A stretch of 64,000 nucleotides of DNA from contig JACXVD010000007.1 in the NCBI GenBank assembly GCA_014763545.1, positions 815 through 64,814 of the forward strand, in the 5' to 3' direction. The notes under the pieces were generated by a model, which saw only the letters and a program-made list of their open reading frames with translations, did no database searches and was not told where the DNA came from. This document shows positions 1-64,000 of the stretch, in pieces (within the stretch, counting starts at the first letter, position 1; the number at the start of each line of letters is the position of its first letter). Both the position numbers and the translations under genes were made by a program. This DNA is from Sphingomonadales bacterium (GTDB lineage Bacteria > Pseudomonadota > Alphaproteobacteria > Sphingomonadales > Sphingomonadaceae).

Positions 1-11
1 TGCTTGGGGCG

Positions 12-788
12 GTGCTGACAGTGTTTCCCGACATGGCTAAGTCCGCTGATTGGCATGAGCGGCTCAAGCGTGAGCGTGCGAATTATAAGATGGCGGCCCG
101 AAGCCTCACAGAGCGATTAGAAAAAGAAGCCGATGAACGAAACCGCGAGAACGTAGAGCTAGTTGGCAGGGCGTCCAATGCAGCGCGCCGTATCTTCGAT
201 CAAAAGCGGCGCAAATGGCGGGAAGTGCAGGAGCAATGGCAAAAAGGTGCGGCAATGGCTGTCGCAGACATTCGGGCGACGGAGTCTTCTTACAGAGAAT
301 ACATGCACCTACGTGGGCCGGTCGAGTATTGGGAGGGCAAAGCCGAAGAGCATAAAGATCGCGAGCGGGCCGCCCGTGAACGTCTTTACTGGTATTTTCC
401 AATCACCCTAATCATCATGACCGCCGCCTTCGTCTGGGCTGCTTGTTTCCTAATAAGCCACCCAGATACTGCTAGCTCCAAGGCTCCTGTCGCTCTCTAT
501 GTCGTGGTTTCAGGCGGATTACTTCTTCTCTCATCAATCGCATTCTGGATAGGGCGAATACTGACGAAGCTTTACTTAAGTGAACATCATCTTCGGAATG
601 ATGCGGAAGAGCGCGCAGTCATGGCCAAGACTTACTTGGCCCTCACCAACGATGGCGCTGCAACCGAAGCCGAAAGGCAGATCGTTTTGAACTCGTTATT
701 CCGCCCAACACCTGATGGGATCGTTAAAGATGACGGACCTACCGACGCCAGCTTGCAAGGCCTAATCGCGCGAATGGCGACAAAATAG
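12..788 (+). CDS. Hypothetical membrane protein: charged coiled-coil N-terminus, two TM helices, conserved C-terminal domain. The ORF is open to the window edge and may be 5'-truncated.
   Basis: Long ORF with lower GC than the rest of the window (hand counts 42-57% per line). Two hydrophobic helices (YWYFPITLIIMTAAFVWAACFLI, VALYVVVSGGLLLLSSIAFWIGRIL). No stop between nt 3 and 12 in frame. No family recognised with certainty. Confidence 0.6.
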   Translation: MLTVFPDMAKSADWHERLKRERANYKMAARSLTERLEKEADERNRENVELVGRASNAARRIFDQKRRKWREVQEQWQKGAAMAVADIRATESSYREYMHLRGPVEYWEGKAEEHKDRERAARERLYWYFPITLIIMTAAFVWAACFLISHPDTASSKAPVALYVVVSGGLLLLSSIAFWIGRILTKLYLSEHHLRNDAEERAVMAKTYLALTNDGAATEAERQIVLNSLFRPTPDGIVKDDGPTDASLQGLIARMATK

Positions 789-810
789 TGATGACGGTCT
801 CAGTTTGCCA

Positions 811-876
811 AATACATAAATTCCAGGGACAGTGAATTCCGGGAATTCCGGGGACACAATACATAACTCCGGGCCC
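811..876. repeat. Cluster of short direct repeats (AATACATAA-N-TTCC[A/G]GG twice; GAATTCCGGG tandem) at the low-GC/high-GC boundary
   Basis: Read directly: aatacataaattccaggg ... gaattccgggaattccgggg ... aatacataactccgggcc. Confidence 0.45.
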
Positions 877-1166
877 TGATCTGGATTACGGTCACCGTCG
901 CAACACCCCCTGCACACGCGGCGTATTTGAGCCGATTTTCCTACACGCACCCTGTCTGCTAGCGAACACTGCTCCTTTCGACAGGTTCCGGACATGCTTG
1001 CCCTCGCTCCATCCTCGCCCATCGCGAACGCGCGTTTCCGTCGCGCGGTCGAAGGTGACAGATTGTCGGGCGGAATCGCGCTGCAAGCCGCACAGGGCCT
1101 TGCTGCGCGGGGCTGGGGGAGTTTTCGAAAAGCGGGCTGTCGGCGTAACAGGACCCAGCCGGATGG

Positions 1167-1469
1167 CTAGGCCGACGCGCGCAGTTCGGCCCATTCGGGA
1201 TGGCGGCGGAACATCGCTTCGACATAGGAGCATTGCGGGTCGATGCGGAAACCCTGCTCGCGCGCATCGGCCACCAGCGCCTCGACCAGCGCGGCGGCAA
1301 TGCCGCGCCCGCCGATTTCGGGCGGCACCAGCGTGTGGTCGGCCACGCGCACCCCGTCACGCGCCTTCCAGGTCAGCTTGCCGACCTTGTCGCTGCCGGG
1401 GACATGCGCGGTATAGACCCCGCCGTGTTCGTGCCCGCGATAGGTGATGTCCAGTTCGTCTTGCGCCAT
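1167..1469 (-). CDS. GNAT-family N-acetyltransferase (small YjdJ-like type)
   Basis: Internal Met (MAQDELDITY...) chosen as start. C-terminal GGRGIAAALVEALVADAREQGFRIDPQCSY resembles the acetyl-CoA-binding core of small GNAT proteins. Confidence 0.7.
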   Translation of the reverse strand: MAQDELDITYRGHEHGGVYTAHVPGSDKVGKLTWKARDGVRVADHTLVPPEIGGRGIAAALVEALVADAREQGFRIDPQCSYVEAMFRRHPEWAELRASA

Positions 1470-1523
1470 CTGTCCGCGTTCTCCTGCTTGGCGATGAACG
1501 CGCCGCTCTCTAAGGGCGTTCCC

Positions 1524-2531
1524 ATGCAATTCCTTTCAGACAATGCCGCCGCCGTCCATCCCGCCGTCTGGCAGGCGATGAAGGATGTCGACGCCGCCGA
1601 TGCGCCCTATGATGGCGACCGTGCCTCTGCCGCGCTCGACGATGCGATGGCGATGGTGTTCGGCAAGGAAGTGGCGGTGCTGTGGGTCGCCACCGGCACG
1701 GCGGCCAATTGCCTCGCGCTCGCTGCCATGTGCCCGCCGCATGGCGCGGTCGCGTGCCACCGCGAGGCGCATATCGAGGTCGACGAAGGCGGCGCACCGG
1801 GCTTCTTCATGCATGGCGCCAAGCTGCTGCTGTGCGGCGCGAGCGACGGGAGCGACCATGCCAAGCTGACGCCCGCCAGCCTCGCCGCCACGCTCGACCC
1901 GATCCGCAACGATGTCCACCAGGTCCAGCCGCATGCGCTCTCGATTACGCAGGCGAGCGAATATGGCTGCGTCTATTCGCCGGGCGAGCTGGCCGCGCTG
2001 GATGCCGAATGCGGGCGGCGCGGGCTGGGCTTCCATATGGACGGGGCGCGCTTCGCCAATGCCGTGGCCTTCGCCAACCGGCCGCCTGCCGAGGTCGCCG
2101 GTCCGGTCGATGCACTGAGCTTCGGCTTCATCAAGAACGGGGGGATGAGCGCGGAGGCGATTGTCTTCTTCGACACCGCGCTGGCCGATGTCGTGCGCTA
2201 TCGCCGCAAGCGGGCCGGGCATCTGCAGAGCAAGGGCCGCTATCTCGCGGCGCAGATCCTCGCCATGCTGGAGGGCGATGTGTGGCTGCACAATGCCGCC
2301 GCCGCCAATGCCGCGGCCGCCGAAATCGGCACAGCCTGCGGCGAGCGGCTGCTGCATCCGGTGCAGGCGAACGAGCTGTTCGTCGCCCTGACCCCGGATG
2401 AGCGTGCCGCGCTGCGCGCGCAGGGCTTCGGCTTTTACGACTGGGGGGCCGATGCGGCGCGCTTCGTCACCGCGTGGAACACGCGCGCCGAAGACGCCGC
2501 CGCACTGGCGCGGGCGATCGCCGGCCTATGA
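1524..2531 (+). CDS. ltaE: Low-specificity L-threonine aldolase (beta-eliminating lyase family, PLP-dependent)
   Basis: MQFLSDNAAAVHPAVWQAM... N-terminus and overall similarity to LtaE. The upstream part of the 1200.. ORF is antisense to the GNAT gene. Confidence 0.85.
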   Translation: MQFLSDNAAAVHPAVWQAMKDVDAADAPYDGDRASAALDDAMAMVFGKEVAVLWVATGTAANCLALAAMCPPHGAVACHREAHIEVDEGGAPGFFMHGAKLLLCGASDGSDHAKLTPASLAATLDPIRNDVHQVQPHALSITQASEYGCVYSPGELAALDAECGRRGLGFHMDGARFANAVAFANRPPAEVAGPVDALSFGFIKNGGMSAEAIVFFDTALADVVRYRRKRAGHLQSKGRYLAAQILAMLEGDVWLHNAAAANAAAAEIGTACGERLLHPVQANELFVALTPDERAALRAQGFGFYDWGADAARFVTAWNTRAEDAAALARAIAGL

Positions 2532-3451
2532 GCGAACCCGAACGGCACGCGCTGCTGCAGCCGCGCATCGCCCTGCCCTTCCTGCTGGTCACCCTGATCT
2601 GGGGCTCGACCTGGCTGGTGATCAAGGACCAGCTCGGGATGGCCCCGGCGAGCTGGTCGGTCACCTGGCGCTTTGCCATCGCGGCGGTCGGCATGGCGCT
2701 GCTCGCGCTGGTGCGGGGCGAGCGGCTGATGCTCGACCGGCAGGGGCAGATCGTCGCGATCGCGCTGGGCCTCACGCAGTTCTGCTTCAACTTCAATTTC
2801 GTCTACCGCGCCGAACAGCACCTGACATCGGGGCTGGTGGCGGTGCTGTTCGGCATCCTGATGGTGCCCAATGCACTGCTGGGTCGGCTGGTCCTGAAGA
2901 CGCCGATCACCCGCGGCTTCATGGCCGGGTCTGCGATCGGGCTGGCGGGCATCGCGCTGATGCTGGTGCACGAAGCGCGCATGGCCCCGCCCGAAGGCAA
3001 GGTCTGGCTGGGTATCGCGCTGACATTGCTGGCGATCCTGTGCGCATCGAGCGCCAATGTGCTGCAGGCGACGCCGGTCGCCGGGCGCCAGCGGCTGCTG
3101 CCGTTGCTCGCCTGGGCGCTGCTGTGGGGGGCGCTGGCCGATGCGGCGATCGCGTGGCTCACCGCCGGGCCGCCGGTAATCCCTGCCGACCTGCGCTATT
3201 GGGCGGGGGTGAGCTATCTCGGCATCGTCGGTTCGGTGCTGACCTTCCCGCTCTATTTCATGCTGATCCGCGAACTCGGGCCGGGCCGGGCGGCTTACAA
3301 CGGGGTGGCGGTGCCGGTGGTGGCGATGCTGCTGTCAACCCTGTTCGAAGCCTATCAGTGGTCGCTGCTGGCCGCCGCAGGCGGCGCGCTGGCGCTGCTC
3401 GGCATGGCGGTTGCGCTAAGGGCGCGCAATCCCGTGCGGAAGTCGGGGTAG
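2528..3451 (+). CDS. EamA/DMT-family transporter
   Basis: About 10 predicted TM helices with a typical EamA repeat architecture. The ATG overlaps the ltaE stop (ATGA). Confidence 0.8.
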   Translation: MSEPERHALLQPRIALPFLLVTLIWGSTWLVIKDQLGMAPASWSVTWRFAIAAVGMALLALVRGERLMLDRQGQIVAIALGLTQFCFNFNFVYRAEQHLTSGLVAVLFGILMVPNALLGRLVLKTPITRGFMAGSAIGLAGIALMLVHEARMAPPEGKVWLGIALTLLAILCASSANVLQATPVAGRQRLLPLLAWALLWGALADAAIAWLTAGPPVIPADLRYWAGVSYLGIVGSVLTFPLYFMLIRELGPGRAAYNGVAVPVVAMLLSTLFEAYQWSLLAAAGGALALLGMAVALRARNPVRKSG

Positions 3452-4188
3452 GCGGGGCGCCAGCCGAGCTCTCGCCGGGCCTTGCCGTTGGCGATGCGGC
3501 GGTTCTCGGCATAGAAGCCGCGCGCCATGGCGCTGAGCCCGGCCTCGTCCATCGTCTGCAGCGGCGGCGGGGCGAGGGCGAGCAGGCGGCAGGCTTCCTC
3601 GATCACCAGATTCTGGCTGCAGGGCAGATCGTCGGCGAGGTTGTAGGCACCCGGCGCAGCATCGCACTCGATCGCGGCGATCACGCCGCTGGCGATATCG
3701 TCCACATGCACCCGGCTGAACACCTGCCCCGGCAGGTCGATTCGATGCGCCTTGCCTGCGCGAACCCGGTCGAGCGCGCTGCGCCCCGGGCCGTAGATGC
3801 CCGGCAGGCGGAACACCCGCGCGCCCGCCGCCAGCCAGGCGGAATCGCAGGCAACCCGGGCGCCCCGCCGCCCGCCGGTCGGCGCTCTCTCGTCCACCCA
3901 CGCCCCGCCGGTATCGCCATAGACACCGGTGGAGGAGAGATAGCCGAGCCATTTGCCGCCCAGCAGCGCGCCGTATGCGTCCAGTACCGGGTCGCGACCG
4001 TCCTCTCCCGGCGGGACCGAGGAGAGCACATGACTGGCAGCACCCAGTGCGCGGGCCACGCCCTCCCGGTCCGCGAAGGCGAGACTGCCGGCGCTGCCGG
4101 TCGCATCGACCTGCCAGCCCTGCGCGGCCAGCCGGGCGGCGATGCGCGATGCGGTATAGCCGAGGCCGAAGACGAACAGGCGGGTCAT
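3355..4188 (-). CDS. NAD(P)-binding SDR/epimerase-family protein
   Basis: MTRLFVFGLGYTASRIAARL Rossmann-like N-terminus and epimerase-like core (STGVYGD). Start chosen at the internal Met. Its 3' end overlaps the convergent EamA gene. Confidence 0.7.
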   Translation of the reverse strand: MTRLFVFGLGYTASRIAARLAAQGWQVDATGSAGSLAFADREGVARALGAASHVLSSVPPGEDGRDPVLDAYGALLGGKWLGYLSSTGVYGDTGGAWVDERAPTGGRRGARVACDSAWLAAGARVFRLPGIYGPGRSALDRVRAGKAHRIDLPGQVFSRVHVDDIASGVIAAIECDAAPGAYNLADDLPCSQNLVIEEACRLLALAPPPLQTMDEAGLSAMARGFYAENRRIANGKARRELGWRPAYPDFRTGLRALSATAMPSSASAPPAAASSDH

Positions 4189-5459
4189 TCGGGCTTGGCA
4201 ATAGCTCCTGCGTCCTCGCCGAGATAGCCCGCAGGCGGATGTTCGATGGTGGCGCCGGGCACGTGGTCCTTCTTCCACTGCATCGCCATGCGCACGCGGG
4301 TCGCGCCCGAAGGATGGTCGAAGAACAGGAATTCCTCGACCGGGCCGGGTTCGATCTTGCGATATTCCGACAGGCGCATCGCCACTCGCGCGAAGCCGTC
4401 CGGCGCACGCGCGGCGTCCAACCCGAAGGCATCGGCGGCGCTCTCGTCCACCCGCACCATGGTGTTGAACGCCGGGGTGGCGAGCAGGAAGAATGCGCCC
4501 AGCAATATGCCCAGCACCGGCATCGACGCGGGGTCGGCCACATCGCGCACACCCCAGGCGCTGCCCCAACGGGCGATCATCATCGGGGCCAGTCGCGAGA
4601 CGATGAACAGACCGCTGGCGAACAGGACGAAGACGAAGCCCAGCAGGTACCAGACGTGGTTGAGCTTGTAGTGGCCCATCTCGTGGGCCATCACCGCCAT
4701 GATCTCCGGTTCGCTGGTACGGTTAAGCAGATTGTCGTTCAGCGAGATACGGATGGTGGGACCGATGCCCGACACATTGGCAGAAATCCGCTTGTGCTGC
4801 TTCGACTGGTCGAAGACGTAGATGTGGTCCGCCGGAATGTCGTAATTCCCGGCCATCGCCACGATTTTGTCGCGCAGCGGCCCGGAGGGCATCTCGGTGT
4901 AGGTGTTGAACAGCGGCGCGATATAGACCGGGGCGATCAGCATGCCGATCGCGGCGAACACCACCACCACCCCGGTGCCCCACAGCCACCAGCGGCGCGG
5001 TGCCTTGCGAATGACGAGGTAGATCAGCGCGATCAGCAACGGCTGCAGCGCCAGCCCGATGGCCAGATCGGTCGCCTGTTCGCCGAACCAGCCGCCAAAG
5101 CCCATGCTCATCAGGTCGTATTGCTTCTCGCGGATGAAGCCGGTGTAGATCGTCCACGGCAGCAGCAACACCCAGCCCACCAGCGTATAAAGCAGCGCGG
5201 TAACCCAGGCGATGGGAAACGGACGGCGGAAGAAACGTTCGCCCACATCGCGGAACCGCGCCGACAGGCGAAAGCGCAGCAGGAGCCCATCGACCACGAA
5301 GCCCACCAGCGCACCCCACAGGATCAACCAGTAGCCGCCTTCGAAATAGGCATCGGACTTGGCGCGCGCGGCACCTTGCAACGTGTCGAGATAGACGCGG
5401 GTCGCGGCATCGACATCGAAGCCGCCGCTCTGCGCGGCAGCCATCAGGTCAAGTATCAT
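4185..5459 (-). CDS. M48-family zinc metallopeptidase (Ste24/HtpX-like), membrane-bound
   Basis: HEMGHYKLNH (HExxH) motif and multiple TM helices. 4-nt overlap with the downstream SDR gene. Confidence 0.85.
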   Translation of the reverse strand: MILDLMAAAQSGGFDVDAATRVYLDTLQGAARAKSDAYFEGGYWLILWGALVGFVVDGLLLRFRLSARFRDVGERFFRRPFPIAWVTALLYTLVGWVLLLPWTIYTGFIREKQYDLMSMGFGGWFGEQATDLAIGLALQPLLIALIYLVIRKAPRRWWLWGTGVVVVFAAIGMLIAPVYIAPLFNTYTEMPSGPLRDKIVAMAGNYDIPADHIYVFDQSKQHKRISANVSGIGPTIRISLNDNLLNRTSEPEIMAVMAHEMGHYKLNHVWYLLGFVFVLFASGLFIVSRLAPMMIARWGSAWGVRDVADPASMPVLGILLGAFFLLATPAFNTMVRVDESAADAFGLDAARAPDGFARVAMRLSEYRKIEPGPVEEFLFFDHPSGATRVRMAMQWKKDHVPGATIEHPPAGYLGEDAGAIAKPE

Positions 5460-5602
5460 GGGTAAGCCCTCCTCCCGCGATGCTGCGTCCAGGGCAAGAT
5501 ACTGTCAATCGGGCGCAATATTCCCGATCTGCCAGCGCCCGGCACGGATCGACCGGCGTCGTGGGCATTGGACCGCGCGCAGAAAGATTCTAAAGACGCG
5601 CC

Positions 5603-8257
5603 ATGGACATCGCTCGCACCCCCTCGAACCCCGACGGCAATCCCGAAATGGCCGATGCCGCGCCGCACCCCGCACCCCCGCCGCTGATCCGGCGCGAAGA
5701 TTACCGGCCCTATGGCTGGCGCGTGCCGCAGGTGGAATTGCGCTTCGAACTGGGCATCGAACAGACGCGGGTGCGCAGCACGATGAGCGTCGAGCGCAAT
5801 CCGGCGGCGGAACGGACGCCGGTGATGCGGCTCAATGGCGATGGGCTGGTGGCGATCGGCGTGTGGGTCGATGGCGAACCGTGCAGCGGCTGGGCGATGG
5901 AGGGCGACGACTTGCTGCTCACCCTGCCGGGCGACGCGCACGAGGTGGCGATCGAAACCGAGATCGCACCGGCCGCCAACAGCCAGCTGATGGGGCTCTA
6001 CGCCTCTTCGGGCATGCTCTGCACCCAGTGTGAGGCCGAAGGGTTCCGCCGGATCACCTTCTTCCCCGACCGGCCCGATGTGCTGTCGACCTACCGCGTC
6101 CATATGGCAGGCGACAAGGCGCGCTTTCCGGTGCTGCTGGCCAACGGCAACCTGGTGGCGCAAGGCGCAGGCGAGGATGGCACGCATTGGGCCGAATGGC
6201 ACGATCCCTGGCCCAAGCCGTCGTATCTCTTCGCGCTGGTGGCGGGCGATCTCGTGGCCAATCGCGACAGCTTCACCACCATGAGCGGGCGCGCGGTGGA
6301 CCTGGCGATCTGGGTGCGCGAGGGCGACCTGCCGCGCACCGACCACGCGATGCTGTCCCTCAAGAAGAGCATGGAGTGGGACGAGGAGGTGTTCGGCCGC
6401 GAATACGACCTCGACGTGTTCAACATCGTTGCTGTGTCCGATTTCAACATGGGCGCGATGGAGAACAAGGGGCTCAATATCTTCAACACGAAATACGTCC
6501 TCGCCGATCCGGAAACCGCCACCGACGGCGATTTCGACGCGGTAGAGGGCGTGATTGCGCATGAATATTTCCACAATTGGTCGGGCAACCGGGTCACCTG
6601 CCGCGACTGGTTCCAGCTGAGCCTGAAGGAAGGCTTCACCGTGCTGCGCGACCAGCTGTTCAGCCAGGACATGGGCAGCGCGCCGGTCAAGCGGATCGAG
6701 GATGTGCGGCTGCTGCGCGGTGTGCAGTTCCCCGAGGATTCGGGGCCGCTGGCGCATCCGATCCGGCCCGATTCCTACCAGGAAATCTCCAATTTCTATA
6801 CCGCCACGGTCTATAACAAGGGGGCCGAGGTGATCCGCATGATGCGGACCATGGCCGGGCCCGAAGCCTTCCGGAAGGGCTGCGACCTCTATTTCGAGCG
6901 GCACGACGGCGAAGCAGCGACCTGCGAGGATTTCGTCAAGGCGATCGAGGACGGGACGGGAATGGACCTGTCGCGCTTCCGCCTGTGGTATTCGCAGGCC
7001 GGCACGCCCAAGGTCGACGTGACACTGACCCATTCGGGCGATGTCGCGCGGCTGGCGCTGAAACAGACGGTGCCGCCCACACCCGGCCAGCCCGCCAAGC
7101 AGCCGATGCCGATCCCGCTCAGGCTCGCCCTGTTCGATCGTGCCACCGGCACCCATACGGGGGAACGGCTGGTGATGCTGGAGGGCGCCGAACTGGCGCT
7201 CGATTTCGAAGGCTGGGCGCAGCCACCGGTGGTGTCGATCAATCGCGGCTATTCGGCGCCGGTGACGATCGAGCGGAGTGTGGCGCGCGAAGACCTGGTG
7301 TTCCTTGCCGCGCATGACGACGATCCCTTCGCCCGTTACGAGGCGATGCAGGAACTGGTCGTCTCGCACCTCGTCGCCGCGGTGGGCGAAGGGCTCGATC
7401 CGGCGACCCGCGAGCAGGGCGAAGCTGCCGTGGTGCAGGCCTTTGCCGCCGTGCTGGCCGATGCTGCGCTCGACGATCTGATGCGCGGCGAGCTGATGAT
7501 CCTGCCGACGCAGAGCTATCTGGCCGAACAATTGCTGGTCGCCGATCCGGGCCGCATCCACGCCGAACGCGAAGCGCTGAAGCGCCGCATCGGTTCGGCG
7601 CTCGAAGGCCCGCTGGGCGCGCTGCATGCCGCTTCGAGTGCGGTGCCGTATTCCTTGGCGGCGGAAGCGCGCGGTGCACGCAAGGTCAAGACGCAGGCGC
7701 TGGTCTATCTCGCCGCGGGGAATCCCGCGCTGGCTGCCAAACTGGCCGCCGCGCAATATGACGCCGCCGACAATATGACCGACCGGCAGGGCGCGTTGAT
7801 GGTGCTGGCCGGGCTTGAATGCCCCGAACGGACCGCGCGGCTGCTCGATTTCTACAACCGTTATCGCGACAATGCGCTGGTGGTCGACAAATGGTTCGCG
7901 CTGCAGGCGTCCAGCCTCCATCCGCAGGCGTTGGCGCATGTCATGGCGCTGGCCGAGCATCCCGACTTCACCCTGCGCAACCCCAACCGCGTGCGCTCGC
8001 TCTACATGGCCTTTGCCGGCAATCCGGCTGCGTTCCATGCGGCGGATGGGCAGGGGTATCGGATCGTCGCCGACCTGATCCTGGCGCTCGATCCGATCAA
8101 TCCGCAGACGGCGGCGCGTTTCGTGCCTCCGCTCGGGCGGTGGCGGCGGATCGAACCGGGGCGGGCGGCGCTGATGCGGGCCGAACTGGAACGGGTCGCC
8201 GCTGCGCCGAGCCTGTCGCGCGACACCTATGAACAGGTCACCCGCAGCCTTGGCTGA
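5603..8257 (+). CDS. pepN: Aminopeptidase N (M1 family)
   Basis: GAMENKGLNIFN exopeptidase motif and HEYFHNWSGNRVT zinc motif. Length is about 880 aa. Confidence 0.95.
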   Translation: MDIARTPSNPDGNPEMADAAPHPAPPPLIRREDYRPYGWRVPQVELRFELGIEQTRVRSTMSVERNPAAERTPVMRLNGDGLVAIGVWVDGEPCSGWAMEGDDLLLTLPGDAHEVAIETEIAPAANSQLMGLYASSGMLCTQCEAEGFRRITFFPDRPDVLSTYRVHMAGDKARFPVLLANGNLVAQGAGEDGTHWAEWHDPWPKPSYLFALVAGDLVANRDSFTTMSGRAVDLAIWVREGDLPRTDHAMLSLKKSMEWDEEVFGREYDLDVFNIVAVSDFNMGAMENKGLNIFNTKYVLADPETATDGDFDAVEGVIAHEYFHNWSGNRVTCRDWFQLSLKEGFTVLRDQLFSQDMGSAPVKRIEDVRLLRGVQFPEDSGPLAHPIRPDSYQEISNFYTATVYNKGAEVIRMMRTMAGPEAFRKGCDLYFERHDGEAATCEDFVKAIEDGTGMDLSRFRLWYSQAGTPKVDVTLTHSGDVARLALKQTVPPTPGQPAKQPMPIPLRLALFDRATGTHTGERLVMLEGAELALDFEGWAQPPVVSINRGYSAPVTIERSVAREDLVFLAAHDDDPFARYEAMQELVVSHLVAAVGEGLDPATREQGEAAVVQAFAAVLADAALDDLMRGELMILPTQSYLAEQLLVADPGRIHAEREALKRRIGSALEGPLGALHAASSAVPYSLAAEARGARKVKTQALVYLAAGNPALAAKLAAAQYDAADNMTDRQGALMVLAGLECPERTARLLDFYNRYRDNALVVDKWFALQASSLHPQALAHVMALAEHPDFTLRNPNRVRSLYMAFAGNPAAFHAADGQGYRIVADLILALDPINPQTAARFVPPLGRWRRIEPGRAALMRAELERVAAAPSLSRDTYEQVTRSLG

Positions 8258-9008
8258 CACCGTGGAGGCGATCCGCGCCGAAAGTCTGGCAGGCGTCCGC
8301 CACGCCTTCCTGGGGCGCCGGGGCGGGGTCAGCCAGGGGCTCGTCGCCGGGCTGAACGTGGGCTTCGGTGCGGATGACGACGATCGCGCAGTCGAGGAAA
8401 ACCGCCGCCGCGCGGTCGCCGCGGTGGCGCCGGGGGCGCAGCTGGTCACCTGTTACCAGGTCCATTCGCCAGAGGCGGTGATCGTGAGCGAGGCATGGAG
8501 CCACGACCAGCGCCCGCGCGCCGATGCGCTGGTTACCGACCGGCCTGGGCTGGTGCTGGGGATCGTCACCGCCGATTGCGCGCCGGTGCTGCTGGCGGAC
8601 CGGGAGACGGGGGTGGTCGCGGCGGCCCATGCGGGCTGGCGGGGCGCGCATGGCGGGGTGATCGAGGCGAGCGTTGCGGCGATGGAGCAGCTCGGCGCCC
8701 GGCCCGCCCGCATTGCTGCAGCGATCGGCCCGTGCATCGCGCAGGAAAGCTACGAGGTCGATGCGCGGTTTCGCGACAATTTCACCGCCGCAGACGACCG
8801 TTTTTTCGCGCCCGGTCGTGCGGATCACTGGCAGTTCGACCTCGAAGCCTATGTCGCCGCCCGGCTGCAGGCCGCCGGGGTCGGGCAGGTCGAGCCGCTG
8901 GGTCTCGATACCTATGGCGAGGAATCGCGCTTCTATTCCTTCCGCCGCGCTACCCACCGGGATGAGCCGACCTATGGCCGGCAATTTTCGCTGATCGCCT
9001 GCGATTGA
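8229..9008 (+). CDS. pgeF: Peptidoglycan editing factor PgeF / YfiH (DUF152) family
   Basis: HAFLGRRGGVS ... TADCAPVLL ... AHAGWRG ... FYSFRR motifs. The real start may be the GTG at 8262, just after the pepN stop. Confidence 0.85.
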   Translation: MNRSPAALADTVEAIRAESLAGVRHAFLGRRGGVSQGLVAGLNVGFGADDDDRAVEENRRRAVAAVAPGAQLVTCYQVHSPEAVIVSEAWSHDQRPRADALVTDRPGLVLGIVTADCAPVLLADRETGVVAAAHAGWRGAHGGVIEASVAAMEQLGARPARIAAAIGPCIAQESYEVDARFRDNFTAADDRFFAPGRADHWQFDLEAYVAARLQAAGVGQVEPLGLDTYGEESRFYSFRRATHRDEPTYGRQFSLIACD

Positions 9009-9249
9009 ACGCCGCCTTGCCGCCTGCGAACGAGTCGCACCTTCGCGCATGGGGCGAAGTGGTGGAAAAATGGCGGTTGGCAAGGTGCGCCATAGCAGCT
9101 ACAGGCTCGCCCAAACCGGCACATGCGCACTTGCTTATGCAGTGTCATGTGTGCCGCGGACGGGGGTCTTTCTTCAACGCGGCGCGGTTGCAAATTCTTG
9201 GAAGGTCCCGCCTTCCCGGGCGGGTCGCATGCAAGCAAGGTCAGGTCTG

Positions 9250-9822
9250 ATGACGGAAACGACTGTCACCGCGAACTCCGTAGAAGGTGCCGAAGGCACC
9301 GACGGGGTCCGTCGGCGCGATTTCATCAATGTCGCGGCGGTCAGCGCCGCCGGTGCCGGTGCGGCGGTGGTTCTGCTGCCGCTGATCAGCCAGATGGCGC
9401 CGTCGGCCGACGTGCTCGCCGAAAGCTCGACCGAAGTCGACGTTTCGGGGATCGAAGTCGGGCAGGCGATCAAGGCGGTGTTCCGCAAGCAGCCGCTGTT
9501 CGTCCGCCGGCTGACCCCCAAGGAAATCGAGGAAGCGAACGCGGTCGACATCAATTCGCTGCGCGACCCGCAGACGCTGGCCGAACGCACCAAGGAAGGG
9601 CATCTCGACATGCTCATCACCATGGGCGTGTGCACCCATCTGGGCTGCGTGCCGCTGGGTGCGGGCGAGGGTGAGAACAAGGGCCCCTTCGGTGGCTATT
9701 TCTGCCCCTGCCACGGTTCGGCCTACGACACCGCTGCGCGCATCCGCCAGGGCCCGGCGCCGAAGAATCTCGAAGTTCCGCCCTATGAATTCACTTCCGA
9801 CACTGTCGTGAAGGTCGGCTGA
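9250..9822 (+). CDS. petA: Ubiquinol-cytochrome c reductase Rieske iron-sulfur subunit
   Basis: Twin-arginine-like RRRDFI leader. Rieske motifs CTHLGC and CPCHGS. Confidence 0.95.
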
Positions 9823-9842
9823 GGAAGAGGAAAGAGACTGTC

Positions 9843-11126
9843 ATGAGCTTCCCTTGGGCCAAGGAATATACGCCGCAGCACCCGCTGATGCGCTATCTCG
9901 ACGAAAAGCTGCCGGTGCCGCGTCTCGTCTACAATGCCGTCGGCGGCGGTTATCCGGTGCCGCGCAACCTTTCCTACATGTGGAATTTCGGTGTGCTCGC
10001 GGGCTTCTGCCTCGTGCTGCAGATCGTCACCGGCGTCATCCTGGCGATGCATTATTCGGCCGATTCGACGATCGCCTTCGCCAAGACCGAACACATCATG
10101 CGCGACGTCAACTGGGGCTGGCTGCTGCGCTATGCCCACGCCAACGGCGCGAGCTTCTTCTTCGTGGTGGTTTACCTCCACATCTTCCGCGGTTTCTTCT
10201 ACTCCTCGTACAAGGCCCCGCGTGAGATGATCTGGCTGCTCGGCGTGGTCATCTTCCTGCTGATGATGGCGACTGCCTTCATGGGCTACGTGCTGCCCTG
10301 GGGCCAGATGAGCTTCTGGGGTGCCAAGGTGATCACCGGCCTGTTCAGCGCGATCCCGCTGGTCGGCGAACCGCTGCAGATCTGGCTGCTCGGCGGCTAC
10401 GCGCCCGACGATGCGGCGCTCAACCGCTTCTTCTCGCTGCACTTCCTGCTGCCCTTCGTGATTGCGGCGGTGGTGATCCTGCACATCTGGGCGCTGCATA
10501 TCCCGGGTTCGTCGAACCCGACCGGCGTCGAGGTGAAGAGCGAAAGCGACACCGTGCCGTTCCACCCCTACTACACCGCCAAGGACGGTTACGGGCTGGG
10601 CGTGGCGCTGCTGATCTACTTCGCCTTCGTGTTCTTCCTGCCGAACTATCTCGGCCACCCGGACAATTACATCGAGGCGAACCCGCTCTCGACCCCGGCG
10701 CACATCGTCCCCGAATGGTATTTCTGGCCGTTCTACGCGATCCTGCGCAGCTTCACCGCCGACTTCCTGTCCATCCCGGCGAAGCTGATGGGCGTGCTGG
10801 CGATGTTCGCGGCGATCCTGGTGTGGTTCTTCCTGCCCTGGCTCGACAAGAGCCCGGTCCGCAGCGGCCACTACCGCCCGCTGTTCCGCAAGTTCTTCTG
10901 GTTCGGCCTGATCCCGACGATGGCGGTGCTGTTCTATTGCGGCGGCGCCCCGGCGGAGCAGCCCTATGTCATGATCGCCCAGCTCGCGACGGCTTATTAC
11001 TTCCTGCATTTCCTCGTGATCCTGCCGATCATCTCCTCGATCGAACGGCCGGAGCCGCTGCCCTACTCGATCACCGAGGCGGTGCTCGGCAAGGACGAGG
11101 CCGCGCAGCTGGAACCCGCCGAGTGA
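9843..11126 (+). CDS. petB: Cytochrome b
   Basis: Canonical cytochrome b sequence ([37 protein letters not shown]). Confidence 0.95.
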
Positions 11127-11156
11127 CGGCGCAGGACTGACAGAAAGATACCAGCC

Positions 11157-12014
11157 ATGATCCGCATCATCGGAATTCTCGCCGGCCTGTTCTTCACCCT
11201 CGGGGTGCTCCTGGCCTTCTTCCAGGGGACCAGCGAGGTCATCACGAACGGCGAGTTCAAGCCCACCACGGCCGAAATGGTCTATCACAAGCACCCGAAG
11301 GAAGTGGAATTCAGCTTCGACGGGCCCTTCGGCAAGTATGACCGGGCACAGCTGCAGCGCGGCTTCCAGGTCTACAAGGAAGTCTGCTCGGCCTGCCACA
11401 GCCTGAAATTCGTCGCCTTCCGCGACCTGCAGCAGCTCGGTTATACCGAAGCGCAGGTGAAGGTGCTCGCGGCCGGCTTCCAGGTGCCGGGCGTCGACCC
11501 GAACACCGGCGAAGCGACCATGCGCCCCGGCCTGCCGACCGACCACTTCCCCTCGCCCTATCCGAACGAGATTGCGGCGCGTGCGGCGAACAACAACGCG
11601 GTCCCGCCGGATCTCTCGCTGATGACCAAGGCGCGCCACGAAGGTTCGGCCTATGTCTATTCGCTGCTGACCGGCTTCACCGAACAGCCGGCGGCGCTGG
11701 TCAAGCGCTTCCCCGAGGCGAAGACCCCGAACGGGCTGCACTACAACCCCTATTTCGCGAACCTCAACCTCGCGATGGCCCCGCCGCTCGGTGCCGACGG
11801 GCAGGTGACCTATGGTGAGGGCAACCCCGAACCGACCATCGACCAGATGGCGCAGGACGTGGCTGCCTTCCTGACCTGGACCGCCGAACCCAAGCTCGAA
11901 AAGCGGCGCCAGACCGGCTGGGCGGTGCTCGGTTTCCTGCTGTTCGCCACCATGCTGGCCTATATGGCCAAGCAGCAGGTGTGGGCCGACAAGAAGAAAA
12001 AGAAGGCCGCCTGA
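11157..12014 (+). CDS. petC: Cytochrome c1
   Basis: CSACHS haem-binding motif, C-terminal TM anchor, and position after petAB. Confidence 0.9.
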   Translation: MIRIIGILAGLFFTLGVLLAFFQGTSEVITNGEFKPTTAEMVYHKHPKEVEFSFDGPFGKYDRAQLQRGFQVYKEVCSACHSLKFVAFRDLQQLGYTEAQVKVLAAGFQVPGVDPNTGEATMRPGLPTDHFPSPYPNEIAARAANNNAVPPDLSLMTKARHEGSAYVYSLLTGFTEQPAALVKRFPEAKTPNGLHYNPYFANLNLAMAPPLGADGQVTYGEGNPEPTIDQMAQDVAAFLTWTAEPKLEKRRQTGWAVLGFLLFATMLAYMAKQQVWADKKKKKAA

Positions 12015-12038
12015 CGCGCCCTTCCATGGCAAAGCGAC

Positions 12039-12080
12039 AGCGCCCCTCCATCACCCGATGCGAGGGGCGCTTTCCATTTG
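12039..12080 (+). terminator. Possible intrinsic terminator after petC
   Basis: 10-bp stem agcgcccctc/gaggggcgct with a 13-nt loop, followed by ttccatttg. The T-tract is weak. Confidence 0.4.
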
Positions 12081-12141
12081 TGCCACATCTATCTGTGCCA
12101 CCACCATTTGCGCGACGCGCTCCAAGCGGGAAAGGGGACGC

Positions 12142-12708
12142 ATGACGATCAGCCAATCGAGCGAACCGACGATGAGCCCGGCAGAGCTGCGCGCGCTGGT
12201 GCGCACGGTGCCCGATTTTCCCAGCCCCGGCGTCCAGTTCCGCGACATCACCACACTGATATCGCACGGACAGGGGCTGGCGGCGACGGTCGAACATCTC
12301 GCCGAAGCTGCCCGGCTCGCCGGGGCGCAGGCCATCGCCGGGATGGAGGCGCGCGGCTTTATCTTCGGCACGGCGGTGGCGGTGCGGCTGGGTCTCGGCT
12401 TCCTGCCCGTGCGCAAGCCGGGCAAGCTGCCCGTCGCCACGCTGGGAGTCGACTACGCGCTCGAATACGGCAAGGACCGGCTGGAAATCGACCCGGGCGC
12501 CATCTTGCCGGGCCGGCGGGTGGTGATCGTCGACGATTTGATCGCGACTGGCGGCACCGCACTGGCGGCAGTCGATCTGCTGCGCCGCGCCGGAGCCGTG
12601 GTCGAACAGGCGCTGTTCGTGATCGACCTGCCCGATCTCGGCGGCGCAGCCCGCCTGCGCGATGCCGGGGTGGAGGTAACCACGCTGTTCCACTTCGACG
12701 GCGATTGA
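12142..12708 (+). CDS. apt: Adenine phosphoribosyltransferase
   Basis: PRPP-binding motif VVIVDDLIATGGT. The FPSPGVQFRDIT N-terminal region is typical of Apt. Confidence 0.9.
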   Translation: MTISQSSEPTMSPAELRALVRTVPDFPSPGVQFRDITTLISHGQGLAATVEHLAEAARLAGAQAIAGMEARGFIFGTAVAVRLGLGFLPVRKPGKLPVATLGVDYALEYGKDRLEIDPGAILPGRRVVIVDDLIATGGTALAAVDLLRRAGAVVEQALFVIDLPDLGGAARLRDAGVEVTTLFHFDGD

Positions 12709-12806
12709 CGCGCGCCGCCACCAGAAATTCTCCTCGCCTTGGAAATAACCCCGTCTTGGGGCATTCTGGGACGATGGGTAGCGAACGGGGCACAGGCTGA
12801 CAGGTG

Positions 12807-14651
12807 ATGGAGACGCAGGCGATCACCATCGCATTGGTCGGCATGCTCGGAATCGGGGCGCAATGGCTTGCCTGGCGCACCGGCTGGCCGGCCATCGTGC
12901 TGATGCTGGCCGCGGGCTTCCTTGCCGGCCCGGCCTTCCATCTGATCGACCCCGAGGCGGCCTTTGGCGACATGATCGAACCGATGGTGTCGATCGGCGT
13001 CGCGCTAATCCTGTTCGAAGGCGGGTTGAGCCTCGATCTGCGCGAACTGCGCCACGCAGGCGACGGCGTTGGGCGGCTGGTGTTGCTGGGCGTGCCGCTG
13101 GGTTGGCTGTTCGGCTCGCTCGCGGCCTACTACGTCGCGGGGCTGGTCTGGCCGGTCGCGGTGCTGTTCGGCGGCATATTGGTTGTCACCGGGCCGACCG
13201 TGGTGATGCCGCTGCTGCGCCAGTCCGCCGTGCTCCAGCGTCCGGCGACGATCCTCAAATGGGAAGCGATCGTCAACGATCCGCTCGGCGCGCTGTGCGC
13301 GGTGATCGCCTATGAATATTACCGCCTGCGGGCCGATGGCGCGACCATGATCGAGGTCGTGCCGCCGATGATCATCGCCGCCGTGCTGGCAGGCCTGATC
13401 GGCTATGGCGCCGCGCGGCTGATCGCCTGGTCGTTCCCGCGCGGGGCGGTGCCCGAATTCCTCAAGGTGCCGGTGCTGCTGACCGCGGTGATCGGTGTCT
13501 TCGTCTTCGCCAACCGGATCGAGCATGAGGCGGGGCTGGTCGCGGTCACGGTGATGGGAATCGCGCTCGCCAATATGAACGTCACCAGCCTGCGCAGCAT
13601 CCACCCGTTCAAGCAGAATGTCGCGGTGCTGCTGATCTCGGGCATTTTCATCATGCTGTCCGCCTCGCTCGACGTGGCGCAGCTGAGCTATTTCGAATGG
13701 CGCTTCGGCCTGTTCCTGCTGGCCCTGCTGTTCCTCGTGCGCCCGGCGACGATCCTGCTCAGCCTTGCCTTCAGCACCGTGCCCTGGCGCGAGCGGCTGC
13801 TGCTGGCGTGGATCGCCCCGCGCGGGATCGTGCTGGTCGCAATTTCCGGCCTGTTCGCGCTGCGCCTGACCGAGCTGGGCTATGGCGACGGCAATATCCT
13901 GATCGGGTTGAGCTTTGCCGTGGTGGTCGCCACCATCGTCGCGCATGGGTTCACCATCGACCTGGTCGCGCGCTGGCTGGGGGTGAAGGGGAGCTCGCGC
14001 CCGGGGCTGCTGATCGTCGGCAGCAACGACTGGACCATCGCGCTCGCCCGCCAGATGGCCGCGCTGAAGACACCGGTGGTGGTGGTCGATGCCAGCTGGC
14101 AGCGCCTCTCGCCCGCTCGGCGCGAGGGCATCCCGTTCTACCACGGCGAGATCCTCGACGAGGCGACCGAACATAATCTCGACCTCTCGCCGTTCCAGGT
14201 GCTGGTCGCTGCAACCGAGAACGAAGCCTACAACGCGCTCGTCTGCAACGAGTTCGCGCACGAGATCGGGCGCGATTCGGTCTACCAGCTGGGCGACGAA
14301 CACGATCGCCACGCCCTGCCGCCATCGCTGCGCGGGCGGGCGCTGTTCCGGTCGGGCCTTGGCGTCGAGGATGTCCAGCAGAAGCTGCGCCACGGATGGA
14401 GTTTCCGCCGCACGCGCCTGTCCGACGAATTCTCATTCGAGGATGCGCAGCAGGCGCTCGGCGAGGACAGCCAGATGCTGCTGGTCCTGCGCAAGGGCGG
14501 GGCGATGCATTTCTTCACCCACGCCGCCGCCCCCCAGCCGCAGGCCGGCGACACGATCGTCTCCTTCTCCCCGCCGCAGGAAGAACTCGCGCGGCGCGAC
14601 GCTGGCAAGCCTGCGGCCAGCCCGCGCAAGACCAGGGAACAGGCCGCATGA
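12807..14651 (+). CDS. Cation:proton antiporter (CPA1/Na+-H+ exchanger family) with a C-terminal cytoplasmic regulatory domain
   Basis: About 12 TM helices followed by a soluble domain of about 200 aa. Overall similarity to the sodium:proton exchanger family. Confidence 0.85.
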   Translation: METQAITIALVGMLGIGAQWLAWRTGWPAIVLMLAAGFLAGPAFHLIDPEAAFGDMIEPMVSIGVALILFEGGLSLDLRELRHAGDGVGRLVLLGVPLGWLFGSLAAYYVAGLVWPVAVLFGGILVVTGPTVVMPLLRQSAVLQRPATILKWEAIVNDPLGALCAVIAYEYYRLRADGATMIEVVPPMIIAAVLAGLIGYGAARLIAWSFPRGAVPEFLKVPVLLTAVIGVFVFANRIEHEAGLVAVTVMGIALANMNVTSLRSIHPFKQNVAVLLISGIFIMLSASLDVAQLSYFEWRFGLFLLALLFLVRPATILLSLAFSTVPWRERLLLAWIAPRGIVLVAISGLFALRLTELGYGDGNILIGLSFAVVVATIVAHGFTIDLVARWLGVKGSSRPGLLIVGSNDWTIALARQMAALKTPVVVVDASWQRLSPARREGIPFYHGEILDEATEHNLDLSPFQVLVAATENEAYNALVCNEFAHEIGRDSVYQLGDEHDRHALPPSLRGRALFRSGLGVEDVQQKLRHGWSFRRTRLSDEFSFEDAQQALGEDSQMLLVLRKGGAMHFFTHAAAPQPQAGDTIVSFSPPQEELARRDAGKPAASPRKTREQAA

Positions 14652-15271
14652 CCCTCCGCCCCGCCCTTCCGCCCCTGACCCTGCTGTGTGCTGCGGGATC
14701 GCTGATGCTCGCGGCCTGCGATGCCGCGCCGGGCGAGAGGGCGCCCGAGGATACCGCGTCTCGCGCCCCGGACGACCAGCAGACGGCGTCGATCATCCGC
14801 CCCGATGTCGCGGTCAAGCAGGCGCCCGCGCCGCTCGCGCCGCTGGAACTGACGATTTCCTTCGCCGACAATGGCACCAGCCTCGACGATGCCGGTCGGC
14901 AGGCGCTCGACGGGCTGCTCGCCTCGCCCCAATATGCCGTAGGCGGTGCGATTACCCTGCGCGGCCATACCGATTCGGTGGGGCACGATGCGGTCAATTT
15001 GCGCATTTCTCGCCAACGAGCCGAGGCGGTGGGCGATTACCTGGTCGGCAAAGGTGTGGCCGCCGATCGCCTGACGATCGTGGCGCTGGGCGAAATGCGA
15101 CCGGTGGCCAACAACGCCACGCTCGATGGACAGCCCGACGAAGCAGGCCGGGCGGCCAACCGCCGGGTCGACATCACTATCGCCGTTCCCGAAGGCACAC
15201 CGCAATCGGCCCCCGCGAGCGGCGCGGAACAGCCGACGCTGGTCGAACAGGCGATCACCGGCGGCGAATAG
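14648..15271 (+). CDS. OmpA-family lipoprotein
   Basis: Lipobox LAAC. OmpA_C-like core (LRGHTDSVG...NLRISRQRAEAV...NRRVDI). ATGA overlap with the antiporter stop. Confidence 0.8.
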   Translation: MTLRPALPPLTLLCAAGSLMLAACDAAPGERAPEDTASRAPDDQQTASIIRPDVAVKQAPAPLAPLELTISFADNGTSLDDAGRQALDGLLASPQYAVGGAITLRGHTDSVGHDAVNLRISRQRAEAVGDYLVGKGVAADRLTIVALGEMRPVANNATLDGQPDEAGRAANRRVDITIAVPEGTPQSAPASGAEQPTLVEQAITGGE

Positions 15272-15376
15272 TCGCCGTGGCGCCCACCGGACCAGCCACC
15301 TGCGCGCTTGACGAAACCGGGGGCTGCGTGGCAATCGCGCTGCGTCCGACGGACCGGCCATGACGGCCACGCGCGG

Positions 15377-15450
<74 letters not shown>

Positions 15451-15524
15451 CGCCTTTCCAGCACCGCAAGACCATGCCGGGTTGGAGCGCGCCCGGGGCT
15501 GGGCGGGAATGCGAGGACAGCTTG

Positions 15525-17003
15525 ATGGCCGAAACACCGATGTTCCGCTTCGACAACAGCTTCGCGCGCGAGATGGAGGGTTTTTACACTCCGTGGCAGG
15601 GCGAGGCCGTGCCCGACCCGCAGATCGTGCGACTGAACGGGGCGCTGGCCGAGGAGCTTGGCCTCGATCCGGCGCGGCTCGATACGGCGGAAGGCGCGGC
15701 GGCGCTGGCCGGGGCGCATAGCCCCGCGGGCGCGGATCCGCTCGCCATGGTCTATGCCGGGCACCAGTTCGGCGGTTTCTCCCCGCAATTGGGCGATGGT
15801 CGCGCGCTGCTGGTGGGCGAGATTGTCGATGTCCACGGCGCGCGCCGCGACCTGCATCTCAAGGGATCGGGCCGCACCCCCTATTCGCGGCAGGGTGACG
15901 GCAAGGCGGTGCTCGGCCCGGTGCTGCGCGAATATCTGTTCGGCGAAGCGATGCATGCGCTCGGCATTCCGACGACCCGCGCGCTGGCTGCGGTGACCAC
16001 TGGAGAAACCATCCGGCGCGATGGGCCGCAACCGGGGGCCGTGCTTGCGCGGGTGGCCGCCTCGCACCTGCGGGTGGGCACGTTCCAGTTTTTCGCCGCG
16101 CGGCGTGAAACCGACAAGCTGCGGCAGCTCGCCGACTATGCGATTGCGCGCCACTATCCCGAGCTTGCGGGACAGGACGATCGCCATCTCGCGCTGCTCC
16201 GCCGTGTGCGCGATGCGCAGGCCGCACTGGTGGCGCGCTGGATGCTGGTCGGTTTCGTCCATGGGGTGATGAACACCGACAATGTGACTATTTCCGGCGA
16301 AACGATCGACTACGGACCCTGTGCCTTCATCGACAATTACGATCAACGGGCGGTGTTCAGTTCGATCGACGACCAGGGGCGCTACGCCTATGGCAACCAG
16401 CCGGGAATCGCGCTGTGGAACATGGCGCGCTTCGCCGAAACGCTGATCCCGCTGGTCAATCCCGACGATGCCGACGCGGCGATTGCGGTGCTGAGCACCG
16501 AGCTCGACGGGTTTGGCGAAACCTACCTGCGCCACTGGAACGCCGGTATGCGCGCGAAGCTGGGGCTGGCGGCGGAGCTGCCCGGTGATGCGGAACTCGC
16601 TGCCGATCTGCTGGCTGCGGCCGCGGGGCAGCAGGTGGATTACACCCGCCTGTTCCGTGCGCTCGCCGATCTGGTCCGCGGCGATGCAACACCCGCGCGG
16701 GCGCTGTTCACCGATCCGGCCGGGTTCGACCGCTGGACCGGCGCCTATCTCGCGCGGCTGGCACAGGAAGGCAGTGATCCGGCGGAACGGGCAGCGGCGA
16801 TGGATGCGGTCAATCCGCTGTATATTCCGCGCAACCATTTGGTCGAGGAGGCACTGGCGGCGGCGCGCGACGGCGATCTGGCGCCGTTCGACCGCCTGCT
16901 GGCCGTGTTGTCCGCCCCTTTCACCGCGCAGGACGGGGCCGAGCGCTACGCCCACGGCGCGCCTGAGGGTTCAGCGAGGCATGTGACCTTCTGCGGCACG
17001 TGA
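15525..17003 (+). CDS. selO: Protein adenylyltransferase SelO (YdiU family)
   Basis: FRFDNSFAREM ... YAGHQFG ... LGDGRA ... GVMNTDN motifs characteristic of the SelO pseudokinase family. Confidence 0.9.
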   Translation: MAETPMFRFDNSFAREMEGFYTPWQGEAVPDPQIVRLNGALAEELGLDPARLDTAEGAAALAGAHSPAGADPLAMVYAGHQFGGFSPQLGDGRALLVGEIVDVHGARRDLHLKGSGRTPYSRQGDGKAVLGPVLREYLFGEAMHALGIPTTRALAAVTTGETIRRDGPQPGAVLARVAASHLRVGTFQFFAARRETDKLRQLADYAIARHYPELAGQDDRHLALLRRVRDAQAALVARWMLVGFVHGVMNTDNVTISGETIDYGPCAFIDNYDQRAVFSSIDDQGRYAYGNQPGIALWNMARFAETLIPLVNPDDADAAIAVLSTELDGFGETYLRHWNAGMRAKLGLAAELPGDAELAADLLAAAAGQQVDYTRLFRALADLVRGDATPARALFTDPAGFDRWTGAYLARLAQEGSDPAERAAAMDAVNPLYIPRNHLVEEALAAARDGDLAPFDRLLAVLSAPFTAQDGAERYAHGAPEGSARHVTFCGT

Positions 17004-17084
17004 TGCGCCGGGCTGGGCCCGGGATGCTCCGCGGCGGCACCCCGGTCCTTGCGCAAACCCACCCCTGCCACCCATCTTGCATCC

Positions 17085-17687
17085 ATGGCAGACCAAGTTG
17101 ACGATTTGCGCCGCGCGGTGGCCGCGTGCCGCCTGTGCGCGGCGCATCTGCCCAATCCGCCGCGCCCGCTGGCGGCCTTTTCGTCGCGGGCGCGCATCGT
17201 CATCACCAGCCAGGCGCCCGGGCGGCTGTCGCATGAAAGCGGCGTTCCGTGGGATGATCCCAGCGGTAGGCGGCTGCGCGACTGGCTGGGGATCGACGAG
17301 GGCGACTTCTACGATCCGCAGAAGGTCGCCTTGCTACCGATGGGCTTCTGCTATCCCGGCACCGGCAGTTCGGGCGACAATCCGCCACGCCGCGAATGTG
17401 CGCCGCAGTGGCATGGCCGGATCGAGGAAATACTGCCGCGCGAGCGACTCACCCTGCTGGTCGGCACCTATGCGCACAAATCCGGCCTGCCGCGGGAACT
17501 GGGCACCACGCTGGAGCCGCGCATCCGCAATGCGCTGGCCGTGCCGGACGGGCCGATTGCTTTGCCGCATCCCTCGTGGCGGGTCGTCGGCTGGATGAAG
17601 CGCAATCCTTGGTTCGCGGATGACGTGCTGCCGGTGGTGCGAGAACGCGTGGCGCACGCCCTGGCTGCCGCCGGGTCGGAGCACTGA
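17085..17687 (+). CDS. Uracil-DNA glycosylase superfamily protein (housekeeping-type)
   Basis: Motif 1 ITSQAPG and motif 2 LPHPSWRV. GC is host-like. Confidence 0.8.
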   Translation: MADQVDDLRRAVAACRLCAAHLPNPPRPLAAFSSRARIVITSQAPGRLSHESGVPWDDPSGRRLRDWLGIDEGDFYDPQKVALLPMGFCYPGTGSSGDNPPRRECAPQWHGRIEEILPRERLTLLVGTYAHKSGLPRELGTTLEPRIRNALAVPDGPIALPHPSWRVVGWMKRNPWFADDVLPVVRERVAHALAAAGSEH

Positions 17688-17703
17688 CACGGCAATCCGC
17701 GAT

Positions 17704-18558
17704 CTAACCCACCGCCATATTGTCGATCAGCCGCGTCCCGCCGATCCGCGCGGCGACGAGCAGGCGCGCAGGGCTGTCGCCAAGCCGATCGAGCGATGCC
17801 AGGCTCGCCGCATCGGCCAGCGCGGCATAGTCGACCGAATCGAAACCGCCCGCCAGCAGCGCAGCCTCCAGCGCCTCGGTCGCATCGGCGGCGTCCTCGC
17901 CTGCCTCCAACTCAGCGACTGCCTTGCGCATGGCGCTGGGCAGGACCGTCGCCTGTCGCCTCTGGGTGGGCGAGAGGTAGCGGTTGCGGCTCGACATCGC
18001 GAGCCCATCCGCCTCGCGCACGGTCGGCACGCCCACGATCGCTCCGGCAGCGGGCGCGACCAGGTCGAGATCGCGCGCCATGCGGCGAATCACCGCCAGT
18101 TGCTGCCAGTCCTTCTCGCCGAAACAGGCGATATCGGGGCGGACCTGGTTGAACAGCTTGCACACCACCGTCGCCACCCCGTCGAAATGGCCGGGGCGCG
18201 AGGCGCCGCAAAAACCCTCGCTCACCCCGGCGACACTGATCGAGCTGGCAAAGCCTGCCGGATACATCGCCTCGACTGTCGGGGCCCACAGCAGGGCGAC
18301 ACCTTCTGCCTCGAGCAGCGCGGAATCCTCGGCCAGCTGGCGGGGATAGGCCGCAAGGTCCTCGTTGGGGCCGAATTGTGTCGGGTTGACGAAGATCGAC
18401 ACGGCGACGTGGTCCGTACGCTGCTTCGCTTCGCGGACCAGCGTCAGATGGCCCTCGTGCAGGGCGCCCATGGTGGGCACCAGCGCGAGCGTGGAACCGT
18501 CGGTGCGCAGCGCCTCGACGGCATTTCTCAACATGTCCAGCCGAGTGACCGTTTGCAC
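17704..18558 (-). CDS. panC: Pantoate--beta-alanine ligase
   Basis: PTMGALHEGHLTLV (HIGH-like) motif with full-length similarity to PanC. Confidence 0.95.
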   Translation of the reverse strand: MQTVTRLDMLRNAVEALRTDGSTLALVPTMGALHEGHLTLVREAKQRTDHVAVSIFVNPTQFGPNEDLAAYPRQLAEDSALLEAEGVALLWAPTVEAMYPAGFASSISVAGVSEGFCGASRPGHFDGVATVVCKLFNQVRPDIACFGEKDWQQLAVIRRMARDLDLVAPAAGAIVGVPTVREADGLAMSSRNRYLSPTQRRQATVLPSAMRKAVAELEAGEDAADATEALEAALLAGGFDSVDYAALADAASLASLDRLGDSPARLLVAARIGGTRLIDNMAVG

Positions 18559-18641
18559 CCCGATTTGCCCTCCGATATGAACTGCCTACCGGCCTCCTAG
18601 CGCGAGGTCGGTCGCCAAGACAACGCCCGGAAAGGAACCCA

Positions 18642-19454
18642 GTGAGCGACCAGCGCCCGCATCGCATCGTCTTCGCCAATGAAAAGGGCGGCACGGGCAA
18701 ATCGACCACCGCGGTGCATATCGCGGTGGCGCTCGCCTATCGCGGCGCGAAAGTGGCCGCGATCGACCTCGATCCGCGCCAGCGCACGCTGTTCCGCTAT
18801 TTCGAAAACCGGGTGGAAACGGAAAAGCGCCGCGACATCCAGCTGCCCGGCGCGCAGGTCGCCGTGCTCGACAGCCAGGACACCGCCGAGCTGGAAACAC
18901 TCGTCGCAGAAATCGGCCAGGGCTGCGATTTCCTGGTGTTCGACACGCCCGGGCGCGACGATCCCCTGGCCCGCCATGCCGCGACCGAGGCCGATACGCT
19001 GGTCACGCCGATGAACGACAGCTTCGTCGATTTCGACCTGATCGGACAGGTGGAGGGCGAAAGCTTCAAGGTCCGCAAGCTGTCTTTCTACGCCGAACTG
19101 ATCTGGGAAGCGAAGATGAAGCGCAGTCGCTCGCAGATCGAACAGCAGCGGCGCGAGATGGACTGGGTGGTGGTGCGCAACCGCACCGGCCATGTCGAGG
19201 CGCGCAACCAGGCCCGCATCGAGGCGGCGTTGAAGGAATTGAGCAAGCGGGTCGGCTTCCGCGTGACGCAGGGCCTGTCCGAACGCGTGATCTACCGCGA
19301 ATTGTTCCCCTCCGGCCTGACCCTGCTCGACAAGGGGCACCTCGGCGATCTGGGCACCAGCCATCTCGTTGCCCGCCAGGAACTGCGCGAATTGCTGCTG
19401 GCGCTCAACCTGCCCGTCCCCGCATCGCGGGAACCCTTGCTGGCGCTGGCCTGA
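18642..19454 (+). CDS. mipZ: Division-plane positioning ATPase MipZ (ParA/MinD superfamily)
   Basis: Deviant Walker A NEKGGTGKST with MipZ-like sequence throughout. Divergent from panC, as in other alphaproteobacteria. Confidence 0.85.
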   Translation: MSDQRPHRIVFANEKGGTGKSTTAVHIAVALAYRGAKVAAIDLDPRQRTLFRYFENRVETEKRRDIQLPGAQVAVLDSQDTAELETLVAEIGQGCDFLVFDTPGRDDPLARHAATEADTLVTPMNDSFVDFDLIGQVEGESFKVRKLSFYAELIWEAKMKRSRSQIEQQRREMDWVVVRNRTGHVEARNQARIEAALKELSKRVGFRVTQGLSERVIYRELFPSGLTLLDKGHLGDLGTSHLVARQELRELLLALNLPVPASREPLLALA

Positions 19455-19457
19455 GCC

Positions 19458-19754
19458 ATGGTCCGGCTGCTTGTCATCGCCGCGGTGATCTGCGTCATGT
19501 CCAAGATGGCGCTGGGGCGCTGGCCGTGGGAATTTCTCGCCCCGAAGCCGACCCGGGCGCAGGCGGTGTTCCGCGCGCGCAAGCTGCTCGGCGTGGGGAG
19601 CGAGGCCAGTCATTCTGACATATTGGTCGCGCACAAGCGGCTCATCGCCACGGTCCACCCGGATCGCGGCGGCACCAACGAGCAGGTGCACGAGGCCAAT
19701 GCCGCGCGCGACCTGTTGCTCGACGAACTACCCTACCAGTCCGGGGATCACTGA
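19458..19754 (+). CDS. Small membrane-anchored J-domain protein
   Basis: N-terminal TM helix ([10 protein letters not shown]) and a J-domain with the HPD motif (TVHPDRGG). Confidence 0.7.
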
Positions 19755-21166
19755 TGACTCACATTTTCCACCCTACCGTGCTGCGCGAATACGATATTCG
19801 CGGCATCATCGGCGAAACCCTTGGCCCCGACGATGCGCGCGCGATCGGTCGCGGCTTTGCCACGCTGCTGCGCCGTGCAGGCGGCAGCAAGGTGGCGGTG
19901 GGCTATGACGGGCGGGTCAGCTCGCCGATGCTCGAACATGCGCTGGTCGAAGGGCTGACCGCCAGCGGCTGCGATGTCGTGCGCGTCGGCCTCGGCCCGA
20001 CCCCGATGCTCTATTATGCCGAGGCGTCAGCCGAAGATGTGGACGGCGGCATCCAGATAACCGGCAGCCATAATCCCCCCAATTACAATGGCTTCAAGAT
20101 GGTATTCCAGGGGCGTCCGTTCTTCGGGGCGGATATCCAGCGCATCGGGGAACTGGCCGCCGCAGGCGATTGGGATAATGGCACCGGCGCCGTCGAGGAA
20201 CGCGACATCATCGATGCCTATGTCGAGCGGATGCTCGCCGGGCTCGACGGGATCGACGGGATCGACACCGCTGCGCTCGGGGGAATTCGCGTCGGTTGGG
20301 ATGCCGGGAACGGCGCTGCCGGCCCTGCGCTCGAACGGCTCGCCGCACGGCTGCCGGGCGAACACTTCTTGCTCTATACCGATGTCGACGGCCATTTTCC
20401 CAATCATCACCCCGATCCCACGGTCGAGGAAAACCTGGTCGACCTGCGCGCACTGGTCGCGGAAAAGCAGCTCGATTTCGGAGTGGCTTTCGATGGCGAT
20501 GGCGACCGGATCGGCGCGATCGACGGCGAAGGGCGGGTGGTCTGGGGTGACCAGCTGCTGATGATCTATGCCGAGGATCTGCTCAAGATCCTGCCCGGCT
20601 CCACGATTATCGCGGATGTGAAGGCCAGCCGCGCGTTGTTCGATCATGTCGCGGCGCATGGCGGCAAGCCGATGATGTGGAAGACCGGGCACAGCCTGAT
20701 CAAATCCAAAATGAAGGAAGTTTCCTCGCCTCTGGCGGGCGAGATGAGCGGCCATGTCTTTTTCAAGCACGATTATTACGGGTTTGACGACGCGCTCTAC
20801 GCCGGGGTTCGGCTGATCGCGGCGATGGCGCGGCTGGGCCGGTCGGTCACCGAATTGCGCGGCGCCATGCCCGCCATGGTCAACACGCCCGAATTGCGTT
20901 TCCAGGTCGATGAGAGCCGCAAATTCGCGGTGGTCGACGAAGTGCTCGCCCGGCTTGCCGCGTCCGGTGCCGAGGTTGACGGGACCGACGGCGCGCGCGT
21001 GTCCACGCCCGATGGCTGGTGGCTGCTGCGCGCGTCGAACACGCAGGATGTGCTGGTCGCCCGCGCCGAAAGCGACAGCGAGGCAGGGCTGGCGACCTTG
21101 CTGGCGCAGATCGACGAACAGCTGGCCGCCAGCGGGATCGAGCGCGGGGAAAGCGTCGCGCATTGA
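19754..21166 (+). CDS. Phosphomannomutase/phosphoglucomutase
   Basis: Active-site TGSHNP motif, the FDGDGDR metal loop and the GEMSGH sugar-binding loop. Confidence 0.9.
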
Positions 21167-22011
21167 CCGGCGAGCAAGGTCGGCTCGCCGCCTATTGCGC
21201 GCGGATCGGCTGGCAGCCGGGCGCGGCCTTCGGGCCCGGCGAGCTTGCTGCGCTGCAGCTGGCGCATCGCATGGCGATCCCGTTCGAGAACCTGTCGATC
21301 CCGCTTGGTGACGGGATCAGGATCGACAGCGACAGCGTGTTCGCCAAGCTCGTCGGCGCCGGGCGCGGTGGGTATTGTTTCGAACAGAACCGGTTGTTTG
21401 CCGACATGCTGGGCGCGCTCGGCTGGCCGGTGCGTCCGCTGCTCGCGCGTGTGCGGCTTGGCCCGCCCGGTATGCCGGTGCCGCCGCGTACCCATGTCTT
21501 GCTGCTGGGCGCGTTCGGCGGGGAGACATGGATTGCCGACGCAGGTTTCGGCGGGTCTTACGTCCCGCCGTTGCCGCTGCGCGAGGGCGACCCGGTTGCT
21601 ACCGCCGACGGGGCGCGCCATCGCCTGCGCCGCGCGGATGGCGGCCTCGACGGCGAATGGCTGCTCGAACGCGCCGGTCCGGCGGCGGCGACCGACGGGC
21701 GCGGGGACGATCACGGCGACTGGCAGGCGCAATATAGCTTCGACCTCGCGCCGGTCGCGCCCGAGGATCTCGAACAGGCGAACCACTGGACGGCGACCCG
21801 CCCGGGCACCCGGTTCACCACGCTGCGCATTGCCAGTATCGTGCGCGATGCCGGTTTCGCCGCTTTGACCGACGGCCAGCTGACGCTGCACGAGAACGGC
21901 GTCACCCGGACCCAGGCGATCGACGATGCCGCTGGCTGGCAGCGCGTGCTGGCGGAGATTTTCGGGATCGAGCTGGACCTGCGGCGTATCGCCGACCTGG
22001 GCCTGTTCTAG
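21163..22011 (+). CDS. Arylamine N-acetyltransferase family protein
   Basis: IPFENL and [10 protein letters not shown] (catalytic Cys) motifs. Proposed TTG start overlaps the upstream stop; the start is uncertain. Confidence 0.7.
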
Positions 22012-22014
22012 CGT

Positions 22015-23292
22015 TCAGCCGAGCAACACGGTCGCGGCCCATGTCAGGCAGACGGCCAGTGCGGTTGCCACCAGCGGCAACGCGCCCAACCGGCCCAGAC
22101 GCCAGCCCGCGATGCTGACCGCCACCCCCGCCTTGAACAGCGTGTTGAGCACCGAAGGGATCGCGATGACCAGCCCGCCGAGAGCAGGGTCCAGCGCACC
22201 GCGCGGGAGGCCACCCATGGTGATGATCGCCGAATCGACATCGACCGTGCCGGAAATTGCGAGCACCAGCGCGACCCCCTGATCGCCCCATGTGGCCAAT
22301 GCCCAGCGGGCCAGCAGCGTCAGCCCCATCACCATCGCGGTCAGCAGCAGCGCCCATTTCAGGTCGAACGGATTGCGCAGCACCAGCTCGCGCGGCTCGG
22401 CCGGCCGTTCGCGCCGCGCTGCGCGCAGGAACCACGCCGCGCAGGCGGCGCTGACCAACGCGGCCGGGGTGACGAGGGTGACGAAGGACAGCAGCGCAAA
22501 GGGGGCGAGCACCGCGATCAGGATGATTTCGCGCAGGAACATGACGACCGAGGCGAGGCAGATCGCCCCGGCCAGGTTGTCCGGTTCATCCTCGCCATCG
22601 CGCATCAGCGTCGCCATGCTGGCGGTGACTGCGGTGGAGGACACCATCGCTCCGGTGGCGGCAGTGGCAAGATTGGCGCGCGCCGCCCCCAGCCACTTGG
22701 CCGCGAAATAGCCGGTAAAGGAAAAGCCCGAAACCATCACCACCACCAGCCACAGCTGGCGCGGATTCCAGGCATCGTAGGGGCCGTATCCCGCATCGGG
22801 CAGCAGCGGCAGCACGACCATGGCGATCAATGCGAACCGCGCGATGGAATGCAGTTCCTGTTCGGATAGATGCGCCACCCAGCGGTGCAGTTGCGCGCGC
22901 ATTGTCAGGATCACCACCATCACCACGGCGATGATCGTCGCCAGCATGCGCTCGCCGCTGCCGGCCAGGAAGCCGCTGGCAAGCGTCATCAGCGCAACCA
23001 TGCCCGAGGTGCCGCTCAACGCGTCCGAGATGCGGCTGGTGCGGGCATAGCCGACCACAACCAGCAGCGCAGCGGCACCAAGCAGTACCACCGCCGGGCC
23101 TTGCGCATGGCGATAGAGTGCGCCCGCCAGCCCGCCGGCCAGTCCCATCAGCGCGAAGGTGCGGATCCCGGCAAAGCGGGTGCCGTCGGCCCGCCTGCGC
23201 AGGCTCCAGCCCCGCTCGATCCCCACCAGCGTGCCGAGCGCCAGGCCGAGCGCGATGCCCGTCGCATGGTTGAGATCGAGCCCTGCCAGCAT
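22015..23292 (-). CDS. MgtC/SapB-family membrane protein fused to a DUF4010-like domain
   Basis: N-terminal GIERGW MgtC-like motif and about 10 TM helices. Start chosen at MLAGLDL. Confidence 0.75.
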   Translation of the reverse strand: MLAGLDLNHATGIALGLALGTLVGIERGWSLRRRADGTRFAGIRTFALMGLAGGLAGALYRHAQGPAVVLLGAAALLVVVGYARTSRISDALSGTSGMVALMTLASGFLAGSGERMLATIIAVVMVVILTMRAQLHRWVAHLSEQELHSIARFALIAMVVLPLLPDAGYGPYDAWNPRQLWLVVVMVSGFSFTGYFAAKWLGAARANLATAATGAMVSSTAVTASMATLMRDGEDEPDNLAGAICLASVVMFLREIILIAVLAPFALLSFVTLVTPAALVSAACAAWFLRAARRERPAEPRELVLRNPFDLKWALLLTAMVMGLTLLARWALATWGDQGVALVLAISGTVDVDSAIITMGGLPRGALDPALGGLVIAIPSVLNTLFKAGVAVSIAGWRLGRLGALPLVATALAVCLTWAATVLLG

Positions 23293-23300
23293 CGCCAGGT

Positions 23301-24110
23301 TCAGCCCGTGCGATCGTCGAGCATGCGGCCGGCAAGTTCCTTGGCCAGCTTGGCGGCGACCATCGCGGTCATCCCGTTGATGTCGCGGGCAGGATTGTAT
23401 TCGACCACGTCGCCGCCGATCACGCGGCCTGGGACACGCTGGATCAGCTCGATAATCTGCCGTGTCGCCAGGCCACCCGGCTCGTGGTGCGACACCCCGG
23501 GGGCGAAGCCCGGATCGAGCGCGTCGAGATCGATCGAGACATAGACCGGCCCGTCGAACGCGATCGTCGGCAACCCCGAAAGGTCGGTCATGCAATGTTG
23601 CTCGACCCCGTAGCGCATCGCCTGTTCGCGCAGATGCGCGGTGGCGGTGCGGATGCCGACCTGCACCAGCCGCGCGAGCTGTCCACTTTCCAGCACGCGC
23701 GCGAAAGGGCTGGCGTGGCTGAAGGGATTGCCTTCGAAATCGGCGTAGATGTCCGGGTGGGCGTCGAAATGGAGCACCGACAGGCCGGGATGGCGTGCCG
23801 CATGGGCGAGGATCGCGGGATGCGAGATCGAATGGTCGCCGCCCAGGATCACCAGCCCGCACCCGCTATCGAGCGCGGCCGATACGCCCGTGCGAATGGC
23901 ATCGAAGGCAGCCTCCCCCGCCAAATCCTGCACCGCCAGATCGCCCGCGTCGCGCAGCAGCGCGGGATCGCCGAGGTCATGGCCCGTCTCGCTCGCGAGA
24001 TTGGCGGAGTGGCTGTGCAGCGCTTCGCGGATCGCGACGGGCGCCTGCGCCGCCCCGCGCAGGAAGCTCGAATTACAGTCGTGCGGGATGCCGAGCAGCG
24101 CGATGGTCAT
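23301..24110 (-). CDS. speB: Agmatinase / arginase-family ureohydrolase
   Basis: Mn-binding motifs GGDHSIS, HFDAHPD, SIDLDALDP and an E residue in GGDVVE. Confidence 0.8.
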   Translation of the reverse strand: MTIALLGIPHDCNSSFLRGAAQAPVAIREALHSHSANLASETGHDLGDPALLRDAGDLAVQDLAGEAAFDAIRTGVSAALDSGCGLVILGGDHSISHPAILAHAARHPGLSVLHFDAHPDIYADFEGNPFSHASPFARVLESGQLARLVQVGIRTATAHLREQAMRYGVEQHCMTDLSGLPTIAFDGPVYVSIDLDALDPGFAPGVSHHEPGGLATRQIIELIQRVPGRVIGGDVVEYNPARDINGMTAMVAAKLAKELAGRMLDDRTG

Positions 24111-24167
24111 GCGCGCATCGCTGGCACGGCAAATCAACGGGTGCAAGCGCGGCGATCCTGCCTACAT

Positions 24168-26672
24168 ATGTTCGCAATGCCTGCTGCCGAGCCGATGCCG
24201 CATCATGACCTGCCGCGCGAAATCGACGCATGGTTTGCCGCGCGTGGCTGGCGGGTGCGGTGGCACCAGCGCGAGATGTACGATGTCGCGCAGGATGGGC
24301 GGCATGCGCTGCTGGTCGCCGATACCGGCGCGGGCAAGACGCTGGCGGGTTTCCTGCCGACGCTGGCTGATTTCTGCCCATCGCAGGGCACGCTGCCGGA
24401 AGACGGATTGCACACGCTTTATGTGTCGCCGCTCAAGGCCCTGGCGCATGATGTGCAGCGCAACCTGCTCACCCCGATCGAGGAAATGGGCCTGCCGATC
24501 CGGGTCGAAACGCGCAGCGGCGATACCCCGTCCGACCGCAAGAAGCGCCAGCGCAGCCGCCCGCCGCATGTGTTGCTGACCACGCCGGAAAGCCTCTCGC
24601 TGCTGCTTTCGTATCCTGACAGTTTCGAGCTGTTCCGGACGCTCAAGCGCGTGGTGGTGGACGAGGTGCATGCCTTTGCCACCGGCAAGCGCGGGGATTT
24701 GCTGGCGCTGGCACTCAGTCGGTTGCAGGCGATCGCGCCGCAGATGCAGCGTGTGGCGCTGTCGGCGACGCTGGCCGATCCGGAGGCGTTTCGTGCCTGG
24801 CTGGCGCCGTGGGGCGATATCGACAGTGTCGCGTTGGTCGAGGGTGAGCCCGGCGCCCCTGCCGAGGTCGAGATCCTGCTGCCGCAGGAGGAACGGGTGC
24901 CGTGGGGCGGCCATGCCGGGCGCTGGGCGATCCCGCAACTGATGGAACAGATCCGCGCCAACCGCACCACGCTGATCTTCACCAACACGCGCTTCCTCGC
25001 CGAGTTCATCTTCCAGCTGTTGTGGGACGTGAACGAGGAAAACCTTCCCATCGGCATCCACCATGGCTCGCTGAGCAAGGAGGCGCGGCGCAAGGTGGAA
25101 GGGGCAATGGCGCGCGGCGAATTGCGCGCACTGGTCTGCACCGCCAGCCTCGATTTGGGGGTCGATTGGGGCGATATCGACTGTGTGGTGCAAATGGGGG
25201 CACCCAAGGGTTCGAGCCGATTGCTGCAACGCATCGGGCGGGCCAATCACCGGCTCGATATGCCCAGCCGGGCGATCCTCGTACCGGGCAACCGCTTCGA
25301 ATTCCTCGAGGCAAGCGCAGCGAAGGACGCGGTCGACCAGGGCCAGCGCGATGGGGAGGATTTCCGGCCCGGCGGGCTCGATGTGCTGGCCCAGCATGTC
25401 ATGGCTTGCGCCTGCGCGGCGCCGTTCGACGAGGTCGGGCTGTTGGCGGAGGTGCGTTCTTCGCTGTCCTATGCCTGGCTGGAGGACAGCGACTGGCGGC
25501 GGGTGCTCGATTTCGTCGCGACCGGCGGCTACGCCTTGCGCGCCTATGAGAAATTCCAGCGGATCGTGCGCGAGGGGGACGGGACCTGGCGACTGACCCA
25601 CCCCGAACATGCCCAACGCCACCGGATGAATGCCGGGATCATCGTCGATTCGGAGATGCTGACCGTGCGCTTCCGCAATGGGCGGCAGCTCGGCAAGGTG
25701 GAGGAGCGGTTCGCCGCCAGCCTTTCGCCAGGCGACACGTTCTTCTTCGCGGGGATGAGCCTCGAGGTCGAACAGCTCAAGGATATGGAGGTGGTGGTGC
25801 GCGCGGCGAAGAAGTCGGCGACCATCCCGTCATACGGCGGGCAACGGCTGCCGCTGACCACCCATCTGGCCGATCGGGTGCGGGCGATGCTGGTCGACCG
25901 GGCGGGGTGGAGCCGCTTCCCCGACGATGTGCGCGAATGGCTGGAAGTACAGGATTGGCGCTCGCAAATGCCTGGCCCGGGGCAGCTGCTGGTGGAGAGC
26001 TTCCCGCACGAGCGCAAGCATTACACGGTGTTCTACACCTTCGAGGGGTGGAACGCGAACCAGTCGCTCGGCATGTTGATCACCCGGCGCATGGAGGAGC
26101 GCGGCCTCGCACCGGGTGGATTTGTCGCCAACGACTATTCGCTGGCGGTGTGGAGCCTCAAGCCGGTGCGCGATCCGGCTCCGCTGCTGTCGCCTGACAT
26201 TCTGGCGCATGAATTCGTCGACTGGGTGCAGCAGTCGCATCTGCTGCGCCGCGCCTTTCGCGAGGTCGCAGTGATCTCGGGGCTGGTCGAACGGCAGCAT
26301 CCGGGCAAGCGCAAGACCGGCAAGCAGGTGACCTTTTCGACCGACCTGATTTACGATGTGTTGCGCAAATACGAGCCGGACCATGTCCTGCTGGAAGCGG
26401 CCTGGGCCGATGCACGCGCGCGGATGACCGATGTCGGGCGGCTCGGCGATCTGCTCGACCGGGCCGGCGAGCAGCTGGTGCATGTCGAACTCGACCGGGT
26501 CAGCCCGCTGGCCGTTCCGGTGATGACCATGATCGGGCGCGAGGCGGTGCCGCAGGGCGCGGTGGACGATGAACTGCTGCTGGAGGCAGAAAGCCTCGCC
26601 GCCGCGGCCATGCGGGTCGATCCTGACGACCGGCCCGACGACTGCGACGGCGAGGAGTGGGTGGACGGGTAG
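24168..26672 (+). CDS. Lhr-like DEXH-box helicase ('ligase-associated DNA damage response' type)
   Basis: Walker A ADTGAGKT, DEVH box, a helicase C domain and a DEAD-associated C-terminal region. The ORF extension upstream of 24168 is antisense to speB. Confidence 0.85.
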   Translation: MFAMPAAEPMPHHDLPREIDAWFAARGWRVRWHQREMYDVAQDGRHALLVADTGAGKTLAGFLPTLADFCPSQGTLPEDGLHTLYVSPLKALAHDVQRNLLTPIEEMGLPIRVETRSGDTPSDRKKRQRSRPPHVLLTTPESLSLLLSYPDSFELFRTLKRVVVDEVHAFATGKRGDLLALALSRLQAIAPQMQRVALSATLADPEAFRAWLAPWGDIDSVALVEGEPGAPAEVEILLPQEERVPWGGHAGRWAIPQLMEQIRANRTTLIFTNTRFLAEFIFQLLWDVNEENLPIGIHHGSLSKEARRKVEGAMARGELRALVCTASLDLGVDWGDIDCVVQMGAPKGSSRLLQRIGRANHRLDMPSRAILVPGNRFEFLEASAAKDAVDQGQRDGEDFRPGGLDVLAQHVMACACAAPFDEVGLLAEVRSSLSYAWLEDSDWRRVLDFVATGGYALRAYEKFQRIVREGDGTWRLTHPEHAQRHRMNAGIIVDSEMLTVRFRNGRQLGKVEERFAASLSPGDTFFFAGMSLEVEQLKDMEVVVRAAKKSATIPSYGGQRLPLTTHLADRVRAMLVDRAGWSRFPDDVREWLEVQDWRSQMPGPGQLLVESFPHERKHYTVFYTFEGWNANQSLGMLITRRMEERGLAPGGFVANDYSLAVWSLKPVRDPAPLLSPDILAHEFVDWVQQSHLLRRAFREVAVISGLVERQHPGKRKTGKQVTFSTDLIYDVLRKYEPDHVLLEAAWADARARMTDVGRLGDLLDRAGEQLVHVELDRVSPLAVPVMTMIGREAVPQGAVDDELLLEAESLAAAAMRVDPDDRPDDCDGEEWVDG

Positions 26673-26717
26673 GCGACGGTTCGCGTGGCGAAACGTCGCT
26701 GCCCCGCATGATCGGCA

Positions 26718-27146
26718 TCAGCCGCCGAACTGGCGATAGCGTTCGTTGCCCACGAAGCCGAAATTCGTCACCCCCGATGCCTTGATGATCTGCAGGACGC
26801 GAGCCGAGCGGTTGTAGCTGGCCGCTGCATCGGGTTCGAAATGGAGTTCGGGCTCTACCGGCATTGCGGTGGTGGCACGCAGCAGGGCGAGCAATTGGCC
26901 GCCGTCGATGGCGTGGCCGTTCCAGAATAGCCTGTCCTGCCCGTCGATGGTGATGCGGTTCGAGATCGTCATGGGCGCCGGGAGGTCGCAGGCGTTGCAA
27001 GGTCCGGGCAAATCGACATCGAGCGAGTTGGTTGCTGCGGGAATGGTGATCACGAACATCACCAGCAGTACCAGCATGACGTCGATCAGCGGGGTGGTGT
27101 TGATTTCGCCGATCGAATCTCGGTCGGCCATTGCAGCAAATGCCAT
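26718..27146 (-). CDS. exbD: ExbD/TolR-family biopolymer transport protein (copy 3, separate unit)
   Basis: NTTPLIDVMLVLLVMF TM motif. Paralogous to the 27433..27867 product. Confidence 0.85.
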   Translation of the reverse strand: MAFAAMADRDSIGEINTTPLIDVMLVLLVMFVITIPAATNSLDVDLPGPCNACDLPAPMTISNRITIDGQDRLFWNGHAIDGGQLLALLRATTAMPVEPELHFEPDAAASYNRSARVLQIIKASGVTNFGFVGNERYRQFGG

Positions 27147-27371
27147 GCGCTCTCTCCCCGGTGCTCCTAGACTGCAAAGATATGCTATAACATTAATTGG
27201 GGCAAGTGGGGGTGATGGGGATGGTTGAGGGCTAGCTGTAGTTGCCCCTGTGCAAGGCTGCGTGCCCCATGCTCATCGTGCCCCGCTGCTCGTCCCCGCT
27301 GCCGGGTTGGCGGGCGGTGAGGGGGCGATCGCCGCTCACGACCGACGTCCTCGGAGGCCTTGCGCGGGCAC

Positions 27372-27399
27372 AAAAAAGGGGGCGGATCGCTCCGCCCCC
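27372..27399 (-). terminator. Rho-independent terminator downstream of exbD copy 2
   Basis: Minus strand reads gggggcgga-gcga-tccgccccc followed by tttttt. Confidence 0.6.
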
Positions 27400-27432
27400 T
27401 TCGGGTGCCGTGTCGGCCGTGGCGCGCGGCGC

Positions 27433-27867
27433 CTACTTGCCGAAGCTGCGGTACTTTTCATTGCCGACGAAACCGAACTTGGTCACGCCCGAGGCCTTGA
27501 TGATCTGCAGCACGCGAGCCGAGAGGTCGTAGCTCGCGAGCGCATCAGGCTCGAACTGCAGTTCGGGTTCCGGGGCAATTGCCTTGGTCGCTTCGAGGTT
27601 GCGAACCAGCTCGCCCGAATCGATGGCATCGCCGTTCCACAGAATCTGGCCTTCGGGAGACAGAACGATCTTGTTCTTGATCGGATCGATCTGGTCTATC
27701 GGCGGCGGATTCGGGTTCGGCTGCGGAAGATCGATGTCGACCGAATGGGTCGCCACCGGGATCGTGATGATGAACATGATGAGGAGCACGAGCATGACGT
27801 CGATCAACGGCGTCGTGTTCATTTCCATCATCGGCGAGCCATCATCCTTGCCGCCTGACATTGCCAT
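27433..27867 (-). CDS. exbD: ExbD/TolR-family protein (copy 2)
   Basis: [16 protein letters not shown] motif. Confidence 0.85.
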   Translation of the reverse strand: MAMSGGKDDGSPMMEMNTTPLIDVMLVLLIMFIITIPVATHSVDIDLPQPNPNPPPIDQIDPIKNKIVLSPEGQILWNGDAIDSGELVRNLEATKAIAPEPELQFEPDALASYDLSARVLQIIKASGVTKFGFVGNEKYRSFGK

Positions 27868-27903
27868 GGTGCGTTACTCCTGAATTATCTCTGCCAACCC
27901 GGC

Positions 27904-28437
27904 TTACGCGTCGGGATCGACCGGGTTGGAGATGAAGCCGACGGTCGGGTAGCCGGCCGCCTGCACATTGTAGATCGCACCGGCCACGCAGCGCCACGGC
28001 GCGTTGACGTCGCCGCGGATGTGGACCTGCGGGATCTTGTCCGGGTCGTTCATGATCGCTTCGGCCCCACCTTCGCGCTTCACGATCGTATCGAGCCGCT
28101 TGAAGGCCTGGTCGTAGAGCTCCTGCGAGGTCACCGGCGTCAGATTGTTGAAATAGACGCGGCATTCGCCCCCGCGCGATGCGCCGGTGAAACCGGGCTC
28201 GCCGGCGCTGCGGCCATTCTCGTCGGTGGTGCTGACGGTCAGCAGCAGGTTTTCCACCTTGTCCTTCGATTCCTGCGATTTGATCACGGGAATCTTCAGC
28301 TTTTCGATCGTCTGGATCGCGACCGGGACTGCGATGAGGAAGATGATCAGGAGCACCAGCATCACGTCCACGAGGGGCGTGGTGTTGATGTCCGACATCG
28401 GCGTCTCATTGCCGCCTCCGCCTGTCGAAATCGCCAT
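27904..28437 (-). CDS. exbD: ExbD/TolR-family protein (copy 1, longer periplasmic domain)
   Basis: [17 protein letters not shown] motif; directly downstream of exbB. Confidence 0.8.
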
Positions 28438-28523
28438 GGCTGTTTCCTATCTGTGTTCTGAAGACTTGCGTTCGGCAGGTGCCCGGGACGGCGCGCGGCC
28501 GCCCCGGGTCGATTGCTACCGAA

Positions 28524-29285
28524 TCAGGCCTTCGCAGCCGGCTTGGCGGGGGCAGCCGGAGCCGCCTTCGCCGGGGCGGCAGCCACAGCCGGCTTCACCG
28601 CGCCCTTGGAGTTGATGTTCGCCAGGATGTCGGTCGAGAAACCGCTCAGCAGCTCCGAGATGCGCTTGTTGCGCGCCTGCAGCCAGTTGTAGGCGAGCAC
28701 CGCGGGAACCGCGACGAGCAGACCGATGGCGGTCATGATCAGCGCTTCACCGACCGGACCGGCGACCTTGTCGATCGAGGCCGAACCGGCGAGGCCGATG
28801 TTGATCAGCGCGCGATAGATGCCGATAACGGTACCGAGCAGGCCGACGAAGGGAGCGGTCGCGCCCACGGTGGCGAGGAACGGCAGGCCGCCATTGAGCT
28901 TCGCGTTGATCGAGGCTTCCGAACGGGCCAGCGAACCGTGCAGCCAGTCGTGCGCTTCCATCGAATCGGTCATCTGGCCGTGGGTCGATTCGGCCGAAAG
29001 GCCATCGTCGACCAGCTGGCGCCAGGCGCTGTTCTTTTCGAGCTTGGCAGCGCCCTCCTTGAGGGTCGGCGCACGCCAGAAAGTGGTGCGGACACCCTTG
29101 TACTGGCGCATGATCTTGTTCTGCTCGAGCAGCTTGGTGATCAGGATGTAGAACGAGCCGACCGACATGATGACGAGCACGGTGAAGATCGAGTAGGCGA
29201 TGACGCCGCCCTGGTTCAGAGCTTCCCAGAAGCCGAATTTGTTCTGGGGCGCTTCGGCACCGGCAGCAAGAAGTTCGATAAACAT
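28524..29285 (-). CDS. exbB: MotA/TolQ/ExbB proton-channel protein
   Basis: Three TM helices and the conserved LATVGATAPFVGLLGTVIGI region. Confidence 0.9.
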   Translation of the reverse strand: MFIELLAAGAEAPQNKFGFWEALNQGGVIAYSIFTVLVIMSVGSFYILITKLLEQNKIMRQYKGVRTTFWRAPTLKEGAAKLEKNSAWRQLVDDGLSAESTHGQMTDSMEAHDWLHGSLARSEASINAKLNGGLPFLATVGATAPFVGLLGTVIGIYRALINIGLAGSASIDKVAGPVGEALIMTAIGLLVAVPAVLAYNWLQARNKRISELLSGFSTDILANINSKGAVKPAVAAAPAKAAPAAPAKPAAKA

Positions 29286-29369
29286 TGCGAAAGTCCTCTC
29301 AGAAAGAAGCAGGTTGAAACTTGTGGTCAGGCCCCCGCCCGGCGTGGGACCGGGCGGGGAGAATTGGGA

Positions 29370-30041
29370 TCACTCGGGGATCTGCCAGCGCACCGAGCTG
29401 GACCAGGTGCCCGTGGTCGGACTGCCATTCCCGTCGGTAGCGGGCTTGAACCGGCCGCGGCGGGTGATGTTCTTGCAGGTCGCGTCGTCGAGGTCGGCAT
29501 GGCCGCTCGAACGGGTGATCTGGCAGCTCGCGACCTTGCCGCTGGCATCCACCGTGACGGTGAAGCCGGCAACGCCTTCACGCTCTTCGCGCAGGGCGCG
29601 CGAAGGATAATCGTTCGGCGTCGCCCAGTTGCCCGGGTTGCCGCGCGGTTCCGGACCCTTGGGCTGGACCTTCGGCGGCGGCGGCGGGGCCGGCGGAGCG
29701 GGAGCAGCTGGCGGCGGAATCTTCAGCACCGGCGGCGCAGGCGGCGGCGGGGTCGTCGTCGTCTGGATCGGCGGCGGTGCAACCGCGATGCTGATCGGCG
29801 GCGGCGGTGCGACCGGCGGCGGCGGGGTTACCGGCTGGTCCGGCGGCGGTGGCGGCGGTTCCTCCTCCTTGGGCGGCTCCGGCTCCTTGATATCCACGGT
29901 CGTCACGCGTTCGAGCACCTTGACGGCCGCCGAATAGGCAAGCCCGGTCACCAGCGCATAGCCGACGAGCAAATGGATCAGCGCAACGATGATGATCGCG
30001 ATAATCTTGTTACCGCTCATCTGTTGGTCAGCGTAGGCCAT
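29370..30041 (-). CDS. tonB: Energy transducer TonB
   Basis: N-terminal TM anchor, a long Pro-rich spacer, and a C-terminal TonB domain (GVAGFTVTVDASGKVASCQI). Confidence 0.85.
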   Translation of the reverse strand: MAYADQQMSGNKIIAIIIVALIHLLVGYALVTGLAYSAAVKVLERVTTVDIKEPEPPKEEEPPPPPPDQPVTPPPPVAPPPPISIAVAPPPIQTTTTPPPPAPPVLKIPPPAAPAPPAPPPPPKVQPKGPEPRGNPGNWATPNDYPSRALREEREGVAGFTVTVDASGKVASCQITRSSGHADLDDATCKNITRRGRFKPATDGNGSPTTGTWSSSVRWQIPE

Positions 30042-30380
30042 TCAGTCGCATCACTCCATCAACACAAACGGGCCGGAACCCGACCCAGAACTTCCGACCG
30101 CGGCATACACGGCCGGATCAAAATCCATGCTGTCCACCCTGCGAGCCCGGCCTGTGGAGGGCGAGCTCTGAGAACCGCCGACCACCCGATGGCCCGACGC
30201 GGCTCTGCCGAGGTATTTTATTGTTCACTCCCCGGTCAGCGGCGATCATTAGCTACGATAAACACCCCAAGCAAACGCTTTATCGGTTAATTTACGATTC
30301 GCCGCGTCTCGCCGCCGACGGGCAGACGCGTTCACAAAGACGGAGAGGGCCACCGAGCCCGGAGCAAACGGAACGGCCCC

Positions 30381-31241
30381 ATGATGTTCACCAGTACTTC
30401 GAAGGACAAATTTTCTCTCGCAATTCTAGGTGCTTGCCTGCTTTGCGCGCCGCTGGCCGCGCAGGCACAGGGAATTGTCCGCGCCGAACCGACCTATGCC
30501 GATCTGGCCGATCTCGCCGATGGGGCGAAAGTCGTATTGCAGGCCGAGATTCGCAAGCAAGTGGTGGTCGAACCTGCCCGCGCGCCGGGCCTGAAACCGG
30601 GATTCGCCCGGCTCTATATCGAGGCACGAACCCTCTCGCTGCTGTCCGGCAAGGAGCCGGTCGGCGAATCGTTGCGTTACCTGGTCGATGTGCCGCTCGA
30701 TGCGAAGGGCAAGGTTCCCAAACTCAAGAAGCAACAGGTCCTGCTGTTCGCGCGCACCGTCCCCGGGCGACCGGGCGAACTGCAGTTGCAGGGCCCCGAT
30801 GCGCAACAACCGTGGAGCGAGGAACTGGCTACCCGTCTGCGCCCGATCCTTGCCGCGATGGCCGACCCGTCTGCGCCCGCCGCAGTCACCGGCGTGCGCG
30901 ATGCGATCTCGGTGGAGGGCAATCTTGCGGGCGAATCCGAAAGCCAGATCTTCCTCTCCACGCGCGAGGGCGAGCCGGTGACGATCTCGGTGATTCGCCG
31001 CCCCGGCCAGCCCCCGGTCTGGGGCGTTTCGTGGACCGACATCGTCGATCAGGCCGCTGCGCCGCCTTCGCCTGGCACGCTCGCCTGGTATCGGCTCGCG
31101 TGCTTCCTGCCCGGAACCATCCCGGCGAGCGCCAATCTCTCGCGCGACGGGGCTTCGCGCAGCCGGGCGGCGGCCGATTACCGCTATGTGGTGGAGCAAT
31201 TGGGGCAATGTCCGCGCAATTTGCATGGCCTGTCGCAGTGA
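30381..31241 (+). CDS. Hypothetical secreted protein
   Basis: Signal peptide (LAILGACLLCAPLAAQAQG) and host-like GC. No family recognised. Confidence 0.6.
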   Translation: MMFTSTSKDKFSLAILGACLLCAPLAAQAQGIVRAEPTYADLADLADGAKVVLQAEIRKQVVVEPARAPGLKPGFARLYIEARTLSLLSGKEPVGESLRYLVDVPLDAKGKVPKLKKQQVLLFARTVPGRPGELQLQGPDAQQPWSEELATRLRPILAAMADPSAPAAVTGVRDAISVEGNLAGESESQIFLSTREGEPVTISVIRRPGQPPVWGVSWTDIVDQAAAPPSPGTLAWYRLACFLPGTIPASANLSRDGASRSRAAADYRYVVEQLGQCPRNLHGLSQ

Positions 31242-31338
31242 TTCCTTGTAATTTTCGGGTAGTCATCGCACCGCTGCTGCCCTAGGTGCGGCGACCTGCC
31301 GGGGGCAATCGGGCCCCTGTCGCCGCTGGGGAATTGAG

Positions 31339-32646
31339 ATGGCCGAACCGCTGCGCATTGCGCTGGCCGGGCTGGGAACCGTGGGCGCCGGGGTGATCCG
31401 GTTGCTCGACACCAATGGCGCGCTGCTCGCCGCGCGCGCCGGGCGCGAACTGCAGGTCGTGGCGGTCAGCGCGCGCGACCGGGGCAAGGATCGCGGTGTC
31501 GACCTGGCGCGCTTCGCCTGGGAAGACGACATGACCGCGATGGCCGCACGCGGCGACGTCGATGTGGTGGTCGAGCTGGTCGGCGGATCGGACGGGCCGG
31601 CGCTGACGCTCGCCCGCAACGCGATCCGCGAGGGCAAGGGGCTGGTCACGGCCAACAAGGCGATGATCGCGCATCACGGGATGGAACTGGCCGCCGCCGC
31701 CGAAGCAGCGGGCACCGCCCTGCGGTTCGAAGCCGCCGTTGCCGGCGGGGTGCCGGTGATCAAGGGCCTGCGCGAAGGTGCCGCGGCCAACGCGATCGAG
31801 CGGGTTTACGGCATCCTCAACGGCACCTGCAATTACATCCTCTCGACGATGGAGGATTCCGGCGCGGACTTTGGCGAGACGCTCGCCGCCGCGCAGCAGC
31901 TGGGTTACGCCGAAGCCGATCCGACCTTCGACATCGAAGGGGTGGACGCGGCGCACAAGCTGTCGATCCTCGCCGGGATCGCCTTCGGGTCGGCCATCGA
32001 CTTCGCTGCGGTCGATTGTTCGGGCATCTCGCGCGTGCGGGCGCAAGACATCGCGCAGGCCGATGCGCTGGGCTTCGTGGTGCGGCTGATCGGCAGCGCC
32101 GATGTCGACAGTACCGGCGCTGAGCCCAAGCTCTACCAGCGCGTCCAGCCGTGCCTGGTGCACAAGGACCACCCGCTGGCCCATGTCGACGGGCCGACCA
32201 ACGCCGTAGTGGCGGAGGGCAATTACGTCGGTCGGCTGCTGTTCCAGGGCGCCGGTGCGGGCGACGGGCCGACTGCCAGCGCGGTGGTCGCCGACCTGAT
32301 CGACATCGCGCGCGGCGAGACGGGCACGCCTTTCTCGGTTCCGGTCGCGGCGATGGTCGCGATGGACAAGGCGCAGAGCGGCCACCGCACCGGGCGGCGC
32401 TACATCCGTTTCACCGTCACCGACCGGCCCGGTGTGCTGGCGGAAATCACCGCCGCGATGCGCGATGCGGGCGTGTCGATCGAAAGCCTGATCCAGCAGG
32501 GCCGCCCCGAGGAAGGCGGCGAGGTGCTGGTGGCGATGGTCGCTCACGAAGGCCCCGAAAGCGGGGTCAGCGAGGCGCTGCGCCTGCTCGAAGGATCGCC
32601 CAGCCTCACCGCGCCGCCGCTGGTGATGCCGATCCTCGGCGCCTGA
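31339..32646 (+). CDS. hom: Homoserine dehydrogenase
   Basis: N-terminal GLGTVG Rossmann motif, a catalytic domain and a C-terminal ACT domain. Confidence 0.95.
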   Translation: MAEPLRIALAGLGTVGAGVIRLLDTNGALLAARAGRELQVVAVSARDRGKDRGVDLARFAWEDDMTAMAARGDVDVVVELVGGSDGPALTLARNAIREGKGLVTANKAMIAHHGMELAAAAEAAGTALRFEAAVAGGVPVIKGLREGAAANAIERVYGILNGTCNYILSTMEDSGADFGETLAAAQQLGYAEADPTFDIEGVDAAHKLSILAGIAFGSAIDFAAVDCSGISRVRAQDIAQADALGFVVRLIGSADVDSTGAEPKLYQRVQPCLVHKDHPLAHVDGPTNAVVAEGNYVGRLLFQGAGAGDGPTASAVVADLIDIARGETGTPFSVPVAAMVAMDKAQSGHRTGRRYIRFTVTDRPGVLAEITAAMRDAGVSIESLIQQGRPEEGGEVLVAMVAHEGPESGVSEALRLLEGSPSLTAPPLVMPILGA

Positions 32647-32655
32647 GCGGGGCAC

Positions 32656-33171
32656 TCACTCGGGGATTTCCCCCTTGGCGATCTTGTCCGCGTCGGACCC
32701 TTCGGGTGCTTGCGGCAGCTTGGTGACGTCGACGAAGATGGCGGGCGGCGGCGGGCATTTGTTCAGCCCGATGCCGCATATGCCGCTGACCGTCGGCGGC
32801 CCCTTGAAGATATAGTCGCCTGCCACATCGGGTGCGCGGGGCACCCCGTCGTCCAGCGCCTGCTTCGAATCGGGGTTCAGTTCCGCAGTCGATTTGACCC
32901 GGAATTCCGAATTGTCCTGGTCGCGCGCGCAGACCACGATCTCGTCGCCTTCCTGCGGCTTGCAGTCCTTTTCCGGCGCAGGCGGGCCATAGGCGTCCTT
33001 CGCCTTGGCGATCGCCTGGTCGGCGGTGACCGCACCCCCGCCCGGGGCCCCTCCTGTCGTTGCGGTGTCACTCTGTGCGTGCAGGGGGGCGTGCAGGGGG
33101 GCGCTGGCCAGCAACGCCAAAAGGGCCGCCAACAGGGCAGTGGAAGGTTTCAGTTGTGCGATCCTCGACAA
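32656..33171 (-). CDS. Hypothetical secreted Cys-containing protein
   Basis: Signal peptide. No family recognised. Confidence 0.55.
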   Translation of the reverse strand: MSRIAQLKPSTALLAALLALLASAPLHAPLHAQSDTATTGGAPGGGAVTADQAIAKAKDAYGPPAPEKDCKPQEGDEIVVCARDQDNSEFRVKSTAELNPDSKQALDDGVPRAPDVAGDYIFKGPPTVSGICGIGLNKCPPPPAIFVDVTKLPQAPEGSDADKIAKGEIPE

Positions 33172-33225
33172 TTCCGCCCTCCGCGTCTAAGCGCTCGCAA
33201 GCTCGCTTTTGGGACTGAATTCACA

Positions 33226-34209
33226 ATGAACAAGACCTCTGCCTCCGTCGAAAATGCACTCGAACGCGTCCTCGTGCTCGAAATGGTCCGCGTGACCGAA
33301 GCGGCTGCCATCGCCGCATCGGAACTTATCGGGCGCGGCGACGAGAAGGCGGCCGACCATGCCGCGGTCGAAGCGATGCGCAAGGCGTTCGACACGCTCT
33401 ATATCGACGGCACCGTGGTGATCGGCGAGGGCGAGCGCGACGAGGCGCCGATGCTCTATATCGGGGAGAAGGTCGGCGGCGCGCCGGGCCGCGGGCCCAA
33501 GATCGACATCGCGCTCGATCCGCTGGAAGGCACCACCATCACCGCCAAGGCCGGGCCCAATGCGCTGGCCGTGCTGGCGGCGGCGGAAGAGGGCTGCCTG
33601 CTCAACGCGCCCGACGTCTATATGGAAAAGCTGGCCGTGGGGCCGGGCTATCCCGAGGATATCATCAGCCTCGACAAGAGCGTGACCGAGAATGTCACCG
33701 CCGTGGCCGATGCCAAGGGGGTCGAGCCGTCCGACATCATCGTCTGCGTGCTCGACCGCCCGCGCCATGCCGAACTGATCGCCGAATTGCGCGACCTGGG
33801 CTGCGGCGTGGTGCTGATCGGCGATGGCGACGTGGCCGGGGTGATCGCGGTGACCGACCCGGAAACCACCATCGACATGTACATGGGTTCGGGCGGCGCG
33901 CCGGAAGGCGTGCTGGCGGCAGCCGCGCTGCGCTGCGTCGGCGGGCAGTTCAACGGCCGCCTGCTGTTCCGCAACGACGACGAACGCGCCCGCGCCCGCA
34001 AATGGGGGATCGAGGACCTCAACCGCATCTACAAGCTGGAAGATCTGGCGAAGGGCGATTGCATCTTCGCCGCCACCGGCGTGACCAGCGGATCGCTGCT
34101 CGAAGGGGTCAAGCGCCTGCGCGGCGGCAAGATGACCACCGAAAGCGTGGTGATGCGCGCATCCTCCGGCACGGTGCGCTGGATTCGGGGCGAGCATCAC
34201 ATCGACTGA
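33226..34209 (+). CDS. glpX: Class II fructose-1,6-bisphosphatase
   Basis: Full-length GlpX similarity (LDPLEGTT, DRPRH, GSGGAPEGV). Confidence 0.95.
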   Translation: MNKTSASVENALERVLVLEMVRVTEAAAIAASELIGRGDEKAADHAAVEAMRKAFDTLYIDGTVVIGEGERDEAPMLYIGEKVGGAPGRGPKIDIALDPLEGTTITAKAGPNALAVLAAAEEGCLLNAPDVYMEKLAVGPGYPEDIISLDKSVTENVTAVADAKGVEPSDIIVCVLDRPRHAELIAELRDLGCGVVLIGDGDVAGVIAVTDPETTIDMYMGSGGAPEGVLAAAALRCVGGQFNGRLLFRNDDERARARKWGIEDLNRIYKLEDLAKGDCIFAATGVTSGSLLEGVKRLRGGKMTTESVVMRASSGTVRWIRGEHHID

Positions 34210-34212
34210 GCG
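34175..34212 (+). repeat. Direct repeat copy 1 (authentic glpX 3' end including the stop)
   Basis: tgcgctggattcggggcgagcatcacatcgactgagcg; 35/38 identical to 34271..34308. Confidence 0.85.
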
Positions 34213-34227
34213 GTAGCAGGCGCCGCC

Positions 34228-34305
34228 ATGGCCCTTGCCGCAACGGTCCTGCGCACCTCCAAAGAGGAACTGCGCTGGATTTGGGGCGAACACCACATCG
34301 ACTGA
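34228..34305 (+). pseudogene. Diverged duplicate of the glpX C-terminus (25-codon fragment ending ...LRWIWGEHHID*)
   Basis: In-frame translation MALAATVLRTSKEELRWIWGEHHID* parallels the GlpX end VMRASSGTVRWIRGEHHID*. Confidence 0.55.
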
Positions 34306-34308
34306 GCG
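34271..34308 (+). repeat. Direct repeat copy 2 (glpX 3'-end duplicate)
   Basis: tgcgctggatttggggcgaacaccacatcgactgagcg; 3 mismatches to copy 1. Confidence 0.85.
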
Positions 34309-34373
34309 ACTGGCGGCGCTGTCCCGGTGCGGGCGGTGGACCGCCGACCGGCCGCTTTCGAAAAACTCCGCCC

Positions 34374-34838
34374 TCATGGCCCGCCTCCCCTGCCGGGGCG
34401 CGGCGCAGCTGCGGGCGGGTGGCGGCGCAGCAGCCGCAAAAGCGAGGAATTGTCGGGCTTGCGGCGGATCGCACTCATGCGCCCACGATAGATCACCGGC
34501 TTGATGAAGCCCGCCTCGACCCGCGCGAGCAGCACCGCATCTGTCACCTTCCGGAAATCCTCGCGCGCCGCCGCGCAGGCCCCGCTGCCCGGCGGCGCCA
34601 GCACCCGGTCCCACGCCTGCGCAAAACTCTCCGCACCCGCCCGCGCGCGCAGGCGATAGGCGCTCGTCCGGCTCATCCCCACCCCGCGCGCCGCCGCCCC
34701 GACCGAGCCGGTGCAATAGAGCAGCGCCAGGAACCCGCACTGCCGCCCCTCGCTCCACCCGTCACGGCGGGCGCGCAAAGGCACCGGACGGAAAAACCCC
34801 GGGCGGCGGCGGATGCGGTGGGCAGGCGGCTTGCTCAT
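34374..34838 (-). CDS. Hypothetical protein with a probable helix-turn-helix
   Basis: GSVGAAARGVGMSRTSAYRLRAR resembles an HTH. Basic N-terminus. High GC, unlike the adjacent islet. Start at the internal Met MSKPPAH. Confidence 0.55.
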   Translation of the reverse strand: MSKPPAHRIRRRPGFFRPVPLRARRDGWSEGRQCGFLALLYCTGSVGAAARGVGMSRTSAYRLRARAGAESFAQAWDRVLAPPGSGACAAAREDFRKVTDAVLLARVEAGFIKPVIYRGRMSAIRRKPDNSSLLRLLRRHPPAAAPRPGRGGGP

Positions 34839-34922
34839 CGGCGAGCTTAAGCCATGGATGGGGGTGTGTAGGAAAGGGGGCTGGGAGATCCCCAAGAAAG
34901 GTGGAACGCGGTGGTCCCTCCG

Positions 34923-35624
34923 TCACACTTGAGGTTCGAGGCTCAATCCAAGTGCGCGCCCCACCAATGGAGTGGGATCGGCGCTCTCATTGCGCCAGTT
35001 CACCCGGCTGGGGTGAGTGGCTGTTACGACCGAAAGGCCATCGGCATTTCTGTGGGTGGTGCTCATCCAACGTCTTTTGTTGTGCTCAACGAATGTGTCA
35101 ATCTGCTCGGAAGCCTCGAGCCTTTCACGCACCCAGAGACCAGCGGTCTTACCGAAACACAAGATGGTGCGAATGTTCAGGCTCTCGATCACGGCAGCAT
35201 GGATAGGCCAACAGGCCGCAAGAAGATCAGACTTCTCCTGCGCTAGGTCATTTTCGCTTCGAGTCTGCACGAAGACCACGTTGCTGGTAGGAACCCGATG
35301 TGGATCCAGGCCGAGGCGACCAAGCATGTGAAGTATCTGGGGCTGAAGTCCCCAGGTACCGGGGGGCGCGCACTCCCAGGAACTGGTATATTCTGACCAG
35401 GGTGCATCCGCTCTTTTGAATTCGGCCAGTTTGCTCGCGATCGTGACGGTCGGGACGTCGGCGGGGATACCGCCAGGGTTCAGGCCAAGCACATAGAGGG
35501 GCGCCTTTTCGACGAACGCCTCTTTGCCAGAATAAAAGACCGAGCCGGAGCGTTTCAGTAAGTCGCTCGGCAAGCGATCCACTGCTGTTCTGATCGCTGA
35601 TGGAATTGCCTCATACGAAATCAT
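34923..35624 (-). CDS. UDG-superfamily DNA glycosylase-like protein (SMUG/MUG-like motifs), lower GC
   Basis: Motif 1 LYVLGLNPGG (nt 35469..35486), mid-region ILCFGKTAG, motif 2 ATHPS (nt 35007..35015). Strong SD (gggagggg) upstream of the ATG. Confidence 0.7.
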   Translation of the reverse strand: MISYEAIPSAIRTAVDRLPSDLLKRSGSVFYSGKEAFVEKAPLYVLGLNPGGIPADVPTVTIASKLAEFKRADAPWSEYTSSWECAPPGTWGLQPQILHMLGRLGLDPHRVPTSNVVFVQTRSENDLAQEKSDLLAACWPIHAAVIESLNIRTILCFGKTAGLWVRERLEASEQIDTFVEHNKRRWMSTTHRNADGLSVVTATHPSRVNWRNESADPTPLVGRALGLSLEPQV

Positions 35625-35823
35625 CTTCCCCTCCCATCCTGAACGAGCCCTCGGAACATCAATTGAACATACTGAAATGGCAAGAGATTTATTTTTTCAC
35701 TTAATGCCAGCTCAAGCCTGTGCCCCATCTTTTGCCTTTTCCCGGAGCGACAGGGGTGCTTTCCCCGAATGCCGCGATCTGGGTGCGGGCAGGAGAAAAC
35801 TTCGTCCTGAGAAGGTGACCCAG

Positions 35824-36858
35824 ATGGCATATGACGATGAAACCAACGAACGACTATGGCTTGCCGAATTCGGCCGCAGCATCACTCAAGACGCCCTTGA
35901 AATGGCGGATGGTTTGAAAACAGCCGAGATCGCCGGAATGGCTGAGTGTTACCTTGCGATACTGATCGATCAGCCGAGCAGATCGAGAGAAACCCTGACG
36001 CTAGCACAAGCTGGTGAAAGGCTTGCTACTAAGCTGATCACTCGCAAAGCGCAGGGAAGCCTCGTGACAGGTCTCCCTGCAATCGATGAGCACTCAGTCG
36101 CTTTGCGGGGCGGAAGTTTGATAGCCCTGGCCGGTTCTGATCGGGCAATTTCTAGTGCTCTCGCCACGACAATCGCAACCACTCTAGCACACACTTTGTG
36201 GCAGGATCGGATGAAGGATCGAATGCCGTCTGAGTCACGCGGCGCAGCAGTAGCCTATTTCAGCCTTAGACTATCTGCCGATTTCATTGCCCTGAGCACC
36301 CTCAAGCAGCTAACAAGTCAAAACGGCGAACACCTGATGACGCTCTCCACTCCAGAGGGACGGGCCGCTCTAAAAGCGGCTTGCCATAAGTTTTCAGCCT
36401 TGCCCCTCTTTCTAGAGGAAGACGCCGAGCTATCTCTGATGCAGATGTTGGCGCGCTCTAGGACGTTGATTAGGCGTCACGACACACGTTTAATTGTCGT
36501 GGATGACATCGGCTTGCTGCGAGAATGTCAGTGCGACACGTACCAGGCCAATTCTAAGTCGCGGAAGTTGCGGCAACTGAAGTCGATGGCAGAATTGAAC
36601 AATGTTGCGGTGATCGCCCTTTGTCCTCAGGGAGATTCAAATGACATGGACCAAGTGCCAGAGCTTCTTAAGTTCGCCGATGAGGTTTGGATTGCTGGCC
36701 CATCAAATCGGTCAGCACCCTTAAGGCCCAACTCGGGCCGTCTGTGGGAGCAAGAGATTGCCTTCACGGTGGTGGACCCGCTTTTCGGAGCGAGTGGTCG
36801 GACGAGCCTAAAAATCGACGTTGATATCGGATACGCGTGTGAGATGCCAAAAGAGTAG
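35824..36858 (+). CDS. DnaB-C-terminal/RecA-fold protein with degenerate Walker A (predicted pseudo-ATPase), lower GC
   Basis: Collinear with the DnaB C-domain. ALAGSDRAISS replaces A-R-P-S-M-GKT; FSLRL replaces FSLEM; Walker B is retained (LIVVDD); the LKSMAELNNVAVIALCPQ segment resembles LKALAKELNVPVVALSQ. Start at 35824, preceded by gagaagg. Confidence 0.65.
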   Translation: MAYDDETNERLWLAEFGRSITQDALEMADGLKTAEIAGMAECYLAILIDQPSRSRETLTLAQAGERLATKLITRKAQGSLVTGLPAIDEHSVALRGGSLIALAGSDRAISSALATTIATTLAHTLWQDRMKDRMPSESRGAAVAYFSLRLSADFIALSTLKQLTSQNGEHLMTLSTPEGRAALKAACHKFSALPLFLEEDAELSLMQMLARSRTLIRRHDTRLIVVDDIGLLRECQCDTYQANSKSRKLRQLKSMAELNNVAVIALCPQGDSNDMDQVPELLKFADEVWIAGPSNRSAPLRPNSGRLWEQEIAFTVVDPLFGASGRTSLKIDVDIGYACEMPKE

Positions 36859-37110
36859 GCAATAGAGGGTGGACTGCTCACTGTTGCCGCCAAACGCGGC
36901 TGCCCGCAACGGGCGACTAGGCGTCTCCTGCCTGAATAATTGACGCTCTTTGACATGACCAATACCCAGTCATCACCGGTCAGGCCCGGGGTGACGGGCA
37001 TTGCTCGGGGCCACCCCCAAACCCCCAACTTCCTCCGCCGCCCTGTTGCAATCCCGTGACCGGGCGCTATCGCCCGCGGGACGACGATTCCCTGCTTCGA
37101 GGATGGCCCG

Positions 37111-38046
37111 ATGAAGATCATGTCCGGCAATGCCAACCTGCCGCTCGCCCGTGCGATTGCCGGTTATCTCGAACTGCCGCTGACCGATGCCAGCGTGCGC
37201 CGCTTCGCGGATGAGGAAATCTTCGTCGAAATCCTCGAGAATGTGCGCGGCGAGGATGTCTTCCTCGTCCAGTCGACCAGCTATCCGGCGAACGACAATC
37301 TCATGGAATTGCTGATCTGCATCGATGCGCTCAAGCGCGCGTCGGCCAAGCGGATCACCGCGGTGGTGCCCTATTTCGGCTATGCCCGGCAGGACCGCAA
37401 GCCGGGGCCGCGCACGCCGATCTCGGCCAAGCTGGTGGCGAATTTGATCACCGAGGCGGGGGCCGACCGCGTGCTGTCGGTCGATCTCCACGCCGGGCAG
37501 ATCCAGGGCTTCTTCGACATCCCGACCGACAACCTCTTCGCCGCGCCGGTGATGGCCGCCGATATCCAGGCGCGTTACGGCGACCAGGATCTGATGGTCG
37601 TCAGCCCCGACGTCGGCGGCGTGGTGCGTGCCCGCGCGCTGGCCAAGCGGCTCGACAATGCGCCGCTGGCGATCGTCGATAAGCGCCGCGACCGCCCCGG
37701 CGAAAGCGAGGTGATGAACATCATCGGCGAGGTGAAGGGGCGCCACTGCATCCTGATCGACGACATCATCGATTCGGGCGGCACGCTGTGCAACGCGGCG
37801 CAGGCGCTGCTCGATGCCGGGGCCAGCTCGGTCGCGGCCTATATCACCCACGGCGTGCTGTCGGGCGGCGCGGTGGCGCGGGTCGACGGATCGGCGCTGA
37901 AGGAACTGGTGATCACCGACACGATCCTGCCGACCGACGCGGCCAAGGATTCGAGCAAGATCCGCATCCTCACCATCGCCCCGCTGATCGGCGAGGCGGT
38001 GCGCCGGATCGCCGACGAAAGCAGCGTCTCCAGCCTGTTCGACTGA
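37111..38046 (+). CDS. prs: Ribose-phosphate pyrophosphokinase
   Basis: Full-length Prs similarity ([23 protein letters not shown]). Confidence 0.95.
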
Positions 38047-38051
38047 TCCGC

Positions 38052-39353
38052 ATGCATATCCTCCTGCTCGGGGCCGGCGGCTTCATCGGGAGCGAGCTGG
38101 CCCGCAGGTTGCAGGCGGACGGGCACCGGGTCACCGGCCTCGCGCGCGATGCGCAGCGGGCGGCGCGCGCCAATCCTGCGCTCGATTGGGTCGCAGGCGA
38201 CCTGCGACAGATGGCCGATCCCGCAGCCTGGGCGGGCCTGCTCGACGGGATGGAGGTGGTGGTCAACGCCGCGGGCGCGCTGCAGGGCGGGCTGCGCGAC
38301 GATGTCGGCAAGGTGCAATATGATGCGATGATCGCGCTCTACGCCGCCGCGCAACAGGCCGGGGTGCGCCGGGTGGTGCAGATTTCCGCCGCCGGGGCGG
38401 GGGTGCCGGGCGAGAGCGACTTCATGGCGAGCAAGGCGCGCGCCGATGCCGCGCTGGCCGCATCGGGGCTGGACCACGCGATCCTGCGCCCCGGGCTGGT
38501 GATCGGGCGCAATTGCTTCGGCGGCACCGAGATGCTGCGCATTGCCGCCGCCGCGCCGCTTGCCCGGATCGACTTTGCCGGGACGGGCGCGGTGCAATGC
38601 GTGGCGCTGGCCGATGTCGCGGAGGCGACTTGCCGTGCGGTGTCCGGCGCGGGCGGGGCGGGCGGCAGCTTCGATCTGGTCGAACGCGAGGCGCGCGACC
38701 TGGGCGCGGTGATCGCGCTGCACCGCGCATGGCTCGGCCTGCCGCCGCACCGGCTGCACTGGCGCCTGCCGCTGGCACTGCTGCGCCCGGTCAGCGCGCT
38801 GGCCGACCTGCTCGGCTGGCTCGGCTGGCGCTCGCCGCTGCGCAGCAATGCGGTGGCGGCGCTGGCGCATGGGGTTACCGGCAATGCCGCCGAGGGCGCG
38901 GCGCTGCTCGGGCGCGATGCGCTGTCGCTGCCCGAAACGCTGGCTTCGATGGGCGCGGCGGGCAAGGCCGATCGCTGGCATGCGCGGCTGGCGGGATTGA
39001 TGCCGCTGGCCCTGGCCGCGCTGGTCGCGCTGTGGCTGGGTAGCGGGCTGCTGGGCCTGCTGCGCACCGACGCGGCGGCGCAGGTGCTGGTCGATGGCGG
39101 GATGGGCGATGCGCTGGCGCGGGCCTGCGTGGTCGGCGGATCGCTGGCGGATATCGCCATCGCCGGCGGGCTGTTGCTGCGCCCGGCGCTGGTGCCGGCG
39201 CTGCGGGCCAGCCTGCTGCTGGCGCTGGCCTATTGCGCCGGGTCGCTCGCCTTCCGGGCCGATCTGTGGCTCGATCCGCTGGGGCCGATGCTCAAGGTGC
39301 TGCCGGTGATCGCGCTGACCGCGCTGTGCCTGGCAATTGCGGAGGAGCGGTGA
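38052..39353 (+). CDS. NAD(P)-binding SDR-like domain fused to a C-terminal DoxX-like membrane domain
   Basis: LLLGAGGFIGSEL Rossmann motif and C-terminal TM helices. Confidence 0.7.
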   Translation: MHILLLGAGGFIGSELARRLQADGHRVTGLARDAQRAARANPALDWVAGDLRQMADPAAWAGLLDGMEVVVNAAGALQGGLRDDVGKVQYDAMIALYAAAQQAGVRRVVQISAAGAGVPGESDFMASKARADAALAASGLDHAILRPGLVIGRNCFGGTEMLRIAAAAPLARIDFAGTGAVQCVALADVAEATCRAVSGAGGAGGSFDLVEREARDLGAVIALHRAWLGLPPHRLHWRLPLALLRPVSALADLLGWLGWRSPLRSNAVAALAHGVTGNAAEGAALLGRDALSLPETLASMGAAGKADRWHARLAGLMPLALAALVALWLGSGLLGLLRTDAAAQVLVDGGMGDALARACVVGGSLADIAIAGGLLLRPALVPALRASLLLALAYCAGSLAFRADLWLDPLGPMLKVLPVIALTALCLAIAEER

Positions 39354-39826
39354 TGGACTGGTATGTGCTCGCCCGCTGGCTGCATGTGATCGGCGCCTGC
39401 GTGCTGCTCGGCACCGGCAGCGGGATCGCCTTCTTCATGGTGATGGCGCACCGCACGGGCGAAGCGCGGCTGGTCGCGCACGTCGCCTCCACCGTGGTGG
39501 TGGCCGATTTCCTGTTCACCGCCAGCGCGGTGTTGGTGCAGCCGATCACCGGCATGTGGCTGGCGGCTCTGCTCGGCTGGCCGCTGACGACGCCGTGGCT
39601 GCTGGCATCCTTCGCGCTCTACCTGTTCACCGGGGCCCTGTGGCTGCCGGTGGTGCGGATGCAGCTGCGCATGCGCGACCTTGCGCGGCAGGCGGCGGCA
39701 GGCGGTGCGCCACTGCCAAGCGAATATCACCGCCTCTATCGCCGCTGGTTCGCCTTCGGCGTCCCCGCCTTTGCCGCCGTGCTGGCGATCGTGTGGCTGA
39801 TGCTCGCGCGCCCGCCGCTGTGGTAG
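39353..39826 (+). CDS. DUF2269-like integral membrane protein
   Basis: Four TM helices. The ATG overlaps the upstream stop. Confidence 0.65.
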   Translation: MDWYVLARWLHVIGACVLLGTGSGIAFFMVMAHRTGEARLVAHVASTVVVADFLFTASAVLVQPITGMWLAALLGWPLTTPWLLASFALYLFTGALWLPVVRMQLRMRDLARQAAAGGAPLPSEYHRLYRRWFAFGVPAFAAVLAIVWLMLARPPLW

Positions 39827-39836
39827 CGACGCGCGC

Positions 39837-40508
39837 TTGACCGGGGATCGAACCGCCCGCATGGCACCGGCGATGGCCCCAGATTCCCCCACCGCGCTGC
39901 CCGATCCGAACCGGCGCCTGCGGCGTTACCACGCGCTGAGCGCGGCGGTGTTCGGCGCATTCCTGCTGCTGCATATCGGCAACCACCTGGCGATGTTCGC
40001 CGGGATCGAGCAACACCGCGCGGCGATGCACGCGCTGCGCGCGGTCTATCGCTTCGCCCCGGTGGAAGCGGCGATCATGGCAGCGGCGGCGCTCCAGGTG
40101 GCATCGGGCCTGACGATGGCCTGGCGCCGCTGGCGGACGGGCGCGGGCGAGGGGGTCGCGCGGCTCCAGCTCGCCTCGGGCGTGGTCCTCGCGCTGTTCG
40201 TCGCGATCCATACCAGCGCGGTGTGGACCGGGCGGCTGGCGCTGGGCGTCGACACCGATTTCTATTTCGCCGCGGGCGGTTTCCACGCCGGATACGGCTG
40301 GTTCTTCGGGCCCTATTACGCGCTGGGCGTAACCGCGCTGTTCGTCCACCTCGGTTGCGCGGCATGGTGGCACCTGCCCGCAGGCCGCCGCGGGGCGGTG
40401 CTGGCGCTGGCCGCGCTGGTCGGCGCGCTGCTCGGCGTCGGTTTCGCCGCGACCATGGCGGCGTCCCCGCCTGCCCCTTCTCCCGCCCTGACCGGAGCCA
40501 GGACATGA
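39837..40508 (+). CDS. Hypothetical integral membrane protein (His-rich TM helices)
   Basis: Several TM helices with conserved His residues (LLLHIGNHL, FVAIHTS, FVHLG). The start is uncertain. Confidence 0.5.
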   Translation: MTGDRTARMAPAMAPDSPTALPDPNRRLRRYHALSAAVFGAFLLLHIGNHLAMFAGIEQHRAAMHALRAVYRFAPVEAAIMAAAALQVASGLTMAWRRWRTGAGEGVARLQLASGVVLALFVAIHTSAVWTGRLALGVDTDFYFAAGGFHAGYGWFFGPYYALGVTALFVHLGCAAWWHLPAGRRGAVLALAALVGALLGVGFAATMAASPPAPSPALTGART

Positions 40509-41287
40509 GCCTTGCCGACGATATCGCCCTTGCCAACCGCCTTGCCGAAGCCGCGGGGGCGGCGATCCGCCCCTATTGGCGCGGCAATCTGGGGCTGGAG
40601 AGCAAGTCCGACGAATCGCCGGTGACCCTGGCCGACCGCGCGGCGGAAGAGGCGATGCGCCGCATCCTCACCGCCGAAGCCGGGCGCGACGGGATCCAGG
40701 GCGAGGAATTCGGCATCGAGCGCGAATCCGCCACGCGCCGCTGGGTGCTCGATCCGATCGACGGCACCACCAGCTTCGTCGCCGGGCGGCCGATCTTCGG
40801 CACGCTGATCGCGCTGCTGGAAGACGGCTTCCCCGTGCTCGGGGTGATCGACCAGCCGATCCTGGGCGAGCGCTGGGTCGGCGCGACGGGGCAGGCGACG
40901 ACCTTCAACGGCAGGCCCTGTGCGACCCGCGCCTGCCGCGAATTGTCCGACGCGCTGCTCGCCACCACCAGCCCGAGTCTGTTCGACGATCATTCCGCCG
41001 AACATTTCATGGCGCTGGCGGGCAAGACCGCCCACCGCCGGATGGTGTGGGGCGGCGATTGCTACAATTACGCCCTGCTCGCCAGCGGGCAGATCGACCT
41101 CGTGTGCGAATCGGGGCTGAAGCTGCACGATTTCGCCGCGCTGGTGCCGGTGGTCGAAGGCGCGGGCGGCACGATGGCGGACTGGAACGGCGAACCGCTC
41201 CATGCCGCCAGCGAAGGTCATGTTATTGCGCTGGGCGATCCGGCGCGGCTGGAAGACGTGGTCGAGGCGCTCGCCTGCGGGCATTGA
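40505..41287 (+). CDS. Inositol monophosphatase family protein (possibly histidinol-phosphatase HisN)
   Basis: GEEFG, LDPIDGT and WGGDCY motifs. The ATG overlaps the upstream stop. Confidence 0.8.
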   Translation: MSLADDIALANRLAEAAGAAIRPYWRGNLGLESKSDESPVTLADRAAEEAMRRILTAEAGRDGIQGEEFGIERESATRRWVLDPIDGTTSFVAGRPIFGTLIALLEDGFPVLGVIDQPILGERWVGATGQATTFNGRPCATRACRELSDALLATTSPSLFDDHSAEHFMALAGKTAHRRMVWGGDCYNYALLASGQIDLVCESGLKLHDFAALVPVVEGAGGTMADWNGEPLHAASEGHVIALGDPARLEDVVEALACGH

Positions 41288-41338
41288 GCCACGACCGCAA
41301 AAGCCGGCACAGAAACCGGGCTGGCGCGTTCAGCGACC

Positions 41339-42154
41339 ATGGCAAAGGCGAACACACACGGCGGGCCGGCCCATGCGGCCTCTGCCGAACGTACCATCGC
41401 GATCACCGGCGGCGGCGCAGGGATCGGGCGCGGGATCGCGATGCATTTCCACGGCCTGGGCTGGCGGGTCGCCGCACTCGACCGCGACCGCGACGCGCTC
41501 GACGAACTGGCGGGCGCGCTACCCGAAGAGAGGTTCCTGCCGCTTGCCTGCGATGTCGGTGCGGAGGATCAGGTGCGCAAAGCGTTCGCGGGGCTCGAGG
41601 ACTGGCTGGAAAGCGCGGGGCTGGATTGCCTGGTCAACAACGCCGGCATTGCCGACCCCTATTGCGGCCCGCTCGAGGATCTGGCGCTGGCCGATTGGCA
41701 GCGCTGGATCGATGCGAGCCTGACCGCCGCCTTCCTGTGCAGCCGGGCGAGCGTGACGCTGCTGCGCCAGGCCGCCGCCGCCGGGCGCAGCGCGAGCGTC
41801 GTCAATATGTCGTCCACCCGGGCAGTGATGAGCGAGCCCGAATGTTTCGCCTATGCCGCGGCCAAGGGTGGGCTGGACGCGCTCACCCATGCGTTGGCGG
41901 TCAGCCTCGGGCCGCAGATCCGCGTCAATGCGCTGCGTCCGGGCTGGATCGAAACGGGCCCGTGGCAGAAGGCTGCCGACCGCAGTGAGCCGGACCACAG
42001 CGCGCGGGATCGTGCGCAACACCCCGTCGGCCGGGTCGGTCGGGTCGAGGACATCGCCGAAGCGGTTGCCTGGCTGGCCGATGCCGGTTTCGTCACCGGC
42101 CAGCACATCAATGTCGATGGCGGGATGAGCGTGAAGATGATCTACGCCGACTGA
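41339..42154 (+). CDS. SDR-family oxidoreductase
   Basis: TGGGAGIG cofactor motif, NNAG, and the YAAAK catalytic motif. Confidence 0.85.
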   Translation: MAKANTHGGPAHAASAERTIAITGGGAGIGRGIAMHFHGLGWRVAALDRDRDALDELAGALPEERFLPLACDVGAEDQVRKAFAGLEDWLESAGLDCLVNNAGIADPYCGPLEDLALADWQRWIDASLTAAFLCSRASVTLLRQAAAAGRSASVVNMSSTRAVMSEPECFAYAAAKGGLDALTHALAVSLGPQIRVNALRPGWIETGPWQKAADRSEPDHSARDRAQHPVGRVGRVEDIAEAVAWLADAGFVTGQHINVDGGMSVKMIYAD

Positions 42155-42184
42155 CCCGGCGACCCCGCCACCCCGTTCGCAAAC

Positions 42185-42553
42185 CTATTTGACGATCTTC
42201 TGCCAGACTTCGGAATCGCACATCGACTTGCCCATCGCGCAGCCCTTGATCTTGAGCGAGGTGGCGTCGTTGGTGACGGTGCCGTTGAAGGTCATGAAGC
42301 CGGGCATGCCGGGGTGCTTCATCTTCTTGCCGGTCCAGGCTTCGCCCGATTCGGTCATGCCGTGGCACATCTCGAAATTGGGCTTCGAGCCTTCCATGAT
42401 CCGGCAGTACAGCTTGCCGTCGGTCACCCATACGCGGACAAGGTCGCCGTTCTTGCGCTTGTAATTGCCCGAGGGGTCACCCGCCATGGCGGGCGTTGCC
42501 ATGCCCGCCGCAACCAGCGATGCACACAGCGCGAACCGAAGAATCTTTCCCAT
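42185..42553 (-). CDS. DUF2147-like periplasmic protein
   Basis: Signal peptide and a small beta-rich domain. Start at the internal Met MGKILRF. Confidence 0.65.
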   Translation of the reverse strand: MGKILRFALCASLVAAGMATPAMAGDPSGNYKRKNGDLVRVWVTDGKLYCRIMEGSKPNFEMCHGMTESGEAWTGKKMKHPGMPGFMTFNGTVTNDATSLKIKGCAMGKSMCDSEVWQKIVK

Positions 42554-42639
42554 CAACCTCTCCTCTCCTTCATTATGTGCGAATATTAGCATGTTCTTGA
42601 AAGGAGTCGAGCGAGGTGGCGGGCAGCAAGGACGGGTGC

Positions 42640-43062
42640 ATGAAATTGTTCTTCTACGGCGTGCTGATGGGCGAGGTCGCGCCGCCGCGCGTGCAGGCGA
42701 TGCTGCGCGGCATCGGCCCGGGTGAACCGGCCAGCATGCGCGGGTTGCTCTATGCCGTGGCCGATCCGGAAGGCGCGCATCCCGCGATGATCCCGGGCGA
42801 GGGGGTGGTGCATGGCCGGCTGCACGCGGCGGGCAGAGTCGACCTGGCCGCGCTCGACGCGTTCGAGGGTTACGATCCCGCCAATCCCACCGCGGGAGAA
42901 TACCGCCGCGAAGCGGTGACGGTGCGCTGCGCCGACGGTCGCGAGGCGCAGGCCGAAGCCTATTTCTGGAACCGCCCGGTGGACGAACGGCTCAGCCCGA
43001 TTGCAGGCGGCGATTTCGCCGCGTGGCTGGCGGAAAGCGGATTGCGGCCCATCGGCAGCTGA
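42640..43062 (+). CDS. Gamma-glutamylcyclotransferase (AIG2/GGACT-like) family protein
   Basis: N-terminal LFFYGVLM (YGxL-type) motif and a conserved E in the FEGY region. Confidence 0.65.
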   Translation: MKLFFYGVLMGEVAPPRVQAMLRGIGPGEPASMRGLLYAVADPEGAHPAMIPGEGVVHGRLHAAGRVDLAALDAFEGYDPANPTAGEYRREAVTVRCADGREAQAEAYFWNRPVDERLSPIAGGDFAAWLAESGLRPIGS

Positions 43063-43080
43063 ACGCCGTCCCTCAAGGGT

Positions 43081-45252
43081 TCAGAAAATCCCGAGGAATT
43101 TCTTGCGCTGCTTGGCCTTGTCCTCGCTCGACTGCTTGCCGCTCTCGCTCTTGCCGGTGGTGCCGTTGCCGACATCGTCGCGCGGCTTGCCCTTGGTGGT
43201 GCGCATCGCCTTGGCGTTGGCCCCGGCGAGCACCGGGCCGCACGCCGCAGCCTTGGCATCGCCCGGGTCGACGAAGGCCAGCACGCCCGCGACCGGCGAG
43301 GCAAAGATGCCCAGGCCCAGCCCGGCACCCGCGCGGGCGACCAGCTCGCCGCTGATCGGGTCGATTGTCGGCGCCGCGAAATAGCCGCCCACGCCGATCG
43401 GCGACTGGCCGGAAAACAGGCTGAAGGTCTTGGCATCGGCGCGCACCGCCATGTCGATCGCCTCGCTCTTGAAGCTGAACCCGCCGCGGCCGAGCATCAC
43501 ATTCTTGCTGGTGTCGATCAGGATCGGATCGGCCGCCGCCACCCCGTCGCGCACGGTGAAGGCGATCAGCCCGCAATTGATCTCCACCGGCTTCTTCAGT
43601 TTCTTCTCGAACATCTTTTGCACGAAGGTGCCGATGTCGAGTTCGGCCAGCTGGACGTTGCGTGTCCAGAAAGTGCCCTTGGGCATGATGAACACCATCC
43701 GACCGGTCGAATGCGCCAGGCTCTGGCGCACGCTGTCACCCGTCCCGCTCATCCGGATGCGCGCCGAGATCGTGCCGGTGGTGCCCGATTCCTCGGTCCC
43801 GAAACGTGCCAGCAGCTTGCCCATCGGCGTGGGCGACAGGCGGATGTCGTAATCGGTCTTGACCACCGGGCTGCGCGCATCGAGCGTGATGTCGGCGGCC
43901 AGCTTGCCGCCTGCGAGATTGGCGGTCAGCGGCTCGAGCTTGAGCAGCGAATGGTCGAGGCTCAATGTCAGGTCGATGGCGCTGAGCGGGAAGCTCTCCG
44001 CCCGCACGCGCGCGACCCGATAATGCACATTGGCGTCCATCCGCCCGATCGCATCCATCCGCAGCGGCGCATCGGGCAGGATCCGCGGGTGGCCGTTGAC
44101 CTGCTGGATCGCACCCTTTGCGCCCATCGCTTCGAGCCGGTCGGGATCATAGCCGATGAACGGCCCGATATCGACGATGTCGAGCGAGCGCGTGGACAGG
44201 TCGGCATCGAGCTTGATCCGCTGTTCGGGCATGGCGATCGTCAGCGATCCGGCAAGGTCGCTGTCGCCGAACTGACCGGTCAGCTCGGTGAATTTCCACG
44301 CCTCGTCGGCATAGGTCAGTTTCGACCGGAGATTGTAGGCGCGGGTATTGGGCACGGCGACGCCCAGCGCGTCGAACAGATTGGCGATGTTGAACCCGCG
44401 CACCTTGAACAGCAGGTCCGCCCCTTCGATCTGCGTCGCCCCGGGCAGCGTGCCGCTGACATCCATCACCGTGCGCGCGGCTTCGGCATGGAGCGCCAGC
44501 TTGTTGCGCCCGCCCGCAACCGTCTCGTTGGGGCTCATCAGGCTGCCCGACAGGGTGAACGGGCGCTGGCGGATGGTCCCGCCGCCGCTGAAGCGAATGT
44601 CGCTGTCGAACGCCGTGTCCTTCGCCTTGACCGTTTCGATCGCGATATTCGCCGCGAGCAGCAGCTTGGGATCGATATAGCTCACTGTGGTTCCGCTGAT
44701 CGTCCCGCGCTCGATGTCGGGCAGCGCGATCTGCGCCGGGGGCGCGTCGGGGTCGCCGAAGGTCCAGCTGTTGTGCTCGCTCCTGGCATCCCATTCGAGC
44801 GCGAGCTTGCCGTCCTGCAGGTCCAGACGCTTGATCCGGCGCTGGCCGAAGATCAGCGGCAGCGTCCTGATTCGCGTGTCGACCAGCGTCGCGCTGAAGA
44901 AGTCCTTGTCCTTCGCCCAGGCGGGATTGGCGATGCGCAATTGCTCGGCGCGGAATTTAACGTTGAACGGCGCGAAATAGAGATTGAAGTCGCCGCCCAC
45001 CGTCACCTCGCGTTCGAGCGTGGAGGAGGCGATCGATTCGAACGGGTGTTTGAGGAACCGCCCCTTGGTCACGAACAGCACCAGCCAGGCAAGGAACAGC
45101 GCCAGCAGCACCAGCACCACCGTGCGGATGGCGATGCGCAGCGGGCGGGGGCGACCTTCCAGCCAGTGCGGCGTCCATGCGCGCTGCCCGATCGCGCGGG
45201 CCCGGGCGAGAAAGGGGCCGTGACGGGAGAGCGGATGGGTGGCGGTCGACAT
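43081..45252 (-). CDS. AsmA-family protein
   Basis: N-terminal TM anchor and a long beta-rich periplasmic region with AsmA-like N- and C-terminal segments. Confidence 0.75.
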
Positions 45253-45416
45253 TGCAGGAGAAACGCCCGCTGCATTGCGCGGGTTCCGCGCGAAAAGCTT
45301 GCATCGCGTGCCGCCCGGCGTTAAGGGCGCGCGCTTCACAGACACGGAATCAAAAGCCGGCCTGGCTGAAAGGGCTGCCAGGGCTGGTTTCACGTGTCCC
45401 TGAAAAGGAGACGAAA

Positions 45417-45620
45417 ATGCCCAAGATGAAGACCAAGAGCGGCGTGAAGAAGCGCTTCAAGCTCACCGCCACCGGCAAGGTCAAGCATGGCGTGGCCGGC
45501 AAGCGCCACCGCCTGATCAGCCACAATGCGAAGTATATCCGCTCCAACCGCGGCACCTCGGTCCTGTCCGAATCGGACTGGAAAGCGGTGAAGAAGTGGG
45601 CCCCCTACGGGCTGGATTGA
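45417..45620 (+). CDS. rpmI: 50S ribosomal protein L35
   Basis: [23 protein letters not shown]; aaggag SD upstream. Confidence 0.95.
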
Positions 45621-45724
45621 TTCGACGGGCGGCTCCAGCCCGCTCTCCAGTCCTCAAGCAGCGATGCGATAGGACATTAGGGGAGCGGAGCGGGCCGGAA
45701 CCGAATCCTTGAAAGGAACAAGAT

Positions 45725-46081
45725 ATGCCTCGCATCAAACGCGGTGTTACCACCCGCGCCAAGCACAAGCGGATTCTCGACCAGGCCAAGGGCTATCGCG
45801 GTCGCCGCAAGAACACCATCCGCGTCGCGCGCCAGGCCGTCGAAAAGGCCGGCCAGTACGCCTATCGCGACCGCAAGGTTAAGAAGCGCAGCTTCCGCGC
45901 CCTGTGGATCCAGCGCATCAACGCCGCGGTTCGCGCCGAAGGCCTCACCTATTCGCAGTTCATGAACGGTGCGAAGAAGGCCGGGATCGAGCTCGACCGC
46001 AAGGTGATGGCCGATCTGGCGATGAATGAAGGCGCGGCCTTCAAGTCGATCATCGCCCAGGCGAAACAGGCACTGGCCTGA
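45725..46081 (+). CDS. rplT: 50S ribosomal protein L20
   Basis: [18 protein letters not shown]... canonical L20. Confidence 0.95.
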
Positions 46082-46134
46082 CCAAATAAGGGGATGCCAG
46101 CCAAGCGGCTGTCATCTTTATGAAAATTACAAGA

Positions 46135-46167
46135 GGGCGTCGCGGAAAAGCTCCGCGGCGCCCTTTT
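46135..46167 (+). terminator. Rho-independent terminator after rplT
   Basis: 11-bp stem gggcgtcgcgg/ccgcggcgccc (one G-U), 7-nt loop, then tttt. Confidence 0.6.
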
Positions 46168-46255
46168 GCTTGTCGTATTGCTACAAATTGCAATTGACTC
46201 GCATTCCCCCTTCATTACGGACAGCGACCAAGCAGACGGGGGTCGCGATTGGGAC

Positions 46256-47125
46256 ATGGGGCAGCAATGCCACATCGATGTGCGTTTTTTCGGCCCGCCG
46301 GTCGATCTGGAGGGGTGTTTCACCACCTTCTACCGGATGGACATGGCGGTCGAAGGGGGTGAGCGCGTCACCGACTTCCTCCAGCCCGAATGGGCCAATT
46401 TGCGGTTTTTTTCGAGCAATGCACCCCGCGCCGAAGTGCCCGGCGTTGCCCGGGTCGAAAACGCGCTGCTGACGGTGACCGGGCCCAGCTCGCTGCCGGG
46501 CAAGTTCGAACTGGGTACCACCCGCATGTGGGGGATTGGCCTGTTCCCGCTGGGCTGGGCACGATTCATCGACCTGCCGGCTTCGGATTATGCCAACCAC
46601 GTCTTCGACGGGGCGCTAAGCCCGGTCTTCGCGCCCTTCGCTGAACTGGGCGAGCGGCTGTTCGCCGGCGAGCCGGATGACGAGGCCGAATTCCAGACGA
46701 TCATCGCCTTCTTCCGTGCCCGCATGCGCGACGTGCGCGAGGAAGCGCGCATCCGCGCGGTGCATGCGGCGATCGTCGATACCGAGATGAGCACGGTGGT
46801 CGAACTGGCCGAACGCTCCGGGCTCAGCACCCGCTCGCTCGAGCGCTTGTGCCGCCGCCACTTCGGCTTCCCGCCCAAGCTGCTGCTGCGCCGCCAGCGT
46901 TTCATGCGCAGCCTGGCTGCCTTCATGCTGGCCGAAGGGCGCAACTGGAGCGAGGTGATCGACCGCCACTATCACGACCAGGCCCATTTCGTGCGCGAGT
47001 TCGTGGATTTCATGACCATGACGCCCACCGAATATGCGGCCCTGCCGCATCCGGTGCTCGCTGCCTTCATGGCCGAGCGCAAGCGCATCTGGGGATCGCC
47101 CGCGCAGACGCTCGACCAGCCGTAG
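46256..47125 (+). CDS. AraC-family transcriptional regulator
   Basis: C-terminal double HTH ([14 protein letters not shown] ... [19 protein letters not shown]). Confidence 0.8.
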
Positions 47126-47249
47126 CGCGGCTCGCCTGTACGCGGGGTCGCGGCAGGCGGAATTCAGGGCTTGGGCCGCCGGGCATTGGCCGCTAGGGAG
47201 CCTCTCCACATTGAGAGCGCGGCATGCAGCCACGCGACGGAGACGCGAA

Positions 47250-48398
47250 GTGACTATCGAGAGCCTGGGCAGCGAAGCGCTGGACCGCATCGCCGCTGCC
47301 GGTGACGCCGCCACGCTGGAGGCGCTGCGGGTCGAATATCTCGGCAAGCAGGGGTCGATCTCGTCCCTGCTCAAGACGCTGGGCAAGATGAGCCCGGAGG
47401 AACGCCAGGCCGAAGGTCCGAAAATCCACGCCCTGCGCCAGGATGTGACCGACGCGCTCGCCGCGCGCAAGGATGCGATCGACAGCGCCGCGCTCGAAGC
47501 CCGCCTCGCCGCCGAAACGCTCGACCTCACCCTGCCCGCGCCCGCCGCGCCCAAGGGCAGCGTGCACCCGGTGAGCCAGGTGATGGACGAGCTGGCCGAA
47601 ATCTTCGCCGACATGGGGTTCGCCGTGGCGACCGGGCCGGAGATCGAGGACGACTGGCATAATTTCACTGCGCTTAACATGGCCGAAACCCACCCGGCGC
47701 GCGCGATGCACGACACGTTCTATTTCCCCGACGTGATCGACGGCGAAGGGCACACCGCCTCAAGCAGCGAAGCGGTAGGCGAGAAAAAACGCATGCTGCT
47801 GCGTACGCATACGTCGCCGGTCCAGATCCGCTCGATGATCGCACAGGGTGCGCCGATCCGCATCATTGCGCCGGGGCGGGTCTATCGCAGCGACAGCGAC
47901 GCGACCCACACGCCGATGTTCCACCAGGTGGAAGGGCTGGTGATCGACAAGGGCATCCACCTCGGCCACCTCAAATGGACGCTGGAAACCTTCCTCAAGG
48001 CCTTTTTCGAGCGCGACGATATCGTGCTGCGGCTGCGCCCATCCTATTTCCCCTTCACAGAACCTTCGGTGGAGGTCGATGTCGGCTGGCAATCGGTGAA
48101 CGGGCGGCGCGTGCTGGGCGGGGACGGCGATGCGCCCGGCCACGGCTGGATGGAGCTGCTCGGCAGCGGCATGGTCAATGCCCGCGTGCTCGAGTTCGCC
48201 GGGCTCGATCCCGCCGAATGGCAAGGCTTCGCCTTCGGCATCGGGGTCGATCGCATCGCGATGCTCAAATACGGGATGGACGATTTGCGCGCCTTCTTCG
48301 ACGGCGACATTCGCTGGCTGCGCCACTACGGATTCTCGGCCTTCGACCAGCCGACGCTGTCCGCAGGCGTCGGCGCCAAGGGAGGTATGGGCGCATGA
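47250..48398 (+). CDS. pheS: Phenylalanine--tRNA ligase alpha subunit
   Basis: Class II aaRS motifs ([33 protein letters not shown]). GTG start inferred. Confidence 0.9.
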
Positions 48399-50821
48399 AA
48401 TTCTCGCTCGAATGGCTGCGCTATTTCCTCGACACCGAAGCCTCTGCCGCAGAGATTTCGGCGAAGCTCAACGCCATCGGTATCGAGGTGGAGGGGATCG
48501 AGGACCCGGCGGACAAGCTCGCCGGTTTCCGCATTGCCCATGTCCTCACCGCCGCCCGCCACCCGGATGCCGACAAGCTGCAGGTGCTGACCGTCGATGC
48601 CGGTGACGACATCAACGGGGGCCAGCCGCTGCAGGTGGTCTGCGGTGCGCCCAATGCGCGCGCGGGGATGAAGGGCGTGCTCGGCCTGCCCGGCGCGGTG
48701 GTGCCCGCCAACGGCATGGAATTGCGCAAGAGCGCGATCCGCGGCGTCGAATCGAACGGGATGATGTGCTCGACCCGCGAGCTGGAGCTGGGCGACGATC
48801 ACGACGGGATCATCGAATTGCCCGGCGATGCTCCGGTCGGCGCCGGCTTTGCCGCCTATCACGGCGCCTCGCCGGTGTTCGATGTGGCGATCACCCCCAA
48901 TCGCCCCGATTGCATGGGCGTGCAGGGCATCGCCCGCGACCTGGCGGCGGCGGGCATCGGCAGCTTCAAACCCTTCGTGCAGGAACCGGTCACAGGCAGC
49001 TTCCCCTGCCCGGTGGAAATCCGCACCGACGATCCCGCAGGGTGCCCGGCCTTCTATGGCCGCGTGATCCGCGGCGTGCGCAACGGGGCCTCGCCCGAAT
49101 GGATGCAGGCGCGGCTGATCGCGGCGGGCCAGCGACCGATCTCGGCGCTGGTCGACATCACCAATTACGTGATGCTGGCCTTCGGTCGCCCGGCCCACGC
49201 CTATGACCTCGCCAAGCTGACCGGCGCGGTCTTCGCGCGGCGTGCGCAGGATGGCGAACAGGTGCTGGCACTCAACGAGAAGAGCTACACGCTCGATTCC
49301 TCGATGACCGTGATCGCCGACGATGCGGGCGTGCATGACATTGCCGGGATCATGGGCGGCGAACATTCGGGCTGCTCGGAAGAGACGACCGACGTGCTGC
49401 TCGAAGTCGCCTATTTCGATCCCGAACGGATCGGCGCGACCGGCCGCGCGCTGGGGTTGAGTTCGGATGCGCGCACGCGCTTCGAACGCGGGGTCGATCC
49501 TGCCTTCCTCGACACCGGGCTCGACATCCTCAGCGCGCTGATCCTGAAGATCTGCGGCGGCGAGGCGTCGGAGGTGGTGCGCGCCGGTTCGCCGCCGAGC
49601 GTGCCGAAGATCGTGGCTTACGATCCCGCGCTGGCCGAACGGCTGGGCGGCGTCGCGATTCCCGAGGCGCAGCAGCGCGCAACGCTGGCGGCGCTGGATT
49701 TCGCGGTCGCCGACGACTGGACCGTCACCGTGCCGCTGCGCCGCCACGATGTCGAAGGCCCGGCCGATATCGTCGAGGAAGTGGTCCGCATCCACGGGCT
49801 CGACAATATCGCCAGCGTGCCGCTGCCGCGCCCGGCGGGCGTCGCCGCGCCCACCGCCACGGCTGCGCAGGTGCAGGAACGCCGCCTGCGCCGCGCTGCC
49901 GCCGCGCTGGGGCTGAACGAGGCGGTGACATGGTCCTTCCTGCCGACCGCCGCTGCCGCGCATTTTGCGGTCGACGGCCAGCAATTGTGGACGCTCGAAA
50001 ACCCGATCAGCGAAGATATGAAGGCAATGCGCCCTTCGCTGCTGCCGGGCCTGCTGATGGCGGCCAAGCGCAATGAAGATCGCGGCGCGGCCAGCGCCCG
50101 GCTGTTCGAAATCGGGCGGCGCTATTTCCGCAAGGCCGACGGGTCGAGCGACGAGAAGCCGACCTTCGGCGCCCTGCTGGCGGGCGAAAAGCTGCCGCGC
50201 GGCTGGGCCACCGGCAAGCCGCAGGCGTTCGACGCCTATGATGCCAAGGCGCTGGCAGAGGCCCTGCTGGCCGAAGCGGGCGCCCCGGTCGGGAACCTGA
50301 TGGTGATGGGCCCGGACGGCATGGGGCCGGGCGCGCAGTTCCACCCTGGCCAGTCCGCCACGCTGCGGCTCGGGCCGAAGAATGTGCTCGCCCGCTTCGG
50401 CACGCTGCACCCGCGTACGCTGGCGGCGTTCGATATCGACGGGCCGGTGATGGCGGTCGAGCTTTTCCTCGACGCGATCCCGGCCCCGAAGAAGGCAGCG
50501 CAGGGGGGCGGCTTCGCCCGCCCGGCCTATGCCCCGCCCGCACTGCAAAGCGTGGCGCGCGACTTCGCCTTCCTGGTCGATGCCGCACTGCCCGCCGGCG
50601 ATCTGCTGCGCGCGGTGAAGGGGGCGGACAAGGCCAATATCGTCGATGCTCGCATCTTCGACGATTTCCGCGGTGCAGGCGTGCCGGAAGGCAGGAAATC
50701 GCTGGCGGTCGAGGTCACGCTGCAGCCGGGCGAGAAGAGCTACACCGACGAGGAGATCAAGGCGATCTCGGGCAAGGTGGTGGCCGCAGCGCAAAAACTG
50801 GGTGCGGAGCTACGCGGATGA
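48395..50821 (+). CDS. pheT: Phenylalanine--tRNA ligase beta subunit
   Basis: MKFSLEWL N-terminus with tRNA-binding, B3/4, B5 and FDX-ACB regions. ATGA overlap with pheS. Confidence 0.95.
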
Positions 50822-51570
50822 ACAGGACGGCATTTGTAACCGGCGCGACATCGGGCATTGGCGAAGCGACCGTGCGCACGCTGGTCGCCAGTGGATGGCG
50901 CTGCGTGGCGACCGGGCGGCGGCAGGAACGGCTCGACGCGCTGGTCGCGGAACTGGGGGCGGACAAGGTCCATGCTGCCTGTTTCGACGTGCGCGATACC
51001 GCCGCGCTGGACGAGGCCATCGCGAACCTGCCCGCGGATTTCGCCGGGATCGACCTGCTGGTGAACAATGCCGGGCTTGCCCGCGGGCTCGAACCCGCGC
51101 AGCAGGCCAGTCTCGACGACTGGCAGACCATGATCGACACCAATGTCACGGCCATGGTGGTGCTGACGCGCAAGCTGCTGCCCGTGCTGATCGAACGCAA
51201 GGGCGCGATCATCGCGCTGGGTTCGGTCGCGGGCAGCTACATCTATCCCGGCGGCAACGTCTATGCCGGGTCCAAGGCCTTCGTGAACCACTTCACGCTG
51301 GCGCTGCGCGCCGATTTGCACGGCACCGGGGTGCGCGTGACCAGCATCGAACCGGGCATGGTCGAAACCGAATTCACGCTGGTGCGCACCGGCAGCCAGC
51401 AGGCCAGCGACGATCTTTATCGCGGGTCCGACCCGATGACCGGGCAGGACATTGCCGACACGATCCGCTGGGTCGCCGAACTGCCGCCGCACCTCAACAT
51501 CAACCGCCTCGAACTGATGCCGGTGAACCAGGATTTCGCCGGCTTCCGGGTGGCGCGCAACCAAGACTGA
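50818..51570 (+). CDS. SDR-family NADP-dependent oxidoreductase (YdfG-like)
   Basis: TGATSGIG, NNAG and YAGSK motifs. Confidence 0.85.
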   Translation: MNRTAFVTGATSGIGEATVRTLVASGWRCVATGRRQERLDALVAELGADKVHAACFDVRDTAALDEAIANLPADFAGIDLLVNNAGLARGLEPAQQASLDDWQTMIDTNVTAMVVLTRKLLPVLIERKGAIIALGSVAGSYIYPGGNVYAGSKAFVNHFTLALRADLHGTGVRVTSIEPGMVETEFTLVRTGSQQASDDLYRGSDPMTGQDIADTIRWVAELPPHLNINRLELMPVNQDFAGFRVARNQD

Positions 51571-51572
51571 CC

Positions 51573-53099
51573 ATGACCTCCAACCGCCGTACCTTCGCGA
51601 TCATCTCGCACCCTGACGCGGGCAAGACCACGCTGACCGAAAAGCTGCTGCTGCAGGGCGGCGCGATCCACCTTGCGGGCGAGGTCAAGGCGCGTGGAGC
51701 GGCCCGCCGTGCGCGGTCGGACTGGATGAAGATCGAACAGCAGCGCGGCATTTCGGTGACGTCGAGCGTGATGACGTTCGAAAAAGACGGCATAACCTTC
51801 AACCTGCTCGATACGCCGGGGCACGAGGATTTCTCCGAAGACACCTATCGCACGCTGACCGCGGTCGATTCGGCGGTGATGGTGATCGACGTCGCCAAGG
51901 GCATCGAAAGCCAGACCCGCAAGCTGTTCGAGGTTTGCCGCCTGCGCAACGTGCCGATCATCACCTTCGTCAACAAGGTCGACCGCGAAGGCCGCTCGCT
52001 GTTCGAAATCCTCGACGAGGTGGCCGACGCGCTCCAGCTCGACGTGTCGCCGCAGTCGGCCCCGCTCGGCATGGGTGGGCTGTTCACCGGCGTGCTCGAT
52101 TTCGCAAGCGACATGGTCTCCCGCCCGGAAGGCGACAGCCGCGAATTCCTCGGCAAGCGGGAAGCCTTCGACGGCAATCTGCCCGACGATCTCGCCGAAG
52201 AAATCGAACTGGTCCGCGAAGCCTATCCCGCCTTCGACCTGGAGGCCTATCGCAATGGCGACCTGACCCCGGTGTTCTTCGGCAGCGCGCTCAAGAATTT
52301 CGGCGTCGAGGAACTGATCGGGGCGATCGCCAAATGGGCGCCGCCGCCGCGCCCGCAACCGGCGGGCGAGGAACAGATTCCGCCGACCCGTGACGAGGTG
52401 ACCGGCTTCATCTTCAAGGTGCAGGCCAATATGGACCCGCAGCACCGCGACCGGATCGCCTTCATGCGGATGGTTTCCGGCACGTTCAAACGCGGCATGA
52501 AGCTGACGCCGTCCGGCCTCGGCAAGCCGATCGCGGTCCATTCGCCGATCCTGTTCTTCGCGCAGGACCGCGAAATCGCCGACACGGCGGAGGCGGGCGA
52601 CATCATCGGCATTCCCAACCACGGCACGCTGCGGGTGGGCGACACGCTGAGCGAGAAGAACGCGATCCGCTTCACCGGCCTGCCCAATTTCGCGCCCGAA
52701 ATCCTGCGCCGCGTGGTGCTGCGCGACCCGACCAAGACCAAGCAATTGCGCAAGGCGCTCGACGATTTGTCCGAAGAGGGCGTGATCCAGGTGTTCTACC
52801 CGGAAATCGGCAGCCAGTGGATCGTCGGCGTGGTCGGCCAGCTCCAGCTCGAAGTGCTGATCAGCCGGCTGGAGGCGGAATACAAGGTCGAGGCGGTGCT
52901 CGAAGCCTCGCCCTTCGCCACCGCGCGCTGGATCAAGGGGCCCGACGCGGCGCTGCGCGATTTCGAAAGCTTCAACCGCGCGAACCTTGCCAAGGATCGC
53001 GACGGCGACCTGGTGTTCATGGCGAAATCGCCGTGGGATGTCGGCTACCAGCAGGAAAAGAACCCCGAGCTGGCCTTTTCGGCGACCAAGGAAAGGTAG
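51573..53099 (+). CDS. prfC: Peptide chain release factor 3
   Basis: GTPase motifs SHPDAGKTT, DTPGHEDF and NKVD. Confidence 0.95.
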   Translation: MTSNRRTFAIISHPDAGKTTLTEKLLLQGGAIHLAGEVKARGAARRARSDWMKIEQQRGISVTSSVMTFEKDGITFNLLDTPGHEDFSEDTYRTLTAVDSAVMVIDVAKGIESQTRKLFEVCRLRNVPIITFVNKVDREGRSLFEILDEVADALQLDVSPQSAPLGMGGLFTGVLDFASDMVSRPEGDSREFLGKREAFDGNLPDDLAEEIELVREAYPAFDLEAYRNGDLTPVFFGSALKNFGVEELIGAIAKWAPPPRPQPAGEEQIPPTRDEVTGFIFKVQANMDPQHRDRIAFMRMVSGTFKRGMKLTPSGLGKPIAVHSPILFFAQDREIADTAEAGDIIGIPNHGTLRVGDTLSEKNAIRFTGLPNFAPEILRRVVLRDPTKTKQLRKALDDLSEEGVIQVFYPEIGSQWIVGVVGQLQLEVLISRLEAEYKVEAVLEASPFATARWIKGPDAALRDFESFNRANLAKDRDGDLVFMAKSPWDVGYQQEKNPELAFSATKER

Positions 53100-53137
53100 C
53101 CTTGCGCGGGCCGACGTTAGGCCGCAAGGAACGCGGC

Positions 53138-54007
53138 ATGATCCTCGCCGGGCCCATGTCGCAAAGCTTCGTCTCGCAGCGCCTCAGGCTGCATTATGTC
53201 GATTGGGGCAATCGCGGCGCGCCGCCGCTGCTGCTGGTCCACGGCGGGCGCGACCATTGCCGCAGCTGGGACTGGGTGGCGGAAGAATTGCGGGCCGACT
53301 GGCATGTGATCGCCTTCGACCATCGCGGCCATGGCGACAGCGAATGGGTCAATGACGGCAATTACCTGACCAGCGACATGGTCTATGACCTCGCCCAGCT
53401 GGTCCACCAGCTCGACCTTGCGCCGGTCACCATCCTCGCCCATTCGATGGGTGGCGATGTGTCGCTGCGCTATGCCGCGGCCTTTCCCGACATGGTGGCC
53501 AAGCTGGCGGCGATCGAGCCGGTCGGCCTGTCGCCCGAGATGCAGCCCGGCGCCAGCGGCGAACCCTATGTCGAGCGGGTGCGCAAATGGGTGGAGGGCA
53601 AGCGCGAGGCGGCGGGCCGCCTGCCGCGCCGCTATGCCACGGTGGACGAGGCGCTGGCGCGGATGATCGAGGCCAACCGCTACCTCAGCGAAGAACAGGC
53701 GCGCCACCTCACCTACCACGGCGTCAACCGCAACGAAGACGGCAGCTTCAGCTGGAAGTTCGACCCCTATCTGCACAATTGGCCGGTCGACACCACGCCG
53801 CATGCCCTGCTCGAACAGGCATGGGCGGCGATCACCTGCCCCACGCTGCTGTTCTATGGCGCGGAAAGCTGGGCCACCGACCGGGTCGAAACCGGCTGGA
53901 TCGAACATTTCCAGGATGCGCGCATGGTCAAGTTCGAAAACGCCGGCCACTGGCTGCACCATGACCAGTTCGATCGCTTCATGGCCGAATTGCGAGGGTT
54001 CCTCTGA
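53138..54007 (+). CDS. Alpha/beta hydrolase
   Basis: HGGRDH oxyanion region, nucleophile elbow AHSMGG, and a C-terminal GHWLHHD. Confidence 0.85.
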   Translation: MILAGPMSQSFVSQRLRLHYVDWGNRGAPPLLLVHGGRDHCRSWDWVAEELRADWHVIAFDHRGHGDSEWVNDGNYLTSDMVYDLAQLVHQLDLAPVTILAHSMGGDVSLRYAAAFPDMVAKLAAIEPVGLSPEMQPGASGEPYVERVRKWVEGKREAAGRLPRRYATVDEALARMIEANRYLSEEQARHLTYHGVNRNEDGSFSWKFDPYLHNWPVDTTPHALLEQAWAAITCPTLLFYGAESWATDRVETGWIEHFQDARMVKFENAGHWLHHDQFDRFMAELRGFL

Positions 54008-54582
54008 TGGCCGAGTTCTTCGACGCGCTGGATGACAGGCACCGGGCGATGATTGCCCGGCAGAAGGTGTTCTTCGTCGCTACCGCCGCACCCGATGCGC
54101 GGATCAACCTCAGCCCCAAGGGCTACGACGCATTTCGCATCCTCGCGCCCGACCGGGTGGCCTGGCTCGACCTCGGCGGCTCGGGCAACGAAACCAACGC
54201 GCATCTGCTGGCCGACGGGCGCGTGACCGTGATGTTCTGCAATTTCGAACAACCCGCGCTGATCCTGCGGCTCTATGGCACGGCGCGCCCGGTGCTGCCG
54301 TGGGAAGGCGGCTGGGACGAGCTGGCGGCGCAGTTCACCCTGATGCCCGGCACACGGCAGATCTTCGACATGCAGGTCGAAAGCGTCCAGACCAGTTGCG
54401 GCTGGGGTGTGCCGCTGATGGAATTCGAGCGCGAGCGGTCGACCCTGCTCAAGGCCCACGCGCAGGCGGACCCCGCCGAATGGGCGGGCAAGCACCGCAA
54501 TCGCCGCGCCAGCATCGACGGACTGCCGACCCGCCAGACCGATCGCTACATTCCCGGCGATCCGGCGACCCTTCCGGAGTGA
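54007..54582 (+). CDS. Pyridoxamine 5'-phosphate oxidase-family (FMN-binding split barrel) protein
   Basis: Similarity to PNPOx-like proteins (FFVATAAPDARINLSPKG). Confidence 0.75.
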   Translation: MAEFFDALDDRHRAMIARQKVFFVATAAPDARINLSPKGYDAFRILAPDRVAWLDLGGSGNETNAHLLADGRVTVMFCNFEQPALILRLYGTARPVLPWEGGWDELAAQFTLMPGTRQIFDMQVESVQTSCGWGVPLMEFERERSTLLKAHAQADPAEWAGKHRNRRASIDGLPTRQTDRYIPGDPATLPE

Positions 54583-54592
54583 ACGGCGCGCC

Positions 54593-55294
54593 GTGGAACT
54601 GAAATTCGCCAGCTACAACATCCACAAGGCGGTGGGCACCGACGGGCGGCGCGATCCCGAACGGATCGTCAGGGTGCTGCGCGAAATCGATGCCGACATC
54701 ATCGCGCTGCAGGAAGCCGACCTGCGCTTCGGCGAGCGGGCCAGCGTCCTCTCGCGCGCCGCGCTGGACGACACGCACTGGCGCCCCGCAGCCGTGTGGC
54801 AGCGCCCGCGCAGCCTCGGCTGGCACGGCAATGCCCTGCTGGTGCGCCGCGAGTTCGAGATCGTCGATGCCCACGCGCTGCACCTGCCGACGCTGGAGCC
54901 GCGCGGGGCGGTGCGGGCGGATATCGTCGCGCATGGCCACCGGCTGCGGGTGATCGGCACCCATCTCGACCTGTCGGGCCTGCGCCGCCGCGACCAGCTG
55001 CGCGCGATCCTGTCGCATCTCGACGAATGCGACGGCGACCCGCCCAGCGTGCTGATGGGCGACTTCAACCAATGGGGCGGGGCGAGCGGCGCGATGACCG
55101 AATTCGGCCGTGGCTGGCACCTGCTCGCCACCGGACGCAGCTTCCCCAGCCGCCGCCCGATGGCCAGCCTCGACCGTATCGTCGCCTCGAAACATTGGCG
55201 ACCGGGCGACAGCGGCGTGCATCACAGCGCGGATGCGACCAACGCATCGGATCACTTGCCCGTCTGGGCGCGGCTACATCTGCCCAAGAAATAA
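54593..55294 (+). CDS. Endonuclease/exonuclease/phosphatase (EEP) family protein
   Basis: SYNIH ... ALQE ... GDFN ... SDHLPV motifs. GTG start. Confidence 0.8.
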   Translation: MELKFASYNIHKAVGTDGRRDPERIVRVLREIDADIIALQEADLRFGERASVLSRAALDDTHWRPAAVWQRPRSLGWHGNALLVRREFEIVDAHALHLPTLEPRGAVRADIVAHGHRLRVIGTHLDLSGLRRRDQLRAILSHLDECDGDPPSVLMGDFNQWGGASGAMTEFGRGWHLLATGRSFPSRRPMASLDRIVASKHWRPGDSGVHHSADATNASDHLPVWARLHLPKK

Positions 55295-55380
55295 GCTCAT
55301 GCCCAAAAAATGGGCATAATTGTCATCGAAATGACGCGGATTTTTCACCCAATCGCTTGATTTGCTGCACTGCAGCAGTT

Positions 55381-55396
55381 TGGCACGGCATTTGCA
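55381..55396 (+). promoter_or_regulatory. Sigma-54 (-24/-12) promoter upstream of glnK-amtB
   Basis: TGGCAC-ggcat-TTGCA matches TGGCAC-N5-TTGCW exactly, 50 nt upstream of the glnK ATG. Confidence 0.6.
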
Positions 55397-55400
55397 CTAA

Positions 55401-55784
<384 letters not shown>

Positions 55785-55819
55785 CCCGCCGGAGTGTGAC
55801 AGACATGAGGGATAACACC

Positions 55820-57142
55820 ATGATCCGCAAAATTGCTGTCGGTGCGGGGGCGCTGGGTGCGTCGCTGTTCACCGCAACTGCCGCTTTCGCGCAGGAGGCT
55901 GCCGAAGTCGCCGCGCCGGTTCCCAATCCCGGCAACAACGCCTGGATGATGACCTCCACCATCCTCGTCCTGATGATGATCCTGCCCGGCCTCGCGCTGT
56001 TCTACGGCGGCCTGACCCGCTCGAAGAACATGCTCTCGACCATGACCCAGATCGGCGCGATCGCATGCCTTGCGATGCTCGTGTGGATCATGTGGGGCTA
56101 CGGCATGGCCTTCGGACCCGAAGGCAACGCCTTCGTCAGCTGGGGCAAGTTCTTCCTCGCGGGCGTCACCTCCGACAGCACCGCCGCGACCTTCAGCGAT
56201 GAAGTGATCAGCGAATATGTGTTCATCTGCTTCCAGATGACCTTCGCCGCGATCACCGCCGCGCTGGTGCTCGGCTCCACCGTGGAACGTATCAAGTTCT
56301 CGGCGGTGATGGTGTTCGGCATCGTCTGGCTGACGATCGTCTATTTCCCGATCGCGCACATGGTGTGGGCCGGTGGCGGCCTGTTCTTCGAAATGGGCGC
56401 GCTGGACTTCGCCGGCGGTACCGTGGTGCACATCAACGCCGGTGTCTCGGCGCTGGTCGCCGCGATCATCCTCGGCAAGCGCAAGGGCTTCCCCGAAGAA
56501 CCCATGCCGCCGCACAGCCTCACGCTGACCATGGTCGGCGCCGGCCTGCTGTGGGTGGGCTGGTTCGGCTTCAACGCCGGGTCGGAACTCGAAGCCGACG
56601 GCACCGCGGGCCTTGCGATGATCAACACCTTCGTCGCCACCGCTGCCGCCGCCCTGTTCTGGATGCTCACCGAGCGTGCGATGGGCCACAAGGGTTCGGC
56701 GCTGGGCTTCGCTTCGGGTCTCGTTGCGGGTCTCGTCGCGGTCACCCCGGCGGCCGGTAACGTCAGCGTCTTCGGCGCGGTCGTGCTCGGCGCGGTTGCC
56801 TCGATCATCTGCTTCTTCGCCGTGTCGAAGCTCAAGCCGATGTTCGGTTACGACGACTCGCTCGACGCCTTCGGCATCCACGGCATCGGCGGCATGATCG
56901 GCGCCATCGGCACCGGCATCCTGCACGATCCGATGTTCGGCGGCCCGGGCGATGGCTCGGTCTCGCTGGCCAGCCAGGTCGGCATCCAGGCCGCTGCCGT
57001 GGGCACCACCATCGTGTGGGCTGCCATCGGCACCGTCGTCGCCATCTTCGTGGCCAAGCTGGTCACCGGCCTGCGCGTCAGCGACCAGGTCGAGCAGGAA
57101 GGTCTCGACATCGGCGAACATGGCGAACGCGCCTACAACTGA
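55820..57142 (+). CDS. amtB: Ammonium transporter
   Basis: Signal peptide plus 11 TM helices with Amt signature regions (DFAGGTVVHINAG, FGIHGIGG). Start chosen after the gaggga SD. Confidence 0.9.
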   Translation: MIRKIAVGAGALGASLFTATAAFAQEAAEVAAPVPNPGNNAWMMTSTILVLMMILPGLALFYGGLTRSKNMLSTMTQIGAIACLAMLVWIMWGYGMAFGPEGNAFVSWGKFFLAGVTSDSTAATFSDEVISEYVFICFQMTFAAITAALVLGSTVERIKFSAVMVFGIVWLTIVYFPIAHMVWAGGGLFFEMGALDFAGGTVVHINAGVSALVAAIILGKRKGFPEEPMPPHSLTLTMVGAGLLWVGWFGFNAGSELEADGTAGLAMINTFVATAAAALFWMLTERAMGHKGSALGFASGLVAGLVAVTPAAGNVSVFGAVVLGAVASIICFFAVSKLKPMFGYDDSLDAFGIHGIGGMIGAIGTGILHDPMFGGPGDGSVSLASQVGIQAAAVGTTIVWAAIGTVVAIFVAKLVTGLRVSDQVEQEGLDIGEHGERAYN

Positions 57143-57293
57143 CGGACGCAGCGGGCGGAAGGTGGGAACCCGTTTCCCAACTTCCGCCCCGCGACCGGAA
57201 ACGAATTTTCAGCTTGGCGGGATCGGGTCTCTCCTCTCCTCTCTCCTCCCCGGTCCCGCCTAACTTTGTTCCTCCTGCGAACGTAGCCTTCAC

Positions 57294-57327
57294 GGGCCGG
57301 AGCCAGCCGCTCCGGCCCATTTTTTTT
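57294..57327 (+). terminator. Rho-independent terminator after amtB
   Basis: 9-bp stem gggccggag/ctccggccc, 7-nt loop, then a + tttttttt. Confidence 0.7.
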
Positions 57328-57400
57328 CGGCTTTATGCGATTGGCCCAACTGCTAGTCTGCCGGGCGAAGAACTTGACCTGCCAGGGCACCGGACCATGA

Positions 57401-57766
<366 letters not shown>

Positions 57767-57778
57767 CGCCGGGTTGCG

Positions 57779-58678
57779 TCAATCGTGCCGGGCGGCGTCC
57801 TGCTGGCGCTGCTGCCAGCGGGCGCGGATCGCATCGGAGGTTTCGCGGCTGCCGTCGTGGCTCCAGCCGGGTTCGCGCCAGACATAGGACAGCTTGTGGC
57901 GCCACGGCGCGGCCCAGACATCGCGCGCGATGCCGACCCATTCGTGGAACACCGACCACAGCAGGTTGAAGCTGCCCAGCTGCTTGACGATGCCGTAACG
58001 GATGCGTTCGCTGTCGAGTTCGGGCTGGAACGTGCCGAACATCCGGTCCCACACGATGAAGACCCCGGCGTAATTGCGATCGAGATACAGCGGATTGGTC
58101 GCGTGGTGCACCCGGTGGTGGCTCGGCGTGTTCATCACCGCTTCGAACCAGCGCGGCATCCGCCCGATTGCCTCGGTATGGATCCAGAACTGGTAGATCA
58201 GGTTGAAGCCGCCGCAGATGGCGATCATCCCGGGGTGGAATCCGGCCAGCACCAGCGGCAGCTTGAACACGAAGCCCAGCGTCAGGAAGCCGGTCCAGGT
58301 CTGCCGCAGCGCGGTGGACAAATTGTAATGCTGGCTCGAATGGTGGTTCACATGGCTCGCCCAGAACCAGCGGATGCGGTGCCCCGCGCGGTGGACCCAG
58401 TAATATGCCAGATCGTCGAGCACGAAGCAGGCGATCCATGCCCACCATTGCCACCCGATGGTGAAGATGCGGAATTGGTAGGCAGCGAAGAACGCCGCCA
58501 GCAGCAGCCCGCCGGTCAGCAGCCCGGCCACCGTGCTGCCGAGGCCGAAGGCGAGGCTGGTCAGCGTATCCTTCGGCTCATAGGCTTCGCGCCGCAGCTT
58601 GCGGGCCCACACCATCTCGACCAGCACCAGCAGGACGAAACCGGGAACGGCGTAATCGACGGGGTTGAAATCGGGCAT
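57779..58678 (-). CDS. Sterol desaturase / fatty-acid hydroxylase family membrane protein
   Basis: His boxes HRAGH, HVNHH and HHRVHH. Confidence 0.85.
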   Translation of the reverse strand: MPDFNPVDYAVPGFVLLVLVEMVWARKLRREAYEPKDTLTSLAFGLGSTVAGLLTGGLLLAAFFAAYQFRIFTIGWQWWAWIACFVLDDLAYYWVHRAGHRIRWFWASHVNHHSSQHYNLSTALRQTWTGFLTLGFVFKLPLVLAGFHPGMIAICGGFNLIYQFWIHTEAIGRMPRWFEAVMNTPSHHRVHHATNPLYLDRNYAGVFIVWDRMFGTFQPELDSERIRYGIVKQLGSFNLLWSVFHEWVGIARDVWAAPWRHKLSYVWREPGWSHDGSRETSDAIRARWQQRQQDAARHD

Positions 58679-58698
58679 GGTCGGCTCGGCGGTGTGGT

Positions 58699-59109
58699 TC
58701 AGCCGTTCAGGCGGCGGAAGCTGGCGGCCCATTCCTGCGCGGAAGGGCCGAGGTCGAAAGTCACGCGCCCGAAGGTCTTTTCGGGCGTTTCGATGGTCAG
58801 GAAATTGCGGTCGAGATTGCCGGTCGTGCTGGCGCCCAGCAGGCGCGATGCGAAATGTGCGCCATGCGGGCGCAGCAGCATGACCCGCCCCTCGGCATCG
58901 CGCAGCAGCGCGCCATAGCCCGCGCGGTCGATCGCGATATCGACCGGATCGAAGCCGCAGATCGCCTCATCGGCCAGCGCGCGCGCCTGCTCTTCGCTGC
59001 GGATGCGCGGATCGCCGCCCAGCCCCATGCGTGCCGCGATCCATGCGAGCGCGAGGATCGCGATCAGCGAACCGGCCAGTTGCAGCAATTCGGTCGGGAT
59101 TCCCCACAT
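58699..59109 (-). CDS. Hypothetical membrane-anchored protein
   Basis: One N-terminal TM helix. No family recognised. The start is inferred. Confidence 0.5.
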   Translation of the reverse strand: MWGIPTELLQLAGSLIAILALAWIAARMGLGGDPRIRSEEQARALADEAICGFDPVDIAIDRAGYGALLRDAEGRVMLLRPHGAHFASRLLGASTTGNLDRNFLTIETPEKTFGRVTFDLGPSAQEWAASFRRLNG

Positions 59110-59113
59110 GGCG

Positions 59114-59554
59114 TCAGCCGGCAGCCTTGCCGGCCAGCATGTCCATAGCCGGGCGCACCGGGGCGACATCGTAACCGGCTGCGGCCGCCGCACGCGCGGT
59201 CGCCTCGGGATCGTCGCCCGCCTGCGAGCGGGCCAGCGCCCACAGCAGGGTGGAGCGGGTGCCGGTGCGGCAGAAGGCCAGCACTTTGCCCGAAGCCTTC
59301 CCCAGCGCCTCGGCCATGGCGGATACCTGCGCTTCGCTGAAACCGGCGCGGGTGATCGGGATGGCGAGGTAGTCCATCCCCGCCGCGCGGGCGGCCTGTT
59401 CGACCTCGGCGCTGTCCGGCTGGGCGGGGTCTTCCCCGTCGGGCCGGTTGTTGATCACCAGGGTGAAGCCCTGCGCCGCCGCGTCGGCCAGTTCGGCAGG
59501 GTCGATCTGCGGGCTGGCGAAGATCGTGTCGGTCAATTGGCGATAATCGGTCAT
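59114..59554 (-). CDS. DUF442/TIGR01244-like phosphatase-fold (sulfurtransferase-like) protein
   Basis: CX5R(S/T)-type motif FCRTGTRS. 4-nt overlap with terC. Confidence 0.7.
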
Positions 59555-60357
59555 CCGTGCTCTCCCCGCGCAGCGCGGCCTTTGCGTGCCCGCCGCGCCC
59601 GCTGTGCCATGTTGAGCAGTTCCACGCCCAGCGAAAAGCCCATCGCGGCGTAGATATAGCCCTTGGGAACGTGGAAGCCGAAACCGTCTGCGATCAGTAC
59701 CAGCCCGATCATCACCAGGAATGCCAGCGCCAGCATCACCAGCGTGGGATTGCGTTCGATGAAGCGGGCCAGCGGATCGGCGGCAACAAGCATGATGCCA
59801 ACGGTGATCACCACTGCGGCGACCATGATCGGCACCTCGTCGGTCATGCCCACCGCGGTGAGGATCGAATCGATCGAGAAGACCAGGTCCAGCGCGATGA
59901 TCTGCGCGATCGCGGCGCTGAAGCCGATCTGGGCCACGCTCTTGTCCTTGTCGAGCATGTCGCCCGAATCGCCTTCGGGATCCATGCTGTGATGGATTTC
60001 CTTGGTCGCCTTCCACAGCAGGAACAGTCCGCCCGCGATCAGGATCAGGTCGCGGCCGGAAAAGGCCGTTTCGAAGGTCGGCTCGCCATGGGTGCCCGGC
60101 GCGCCGGAGATGCCGAGGTCGATCAGCGTGGCCTGCAGCGTGACCAGCCAGCCGATCAGCAGCAGCAAGCCGATGCGCATCCCCAGCGCCAGCGACAGCC
60201 CGATGCGCCGGGCGGATTGCTGCTGGTGCAGCGGCAGCTTGTTGGAAAGGATGGCGATAAAGACGAGGTTGTCGATTCCCAGCACGACTTCGAGCGCGAT
60301 CAGCGTAAGCAGCGCGGCCCAGGCGGCGGGATCGGAGAGTAACGAGATGATGTCCAT
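59551..60357 (-). CDS. TerC-family integral membrane protein
   Basis: [14 protein letters not shown] and [16 protein letters not shown], the duplicated TerC motifs. Confidence 0.85.
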
Positions 60358-60614
60358 GGCGCCGTCTTCTGCCCAAGCCACGCGCCGCTGGCAAGGATAT
60401 GCCGCATGCCTGGCGGCTTGCGAAAATGTCACAATTGCGCCGGATGCCGGGTGCCCATGCTTAATCGTTCGCGTGGGGGCCGAATCTGCGCTATGGAGGC
60501 GGCAATCTGGTGGGGGCCAGCCCTGAAAAGCTGATCGCTACCGTGTCCGGTGGGCCCCGCCCGCGCCTCCGGAGCTGGTCAAACGGGCGGTGAGACGAAG
60601 GTACGTACGAGCAT

Positions 60615-61370
60615 ATGGGTTACGATAGAGGGCGCCGTCGGGGGCGGGACAAGCGCGACGGGTTCGGTGAAGACAGCTTCGATCCGTTCCAGAGTGGTCC
60701 GGACAATTTTGCACCCCGCGACAACTTCGGCGGCCGTGACAATTACGGCGGCGGTGACCGTTTCGGCGGTGGCGGCGATCGCTTCGGCGGTGGTGGCCGC
60801 GGCCCCGGTGGCGGCGGTCGTGGTCCCGGCGGTCCGGCTGGCGGCGGTGGCGCTGGTGGCGGCGGTTTCAACCGCATGCCTGCGCAGGTCGTCGGCACCG
60901 GCAAGGGCACGGTAAAGTTCTTCAACGGCCAGAAGGGCTTCGGCTTCATCCAGCAGGATGCCGGCGGTGAAGACGTGTTCGTGCACATCAGCGCCGTGGA
61001 GCGTGCCGGCCTCGCCGGCCTCGCCGAAGGGCAGCAGCTCGAATTCAACCTCGTCGATCGTGGCGGCAAGATTTCCGCGCAGGACCTGCAGGTCGTCGGC
61101 GATGTGATCGAGGTCGAACAGCGCCCGGCAGCCCCGCGCCGCGAACTGACCGGCGAAAAGGCGACCGGTACGGTCAAGTTCTTCAACGCGATGAAGGGCT
61201 TCGGCTTCTTGGTGCGCGACGATGGCCAGCCGGATGCCTTCGTGCATATCAGCGCGGTGGAACGGTCGGGCCTGTCCGGCATCAACGAGGGCGAACGCTA
61301 CGAGTTCGATCTCGAGGTCGATCGACGAGGCAAGCACTCGGCGGTCAACCTTGTGCCCGTTCAGGGCTGA
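60615..61370 (+). CDS. Cold-shock-domain protein with two CSDs and an N-terminal Gly/Arg-rich low-complexity region
   Basis: Two copies of KFFNxxKGFGF...VFVHISAV, preceded by about 85 aa of RGG/GGG repeats. Confidence 0.85.
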
Positions 61371-61428
61371 ACCAGCCGCGTTTCGCCCGGTGTTTGACCG
61401 GGCAGGCGCAACCACATAAACGGACGCG

Positions 61429-61480
61429 AATGGCGGCCCCTGGAGTCCAAGCGACTTTGGGGCCGCCATTTGTCGTTTCT
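61429..61480 (+). terminator. Possible terminator after the csp gene
   Basis: 12-bp stem aatggcggcccc/ggggccgccatt, 18-nt loop, then tgtcgtttct. Confidence 0.5.
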
Positions 61481-61518
61481 CCAATCCCGGTTTCAAATTT
61501 CAGGACAGGAAAAGTGCC

Positions 61519-62706
61519 ATGTCGATCTCCCCGCTGATGCCCGTATACCCCCGTTGCGGCGTGCGCCCGGTGCGAGGCGAGCACTGCCACCTGATCGACG
61601 AAGACGGCACCCGCTATCTCGATTTCGCCAGCGGCATCGCGGTCAACGCGCTGGGCCATTCGCATGAAGGGCTGATCGGCGCGATCAAGCAGCAGGCCGA
61701 GACGCTGATGCATGTCTCGAACCTTTATGGCAGCCCGCAGGGCGAGGCGCTGGCACAGCGCCTGGTCGACAACACCTTCGCCGATACGGTGTTCTTCACC
61801 AATTCGGGCGCGGAGGCAGTCGAATGCGCGATCAAGGCCGCGCGCGCCTATCACCAGTCGGCGGGCAATGACGAGAAGTTCGAACTGATCACCTTCGCCA
61901 ACGCCTTCCACGGGCGGACGATGGCGACGATCAGCGCGTCCAACCAGGACAAGATGCACAAGGGCTTCATGCCGCTGCTGCCGGGCTTCAAATATGCCGA
62001 ATTCGACAGCCTCGAATCGGCCAAGGCGCAGATGGGCCCCAATACCGCGGGCTTCCTGGTCGAACCGATCCAGGGTGAGGGCGGCATCCGCCCCGCGTCG
62101 GACGAATTCATCCGCGGCCTGCGCCAGCTGGCCGACGAAAACGATCTGATGCTGGTGTTCGACGAAGTGCAGTGCGGTGTGGCCCGCACCGGCGCGCTTT
62201 ACGCCTATGAGCTTTACGGGGTCGAGCCGGATATCCTCGCCACGGCCAAGGGGATCGGCGGCGGCTTCCCGCTGGGCGCCTGCATCGCCACCGAAAAGGC
62301 GGCCCGGGGGATGACCTTCGGCACCCATGGTTCGACCTATGGCGGCAACCCGCTGGCGATGGCGGCGGGCATGGCCGTGCTCGATGCCGTGCTCGAAGAA
62401 GGCTTCCTCGCCGACGTCACCGAGAAGGGCGAACGCATTCGCAGCCGCCTCGAACAATTCATCGGCAATTATCCCGACCTGTTCGAACTGGTGCGCGGCA
62501 AGGGGCTGATGCTGGGGCTGAAGATGAAGGTCGAGAGCCGGCCCTTCTTCGTCCACCTGCGCGACAATCACCAGTTGCTCACCGTGGCGGCGGGCGACAA
62601 CACGCTGCGGGTGCTGCCGCCGCTGGTGATCGGCGATGCCGAGATCGACGAATTCTTCGACAAGCTGTCGGCGGGCGCCGCCGACTACACGATACCGGAG
62701 GGCTGA
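61519..62706 (+). CDS. argD: Acetylornithine aminotransferase (class III PLP aminotransferase)
   Basis: Class III aminotransferase motifs (NSGAEAVE, DEVQCGVARTG, TAKGIGGG). Adjacent to argF. Confidence 0.9.
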   Translation: MSISPLMPVYPRCGVRPVRGEHCHLIDEDGTRYLDFASGIAVNALGHSHEGLIGAIKQQAETLMHVSNLYGSPQGEALAQRLVDNTFADTVFFTNSGAEAVECAIKAARAYHQSAGNDEKFELITFANAFHGRTMATISASNQDKMHKGFMPLLPGFKYAEFDSLESAKAQMGPNTAGFLVEPIQGEGGIRPASDEFIRGLRQLADENDLMLVFDEVQCGVARTGALYAYELYGVEPDILATAKGIGGGFPLGACIATEKAARGMTFGTHGSTYGGNPLAMAAGMAVLDAVLEEGFLADVTEKGERIRSRLEQFIGNYPDLFELVRGKGLMLGLKMKVESRPFFVHLRDNHQLLTVAAGDNTLRVLPPLVIGDAEIDEFFDKLSAGAADYTIPEG

Positions 62707-62709
62707 GGG

Positions 62710-63642
62710 ATGGCGACACGGCACTTCCTCGACCTGTCGGATGCCGGGGGCGATGCCATCGCGGCGATGATCGGCGATGCCATCGATCGCAAGGCGGCAC
62801 GCCGCATCTGGCCCAAGGGCCAGTCCGATGCGGACGCGCCGCTCGCCGGGCGGGTGCTGGCGATGATCTTCGAGAAAAGCTCGACCCGCACACGGGTGAG
62901 TTTCGACATGGCGATGCGCCAGCTGGGCGGCAGCGCGCTGATCCTCGATGCCGGCACCAGCCAGCTCGGGCGCGGGGAAACGATTGCCGATACGGCGCGC
63001 GTGCTCAGCCGCATGGCCGATGCGATCATGATCCGTACCGACGACCATGCGAAGATCGAGGAAATGGCGCGCCACGCCACCGTGCCGGTGATCAACGGAC
63101 TGACCGACCGCTCGCATCCCTGCCAGATCGTGGCGGATCTGCTGACCGTGATCGAGCACGGCAAGCCGCTACCGGGGCTGGAAGTTGCTTGGCTGGGCGA
63201 TGGCAACAATGTGCTGCACTCGGTTCTCGAAGCGGCCGCGCTGATGAAGTTCAACGTCCGCGTGGGTGTGCCCGAAGGCTACGATCCCGAACCGCAATTC
63301 GTCGAACTGGCGCGTGCTGCCGGCTCGCGCGTGACGATTACCCGTGATGCGGAGGAGGCAGCTGCGGCTGCCGATGTCGTTGTCACCGACACATGGGTGT
63401 CGATGGGCCAGGCGCATGCCGAGGAAAAGCTGGCGGCGATGGAACCCTATCGCGTCGATGGCGCTCTGATGGCGCGGGCGAAGGGCGACGCCATCTTCCT
63501 GCACTGCCTGCCCGCCCATGTCGGCGACGAGGTGAGCGAGGATGTGTTCGAAGGGCCGCAGTCGGTGGTTTTCGACGAGGCGGAAAACCGTATCCATGCG
63601 CAGAAATCGGTGCTGCTGTGGTGCTTCGGACTACTCGGCTGA
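62710..63642 (+). CDS. argF: Ornithine carbamoyltransferase
   Basis: STRTR carbamoyl-phosphate motif, HPCQ, DTWVSMG and HCLP. Confidence 0.95.
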
Positions 63643-63699
63643 GCGGTGTGAGGGCGGCACGGCCTTTCGTTCGCGGTGCGCGCTTCCCATATGGCGGCC

Positions 63700-64000
63700 A
63701 TGACCGACGCAGCTGAAAACTTTGCCGACCGTTTGCTGGGCTTCACCATTCCTTCGCGCCACGCGCGCGGGCGGGCGCTGCGGCTCGACCGGGTGGTGGA
63801 CGAAATCCTGTCGGCGCACGACTATCCGGCGGCGATAACCCACCTGCTGGGTGAGGCGCTGGTGCTCGCCGCATTGATCGGTGGCTTGCTGAAGCAAAGC
63901 GGCGACCAGCTGACCATGCAGGCGCAGACCGAAGGCGGCGTGGTGAAGCTGCTGGTGTGCGACTATCGCGATGGCGAATTGCGCGGCTATGTGGATTTCG
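63700..64000 (+). CDS. hslO: Hsp33-family redox chaperone, 5' part (runs off the window)
   Basis: Hand translation MTDAAENFADRLLGFTIPSRHARGRALRLD...GEALVLAALIGGLLK... is open to the end of the window. Not in the ORF track because there is no stop. An in-frame ATG at 63691 is also possible. Confidence 0.75.
   Translation, partial: MTDAAENFADRLLGFTIPSRHARGRALRLDRVVDEILSAHDYPAAITHLLGEALVLAALIGGLLKQSGDQLTMQAQTEGGVVKLLVCDYRDGELRGYVDF

Follow-up and report, generated by a model that had tools for sequence, protein, structure and literature searches.

Single-gene antiphage effectors of the UDG fold are established in the DNA glycosylases Brig1-3, and Brig1 has its best structural match in the family-4 UDG of S. 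tokodaii (PMC11078745; 10.1101/2025.10.29.685425; 10.64898/2026.02.25.707755). The roles of the motif positions of UDG enzymes, namely the water-positioning Asp or Asn, the leaving-group His and the Asn of motif 3, have also been described (PMC5387724). The islet considered here, about 2.1 kb of low-GC DNA with two divergent genes in a sphingomonad chromosome, lies within the window, that is, the whole 64-kb stretch of DNA that was analysed. One of its genes encodes a putative glycosylase of the UDG superfamily and the other a DnaB-like protein.

Going by the published descriptions of Brig1-3, the islet glycosylase is like them in being a stand-alone UDG-superfamily gene annotated as hypothetical, patchy across phyla, lower in GC than its surroundings and, at some loci, found near genes of mobile elements; it also has the same best structural match as Brig1. 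It differs from Brig1-3, for which an effect on phages has been demonstrated, in that most of its loci have no obvious defence neighbours and in that some of its relatives are predicted to be membrane-anchored.

The best structural matches of the glycosylase are family-4 UDGs and UdgX (S. tokodaii 4zbx/4zby, T. maritima 1l9g, M. smegmatis UdgX), and its motif-3 Asn and motif-2 His are as described for family 4 (PMC5387724). On the other hand, its motif 1 is GLNPGG and not GE(A/G/Q)PG, the identity is 14–18%, and the KRRIH loop of UdgX is absent. There is presumably no sign, either, of the family-4 signature of a four-Cys Fe-S cluster. The family-3 enzymes of the SMUG1 type (Geobacter metallireducens SMUG1 5h98, human SMUG1) have the same alpha/beta UDG fold (Foldseek E 2e-4 to 2e-3), a similar size (~230–250 aa), an Asn as the third residue of motif 1, which is GMNPG in SMUG1, and His-Pro-Ser in motif 2, to be compared with GLNPGG and THPSR in the islet glycosylase. 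However, the latter shows no detectable sequence similarity to SMUG1, the TM-scores are only 0.42–0.48, and its distribution is sporadic and mobile.

Insertion site and content of the islet

The features of the islet and its flanks are collected in Table 1. The low GC reported in the initial annotation was confirmed, with values of 0.51–0.59 across ~34.9–37.0 kb against 0.67–0.75 on both sides (300-nt windows). The contrast was marked also in GC3, which was 0.62 for the UDG-like gene and 0.56 for the DnaB-like gene, versus 0.86 for glpX, 0.85 for the HTH gene and 0.89 for prs. In Citromicrobium, whose glpX (locus L012) and prs are each 85% identical in nucleotide sequence to those of the window, the same site holds only ~113 bp between the HTH gene and prs, as compared with 2233 bp here, so the islet is an insertion. 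The native sequence common to both genomes stops near 34877 and is back by ~37046 (GTTGCAATC..GTGACCG). The empty site and the GC3 contrast support the horizontal acquisition that had been proposed.

The location between glpX and prs was correct as an interval, but glpX does not adjoin the islet, since a native HTH gene intervenes. Erythrobacteraceae conserve this gene, and the Citromicrobium copy is flanked immediately by glpX on one side and prs on the other. Its product has 260 homologues (in Citromicrobium, Tsuneonella, Erythrobacter, Qipengyuania and Blastomonas) and a weak, small-terminase-like match (PHROG 4044 'terminase small subunit', E 2e-7).

The only long ORFs of the islet are 34923–35624 (minus strand, 233 aa) and 35677/35824–36858 (plus strand, 393/344 aa), in agreement with the two divergent genes first described, and it was likewise confirmed that no integrase, replication initiator or phage structural gene occurs within the islet. 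Neither flanking direct repeats nor tRNA genes nor Rfam families were found at the islet as signs of site-specific integration, and a sigma-70 promoter scan gave no match. Only one 18-nt inverted pair with at most one mismatch occurs in the window; its partner arm (36667–36684) is within the DnaB-like gene (codons LKFADE).

Table 1. Positions, strands and supporting evidence for the islet, its genes and control elements, and the native flanking genes.
Feature	Position	Strand	Evidence or remark
glpX (fructose-1,6-bisphosphatase II)	33226..34209	+	Pfam FBPase_glpX, E 9e-136; native flank, outside islet
Native HTH gene, 154 aa	34374..34838	-	GC 0.74, GC3 0.85; left border of insertion site
Left arm of 18-nt inverted pair	34834..34851	.	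Spans HTH start codon
Inserted low-GC islet	34880..37040 (approximate borders)	.	GC, GC3, Citromicrobium alignment
UDG-superfamily glycosylase, stand-alone, 233 aa	34923..35624	-	Pfam UDG, motifs, AlphaFold, Foldseek
LexA-box-like GTTC-N7-GTTC	35654..35668	-	GTTCAATTGATGTTC; 30 nt upstream of glycosylase ATG
Conserved non-coding two-box element	35687..35723	.	CACAGGCTTGAG-N8-AAGTGAAAAAATAAAT in glycosylase orientation
DnaB-like pseudo-ATPase, 344 aa	35824..36858	+	Pfam DnaB_C, 58.1 bits; Foldseek DnaB
prs (ribose-phosphate pyrophosphokinase)	37111..38046	+	Pfam Pribosyltran_N, E 3e-53; native flank, outside islet

Fold, distribution and upstream region of the glycosylase

The assignment of the glycosylase to the UDG superfamily, made initially by inspection, is supported by a borderline pass of the Pfam UDG family (PF03167; 25.4 bits, cut-off 24.3, residues 97–215), for which some homologues also carry precomputed matches. 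With its AlphaFold model (pLDDT 88.2, pTM 0.87), all 50 of the 50 PDB matches listed by Foldseek were UDG-superfamily enzymes, the best being the family-4 UDG 4zbx (E 1e-5, TM 0.51/0.59), followed by UdgX and SMUG1. When sequences were compared with all PDB chains, no match was obtained for the single sequence at E <= 1, and no UDG match for the family profile at E <= 10. A comparison of the profile with E. coli MUG gave no meaningful alignment and was uninformative, and the protein had no NCBIfam match. In the PDB and NCBIfam searches it falls, at the sequence level, outside the described UDG families 1–6 and UdgX.

The motifs are G47-L-N49-P-G-G (motif 1), S114-N115-V-V-F (motif 3) and T203-H204-P-S-R (motif 2). 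Their assignment to the canonical motifs was based on order, pattern, invariance and position after predicted strands; in the model, the beta-strands E43-47, E113-115 and E198-202 each precede one of them. In 37 family sequences (43–71% identity) the three motifs are invariant or nearly so, and 43 columns are invariant, including G47, L48, N49, P50, G51, G52, S114, N115, H204 and P205. The clade is well delimited and uncharacterised, and its combination of motifs is unusual within the UDG superfamily. The islet glycosylase is a full-length ORF that keeps 43/43 of the invariant residues. This bears on the idea that neither gene is functional and that both are left over from a decayed mobile element, an idea that would fit the lack of integrase, repeats or other element genes and the loss of catalytic residues in the DnaB-like protein. 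With the invariant residues of the glycosylase complete and both ORFs uninterrupted, it is hardly credible.

Homologues of the glycosylase form at least 287 clusters at 90% identity in many phyla, and a scan of 185,579 species genomes with two peptide patterns found relatives in 162 of them, which is thus a lower bound. They occur in Alpha-, Beta- and Gammaproteobacteria, Actinomycetota, Chloroflexota, Acidobacteriota, Bacteroidota and others. Conservation across phyla is strong (42–71% identity), and the glycosylase of the window is 63% identical to that of a betaproteobacterial MAG, with which it has in common an upstream non-coding element. The GC of the gene averages 5.5 points below that of its flanks, with 41 of 73 loci below -3 and four above +3.

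For the neighbourhoods, 80 loci in genomes were compared over as much as 10 kb to either side; many of these loci are shortened by contig ends. Recombinases were found near the glycosylase at about 10 loci (integrases at six, resolvases at four, and a transposase). In an unbiased clustering of neighbours, the most frequent family was present at no more than nine of the 80 loci. An IetA-like AAA ATPase together with a Cas4-like DUF2779 nuclease accompanies the glycosylase in 7–8 genomes and a WYL regulator in four, while most of the 80 loci show no recognisable defence neighbours. In several genomes the neighbourhood is a housekeeping one (holC-ndk, rplI-amn, pnp, topA-era). About 15% of the homologues have two predicted N-terminal transmembrane helices. 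No relatives were found by tblastn in 50,697 phage records or by the two-pattern scan in IMG/VR, and the plasmid search yielded just five matches, weak or partial. Absence from the phage collections searched, the IetA, Cas4-like and WYL neighbours, the membrane helices and the Brig precedent are hints towards defence; the high conservation and the housekeeping contexts fit a repair enzyme as well.

Concerning the upstream region, the intergenic stretch 35625–35823 was initially described as AT-rich and ~200 bp long. Its position between divergent genes was confirmed, but with a GC of 0.53 it is no more AT-rich than the remaining islet; it holds an A/T-rich conserved box. The two-box element is found ~90–96 nt upstream of the glycosylase ATG in the window, in the betaproteobacterial MAG (L015) and at loci L016/L098 and L017, and at equal distance but inverted in L100. 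It is present also at loci without a DnaB-like gene, and a metagenome scan for it returned only two loci, both of a Novosphingobium lineage already known. It was not accepted as the coding N-terminus of the DnaB-like protein or as a small ORF, since a start codon is missing at that place in L015 and L017. The element is probably a promoter or operator of the glycosylase that travels with the gene.

The GTTC-N7-GTTC sequence, which we take to be the consensus pattern of the alphaproteobacterial LexA box, has one match in the 64-kb window, versus 1.13 expected over the whole of it. LexA boxes of three types were not conserved upstream of the 80 glycosylase homologues. LexA regulation was consequently rejected as a feature of the family, and the box of the window is probably due to chance or specific to the lineage.

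With the same anatomy of the islet, the glycosylase could serve ordinary base-excision repair as a back-up of the SMUG1 type, acting on uracil, hypoxanthine, xanthine or oxidised pyrimidines and acquired for accessory repair. The SMUG1-like pattern (GLNPGG, HPS) on a UDG fold, the strong conservation across phyla, the housekeeping neighbourhoods of some genomes and the LexA-box-like sequence 30 nt upstream of the ATG speak for it, and sporadic repair UDGs are known, e.g., UdgX (PMC10776899). It fits less well with the few relatives among species genomes (at least 162 of 185,579, by the two-pattern scan), with a gene whose GC is mostly below that of its flanks and which has recombinases nearby, with the oddity of membrane-anchored variants and with the lack of conservation of the LexA-like box. 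We regard the repair role as a possibility to be kept in mind, but a somewhat doubtful one.

The DnaB-like protein and its relationship to the glycosylase

The DnaB-like protein combines a RecA-like C-terminal domain with a portion of the helical hairpin or linker, collinear with the alphaproteobacterial DnaB (PRK09165) and with phage G40P; with the former it has in common an insertion before the FSL motif. Its residues 12–267 correspond to positions 128–390 of the 497-position PRK09165 model of NCBIfam, with a score of 77.8 bits that lies below the equivalog cut-off of 540. The top Foldseek match of its model (pLDDT 76) is DnaB 7qxm (E 5e-15). In contrast to DnaB, it lacks the N-terminal domain (no Pfam match to PF00772) and, as had been noticed from the start, the GK[ST] of Walker A and the catalytic Glu. 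The Walker A position reads GSDRAISS in place of GRPxMGKT, with the Lys and Thr gone, and FSLEMS has become FSLRLS, which puts an Arg in the position of the Glu. Degeneracy extends to SQLNR and IEQDAD and to the Q/R sensor motifs, and the Walker B Asp is retained (VVDD). The start at 35824 lines up with that of the Novosphingobium homologue, and a GGTGA resembling a Shine-Dalgarno sequence is located 5 nt upstream of it.

By its sequence the protein is an orphan. A word-indexed homologue search returned only itself, and the nearest relative in an exhaustive search of 1.84 billion representatives was 31% identical (E 2e-23). It was recognised by PHROGs and NCBIfam solely as a weak DnaB-family match; the phage search gave nothing and the plasmid search one match, a true DnaB. 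Its nearest relatives (P0122, P0123 and P0124, from a Sphingomicrobium MAG and metagenomes; 28–31% identity) have in common with it a RRHD...IVVD block and the loss of the catalytic Glu (FSLK/FSLQ). They differ from it in retaining the Walker A lysine (GKT in P0123 and P0124, GKA in P0122) and, in P0123, the N-terminal domain. Two of the three lie convergent to TerL-DUF5681-ParB/MTase, in the same four-gene arrangement in different genomes and with no glycosylase, whereas the islet gene adjoins the glycosylase. A relationship of the native HTH/TerS-like gene to the DUF5681 genes beside these paralogues was considered and rejected, as there is no similarity.

The chance of a 344-codon open frame at this base composition was estimated at ~1e-6. 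An ORF that is intact at ~30% identity to any relative and has a good ribosome-binding site indicates selection on the protein, at least until recently, so the DnaB-like protein may be functional in its own right. Poisoning or titration of the host DnaB hexamer or of its loader, in mobile-element exclusion or replication control, is one possibility, and service as a non-catalytic scaffold in a terminase-linked module is another. Apart from the intact ORF at such extreme divergence, this agrees with the recurrence of the Glu-less clade, two members of which accompany the terminase genes in different genomes, and with a residue other than Glu at the catalytic position in at least 14 of the 149 best matches (by a crude regex). 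Nevertheless, with one sequence of the exact type selection cannot be measured, the truncation of the gene in the Novosphingobium lineage has no apparent consequence, there is no terminase module at the islet, and nothing relevant was found in the literature on inactive DnaB paralogues or on pseudo-DnaB in defence. An independent function of this kind is rather unlikely.

As to whether the two genes belong together, only one of the 80 glycosylase loci (flanks up to 10 kb, often shortened at contig ends) has a DnaB-like neighbour. This is the Novosphingobium lineage, in which the divergent arrangement is the same, the glycosylase is intact and the DnaB-like gene is cut to 78 aa. Since identity between the glycosylases of the two lineages is only 65%, the association is of some age. 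The homologues at 68% (L014), 62% (P0026/L017) and 60–62% identity (P0027/L008) have no DnaB-like neighbour, and the 71% homologue (L100) has just 261 nt of upstream sequence, too little to judge. Glycosylase and DnaB-like gene do not form a conserved two-gene system.

It had been proposed that the pair is a compact defence or exclusion module. The pseudo-DnaB would sense or titrate a factor of phage replication, for instance a helicase loader, and phage DNA would then be attacked by the glycosylase. The divergent genes around one common control region of ~200 bp with a conserved element, the foreign composition alike in both genes and the arrangement repeated in Novosphingobium could be taken in this sense. 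The pseudo-DnaB, moreover, keeps the linker and the C-terminal domain, which in real DnaB are the loader-binding surface, and its fold matches DnaB-DciA, DnaB-DnaC and DnaB-lambda P complexes. Against the proposal, the DnaB-like gene is absent at 79 of 80 loci and beside the close homologues just mentioned, in the other lineage only a stump accompanies the intact glycosylase, close relatives of the DnaB-like protein are lacking, and the upstream element occurs where the DnaB-like gene is absent. PADLOC-DB 2.0.0 (2023), which predates Brig1-3, matched neither the glycosylase nor the DnaB-like nor the HTH protein at E <= 0.1, and PADLOC, PHROGs and NCBIfam gave no defence-system match for the three proteins. 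The proposal is therefore very improbable; the lack of conserved co-localisation contradicts it, by the very check that had been set out with it.

Origin of the islet and possible role of the glycosylase

It seems reasonable to interpret, with fair though not full confidence, that the islet is a foreign insert of ~2.1 kb in which a functional, stand-alone, mobile glycosylase and a hitchhiking dead DnaB paralogue are not partners. The fragment would have entered the divergent promoter region between the HTH gene and prs in an Erythrobacteraceae-like chromosome of the Sphingomonadales. Its functional cargo would be a single-gene, self-contained DNA glycosylase with its own conserved upstream control element, which appears to spread horizontally, alone, between distant bacteria. 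The DnaB-like gene would be a catalytically dead paralogue from the Glu-less clade found beside terminase modules in sphingomonad prophage remnants, a passenger on the fragment, originating in the replication module of a mobile element and presumably without a role here. The initial alternative of a decayed replication/repair cassette comes close to this for the DnaB-like gene, but not for the glycosylase, which looks intact and independently mobile.

The glycosylase probably excises modified or damaged bases. It would flip a non-standard pyrimidine or purine from DNA and break the N-glycosidic bond, so that an abasic site remains. As with Brig1-3, modified bases of incoming (phage) DNA seem a likelier target than routine repair, on account of the accessory, mobile, low-GC distribution and the membrane-anchored variants; by analogy the enzyme is possibly a Brig-like antiphage one. 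More tentatively, and with less than even confidence, the clade marked by GLNPGG/SNVVF/THPSR might be a new family of stand-alone antiviral glycosylases directed against modified bases of phages, with membrane-tethered forms placed at DNA entry, and the Glu-less DnaB paralogues might be non-catalytic replication decoys of mobile elements.

The proposed new two-gene defence system does not stand, and the main value of the analysis is a clean negative. The recurrence of dead DnaB paralogues beside sphingomonad terminase modules is a minor curiosity. The interest that remains is modest and lies in an uncharacterised mobile clade of the UDG superfamily with unusual motifs, a portable control element and membrane-anchored variants. 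Since single-gene antiphage effectors of the UDG fold against modified bases have been shown only recently, this clade is a concrete candidate in which to look, at little cost, for a new substrate specificity.

Composition and insertion site of the islet

The GC dip noted in the initial annotation was real: in 300-nt windows, GC was 0.51–0.59 at ~34.9–37.0 kb against 0.67–0.75 on either side, and GC3 was 0.62 and 0.56 in the glycosylase and DnaB-like genes, respectively, against 0.85–0.89 in glpX, the HTH gene and prs. The two divergent genes described there were recovered as long ORFs on opposite strands, and the identities given to their products agreed with Pfam (UDG, 25.4 bits, cut-off 24.3; DnaB_C, 58.1 bits). 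The placement of the islet needs one correction: it does not touch glpX, as the native HTH gene intervenes.

The HTH gene had 260 homologues in Erythrobacteraceae-type genomes. Citromicrobium bathyomarinum displays the order glpX, HTH, prs, with flanks 74–85% identical to those of the window at the nucleotide level and an HTH–prs spacing of ~113 bp versus 2233 bp in the window. Since the native sequence common to both stops near 34877 and restarts by ~37046, the islet is a ~2.1 kb insertion into a divergent promoter region, and the empty site in this relative bears out the proposal of horizontal acquisition. The synteny is not universal, with the HTH gene located elsewhere in two other relatives. 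Flanking direct repeats, a tRNA gene, an integrase and an RNA family were searched for, and none was found.

Proteins identical to those of the window were found in the Sphingomonadales MAG GCA_014763825.1 and in three Logan assemblies. The contig of this MAG (JACXUR010000040.1) extends 277 bp past the DnaB-like gene and stops where the islet has its right edge; the break in the assembly falls at the native/foreign junction. The HTH protein matched no Pfam family and, weakly, a PHROG family of small terminase subunits (E 2e-7). Within a distance of 3 kb and allowing at most one mismatch, the 18-nt inverted pair in the table is the only one in the 64-kb window. A second low-GC stretch (0.52–0.55 in 500-nt windows) lies at the start of the window.

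Coordinates of the features in the window and at the loci of homologues (L-numbers)
Feature	Location	Strand	Remarks
Glycosylase ORF	34923-35624	minus	233 aa; one of two long islet ORFs
DnaB-like ORF	35824-36858	plus	344 aa; alternative upstream ATG 35677 gives 393 aa
Intergenic region	35625-35823		glycosylase and DnaB-like genes diverge from either side
Native HTH gene	34374-34838	minus	154 aa; high GC; between glpX and islet
Two-box element, non-coding	window 35687-35723		CACAGGCTTGAG-N8-AAGTGAAAAAATAAAT / CAGGCTTGAG-N8-AAGTGAAAAA; ~90-96 nt upstream of glycosylase ATG
Two-box element elsewhere	L015 2764-2791; L016 2456-2483; L017 9906-9933; L100 168-195
Imperfect inverted repeat	35679-35688 / 35727-35736		10 nt; flanks the window element
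GTTC-N7-GTTC	35654-35668	minus	GTTCAATTGATGTTC; 30 nt upstream of glycosylase ATG
18-nt inverted pair	34834-34851 / 36667-36684		first arm covers HTH start codon, islet left edge; second arm is DnaB-like codons LKFADE
Second low-GC stretch	1-1000		overlaps ORF 12-788 (+)
Neighbourhoods of DnaB-like relatives P0122/P0123	L011 444-4948; L094 8001-12796		TerL (Terminase_6C), DUF5681, ParB_N/N6_N4 methyltransferase
ATPase/nuclease cluster	L023, L025, L030, L045, L047, L048, L052, L055, L073		each at ~position 10000

The DnaB-like protein

This protein has the fold of DnaB, and its closest model was the alphaproteobacterial DnaB, with a score of 77.8 bits where the cut-off is 540. It lacks the N-terminal domain, as it starts at approximately position 128 of the model. 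When it was aligned with DnaB structures and with relatives, GSDRAISS fell at the P-loop and FSLRLS where DnaB has FSLEMS, in agreement with the loss of Walker A and of the catalytic Glu pointed out in the initial annotation. The later sensor motifs are degenerate too, and the Walker B Asp is retained. No other DnaB is encoded in the window.

A search of 1.84 billion representatives gave a nearest relative of only 31% identity (E 2e-23), and just 13 proteins, including the cluster of the query itself, reached E ≤ 1e-10. The three nearest relatives (P0122–P0124) lack the catalytic Glu as well (FSLK/FSLQ), and P0122 and P0123, in two different genomes, are each convergent to a TerL–DUF5681–ParB/methyltransferase trio; a transposase fragment also adjoins P0122. 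On these grounds, the DnaB-like protein is a member of a loose clade of catalytically dead paralogues of DnaB with a prophage-remnant context, where the Glu-less paralogue and the trio may form a conserved four-gene module. The 344 codons of the ORF are uninterrupted and preceded by a ribosome-binding site, which argues that the gene was retained as a protein until recently.

The glycosylase clade and its mobility

The homologues of the glycosylase formed 287 clusters at E ≤ 1e-3, almost all without annotation. Across 37 diverse members (43–71% identity), 43 columns were invariant, including G47-L-N49-P-G-G, S114-N115-V and H204-P. The AlphaFold model was confident (pLDDT 88, pTM 0.87), with a predicted beta-strand preceding each motif. 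All 50 PDB matches listed for it were UDG-superfamily enzymes, the best being family 4 (4zbx, E 1e-5, TM 0.51/0.59), UdgX and SMUG1, while no solved relative was detectable by sequence, even with the family profile. Catalytic residues vary between UDG families (PMC5387724). As the clade keeps all three catalytic motif features, the protein is predicted to be an active monofunctional glycosylase, with the motifs matched by inference rather than by superposition. In 18–19 of the 120 best homologues (~15%; e.g., P0030, P0037, P0060, P0077, P0078 and P0117), an N-terminal extension of 80–100 aa comprises a pair of predicted transmembrane helices and a linker that is basic and rich in Ser and Pro. 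Membrane tethering is unusual for a UDG-fold protein.

Scanning 185,579 species, each represented by one genome, yielded 162 relatives. The best 80 loci, taken with up to 10 kb of sequence to either side of the gene, are spread over Alpha-, Beta- and Gammaproteobacteria, Actinomycetota, Chloroflexota, Acidobacteriota, Bacteroidota and others. The GC of the glycosylase gene was on average 5.5 points lower than that of its flanks (73 loci; 41 below −3 and 4 above +3). The two-box element is conserved in four lineages, i.e., the window, a betaproteobacterial MAG and two Novosphingobium lineages, and in L100, the closest homologue, it is inverted at an unchanged distance from the ATG. The sharing of this element by distant lineages indicates that the gene takes its own control region along when it moves. 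GTTC-N7-GTTC is the consensus of the alphaproteobacterial LexA box; its sole occurrence in the window is upstream of the glycosylase, and it was not conserved upstream of the 80 homologues. No relatives were found by tblastn in 50,697 phage records, nor by a two-pattern scan of IMG/VR, and plasmids gave only five matches, all weak or partial.

Considering the ORFs within 5 kb of the glycosylase, all-against-all clustering gave no neighbour family present in more than 9 of the 80 loci. Subsets contained integrases (6), resolvases (4), a DUF2779/Cas4-like nuclease (8), an IetA-like double-AAA ATPase (7) and WYL regulators (4). This ATPase and nuclease recur with the glycosylase in a cluster, together with two unknown proteins of ~270–290 aa, in 7–8 genomes of several genera, including Halothiobacillus, with the WYL regulators close by in four.

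Pairing of the two genes and role of the glycosylase

The initial annotation had proposed a two-gene defence module, with the glycosylase attacking phage DNA and the pseudo-DnaB sensing or titrating a phage factor, and had named a lack of conserved co-localisation among the outcomes that would refute it. When the 80 loci were searched by tblastn with the window DnaB-like protein and eight of its nearest relatives, no DnaB-like neighbour was found, with a single exception. This was L016, from a Novosphingobium MAG whose lineage is also present on two metagenome contigs. The match there was short: the divergent neighbour of an intact glycosylase is a 78-aa stump, and its homology is to the N-termini of the window protein and P0122/P0123. 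Homologues of 68%, 62% and 60–62% identity had no such neighbour; in the 71% homologue L100, the upstream neighbour lies outside the contig, because the gene sits 261 nt from its end. PADLOC, also suggested there, gave no match. The co-localisation result is thus one that, by the initial annotation's own terms, refutes the module. The observation of the islet was confirmed; the two-gene defence system is not supported.

The excision of modified phage bases by the single-gene UDG-fold enzymes Brig1, Brig2 and Brig3 is established (PMC11078745; 10.1101/2025.10.29.685425; 10.64898/2026.02.25.707755). As described, these enzymes are accessory, mobile and low-GC, like the present clade, and the best structural match of Brig1 is also that of the clade. 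This Brig-like pattern makes us lean, tentatively, towards an antiviral role, to which we would give clearly less than an even chance. About as likely is a SMUG1-like repair function, with which the strong conservation of the family and the housekeeping genes often surrounding it are consistent.

The best-supported interpretation of the islet is a fragment of foreign origin, in which the glycosylase would be a functional, self-sufficient cargo and the dead DnaB paralogue a passenger, probably from the replication module of the donor element. The glycosylase itself represents a UDG-superfamily clade that is new and uncharacterised, and its gene shares the small acquired islet with that of a dead helicase paralogue.

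Follow-up and report, generated by a model that had tools for sequence, protein, structure and literature searches.

DNA glycosylases of the UDG fold have only lately become known as anti-phage effectors, through Brig1 in 2024 and Brig2 in 2025; the families tested in this role are still few. Both proteins are UDG-fold anti-phage DNA glycosylases (PMC11078745; bioRxiv 10.1101/2025.10.29.685425). Brig1 excises glucosyl-hmC and uses Glu147 as its functional base-reading residue, at a position which, according to Hossain et al., is usually Asn in uracil glycosylases; its reported homologues number 42 and are mostly from Actinobacteria (PMC11078745). Brig2 is a UDG-fold integron protein which protects against phages with modified thymidines (bioRxiv 10.1101/2025.10.29.685425). 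SMUG1 (family 3), a lineage-wide repair gene, has the UDG fold with a G-x-N-P-G motif 1, a motif-3 Asn and an H-P-S motif 2, a residue pattern that the protein considered here appears to share.

Set beside these systems, the window (the whole 64-kb stretch of DNA analysed here) offers a clean and minimal case, a single gene, of a UDG family that has yet to be named, and the features that bear on it are collected in Table 1. The UDG-like gene is an uninterrupted ORF running from ATG to stop through 233 codons, and the sequence GGGAGGGG immediately 5' of its ATG is a Shine-Dalgarno sequence. The original prediction had placed a G-L-N-P-G-G motif at aa 47-52 and an H-P-S motif at aa 204-206, and had singled out an ILCFGKTAG segment. 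All three were borne out, as motif 1 (G47-L-N-P-G-G52), motif 2 (H204-P-S) and a segment that begins at aa 154, with the addition that the gene lies on the minus strand, which had been left unstated, and that a third motif, S114-N115-V-V-F (motif 3), had been overlooked. Short plus-strand ORFs overlapping the gene are without support. A word-indexed search with the query returned 287 homologues at E<=1e-3, every one of them annotated 'hypothetical protein', and an exhaustive scan of 1.84 billion cluster representatives with the family HMM returned 1,263 at E<=1e-3, of which 795 reached 1e-10 and 222 reached 1e-30. Given the 287 protein matches and the 1,263 representatives, the similarity searches indicate a genuine gene, far beyond what chance would produce.

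Table 1. Coordinates of the features discussed, as positions in the window
Feature	Position	Strand	Size	Evidence or remarks
Second UDG-superfamily gene, SQAPG ... HPS	17049..17687	plus	212 aa	Pfam UDG 70.8 bits, E 1.6e-19
HTH/terminase-small-subunit-like (HTH/TerS-like) gene, host composition, outside the islet	34374..34838	minus	154 aa	phrog_4044, E 2.3e-7; GC3 0.85
Inverted repeat, left arm	34834..34851		18 nt	At the left islet edge; overlap with the HTH/TerS-like start codon
Low-GC islet with two genes only (UDG-like and DnaB-like)	34860..36990 (approximate)		~2.1 kb	GC, GC3
UDG-fold gene	34923..35624	minus	233 aa	ATG-to-stop ORF and translation, Pfam, AF2 model, Foldseek
AT-rich divergent intergenic region	35625..35823			Carries the Shine-Dalgarno sequence of the UDG-like gene
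Degenerate DnaB C-terminal-domain (RecA-fold) gene	35677..36858	plus	393 aa	Pfam DnaB_C; 344 aa if the start is at 35824
Inverted repeat, right arm	36667..36684		18 nt	Within the DnaB-like ORF, towards its 3' end

Membership of the UDG superfamily, as the original prediction had proposed, was supported from two directions of unequal strength. The Pfam UDG profile (PF03167) covered no more than aa 97-215 and passed its cut-off of 24.3 narrowly, with 25.4 bits (E 1.7e-5); taken alone, this support is marginal for the query, while 33 of the 46 aligned family members matched the same profile at E<=0.01. The NCBIfam family 4 model TIGR00758 aligned to the same stretch (aa 97-215) with 12.2 bits against a cut-off of 125.3. 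No NCBIfam family was reached at its cut-off and the UdgX model gave no match, a PHROGs search returned nothing, and PADLOC 2023, which is older than Brig1 and Brig2, had no match for the UDG-like protein itself. Likewise, no UDG was found when all PDB chains were searched with phmmer and with the family profile, both searches giving only noise (e.g., PrgI, SOD) at E>0.1. An AF2 model, built on an alignment of 46 family sequences with 49-71% identity to the query, had a pLDDT of 90 and a pTM of 0.89, with low confidence in loops 51-60 and 81-90. In this model the first strand, beta1 (43-47), ends at GLNPGG, N115 lies within strand 113-115, and the last strand but one (198-202) leads into H204-P-S. 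When the model was compared with the PDB by Foldseek, all of the 50 best matches were members of the UDG superfamily, with probabilities of 0.99-1.00, E-values of 6e-7 to 7e-4, TM-scores of 0.41-0.62 and identities of 11-18%; the top match was 4ZBY (E 6e-7), and the 50 included S. tokodaii and Thermotoga/Thermus family 4 enzymes, UdgX, SMUG1 from Geobacter, Xenopus and human, and Thermus family 5. Named matches at E<=0.001 in a library of viral structures were either UDG-like domains or DNA polymerases, among them fusions of a UDG with a polymerase, and the UDG-like ones were as distant from the query as those from the PDB. The model has the alpha/beta fold of the solved UDGs, with its four-stranded parallel sheet. 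With the predicted fold and the marginal Pfam score taken together, membership of the superfamily is well supported by the modelled fold and marginally by sequence.

Placement in any one of the described UDG families is, by contrast with membership of the superfamily, not supported by the profile searches, as none of the canonical family models claims the protein. The best structural matches are to family 4 UDGa and UdgX (4ZBY, 1UI0, 1L9G and 6AIL; E 6e-7 to 1e-5). An hhalign comparison of the family profile with Thermus UDGa, whose sequence we confirmed to be identical to that of 1UI0, laid SN115VVF on TN89IVKC and TH204PS on FH155PA, N89 and H155 of family-4 UDGa being the residues with which motifs 3 and 2 begin (PMC5387724, PMC9796141). 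The match is weak (E 0.071) and served solely to set the residue register; probabilities were low throughout when single SMUG1, UDGa and window second-UDG sequences were compared in this way. Family 4 thus has TNIVKC in motif 3 where the window protein has SNVVF, and HP in motif 2 like the window protein, but its motif 1 is GE(G/A)PG, so that the window protein has Asn in place of Gly/Ala. The motif 1 of family 5 is GLAPA, and families 4 and 5 both hold a 4Fe-4S cluster with four Cys ligands, whereas only two Cys, C138 and C156, are conserved here, which leaves no 4Fe-4S site. A family 4/5 identity was rejected on the motif-1 Asn, the presence of C138 and C156 only, and the TIGR00758 score. 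With that score far under its cut-off and the distribution sporadic, the protein is no ordinary orthologue of family 4 or 5 retained by its relatives, in line with the original prediction.

The likeness to MUG and TDG (family 2) that had been drawn earlier holds for the G-[IL]-N-P-G motif 1 with its catalytic Asn, which is also found in the window protein. MUG and TDG are not known to carry the motif-2 His, having NPSGLS or MPSSSA at this place, and a MUG/TDG identity was rejected since His204 is invariant and no MUG or TDG chain appears among the 50 best Foldseek matches. SMUG1 is closer in its catalytic residues. The motif-1 Asn combined with a motif-2 HPS, which the original prediction had taken for a hybrid, also occurs in human SMUG1 (GMNPG ... 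HPSPRN, both motifs being checked in its sequence), and on this ground the catalytic set of the family, consisting of an Asn in each of motifs 1 and 3 and a His in motif 2, would be exactly the SMUG1 pattern rather than a hybrid one. The two are also similar in size, with 233 aa here and 240-270 aa in SMUG1, both without an Fe-S cluster. However, the surroundings of the shared Asn and HPS differ, with GLNPGG against GMNPG in motif 1 and, in motif 2, HPSRVN in the window protein (HPSRVN/HPGRAD in the family) against HPSPRN. Compared with the structures of human (9GGS), Xenopus (1OE4) and Geobacter metallireducens (5H93) SMUG1, the window protein has 13-16% identity, a Foldseek E-value of ~3e-5 and a TM-score of ~0.46. 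By sequence, neither phmmer nor the family profile recovered the human, Xenopus or Geobacter SMUG1 from the PDB at E<=10, and hhalign against human SMUG1 gave a probability of 2% with one beta-alpha unit aligned.

The family to which the protein belongs, which we refer to by its motifs as GLNPGG/SN/HP, comprises ~800-1,260 clusters at 50% identity. It is a discrete family, whose HMM profile stops short of the very large families of canonical UDGs. In the alignment of 46 sequences, 36 columns are invariant, and the window protein retains all 36. The invariant residues include G47-L-N-P-G-G52, S114, N115 and H204-P205, so that the motif-1 Asn and the motif-2 His named in the original prediction proved to be fixed throughout, and outside the motifs W76, Y79, W83, W139, H142, W186, W210 and D216-P217. 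The segment of ~60 residues from motif 1 to motif 3, with the invariant aromatics W76, Y79 and W83, is specific to the family and probably shapes the base pocket. Besides the stand-alone form seen in the window, some members are membrane-anchored, with two N-terminal helices and a basic linker, some are encoded in a module of three genes, the other two being for a double-AAA ATPase and a DUF2779/Cas4-like nuclease (L038 of Erythrobacter donghaensis is an example), and in one protein the UDG-like part is fused to NERD and kinase domains. A literature search for 'GLNPG' returned no glycosylase paper, and experimental characterisation of the family was not found in the searchable literature. The family is a new family-level variant among the UDG-fold glycosylases.

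The gene lies in an islet whose composition sets it apart from the rest of the window. The GC content drops from about 0.70 to 0.52-0.60 within the islet, values outside it being 0.66-0.74, and the GC3 of its two genes is 0.56-0.62, against 0.85-0.89 for host genes. The UDG-like gene itself has a GC of 0.57 and a GC3 of 0.62, compared with a GC3 of 0.85-0.89 in the flanking hom, glpX, prs and HTH genes, and the earlier description of it as accessory and foreign in composition was thereby upheld; the GC3 of the DnaB-like gene is 0.56. The islet is flanked by the host HTH/TerS-like gene on one side and by prs on the other, and no direct repeats, att sites, tRNA or recombinase were found at its borders. 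An inverted repeat is present, with 17 of 18 bases complementary between its arms and only these two copies in the 64-kb window; extension found no similarity beyond the 18-mer, and the repeat is confined to the window's own copies (L084-L087). Both divergent promoters presumably lie within the AT-rich intergenic region, which the DnaB-like gene overlaps if its start is at 35677, the gene callers being split between the 344-aa and the 393-aa start. No sigma-70 consensus promoter was found in the intergenic region, and terminator-like matches were at chance level. The HTH/TerS-like protein has ~70% identical homologues in Erythrobacter, Qipengyuania, Tsuneonella, Citromicrobium and Blastomonas, through which an empty-site comparison was attempted; the contexts in these relatives are non-syntenic and no empty site was found, so that insertion of the islet is not demonstrable by that comparison. 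The best explanation of the compositional evidence would be that the UDG-like and DnaB-like genes arrived together on a foreign islet of ~2 kb.

The argument from a partner gene had been part of the case for a non-canonical substrate in the original prediction, and it can be phrased as a two-gene system, where the ATPase/helicase loads or targets the glycosylase. The genes are adjacent and divergent, with the same foreign composition, and a second case was found in a Novosphingobium MAG (L006), where the DNA similarity runs through the shared intergenic region to ~100 bp past the UDG-like start codon and the DnaB-like gene has the same divergent position. This arrangement, with its intergenic similarity, implies that the two genes travelled together at least once. 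However, the L006 DnaB-like gene is a 133-aa N-terminal stub, it is the only instance among 80 related loci, the gene being absent from the other 79, and the P0002 contig, with a 71%-identical copy of the UDG-like protein, also lacks it. Moreover, the DnaB-like protein of the window is itself degenerate. Pfam DnaB_C (PF03796) scored 57.6 bits against a cut-off of 27 (E 1.7e-15), but the best NCBIfam replicative-helicase model reached 78.6 bits against a cut-off of 540. Pfam found no N-terminal DnaB domain, and phmmer recovered no PDB chain at E<=0.001 and only weak DnaB matches at a relaxed threshold. In an alignment to H. pylori DnaB, 'GARPSMGKT' faces 'AGSDRAISS', so that the Walker A lysine is missing and GK[TS] is replaced by DRAISS. 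Among 5.8 billion proteins, the only homologue of the DnaB-like protein was itself. A two-gene system is therefore very improbable. Because it has lost the Walker A lysine, has no homologues and recurs once, as a truncated stub, the DnaB-like gene is better read from its sequence as a decaying passenger than as a functional partner, and it carries no information on the substrate of the UDG-like protein.

A degenerate companion raises the question of whether the UDG-like gene is decaying as well, being a catalytically inert or decaying remnant of some mobile element whose product only binds DNA through its UDG fold or has no function at all. The islet has neither recombinase nor att repeats, its other gene is degenerate and the Pfam support for the query is marginal, all of which would fit such a relic. 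Nevertheless, we regard a relic as improbable, since no invariant residue of the family has been lost from the window protein, the ORF has its full length and is preceded by a good ribosome-binding site, and identical copies are present in four independent assemblies. The assemblies with this protein in this arrangement are GCA_014763825.1 (JACXUR010000040.1) and three from metagenomes.

The distribution of the family is that of a mobile gene. A scan of 185,579 species, with one genome per species, yielded 170 confirmed copies (~0.1%), in hosts from the Alpha-, Beta- and Gammaproteobacteria, Actinomycetota, Chloroflexota, Acidobacteriota, Bacteroidota, Desulfobacterota and others. The identity of these copies to the query ranges over 42-68% and does not track taxonomy, and the copies occupy a different site in each genome; when all the ORFs up to 8 kb on either side of 81 loci were clustered, no neighbour proved to be conserved. 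Over 71 loci, the GC content of the family gene is a median of 5.3 points lower than that of its flanks, being more than 3 points under them in 40 of the loci and more than 3 points over in 3. A gene for a tyrosine or serine recombinase, a transposase, HsdM, an HNH_2 endonuclease, an IetA-like double-AAA ATPase or a DUF2779/Cas4-like nuclease lies within 8 kb in 25 of 81 loci, a raw count, and an enrichment of conflict genes near the family copies is suggestive. Particular contexts vary widely. One copy adjoins a bona fide integron-type integrase in the first-cassette position (L058), one is on a serine-recombinase/ParB element (L002), one is at a prophage/P4-like junction (L093), and another is in a block of unknown genes by an SNF2 helicase (L091). 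On the other hand, many of the loci are plain housekeeping neighbourhoods with one inserted gene, such as the single-gene insertions between holC and ndk (L001) and between topA and era (L006), or a toxin-antitoxin islet amid housekeeping genes (L092). Among 50,697 phage records there was no copy, and 72,556 plasmids gave only five matches, all partial. Taken as a pattern in sequence and position, these results indicate that the family is horizontally mobile and that the gene in the window was acquired horizontally.

As for the reaction, a mechanism can be envisioned from UDG biochemistry where the protein would act as a monofunctional DNA glycosylase and flip a pyrimidine into a pocket formed by the three motifs. 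Asn49 of GLNPGG would position the attacking water, like the motif-1 Asn of MUG and SMUG1; Asn115 of SNVVF would read the N3-H/O4 edge of the base, like N89 of family 4; and His204 of HPS would stabilise the O2 oxyanion of the leaving base, like H155 of family 4. The product would be an abasic site, and the bases would be cut from invading DNA in the manner of Brig1 and Brig2. The predicted substrate is uracil or a 5-substituted uracil/thymine derivative, a prediction which rests on one residue analogy: with Asn rather than Glu at the base-reading position, a base of the uracil/thymine type would be favoured over hmC, glucosyl-hmC and deazaguanine. The latter three had been put forward in the original prediction, and the comparison of this Asn with the Glu of Brig1 (PMC11078745) makes them less likely. 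Nothing in the analysis demonstrates an unusual substrate for the UDG-like protein.

A conflict role would be the most likely biological role of such an enzyme, because the distribution is sporadic and of the island type, and defence is plausible. The main competing interpretation is that the protein is an accessory, SMUG1-like repair back-up, spread horizontally, which removes uracil, 5-hydroxymethyluracil and other deaminated or oxidised pyrimidines from the DNA of its host. Several observations agree with it, in that the catalytic set (Asn, Asn, His) equals that of SMUG1, SMUG1 structures are among the Foldseek matches (3e-5), several copies are single-gene insertions by holC, ndk, topA and era, and PADLOC has no match for the protein. 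However, a repair enzyme would hardly be expected to be this rare (~0.1% of species genomes) and to change its site from genome to genome, with a composition that is persistently foreign and copies that often adjoin mobile elements and restriction genes, and the membrane-anchored members and the NERD/kinase fusion are unusual among repair glycosylases. Furthermore, the window genome already has a UDG of host-like composition. This second gene had been reported at 17085..17687 and was found again with an earlier start (Table 1); its GC3 is 0.79, it reached no NCBIfam family at its cut-off, and hhalign detected no profile similarity between it and the islet family. Weighing these points, we consider the repair back-up rather unlikely; should it hold, the family would count as the seventh or eighth of the UDG families, marked by a novel aromatic insert. 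Our preferred interpretation, held with somewhat better than even confidence, is that the gene encodes a functional, mobile accessory glycosylase, probably related to conflict.

A more far-reaching proposal, which we put forward tentatively and as a possibility only, is that the GLNPGG/SN/HP proteins may be a new, widespread family of Brig-like anti-phage glycosylases that excise 5-substituted uracil or hypermodified thymidine and occur in stand-alone, membrane-tethered, three-gene-module (AAA and DUF2779/Cas4-like) and NERD-kinase-fusion forms. If modified thymidines or uracils are indeed excised, this would add a family to the known defences and possibly provide a reagent for mapping such bases. 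The family is a good candidate for the expanding set of defence glycosylases, but for the window genome the finding is modest, being one accessory gene on a decaying islet.

The comparison with known systems can be drawn at two levels. Beside SMUG1, whose gene is kept across lineages for repair, the islet family is sporadic and island-borne and has its own W76/Y79/W83 insert. Beside Brig1 (GenBank OR880862; WP_129427366.1) and Brig2, which were set against the family by their published descriptions rather than by sequence, the parallels lie in form and in surroundings. Like Brig1 and Brig2, the window protein is a stand-alone UDG-fold protein, annotated as hypothetical, with the S. tokodaii UDG 4ZBY as its nearest solved structure, and in both cases the genes are scattered sporadically across phyla, in GC-poor acquired regions near mobile elements or defence genes. 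The differences concern the base-reading residue, which is Glu147 in Brig1 and an invariant Asn in the islet family, and the range of hosts, the homologues of Brig2 including many Bacillota, which were not seen among the 80 family loci listed. The family member at L058 is an integron cassette, a niche that also yielded Brig2, and the family shares the ecological signature of Brig2.

In the window, the UDG-like gene and most of its divergent DnaB-like neighbour are bracketed by an 18-nt inverted repeat, and these two copies are the only ones in the window; the repeat was found in none of the unrelated loci. The start codon of the HTH/TerS-like gene falls within one arm; the second arm is internal to the DnaB-like ORF.

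Coordinates of the features discussed in this part
Feature	Location	Strand or orientation	Details
Inverted repeat, 18 nt	window 34834-34851 and 36667-36684		CTCATCGGCGAGCTTAAG; 17/18 bases
HTH/TerS-like protein, 154 aa	window 34374-34838	-	host composition; terminase-small-subunit phrog_4044 match, E 2.3e-7
UDG-superfamily gene	window 17049-17687	+	host composition; Pfam 70.8 bits; SQAPG ... HPS
Integron-type integrase and UDG-like gene	L058 6842-8636 (Chitinolyticbacter albus)	divergent, 179 bp apart	Phage_integrase plus SAM_4
Mini-islet between topA and era	L006 1535-3239 (Novosphingobium MAG)		

The HTH/TerS-like protein is ~70% conserved in Erythrobacter, Qipengyuania, Tsuneonella, Citromicrobium and Blastomonas, despite which the neighbourhoods of its gene differ in the two relatives examined. 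On the other side of the UDG-like gene, gene callers are split over the start of the DnaB-like gene, placing it either at 35677 (393 aa) or at 35824 (344 aa). The start of the 393-aa form falls in the UDG-like gene's AT-rich promoter region, but the first ~16 residues of this form are similar to the start of a 133-aa DnaB-like stub at L006, a locus carrying another member of the UDG-like family. The mini-islet at L006 consists of this stub, a 96-aa GIY-YIG protein and the UDG-like gene. The divergent DnaB-like/UDG-like pair is common to L006 and the window, the L006 version being further decayed.

The second UDG-superfamily protein of the window has an N-terminal CRLC, and it scored below the cut-off of every NCBIfam UDG family, the best match being to the UdgX domain (E 0.012).

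Within the UDG-like family itself, 22 of the 196 members (including P0029, P0048, P0059, P0076, P0109 and P0122) carry an N-terminal extension of ~70-100 aa, in which a Lys/Arg/Pro-rich linker comes after one or two transmembrane-like helices. These extended members would be UDG-fold proteins tethered to the membrane; no such extension is present in the window protein. In P0178, a metagenomic member of 984 aa, the UDG-like domain is C-terminal (residues 765-983) and is fused to both a NERD nuclease-related domain and a Ser/Thr protein kinase domain. The plasmid matches H2-H5 from Roseomonas mucosa and R. gilardii, annotated as hypothetical, are distant homologues (26-28% identity) that correspond to the N-terminal two-thirds of the UDG-like protein, and they may represent a sister family.

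At L058, the location of the UDG-like gene beside the integron-type integrase puts it in the first-cassette position. At five other loci (L015, L038, L042, L045 and L034) the gene recurs between a double-AAA ATPase and a DUF2779/Cas4-like nuclease of ~494 aa, with partial versions at L066, L037, L013 and L019; this module is absent from the window. The three genes may form a single system, the ~690-aa ATPase of which matches IetA in PADLOC (8e-33).

Follow-up and report, generated by a model that had tools for sequence, protein, structure and literature searches.

The window analyzed here, a stretch of 64,000 nucleotides, contains a low-GC islet of about 2 kb (positions 34900 to 36950), which lies between prs and a 154-aa gene next to glpX and consists of two genes only. 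One of them, on the forward strand (35824 to 36858), encodes a 344-aa protein derived from DnaB, here termed the pseudo-helicase, in which a helical hairpin and a linker helix precede a degenerate RecA-fold C-terminal domain (CTD). The other (34923 to 35624), divergently transcribed on the reverse strand, encodes a 233-aa protein of the UDG superfamily with intact GLNPGG and HPS motifs. The GC content ranges from 0.51 to 0.59 within the islet and from 0.64 to 0.75 in its flanks, while GC3 amounts to 0.56 for the pseudo-helicase gene and 0.62 for the UDG-like gene, compared to 0.85 to 0.89 in host genes. Since the GC3 of the pseudo-helicase gene departs in this way from that of the host genes, a foreign origin is indicated; on compositional grounds the gene is a horizontally acquired, recent import, and the first-pass annotation of this DNA, which had placed it in accessory DNA, is borne out on this point.

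The islet contains no origin, initiator, integrase or other genes of a mobile element. An 18-nt inverted repeat (34834 to 34851 and 36667 to 36684), considered as a pair of flanking repeats, was discarded, as it fits chance (3 of 60 shuffles), and the comparison with the prs cluster of Novosphingobium as an empty site revealed a different upstream synteny, with nadE in place of glpX, and thus yielded no boundary of the islet. A 232-aa indel in L017, considered as a UDG gene, turned out not to be one. None of the families of PADLOC-DB v2, a library of 2023 that is older than Brig1, matched the DnaB-like, the UDG-like or the 154-aa protein, and no Rfam family matched the locus. At the pseudo-helicase locus, the sigma-70 consensus was not found and terminator-like sites occur at chance level; the 250 nt downstream of the gene are not unusually structured (z = -1.6) and hold no partner ORF, and on the forward strand 3' of the gene there is no ORF of at least 50 aa.

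The maximal ORF of the pseudo-helicase gene opens at 35677, and the 49 extra residues are unrelated to DnaB; an AAGG(TG) motif resembling a Shine-Dalgarno sequence ends about 9 nt 5' of the ATG. Public assemblies annotate the identical 344-aa product, and the three public contigs that carry the gene match the window at 100% identity. The protein was matched by the Pfam DnaB_C model (PF03796) with an E value of 1.2e-15 and 58 bits, above the cutoff of 27, and not by the model of the DnaB N-terminal domain (PF00772). The best NCBIfam model is the replicative helicase PRK09165 (E = 6.4e-22), although the score of 77.8 bits lies far under the equivalog cutoff of 540 bits; the equivalog level of TIGR00665 is likewise not reached (58.2 bits, cutoff 385). 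In the NCBIfam alignment, residues 12 to 267 correspond to positions 128 to 390 of the 497-position DnaB model, and hhalign against 27 canonical DnaBs placed residues 6 to 343 on DnaB 123 to 497 with a probability of 100%. The AlphaFold2 model has a pLDDT of 82 and a pTM of 0.82, values which have to be read in light of the DnaB alignment that was its input and drove it, and the top 50 PDB matches of this model in Foldseek are all DnaB or G40P (TM of at most 0.74). Thus, the DnaB_C RecA fold previously proposed for the protein found support in Pfam, hhalign, AlphaFold2 and Foldseek, and the fold prediction by AlphaFold2 and hhalign is confident across the whole protein, C-terminal strands included. 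The KaiC, RadA and AAA_25 branch was considered and rejected, as PF06745 and PF13481 did not match, radB reached only an E value of 0.05 and the structural top matches were all DnaB.

On this evidence the pseudo-helicase is a true homologue of DnaB, with a similarity far beyond chance. An alphaproteobacterial DnaB ancestry is indicated because PRK09165 is the best NCBIfam model and because the protein shares with alphaproteobacterial DnaB both an insert between Walker A and motif H1a ('...SRGAAVAYFSL') and the stretch RRHDxxLIVVD. Relative to DnaB (SF4; PF00772 and PF03796; TIGR00665/PRK09165), the homology extends from the hairpin via the linker helix through the entire CTD. However, different from DnaB, the pseudo-helicase is encoded on a low-GC accessory islet and not at a core locus, and it is devoid of the globular N-terminal head, Walker A, the catalytic Glu, H3, H4 and the Arg finger.

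The alignment with DnaB begins at about position 123 to 128, so that just the hairpin and the linker helix are left of the N-terminal domain. This retained region (residues 6 to 76, nucleotides 35839 to 36051; these and the following motif coordinates refer to the forward strand) comprises helices 6 to 25, 33 to 49 and 60 to 76 in the AlphaFold2 model, and it was aligned by hhalign to DnaB 123 to 200. The first reading of the sequence, according to which no DnaB N-terminal domain is recognizable, thus holds for the globular head, which PF00772 does not find, but not for the hairpin and the linker helix. In DnaB, the hairpin and linker helix serve oligomerization and loader contact, and the globular head binds primase. 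The suggestion that the protein may still oligomerize is consistent with the models, as the elements with which DnaB oligomerizes, namely, the linker helix and the CTD, are retained according to AlphaFold2 and Foldseek.

The motifs of the CTD were examined by comparing alignment columns with 149 matches and 64 canonical DnaBs. The Walker A (P-loop) position (36124 to 36156) reads ALAGSDRAISS instead of ILAGRPGMGKT, with Gly107 replaced by Arg, Gly109 by Ile, Lys110 by Ser and Thr111 by Ser, and the GxxxxGK[ST] signature is consequently missing. In motif H1a (36259 to 36273), FSLEM is changed to FSLRL (FSLEMS to FSLRLS in the column comparison), and Arg149 (36268 to 36270) takes the place of the catalytic Glu, a position at which P0122, P0123, P0124 and P0131, the nearest of the degenerate paralogues, have Lys, Gln or Arg. 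Walker B (LIVVDD, 36490 to 36507) preserves the Asp of the hhhhDY signature as Asp227, while the subsequent YLQL is changed to DIGL, with loss of Tyr-Leu-Gln; the segment LKSMAELNNVAVIALCPQ, which had been reported after Walker B, was confirmed to be present. Farther downstream (36607 to 36681), motif H3 is degenerate, with ALCPQGD for ALSQLSR, and H4 is shortened, a deletion of about 11 residues relative to canonical DnaB having removed the RESG loop that binds ssDNA. At the Lys-x-Arg position of the arginine finger (36775 to 36783), the protein has Asp318-Pro-Leu320; hhalign pairs VVDPLFGASG with VAKSRHGSTG, and in the MAFFT columns the changes are K318D and R320L (AKxRxG to VDPLFG). None of the canonical signatures of H3 (SQLSR), the H4 loop (RESGxIEQDAD) and the Arg finger (KxRxG) is therefore found, and the Walker B Asp is the sole catalytic or DNA-binding residue to have survived. 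All of the first-pass readings of the ORF (35824 to 36858, forward strand) and its motif coordinates, including the degenerate P-loop, the altered catalytic-Glu segment, the conserved Walker B and the segment that follows it, were correct; moreover, column comparison and hhalign extend the reported loss of NTPase residues to those for DNA binding.

In summary, the gene descends from a dnaB of the alphaproteobacterial type, was acquired horizontally and is intact. Its product no longer has the globular head, the residues that bind and hydrolyze NTP (Walker A, Glu and Arg finger) or those for coupling and ssDNA binding (H3 and H4), but it has kept the RecA-fold core together with the hairpin and the linker helix. 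We infer that the protein cannot translocate on or unwind DNA. An active NTPase or helicase with a noncanonical active site could be proposed from the retained Walker B Asp and overall RecA fold, but substitution or deletion has removed the Gly, Lys and Thr of the P-loop along with the catalytic Glu, the Gln of H3, the loop of H4 and the Arg finger, and we know of no RecA-fold NTPase that functions without the P-loop lysine, which makes such an enzyme extremely improbable.

The closest relative of the pseudo-helicase among 1.84 billion cluster representatives shares 31% identity, a word-indexed search of 5.8 billion clusters returned nothing but the protein itself, and a profile search for relatives retrieved canonical DnaBs plus P0123. 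In a neighbor-joining tree of the RecA core, the pseudo-helicase is about equidistant from all other sequences (approximately 30% identity) and forms no demonstrable clade with P0122, P0123 or P0131. By these searches the protein is an orphan, a one-off with no close relatives. As to whether the loss of the motifs is shared by homologues, there is no family with a conserved loss, and about 85% of the 149 best matches are canonical, with GK[ST] and FSLEM. PHROGs yielded matches just to generic DnaB-like helicase families, the phage GenBank collection yielded 3 weak matches, IMG/VR yielded 4 weak loci and the plasmid collection yielded one canonical plasmid dnaB and no match to the islet DNA.

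Degenerate DnaB paralogues are concentrated among the top matches of the pseudo-helicase, in mobile or conflict contexts. Sporadic paralogues of this kind, namely, P0122, P0123 and P0131, are its best matches (31% identity, E values of 2e-23 and 8e-21), and in them a basic residue, Lys or Arg, stands in for the catalytic Glu. The genes of P0122 and P0123 are convergent to TerL-DUF5681-ParB/MTase, and the two proteins share only 39% identity with each other, although their flanking genes share 83 to 86%. P0122 starts at the same position as the pseudo-helicase and likewise has no N-terminal head; however, different from the pseudo-helicase, P0122 and P0123 retain GK[TA] and adjoin phage packaging genes, and no similarity to TerL, DUF5681 or ParB-MTase occurs in the window. 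The gene of P0131 and a DUF4268 gene share a 4-nt overlap, with a caspase-like Peptidase_C14 nearby, and P0129, P0145 and P0407 are accompanied on two-gene islets by a coiled-coil protein of 108 aa. In P0128 (Ensifer sp. MPMI2T), an N-terminal, degenerate DnaB_C is fused to an Xre-HTH and an MbcA/ParS antitoxin domain, directly 5' of a RES toxin. This protein, of the RES-Xre type (MbcT/MbcA, ParT/ParS), resembles the pseudo-helicase in having a DnaB_C without N-terminal domain and with a destroyed P-loop, and the Pfam profile match ends at about position 180 of 255 in both, but the two share only 28% identity and P0128 keeps the catalytic Glu. An assignment of the pseudo-helicase itself to the RES-Xre/ParS type was discarded, as it has no Xre-HTH or ParS_C domain and the neighboring ORFs include no RES gene. 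Since the paralogues are about 28 to 31% identical to the pseudo-helicase, and thus no closer than ordinary DnaBs, their conflict contexts transfer weakly to it.

The clusters of P0122 and P0123, which contain terminase genes and resemble prophage remnants, the IS5 transposase fragment directly 5' of P0122 and the frameshifted tail of P0124 may also be taken to indicate an inert relic with no present role, that is, a remnant of a replication module that once belonged to a prophage, satellite or plasmid. Such a remnant would have become nonfunctional, would have arrived with the UDG cassette or been truncated by it, and would be intact just because the transfer was recent. The orphan status of the gene, the absence of a conserved partner gene and of the promoter consensus, and the truncation of the N-terminal domain in a gene that abuts the promoter element of the UDG module would all fit such an origin. 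Against it, no stop interrupts the 344 codons, although DnaB-invariant residues have been exchanged almost to saturation: 47 of the 71 positions with at least 90% conservation in DnaB are replaced. When neutral substitution was simulated to the same divergence, no run was free of stops (0 of 300; mean of 10 stops, minimum of 3), in a simulation that assumes a canonical ancestor and leaves out a long-diverged, active phage helicase ancestor with recent inactivation. Furthermore, 19 of 24 conserved hydrophobic positions remain hydrophobic, compared to just 12 that are kept among the 47 conserved positions with polar residues, Gly or Pro, a pattern which points to selection for the fold rather than for chemistry. 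Taken together with the confident fold throughout, C-terminal strands included, the open frame and the retained hydrophobic core imply that, once the constraints of catalysis were gone, the protein went on evolving for a long time in translated and folded form. Simple neutral decay is therefore unlikely on sequence grounds, which supports a noncatalytic pseudo-helicase, and we infer that selection kept it as a folded protein through much of its history. The first-pass annotation had set against its own proposal a simple decaying pseudogene whose homologues generally retain GK[ST]; most homologues do retain it, but the open frame, the neutral simulation and the hydrophobic retention disfavor the pseudogene, and we consider an inert relic possible, although somewhat unlikely.

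DnaB paralogues are found also in the replication modules of sphingomonad megaplasmids, in the order parA-parB-repA-dnaB. Together with those that adjoin phage packaging genes, they raise the question of a replication accessory of a mobile element, namely, an assembly chaperone or loader-like adaptor that would have directed the DnaB of the host to the origin of an element since lost, whether phage, plasmid or satellite. The retained linker helix and CTD are indeed the loader surfaces of DnaB, and complexes of DnaB with DciA, DnaC and lambda P are among the Foldseek matches (8a3v, 6qel and 9oa1). However, the lack of element genes in the islet, the fully canonical sequence of the plasmid paralogue examined and the fact that, to our knowledge, no helicase loader is derived from DnaB leave us doubtful of this explanation, to which we give little credence.

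As regards the neighboring gene, its product scored 25.4 bits with Pfam UDG (cutoff 24.3), and its AlphaFold2 model (pLDDT 94.6) retrieved family-4 UDG, UdgX, SMUG and TDG in Foldseek, with E values down to 1e-7 (family-4 UDG). The residues N49, P50, G51, H204 and P205 are invariant, as are GLNPGG and HP over 36 homologues. By predicted fold and by motifs A (GxNPG type) and B (HPS), the protein belongs to the UDG superfamily. With 287 homologues, the gene appears as a widespread mobile solo gene. A promoter-like element, CACAGGC-TTGAGC-17 nt-ATAAAT (35687 to 35723, reverse strand), recognized in an upstream alignment of the window with L005, L008 and L007, travels with the UDG-like gene and delimits the UDG module on its inner side; the blastn homology to L005 and L008 stops near 35726.

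The two genes are divergent neighbors on one low-GC islet with similar GC3 (0.62 and 0.56) and share an intergenic region of 199 bp, from which one could hypothesize a two-gene system, with the dead DnaB targeting or regulating the glycosylase at forks, for example. The functional link with the glycosylase that had been envisaged from the sequence found no direct support. The UDG-like gene forms a cassette of its own, complete with a conserved promoter-like element, its homologues stand solo in eight other loci in differing housekeeping contexts (among them holC|ndk, rplI|amn, after pnp and next to a resolvase), with no DnaB-like gene within 6 kb, and in the Sphingomicrobium MAG that has the nearest DnaB-like relative as well as a homologue of the UDG-like protein (68% identity), the two lie on different contigs. 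A joint system is hence quite improbable. Solo genes with a UDG fold in low-GC DNA are documented antiphage effectors in the cases of Brig1 (PMC11078745) and Brig2 (bioRxiv 10.1101/2025.10.29.685425). The neighbor resembles them by fold and context, in having the UDG-superfamily fold, occurring solo and scattered, with lower GC than the flanks and sometimes near recombinases.

The explanation that we favor, with a probability of roughly 45%, is that the pseudo-helicase is a dead DnaB derivative retained as a binding pseudoenzyme in conflicts among the host, phages and other mobile elements. Since it appears to have been kept as a folded protein despite the lost chemistry, it may represent a pseudoenzyme that acts through binding, and since the residues for ATP use and DNA grip are gone, any action would be exerted, if at all, only by binding other proteins. 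In DnaB, the surfaces of the linker helix and CTD dock the subunits and are contacted by loaders such as DciA, DnaC and lambda P. The pseudo-helicase could use these retained surfaces to bind a helicase of the DnaB family or a partner of such a helicase, and it would then act as a nonproductive (poison or decoy) subunit or sequester the partner. A role in conflicts fits the tiny imported islet and the adjacent Brig-like solo glycosylase cassette. By analogy, the binding, decoy or poison-subunit role is plausible because other degenerate DnaB paralogues occur in mobile or conflict contexts, next to terminase or a caspase-like protease or in fusion with a RES antitoxin; the decoy or sensor role suggested in the first-pass annotation is conjectural.

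DnaB is the essential replicative helicase and is often targeted in phage takeover. If the conflict reading were true, the locus would exemplify immunity or exclusion via molecular mimicry of a core component of the replisome; if the gene were a relic, the locus would be merely a small imported islet of little consequence. A bolder extension, which we regard as unlikely, is that dead DnaB paralogues constitute a recurrent, undescribed class of replisome mimics in the conflict of phages and hosts. With their DnaB-like surface, they would capture phage proteins that take over or block the helicase of the host, a possibility suggested by the fusion of P0128 to the RES antitoxin, or they would co-assemble with DnaB-type helicases encoded by phages and poison them. 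The protein of the window would be a stand-alone member, imported with the Brig-like glycosylase as a two-gene mini defense islet in which the genes act independently. A literature search for catalytically dead DnaB paralogues found none. Pseudo-ATPases and pseudo-helicases of the RecA superfamily reportedly include Deinococcus PriA (PMC4504706) and, in the Shu complex, the Rad51 paralogues. These are said to follow the same concept, with the fold kept, the NTPase motifs lost and a function in binding protein or DNA, in other families; the pseudo-helicase showed no relationship in sequence to them past the RecA fold (XRCC3, E = 0.009).

As a folded DnaB derivative devoid of catalytic function, the pseudo-helicase would offer a natural probe of protein-protein contacts in helicase biology, namely, ring assembly, loader binding and primase recruitment. 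P0128, in turn, shows that dead DnaB_C domains can become connected to immune or toxin modules and provides a testable model for the coupling of such mimics to effectors.

The 344-residue product of the DnaB-like gene (35824 to 36858, plus strand) is an intact, imported DnaB derivative from which the N-terminal head and every catalytic and ssDNA-binding determinant have gone; the hairpin, the linker helix, and the RecA core are kept. The DnaB_C fold proposed by the first-pass annotation was borne out by Pfam (E = 1.2e-15, profile positions 2 to 176 of 255), by profile-profile comparison with 27 canonical DnaBs (probability of 100%, residues 6 to 343 corresponding to DnaB residues 123 to 497), and by an AlphaFold2 model built from a DnaB alignment (pLDDT 82, pTM 0.82), whose best 50 PDB matches were DnaB or G40P chains throughout, with TM scores of at most 0.74. 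Furthermore, the top viral matches were phage DnaB-type helicases, and the sequence bears alphaproteobacterial DnaB signatures, in particular the insert ending in SRGAAVAYFSL and the RRHDxxLIVVD motif. Against the NCBIfam replicative-helicase model PRK09165 (E = 6.4e-22), the protein scored 78 bits versus a cut-off of 540 bits; the family is very well known, and this locus is a singleton variant within it, outside the replicative-helicase equivalog. As previously proposed, the DnaB N-terminal domain is absent: no PF00772 match was found, indicating that the globular head is missing, and the helical hairpin (helices 6 to 25 and 33 to 49) and the linker helix (60 to 76) remain. The start at 35824 was preferred over the ATG at 35677, since an AAGG(TG) motif lies upstream of it, public gene calls begin there, and positions 35665 to 35726 fall within the conserved upstream element of the neighboring uracil-DNA glycosylase (UDG)-like cassette.

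The motifs were read against 64 canonical DnaBs, and the first-pass readings of this sequence, positions included, proved correct throughout. Walker A (canonical AGRPGMGKT) reads AGSDRAISS; H1a (FSLEMS) reads FSLRLS, with Arg149 in place of the catalytic Glu; Walker B (VVDYLQL) reads VVDDIGL, with the Asp retained; H3 (ALSQLSR) reads ALCPQGD; the Lys/Arg finger (AKxRxG) reads VDPLFG; and H4, the RESG ssDNA loop, is gone through a deletion of about 11 residues. These losses support the label of pseudo-helicase. We infer a non-catalytic binding protein, and residual enzymatic activity appears extremely improbable in a protein with this set of replacements.

The three public contigs carrying the gene are all identical to the window. 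At 71 positions conserved in at least 90% of canonical DnaBs, the protein retains 24 of the conserved residues; hydrophobic positions are still hydrophobic in 19 of 24 cases, and the residue is unchanged at just 12 of the 47 polar, Gly, or Pro positions. In a simulation of neutral point substitution from an assumed canonical DnaB ancestor, about 580 substitutions were needed to reach 47 replacements out of 71, by which point the sequences carried 10 stop codons on average (never fewer than 3) and the frame was open in 0 of 300 runs; the simulation is conservative, since indels were left out. These retention counts and simulations argue that the lineage has long evolved as a translated, folded protein, free of catalytic constraints. 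Thus, of the first-pass proviso that homologues might generally retain GK[ST] and this copy be simply decaying, the former part holds (ordinary DnaBs with GK[ST] and FSLEM make up about 85% of the top 149 matches), and plain decay is argued against. Canonical extra dnaB copies do occur in the replication modules of sphingomonad megaplasmids. That our gene is an inert relic of the replication module of a mobile element is possible and, on balance, unlikely, and it is a good deal less probable again that it was the loader-like accessory of an element since lost. The most economical mechanism is that the protein would associate with DnaB-family rings or their partners by way of the linker helix and CTD surfaces that it has kept; when host, phages, and mobile elements come into conflict, it would then be a non-productive or decoy subunit. 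We place the probability of this reading at roughly 45%. The decoy or sensor function suggested earlier is a plausible hypothesis.

The window represents a high-GC alphaproteobacterial chromosome, and its prs falls in a 90% identity cluster of mostly Novosphingobium and other Sphingomonadales. The gene lies in a low-GC islet of about 2 kb (approximately 34900 to 36950; GC of 0.51 to 0.59 versus 0.64 to 0.75 in the flanks), whose left neighbors are glpX and a 154-aa gene and whose right neighbor is prs. The islet holds two divergently transcribed genes, the other being a UDG-superfamily gene (34923 to 35624, minus strand; 233 aa). Since their GC3 values are 0.56 (DnaB-like) and 0.62 (UDG-like) versus 0.85 to 0.89 in the glpX-side genes, prs, and hom, both genes are recent imports.

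The AlphaFold2 model of the neighbor (pLDDT 94.6) matched family-4 UDG, UdgX, SMUG, and TDG in Foldseek (E = 1e-7), and we confidently predict a UDG fold; by sequence, no significant match to solved structures, solved UDGs included, was found. The GLNPGG and HP(S) motifs are invariant among 36 homologues. At least 287 homologues exist, always solo and in housekeeping contexts that are unrelated to one another (holC/ndk, rplI/amn, downstream of pnp, beside a resolvase and an integrase fragment), and at alphaproteobacterial loci the gene is typically about 7 to 12 GC points below its flanks. The gene has its own conserved upstream promoter-like element (CACAGGC-TTGAGC-17 nt-ATAAAT), and homologous cassettes to 34923 to 35726 (minus strand) occur at comparison loci L004, L005, L007, L008, L009, and L010; it behaves as a self-contained mobile cassette. 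Antiphage glycosylases, Brig1 and Brig2 among them, are reported to show this solo, low-GC, scattered pattern (PMC11078745), and by analogy this is a candidate family of Brig-like antiphage glycosylases. A true two-gene system would account for the pairing in the islet; however, a DnaB-like gene was found within 6 kb in 0 of 8 other UDG loci, so the two genes are not a conserved system, and we regard this explanation as improbable.

The 154-aa gene adjoining the islet (34374 to 34838, minus strand) has a host-like GC3 of 0.85, and its product is the lone entry of its own 90% identity cluster. The protein hit PHROG 4044 ("terminase small subunit") with E = 2.3e-7 and, at a weak level, HTH models, and it has no relationship to the DUF5681 proteins of loci L013 and L014. 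At the 3' end of glpX, the last 35 or so nucleotides and the adjoining downstream sequence are repeated 96 nt further on (34175 to 34223 and 34271 to 34319; 49 nt, 84% identity), possibly the scar of a past insertion or recombination event. An inverted repeat (34834 to 34851 and 36667 to 36684; 18 nt, one mismatch) flanks the UDG gene and codons 1 to 287 of the DnaB-like gene; it is probably due to chance, since 3 of 60 dinucleotide shuffles contained a repeat as good. A 232-aa gene (9241 to 9939 of locus L017) is unrelated to the UDG-like gene; it occurs in one Novosphingobium strain, flanked there by genes for inositol monophosphatase and a 133-aa product, and is missing at the matching site in two others (L015 and L016), whose flanks are about 97% identical.

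By sequence searches, the DnaB-like protein is in effect an orphan: among 5.8 billion clusters, a word-indexed search gave no match beyond the protein itself, and of 1.84 billion representatives scanned exhaustively with HMMER, 560 matched at E < 1e-3, just 13 of them below 1e-10, the closest at 31% identity. The few degenerate DnaB paralogues cluster at the top of the match list, in accessory contexts, which are suggestive only, since none is closer to our protein than canonical DnaBs are. Those in conflict-type neighborhoods, outside the window, are the most interesting lead, above all a fusion in Ensifer sp. MPMI2T (P0128; SRXN01000005.1, locus L023, 6001 to 7916), where a degenerate DnaB_C with the P-loop GGDGATRTK is joined to an Xre-like HTH and an MbcA/ParS toxin-binding (antitoxin) domain and the gene shares a 4-nt overlap with one for a RES-domain toxin. 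The fusion could be an antitoxin whose sensor domain mimics the replisome; no literature on it was found. P0131 (JGI contig, genes 590 to 5546), a full-length paralogue in which the P-loop is destroyed (CAD) and Arg has taken the place of Glu, is encoded with a 4-nt overlap with a DUF4268 gene, upstream of a Peptidase_C14 (caspase-like protease) gene and with a transposase nearby, a neighborhood that looks conflict-system-like.

Two further paralogues, both with the catalytic Glu replaced by Lys, are P0123, which is full length, and P0122, which lacks the N-terminal head, has a GKA P-loop, and has an IS5 fragment directly upstream. Both are convergent to a ParB_N/N6_N4-MTase, DUF5681, and TerL operon (L013, 8001 to 12796; L014, 444 to 4948) conserved at 83 to 86% amino acid identity; since the two paralogues share only 39% identity, the DnaB-like slot is either hypervariable or exchanged. 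The neighboring genes of the two loci are not alike, and no portal or capsid genes were seen after TerL. Finally, P0129, P0145, and P0407 (L024 to L028) are DnaB_C proteins that lack the N-terminal domain and carry Ala or Thr at the catalytic Glu position, and a 108-aa coiled-coil protein is always encoded directly downstream, forming two-gene islets within housekeeping DNA; in L028 (9001 to 10337) the pair is an insert with housekeeping genes on both sides in a 1-Mb contig.
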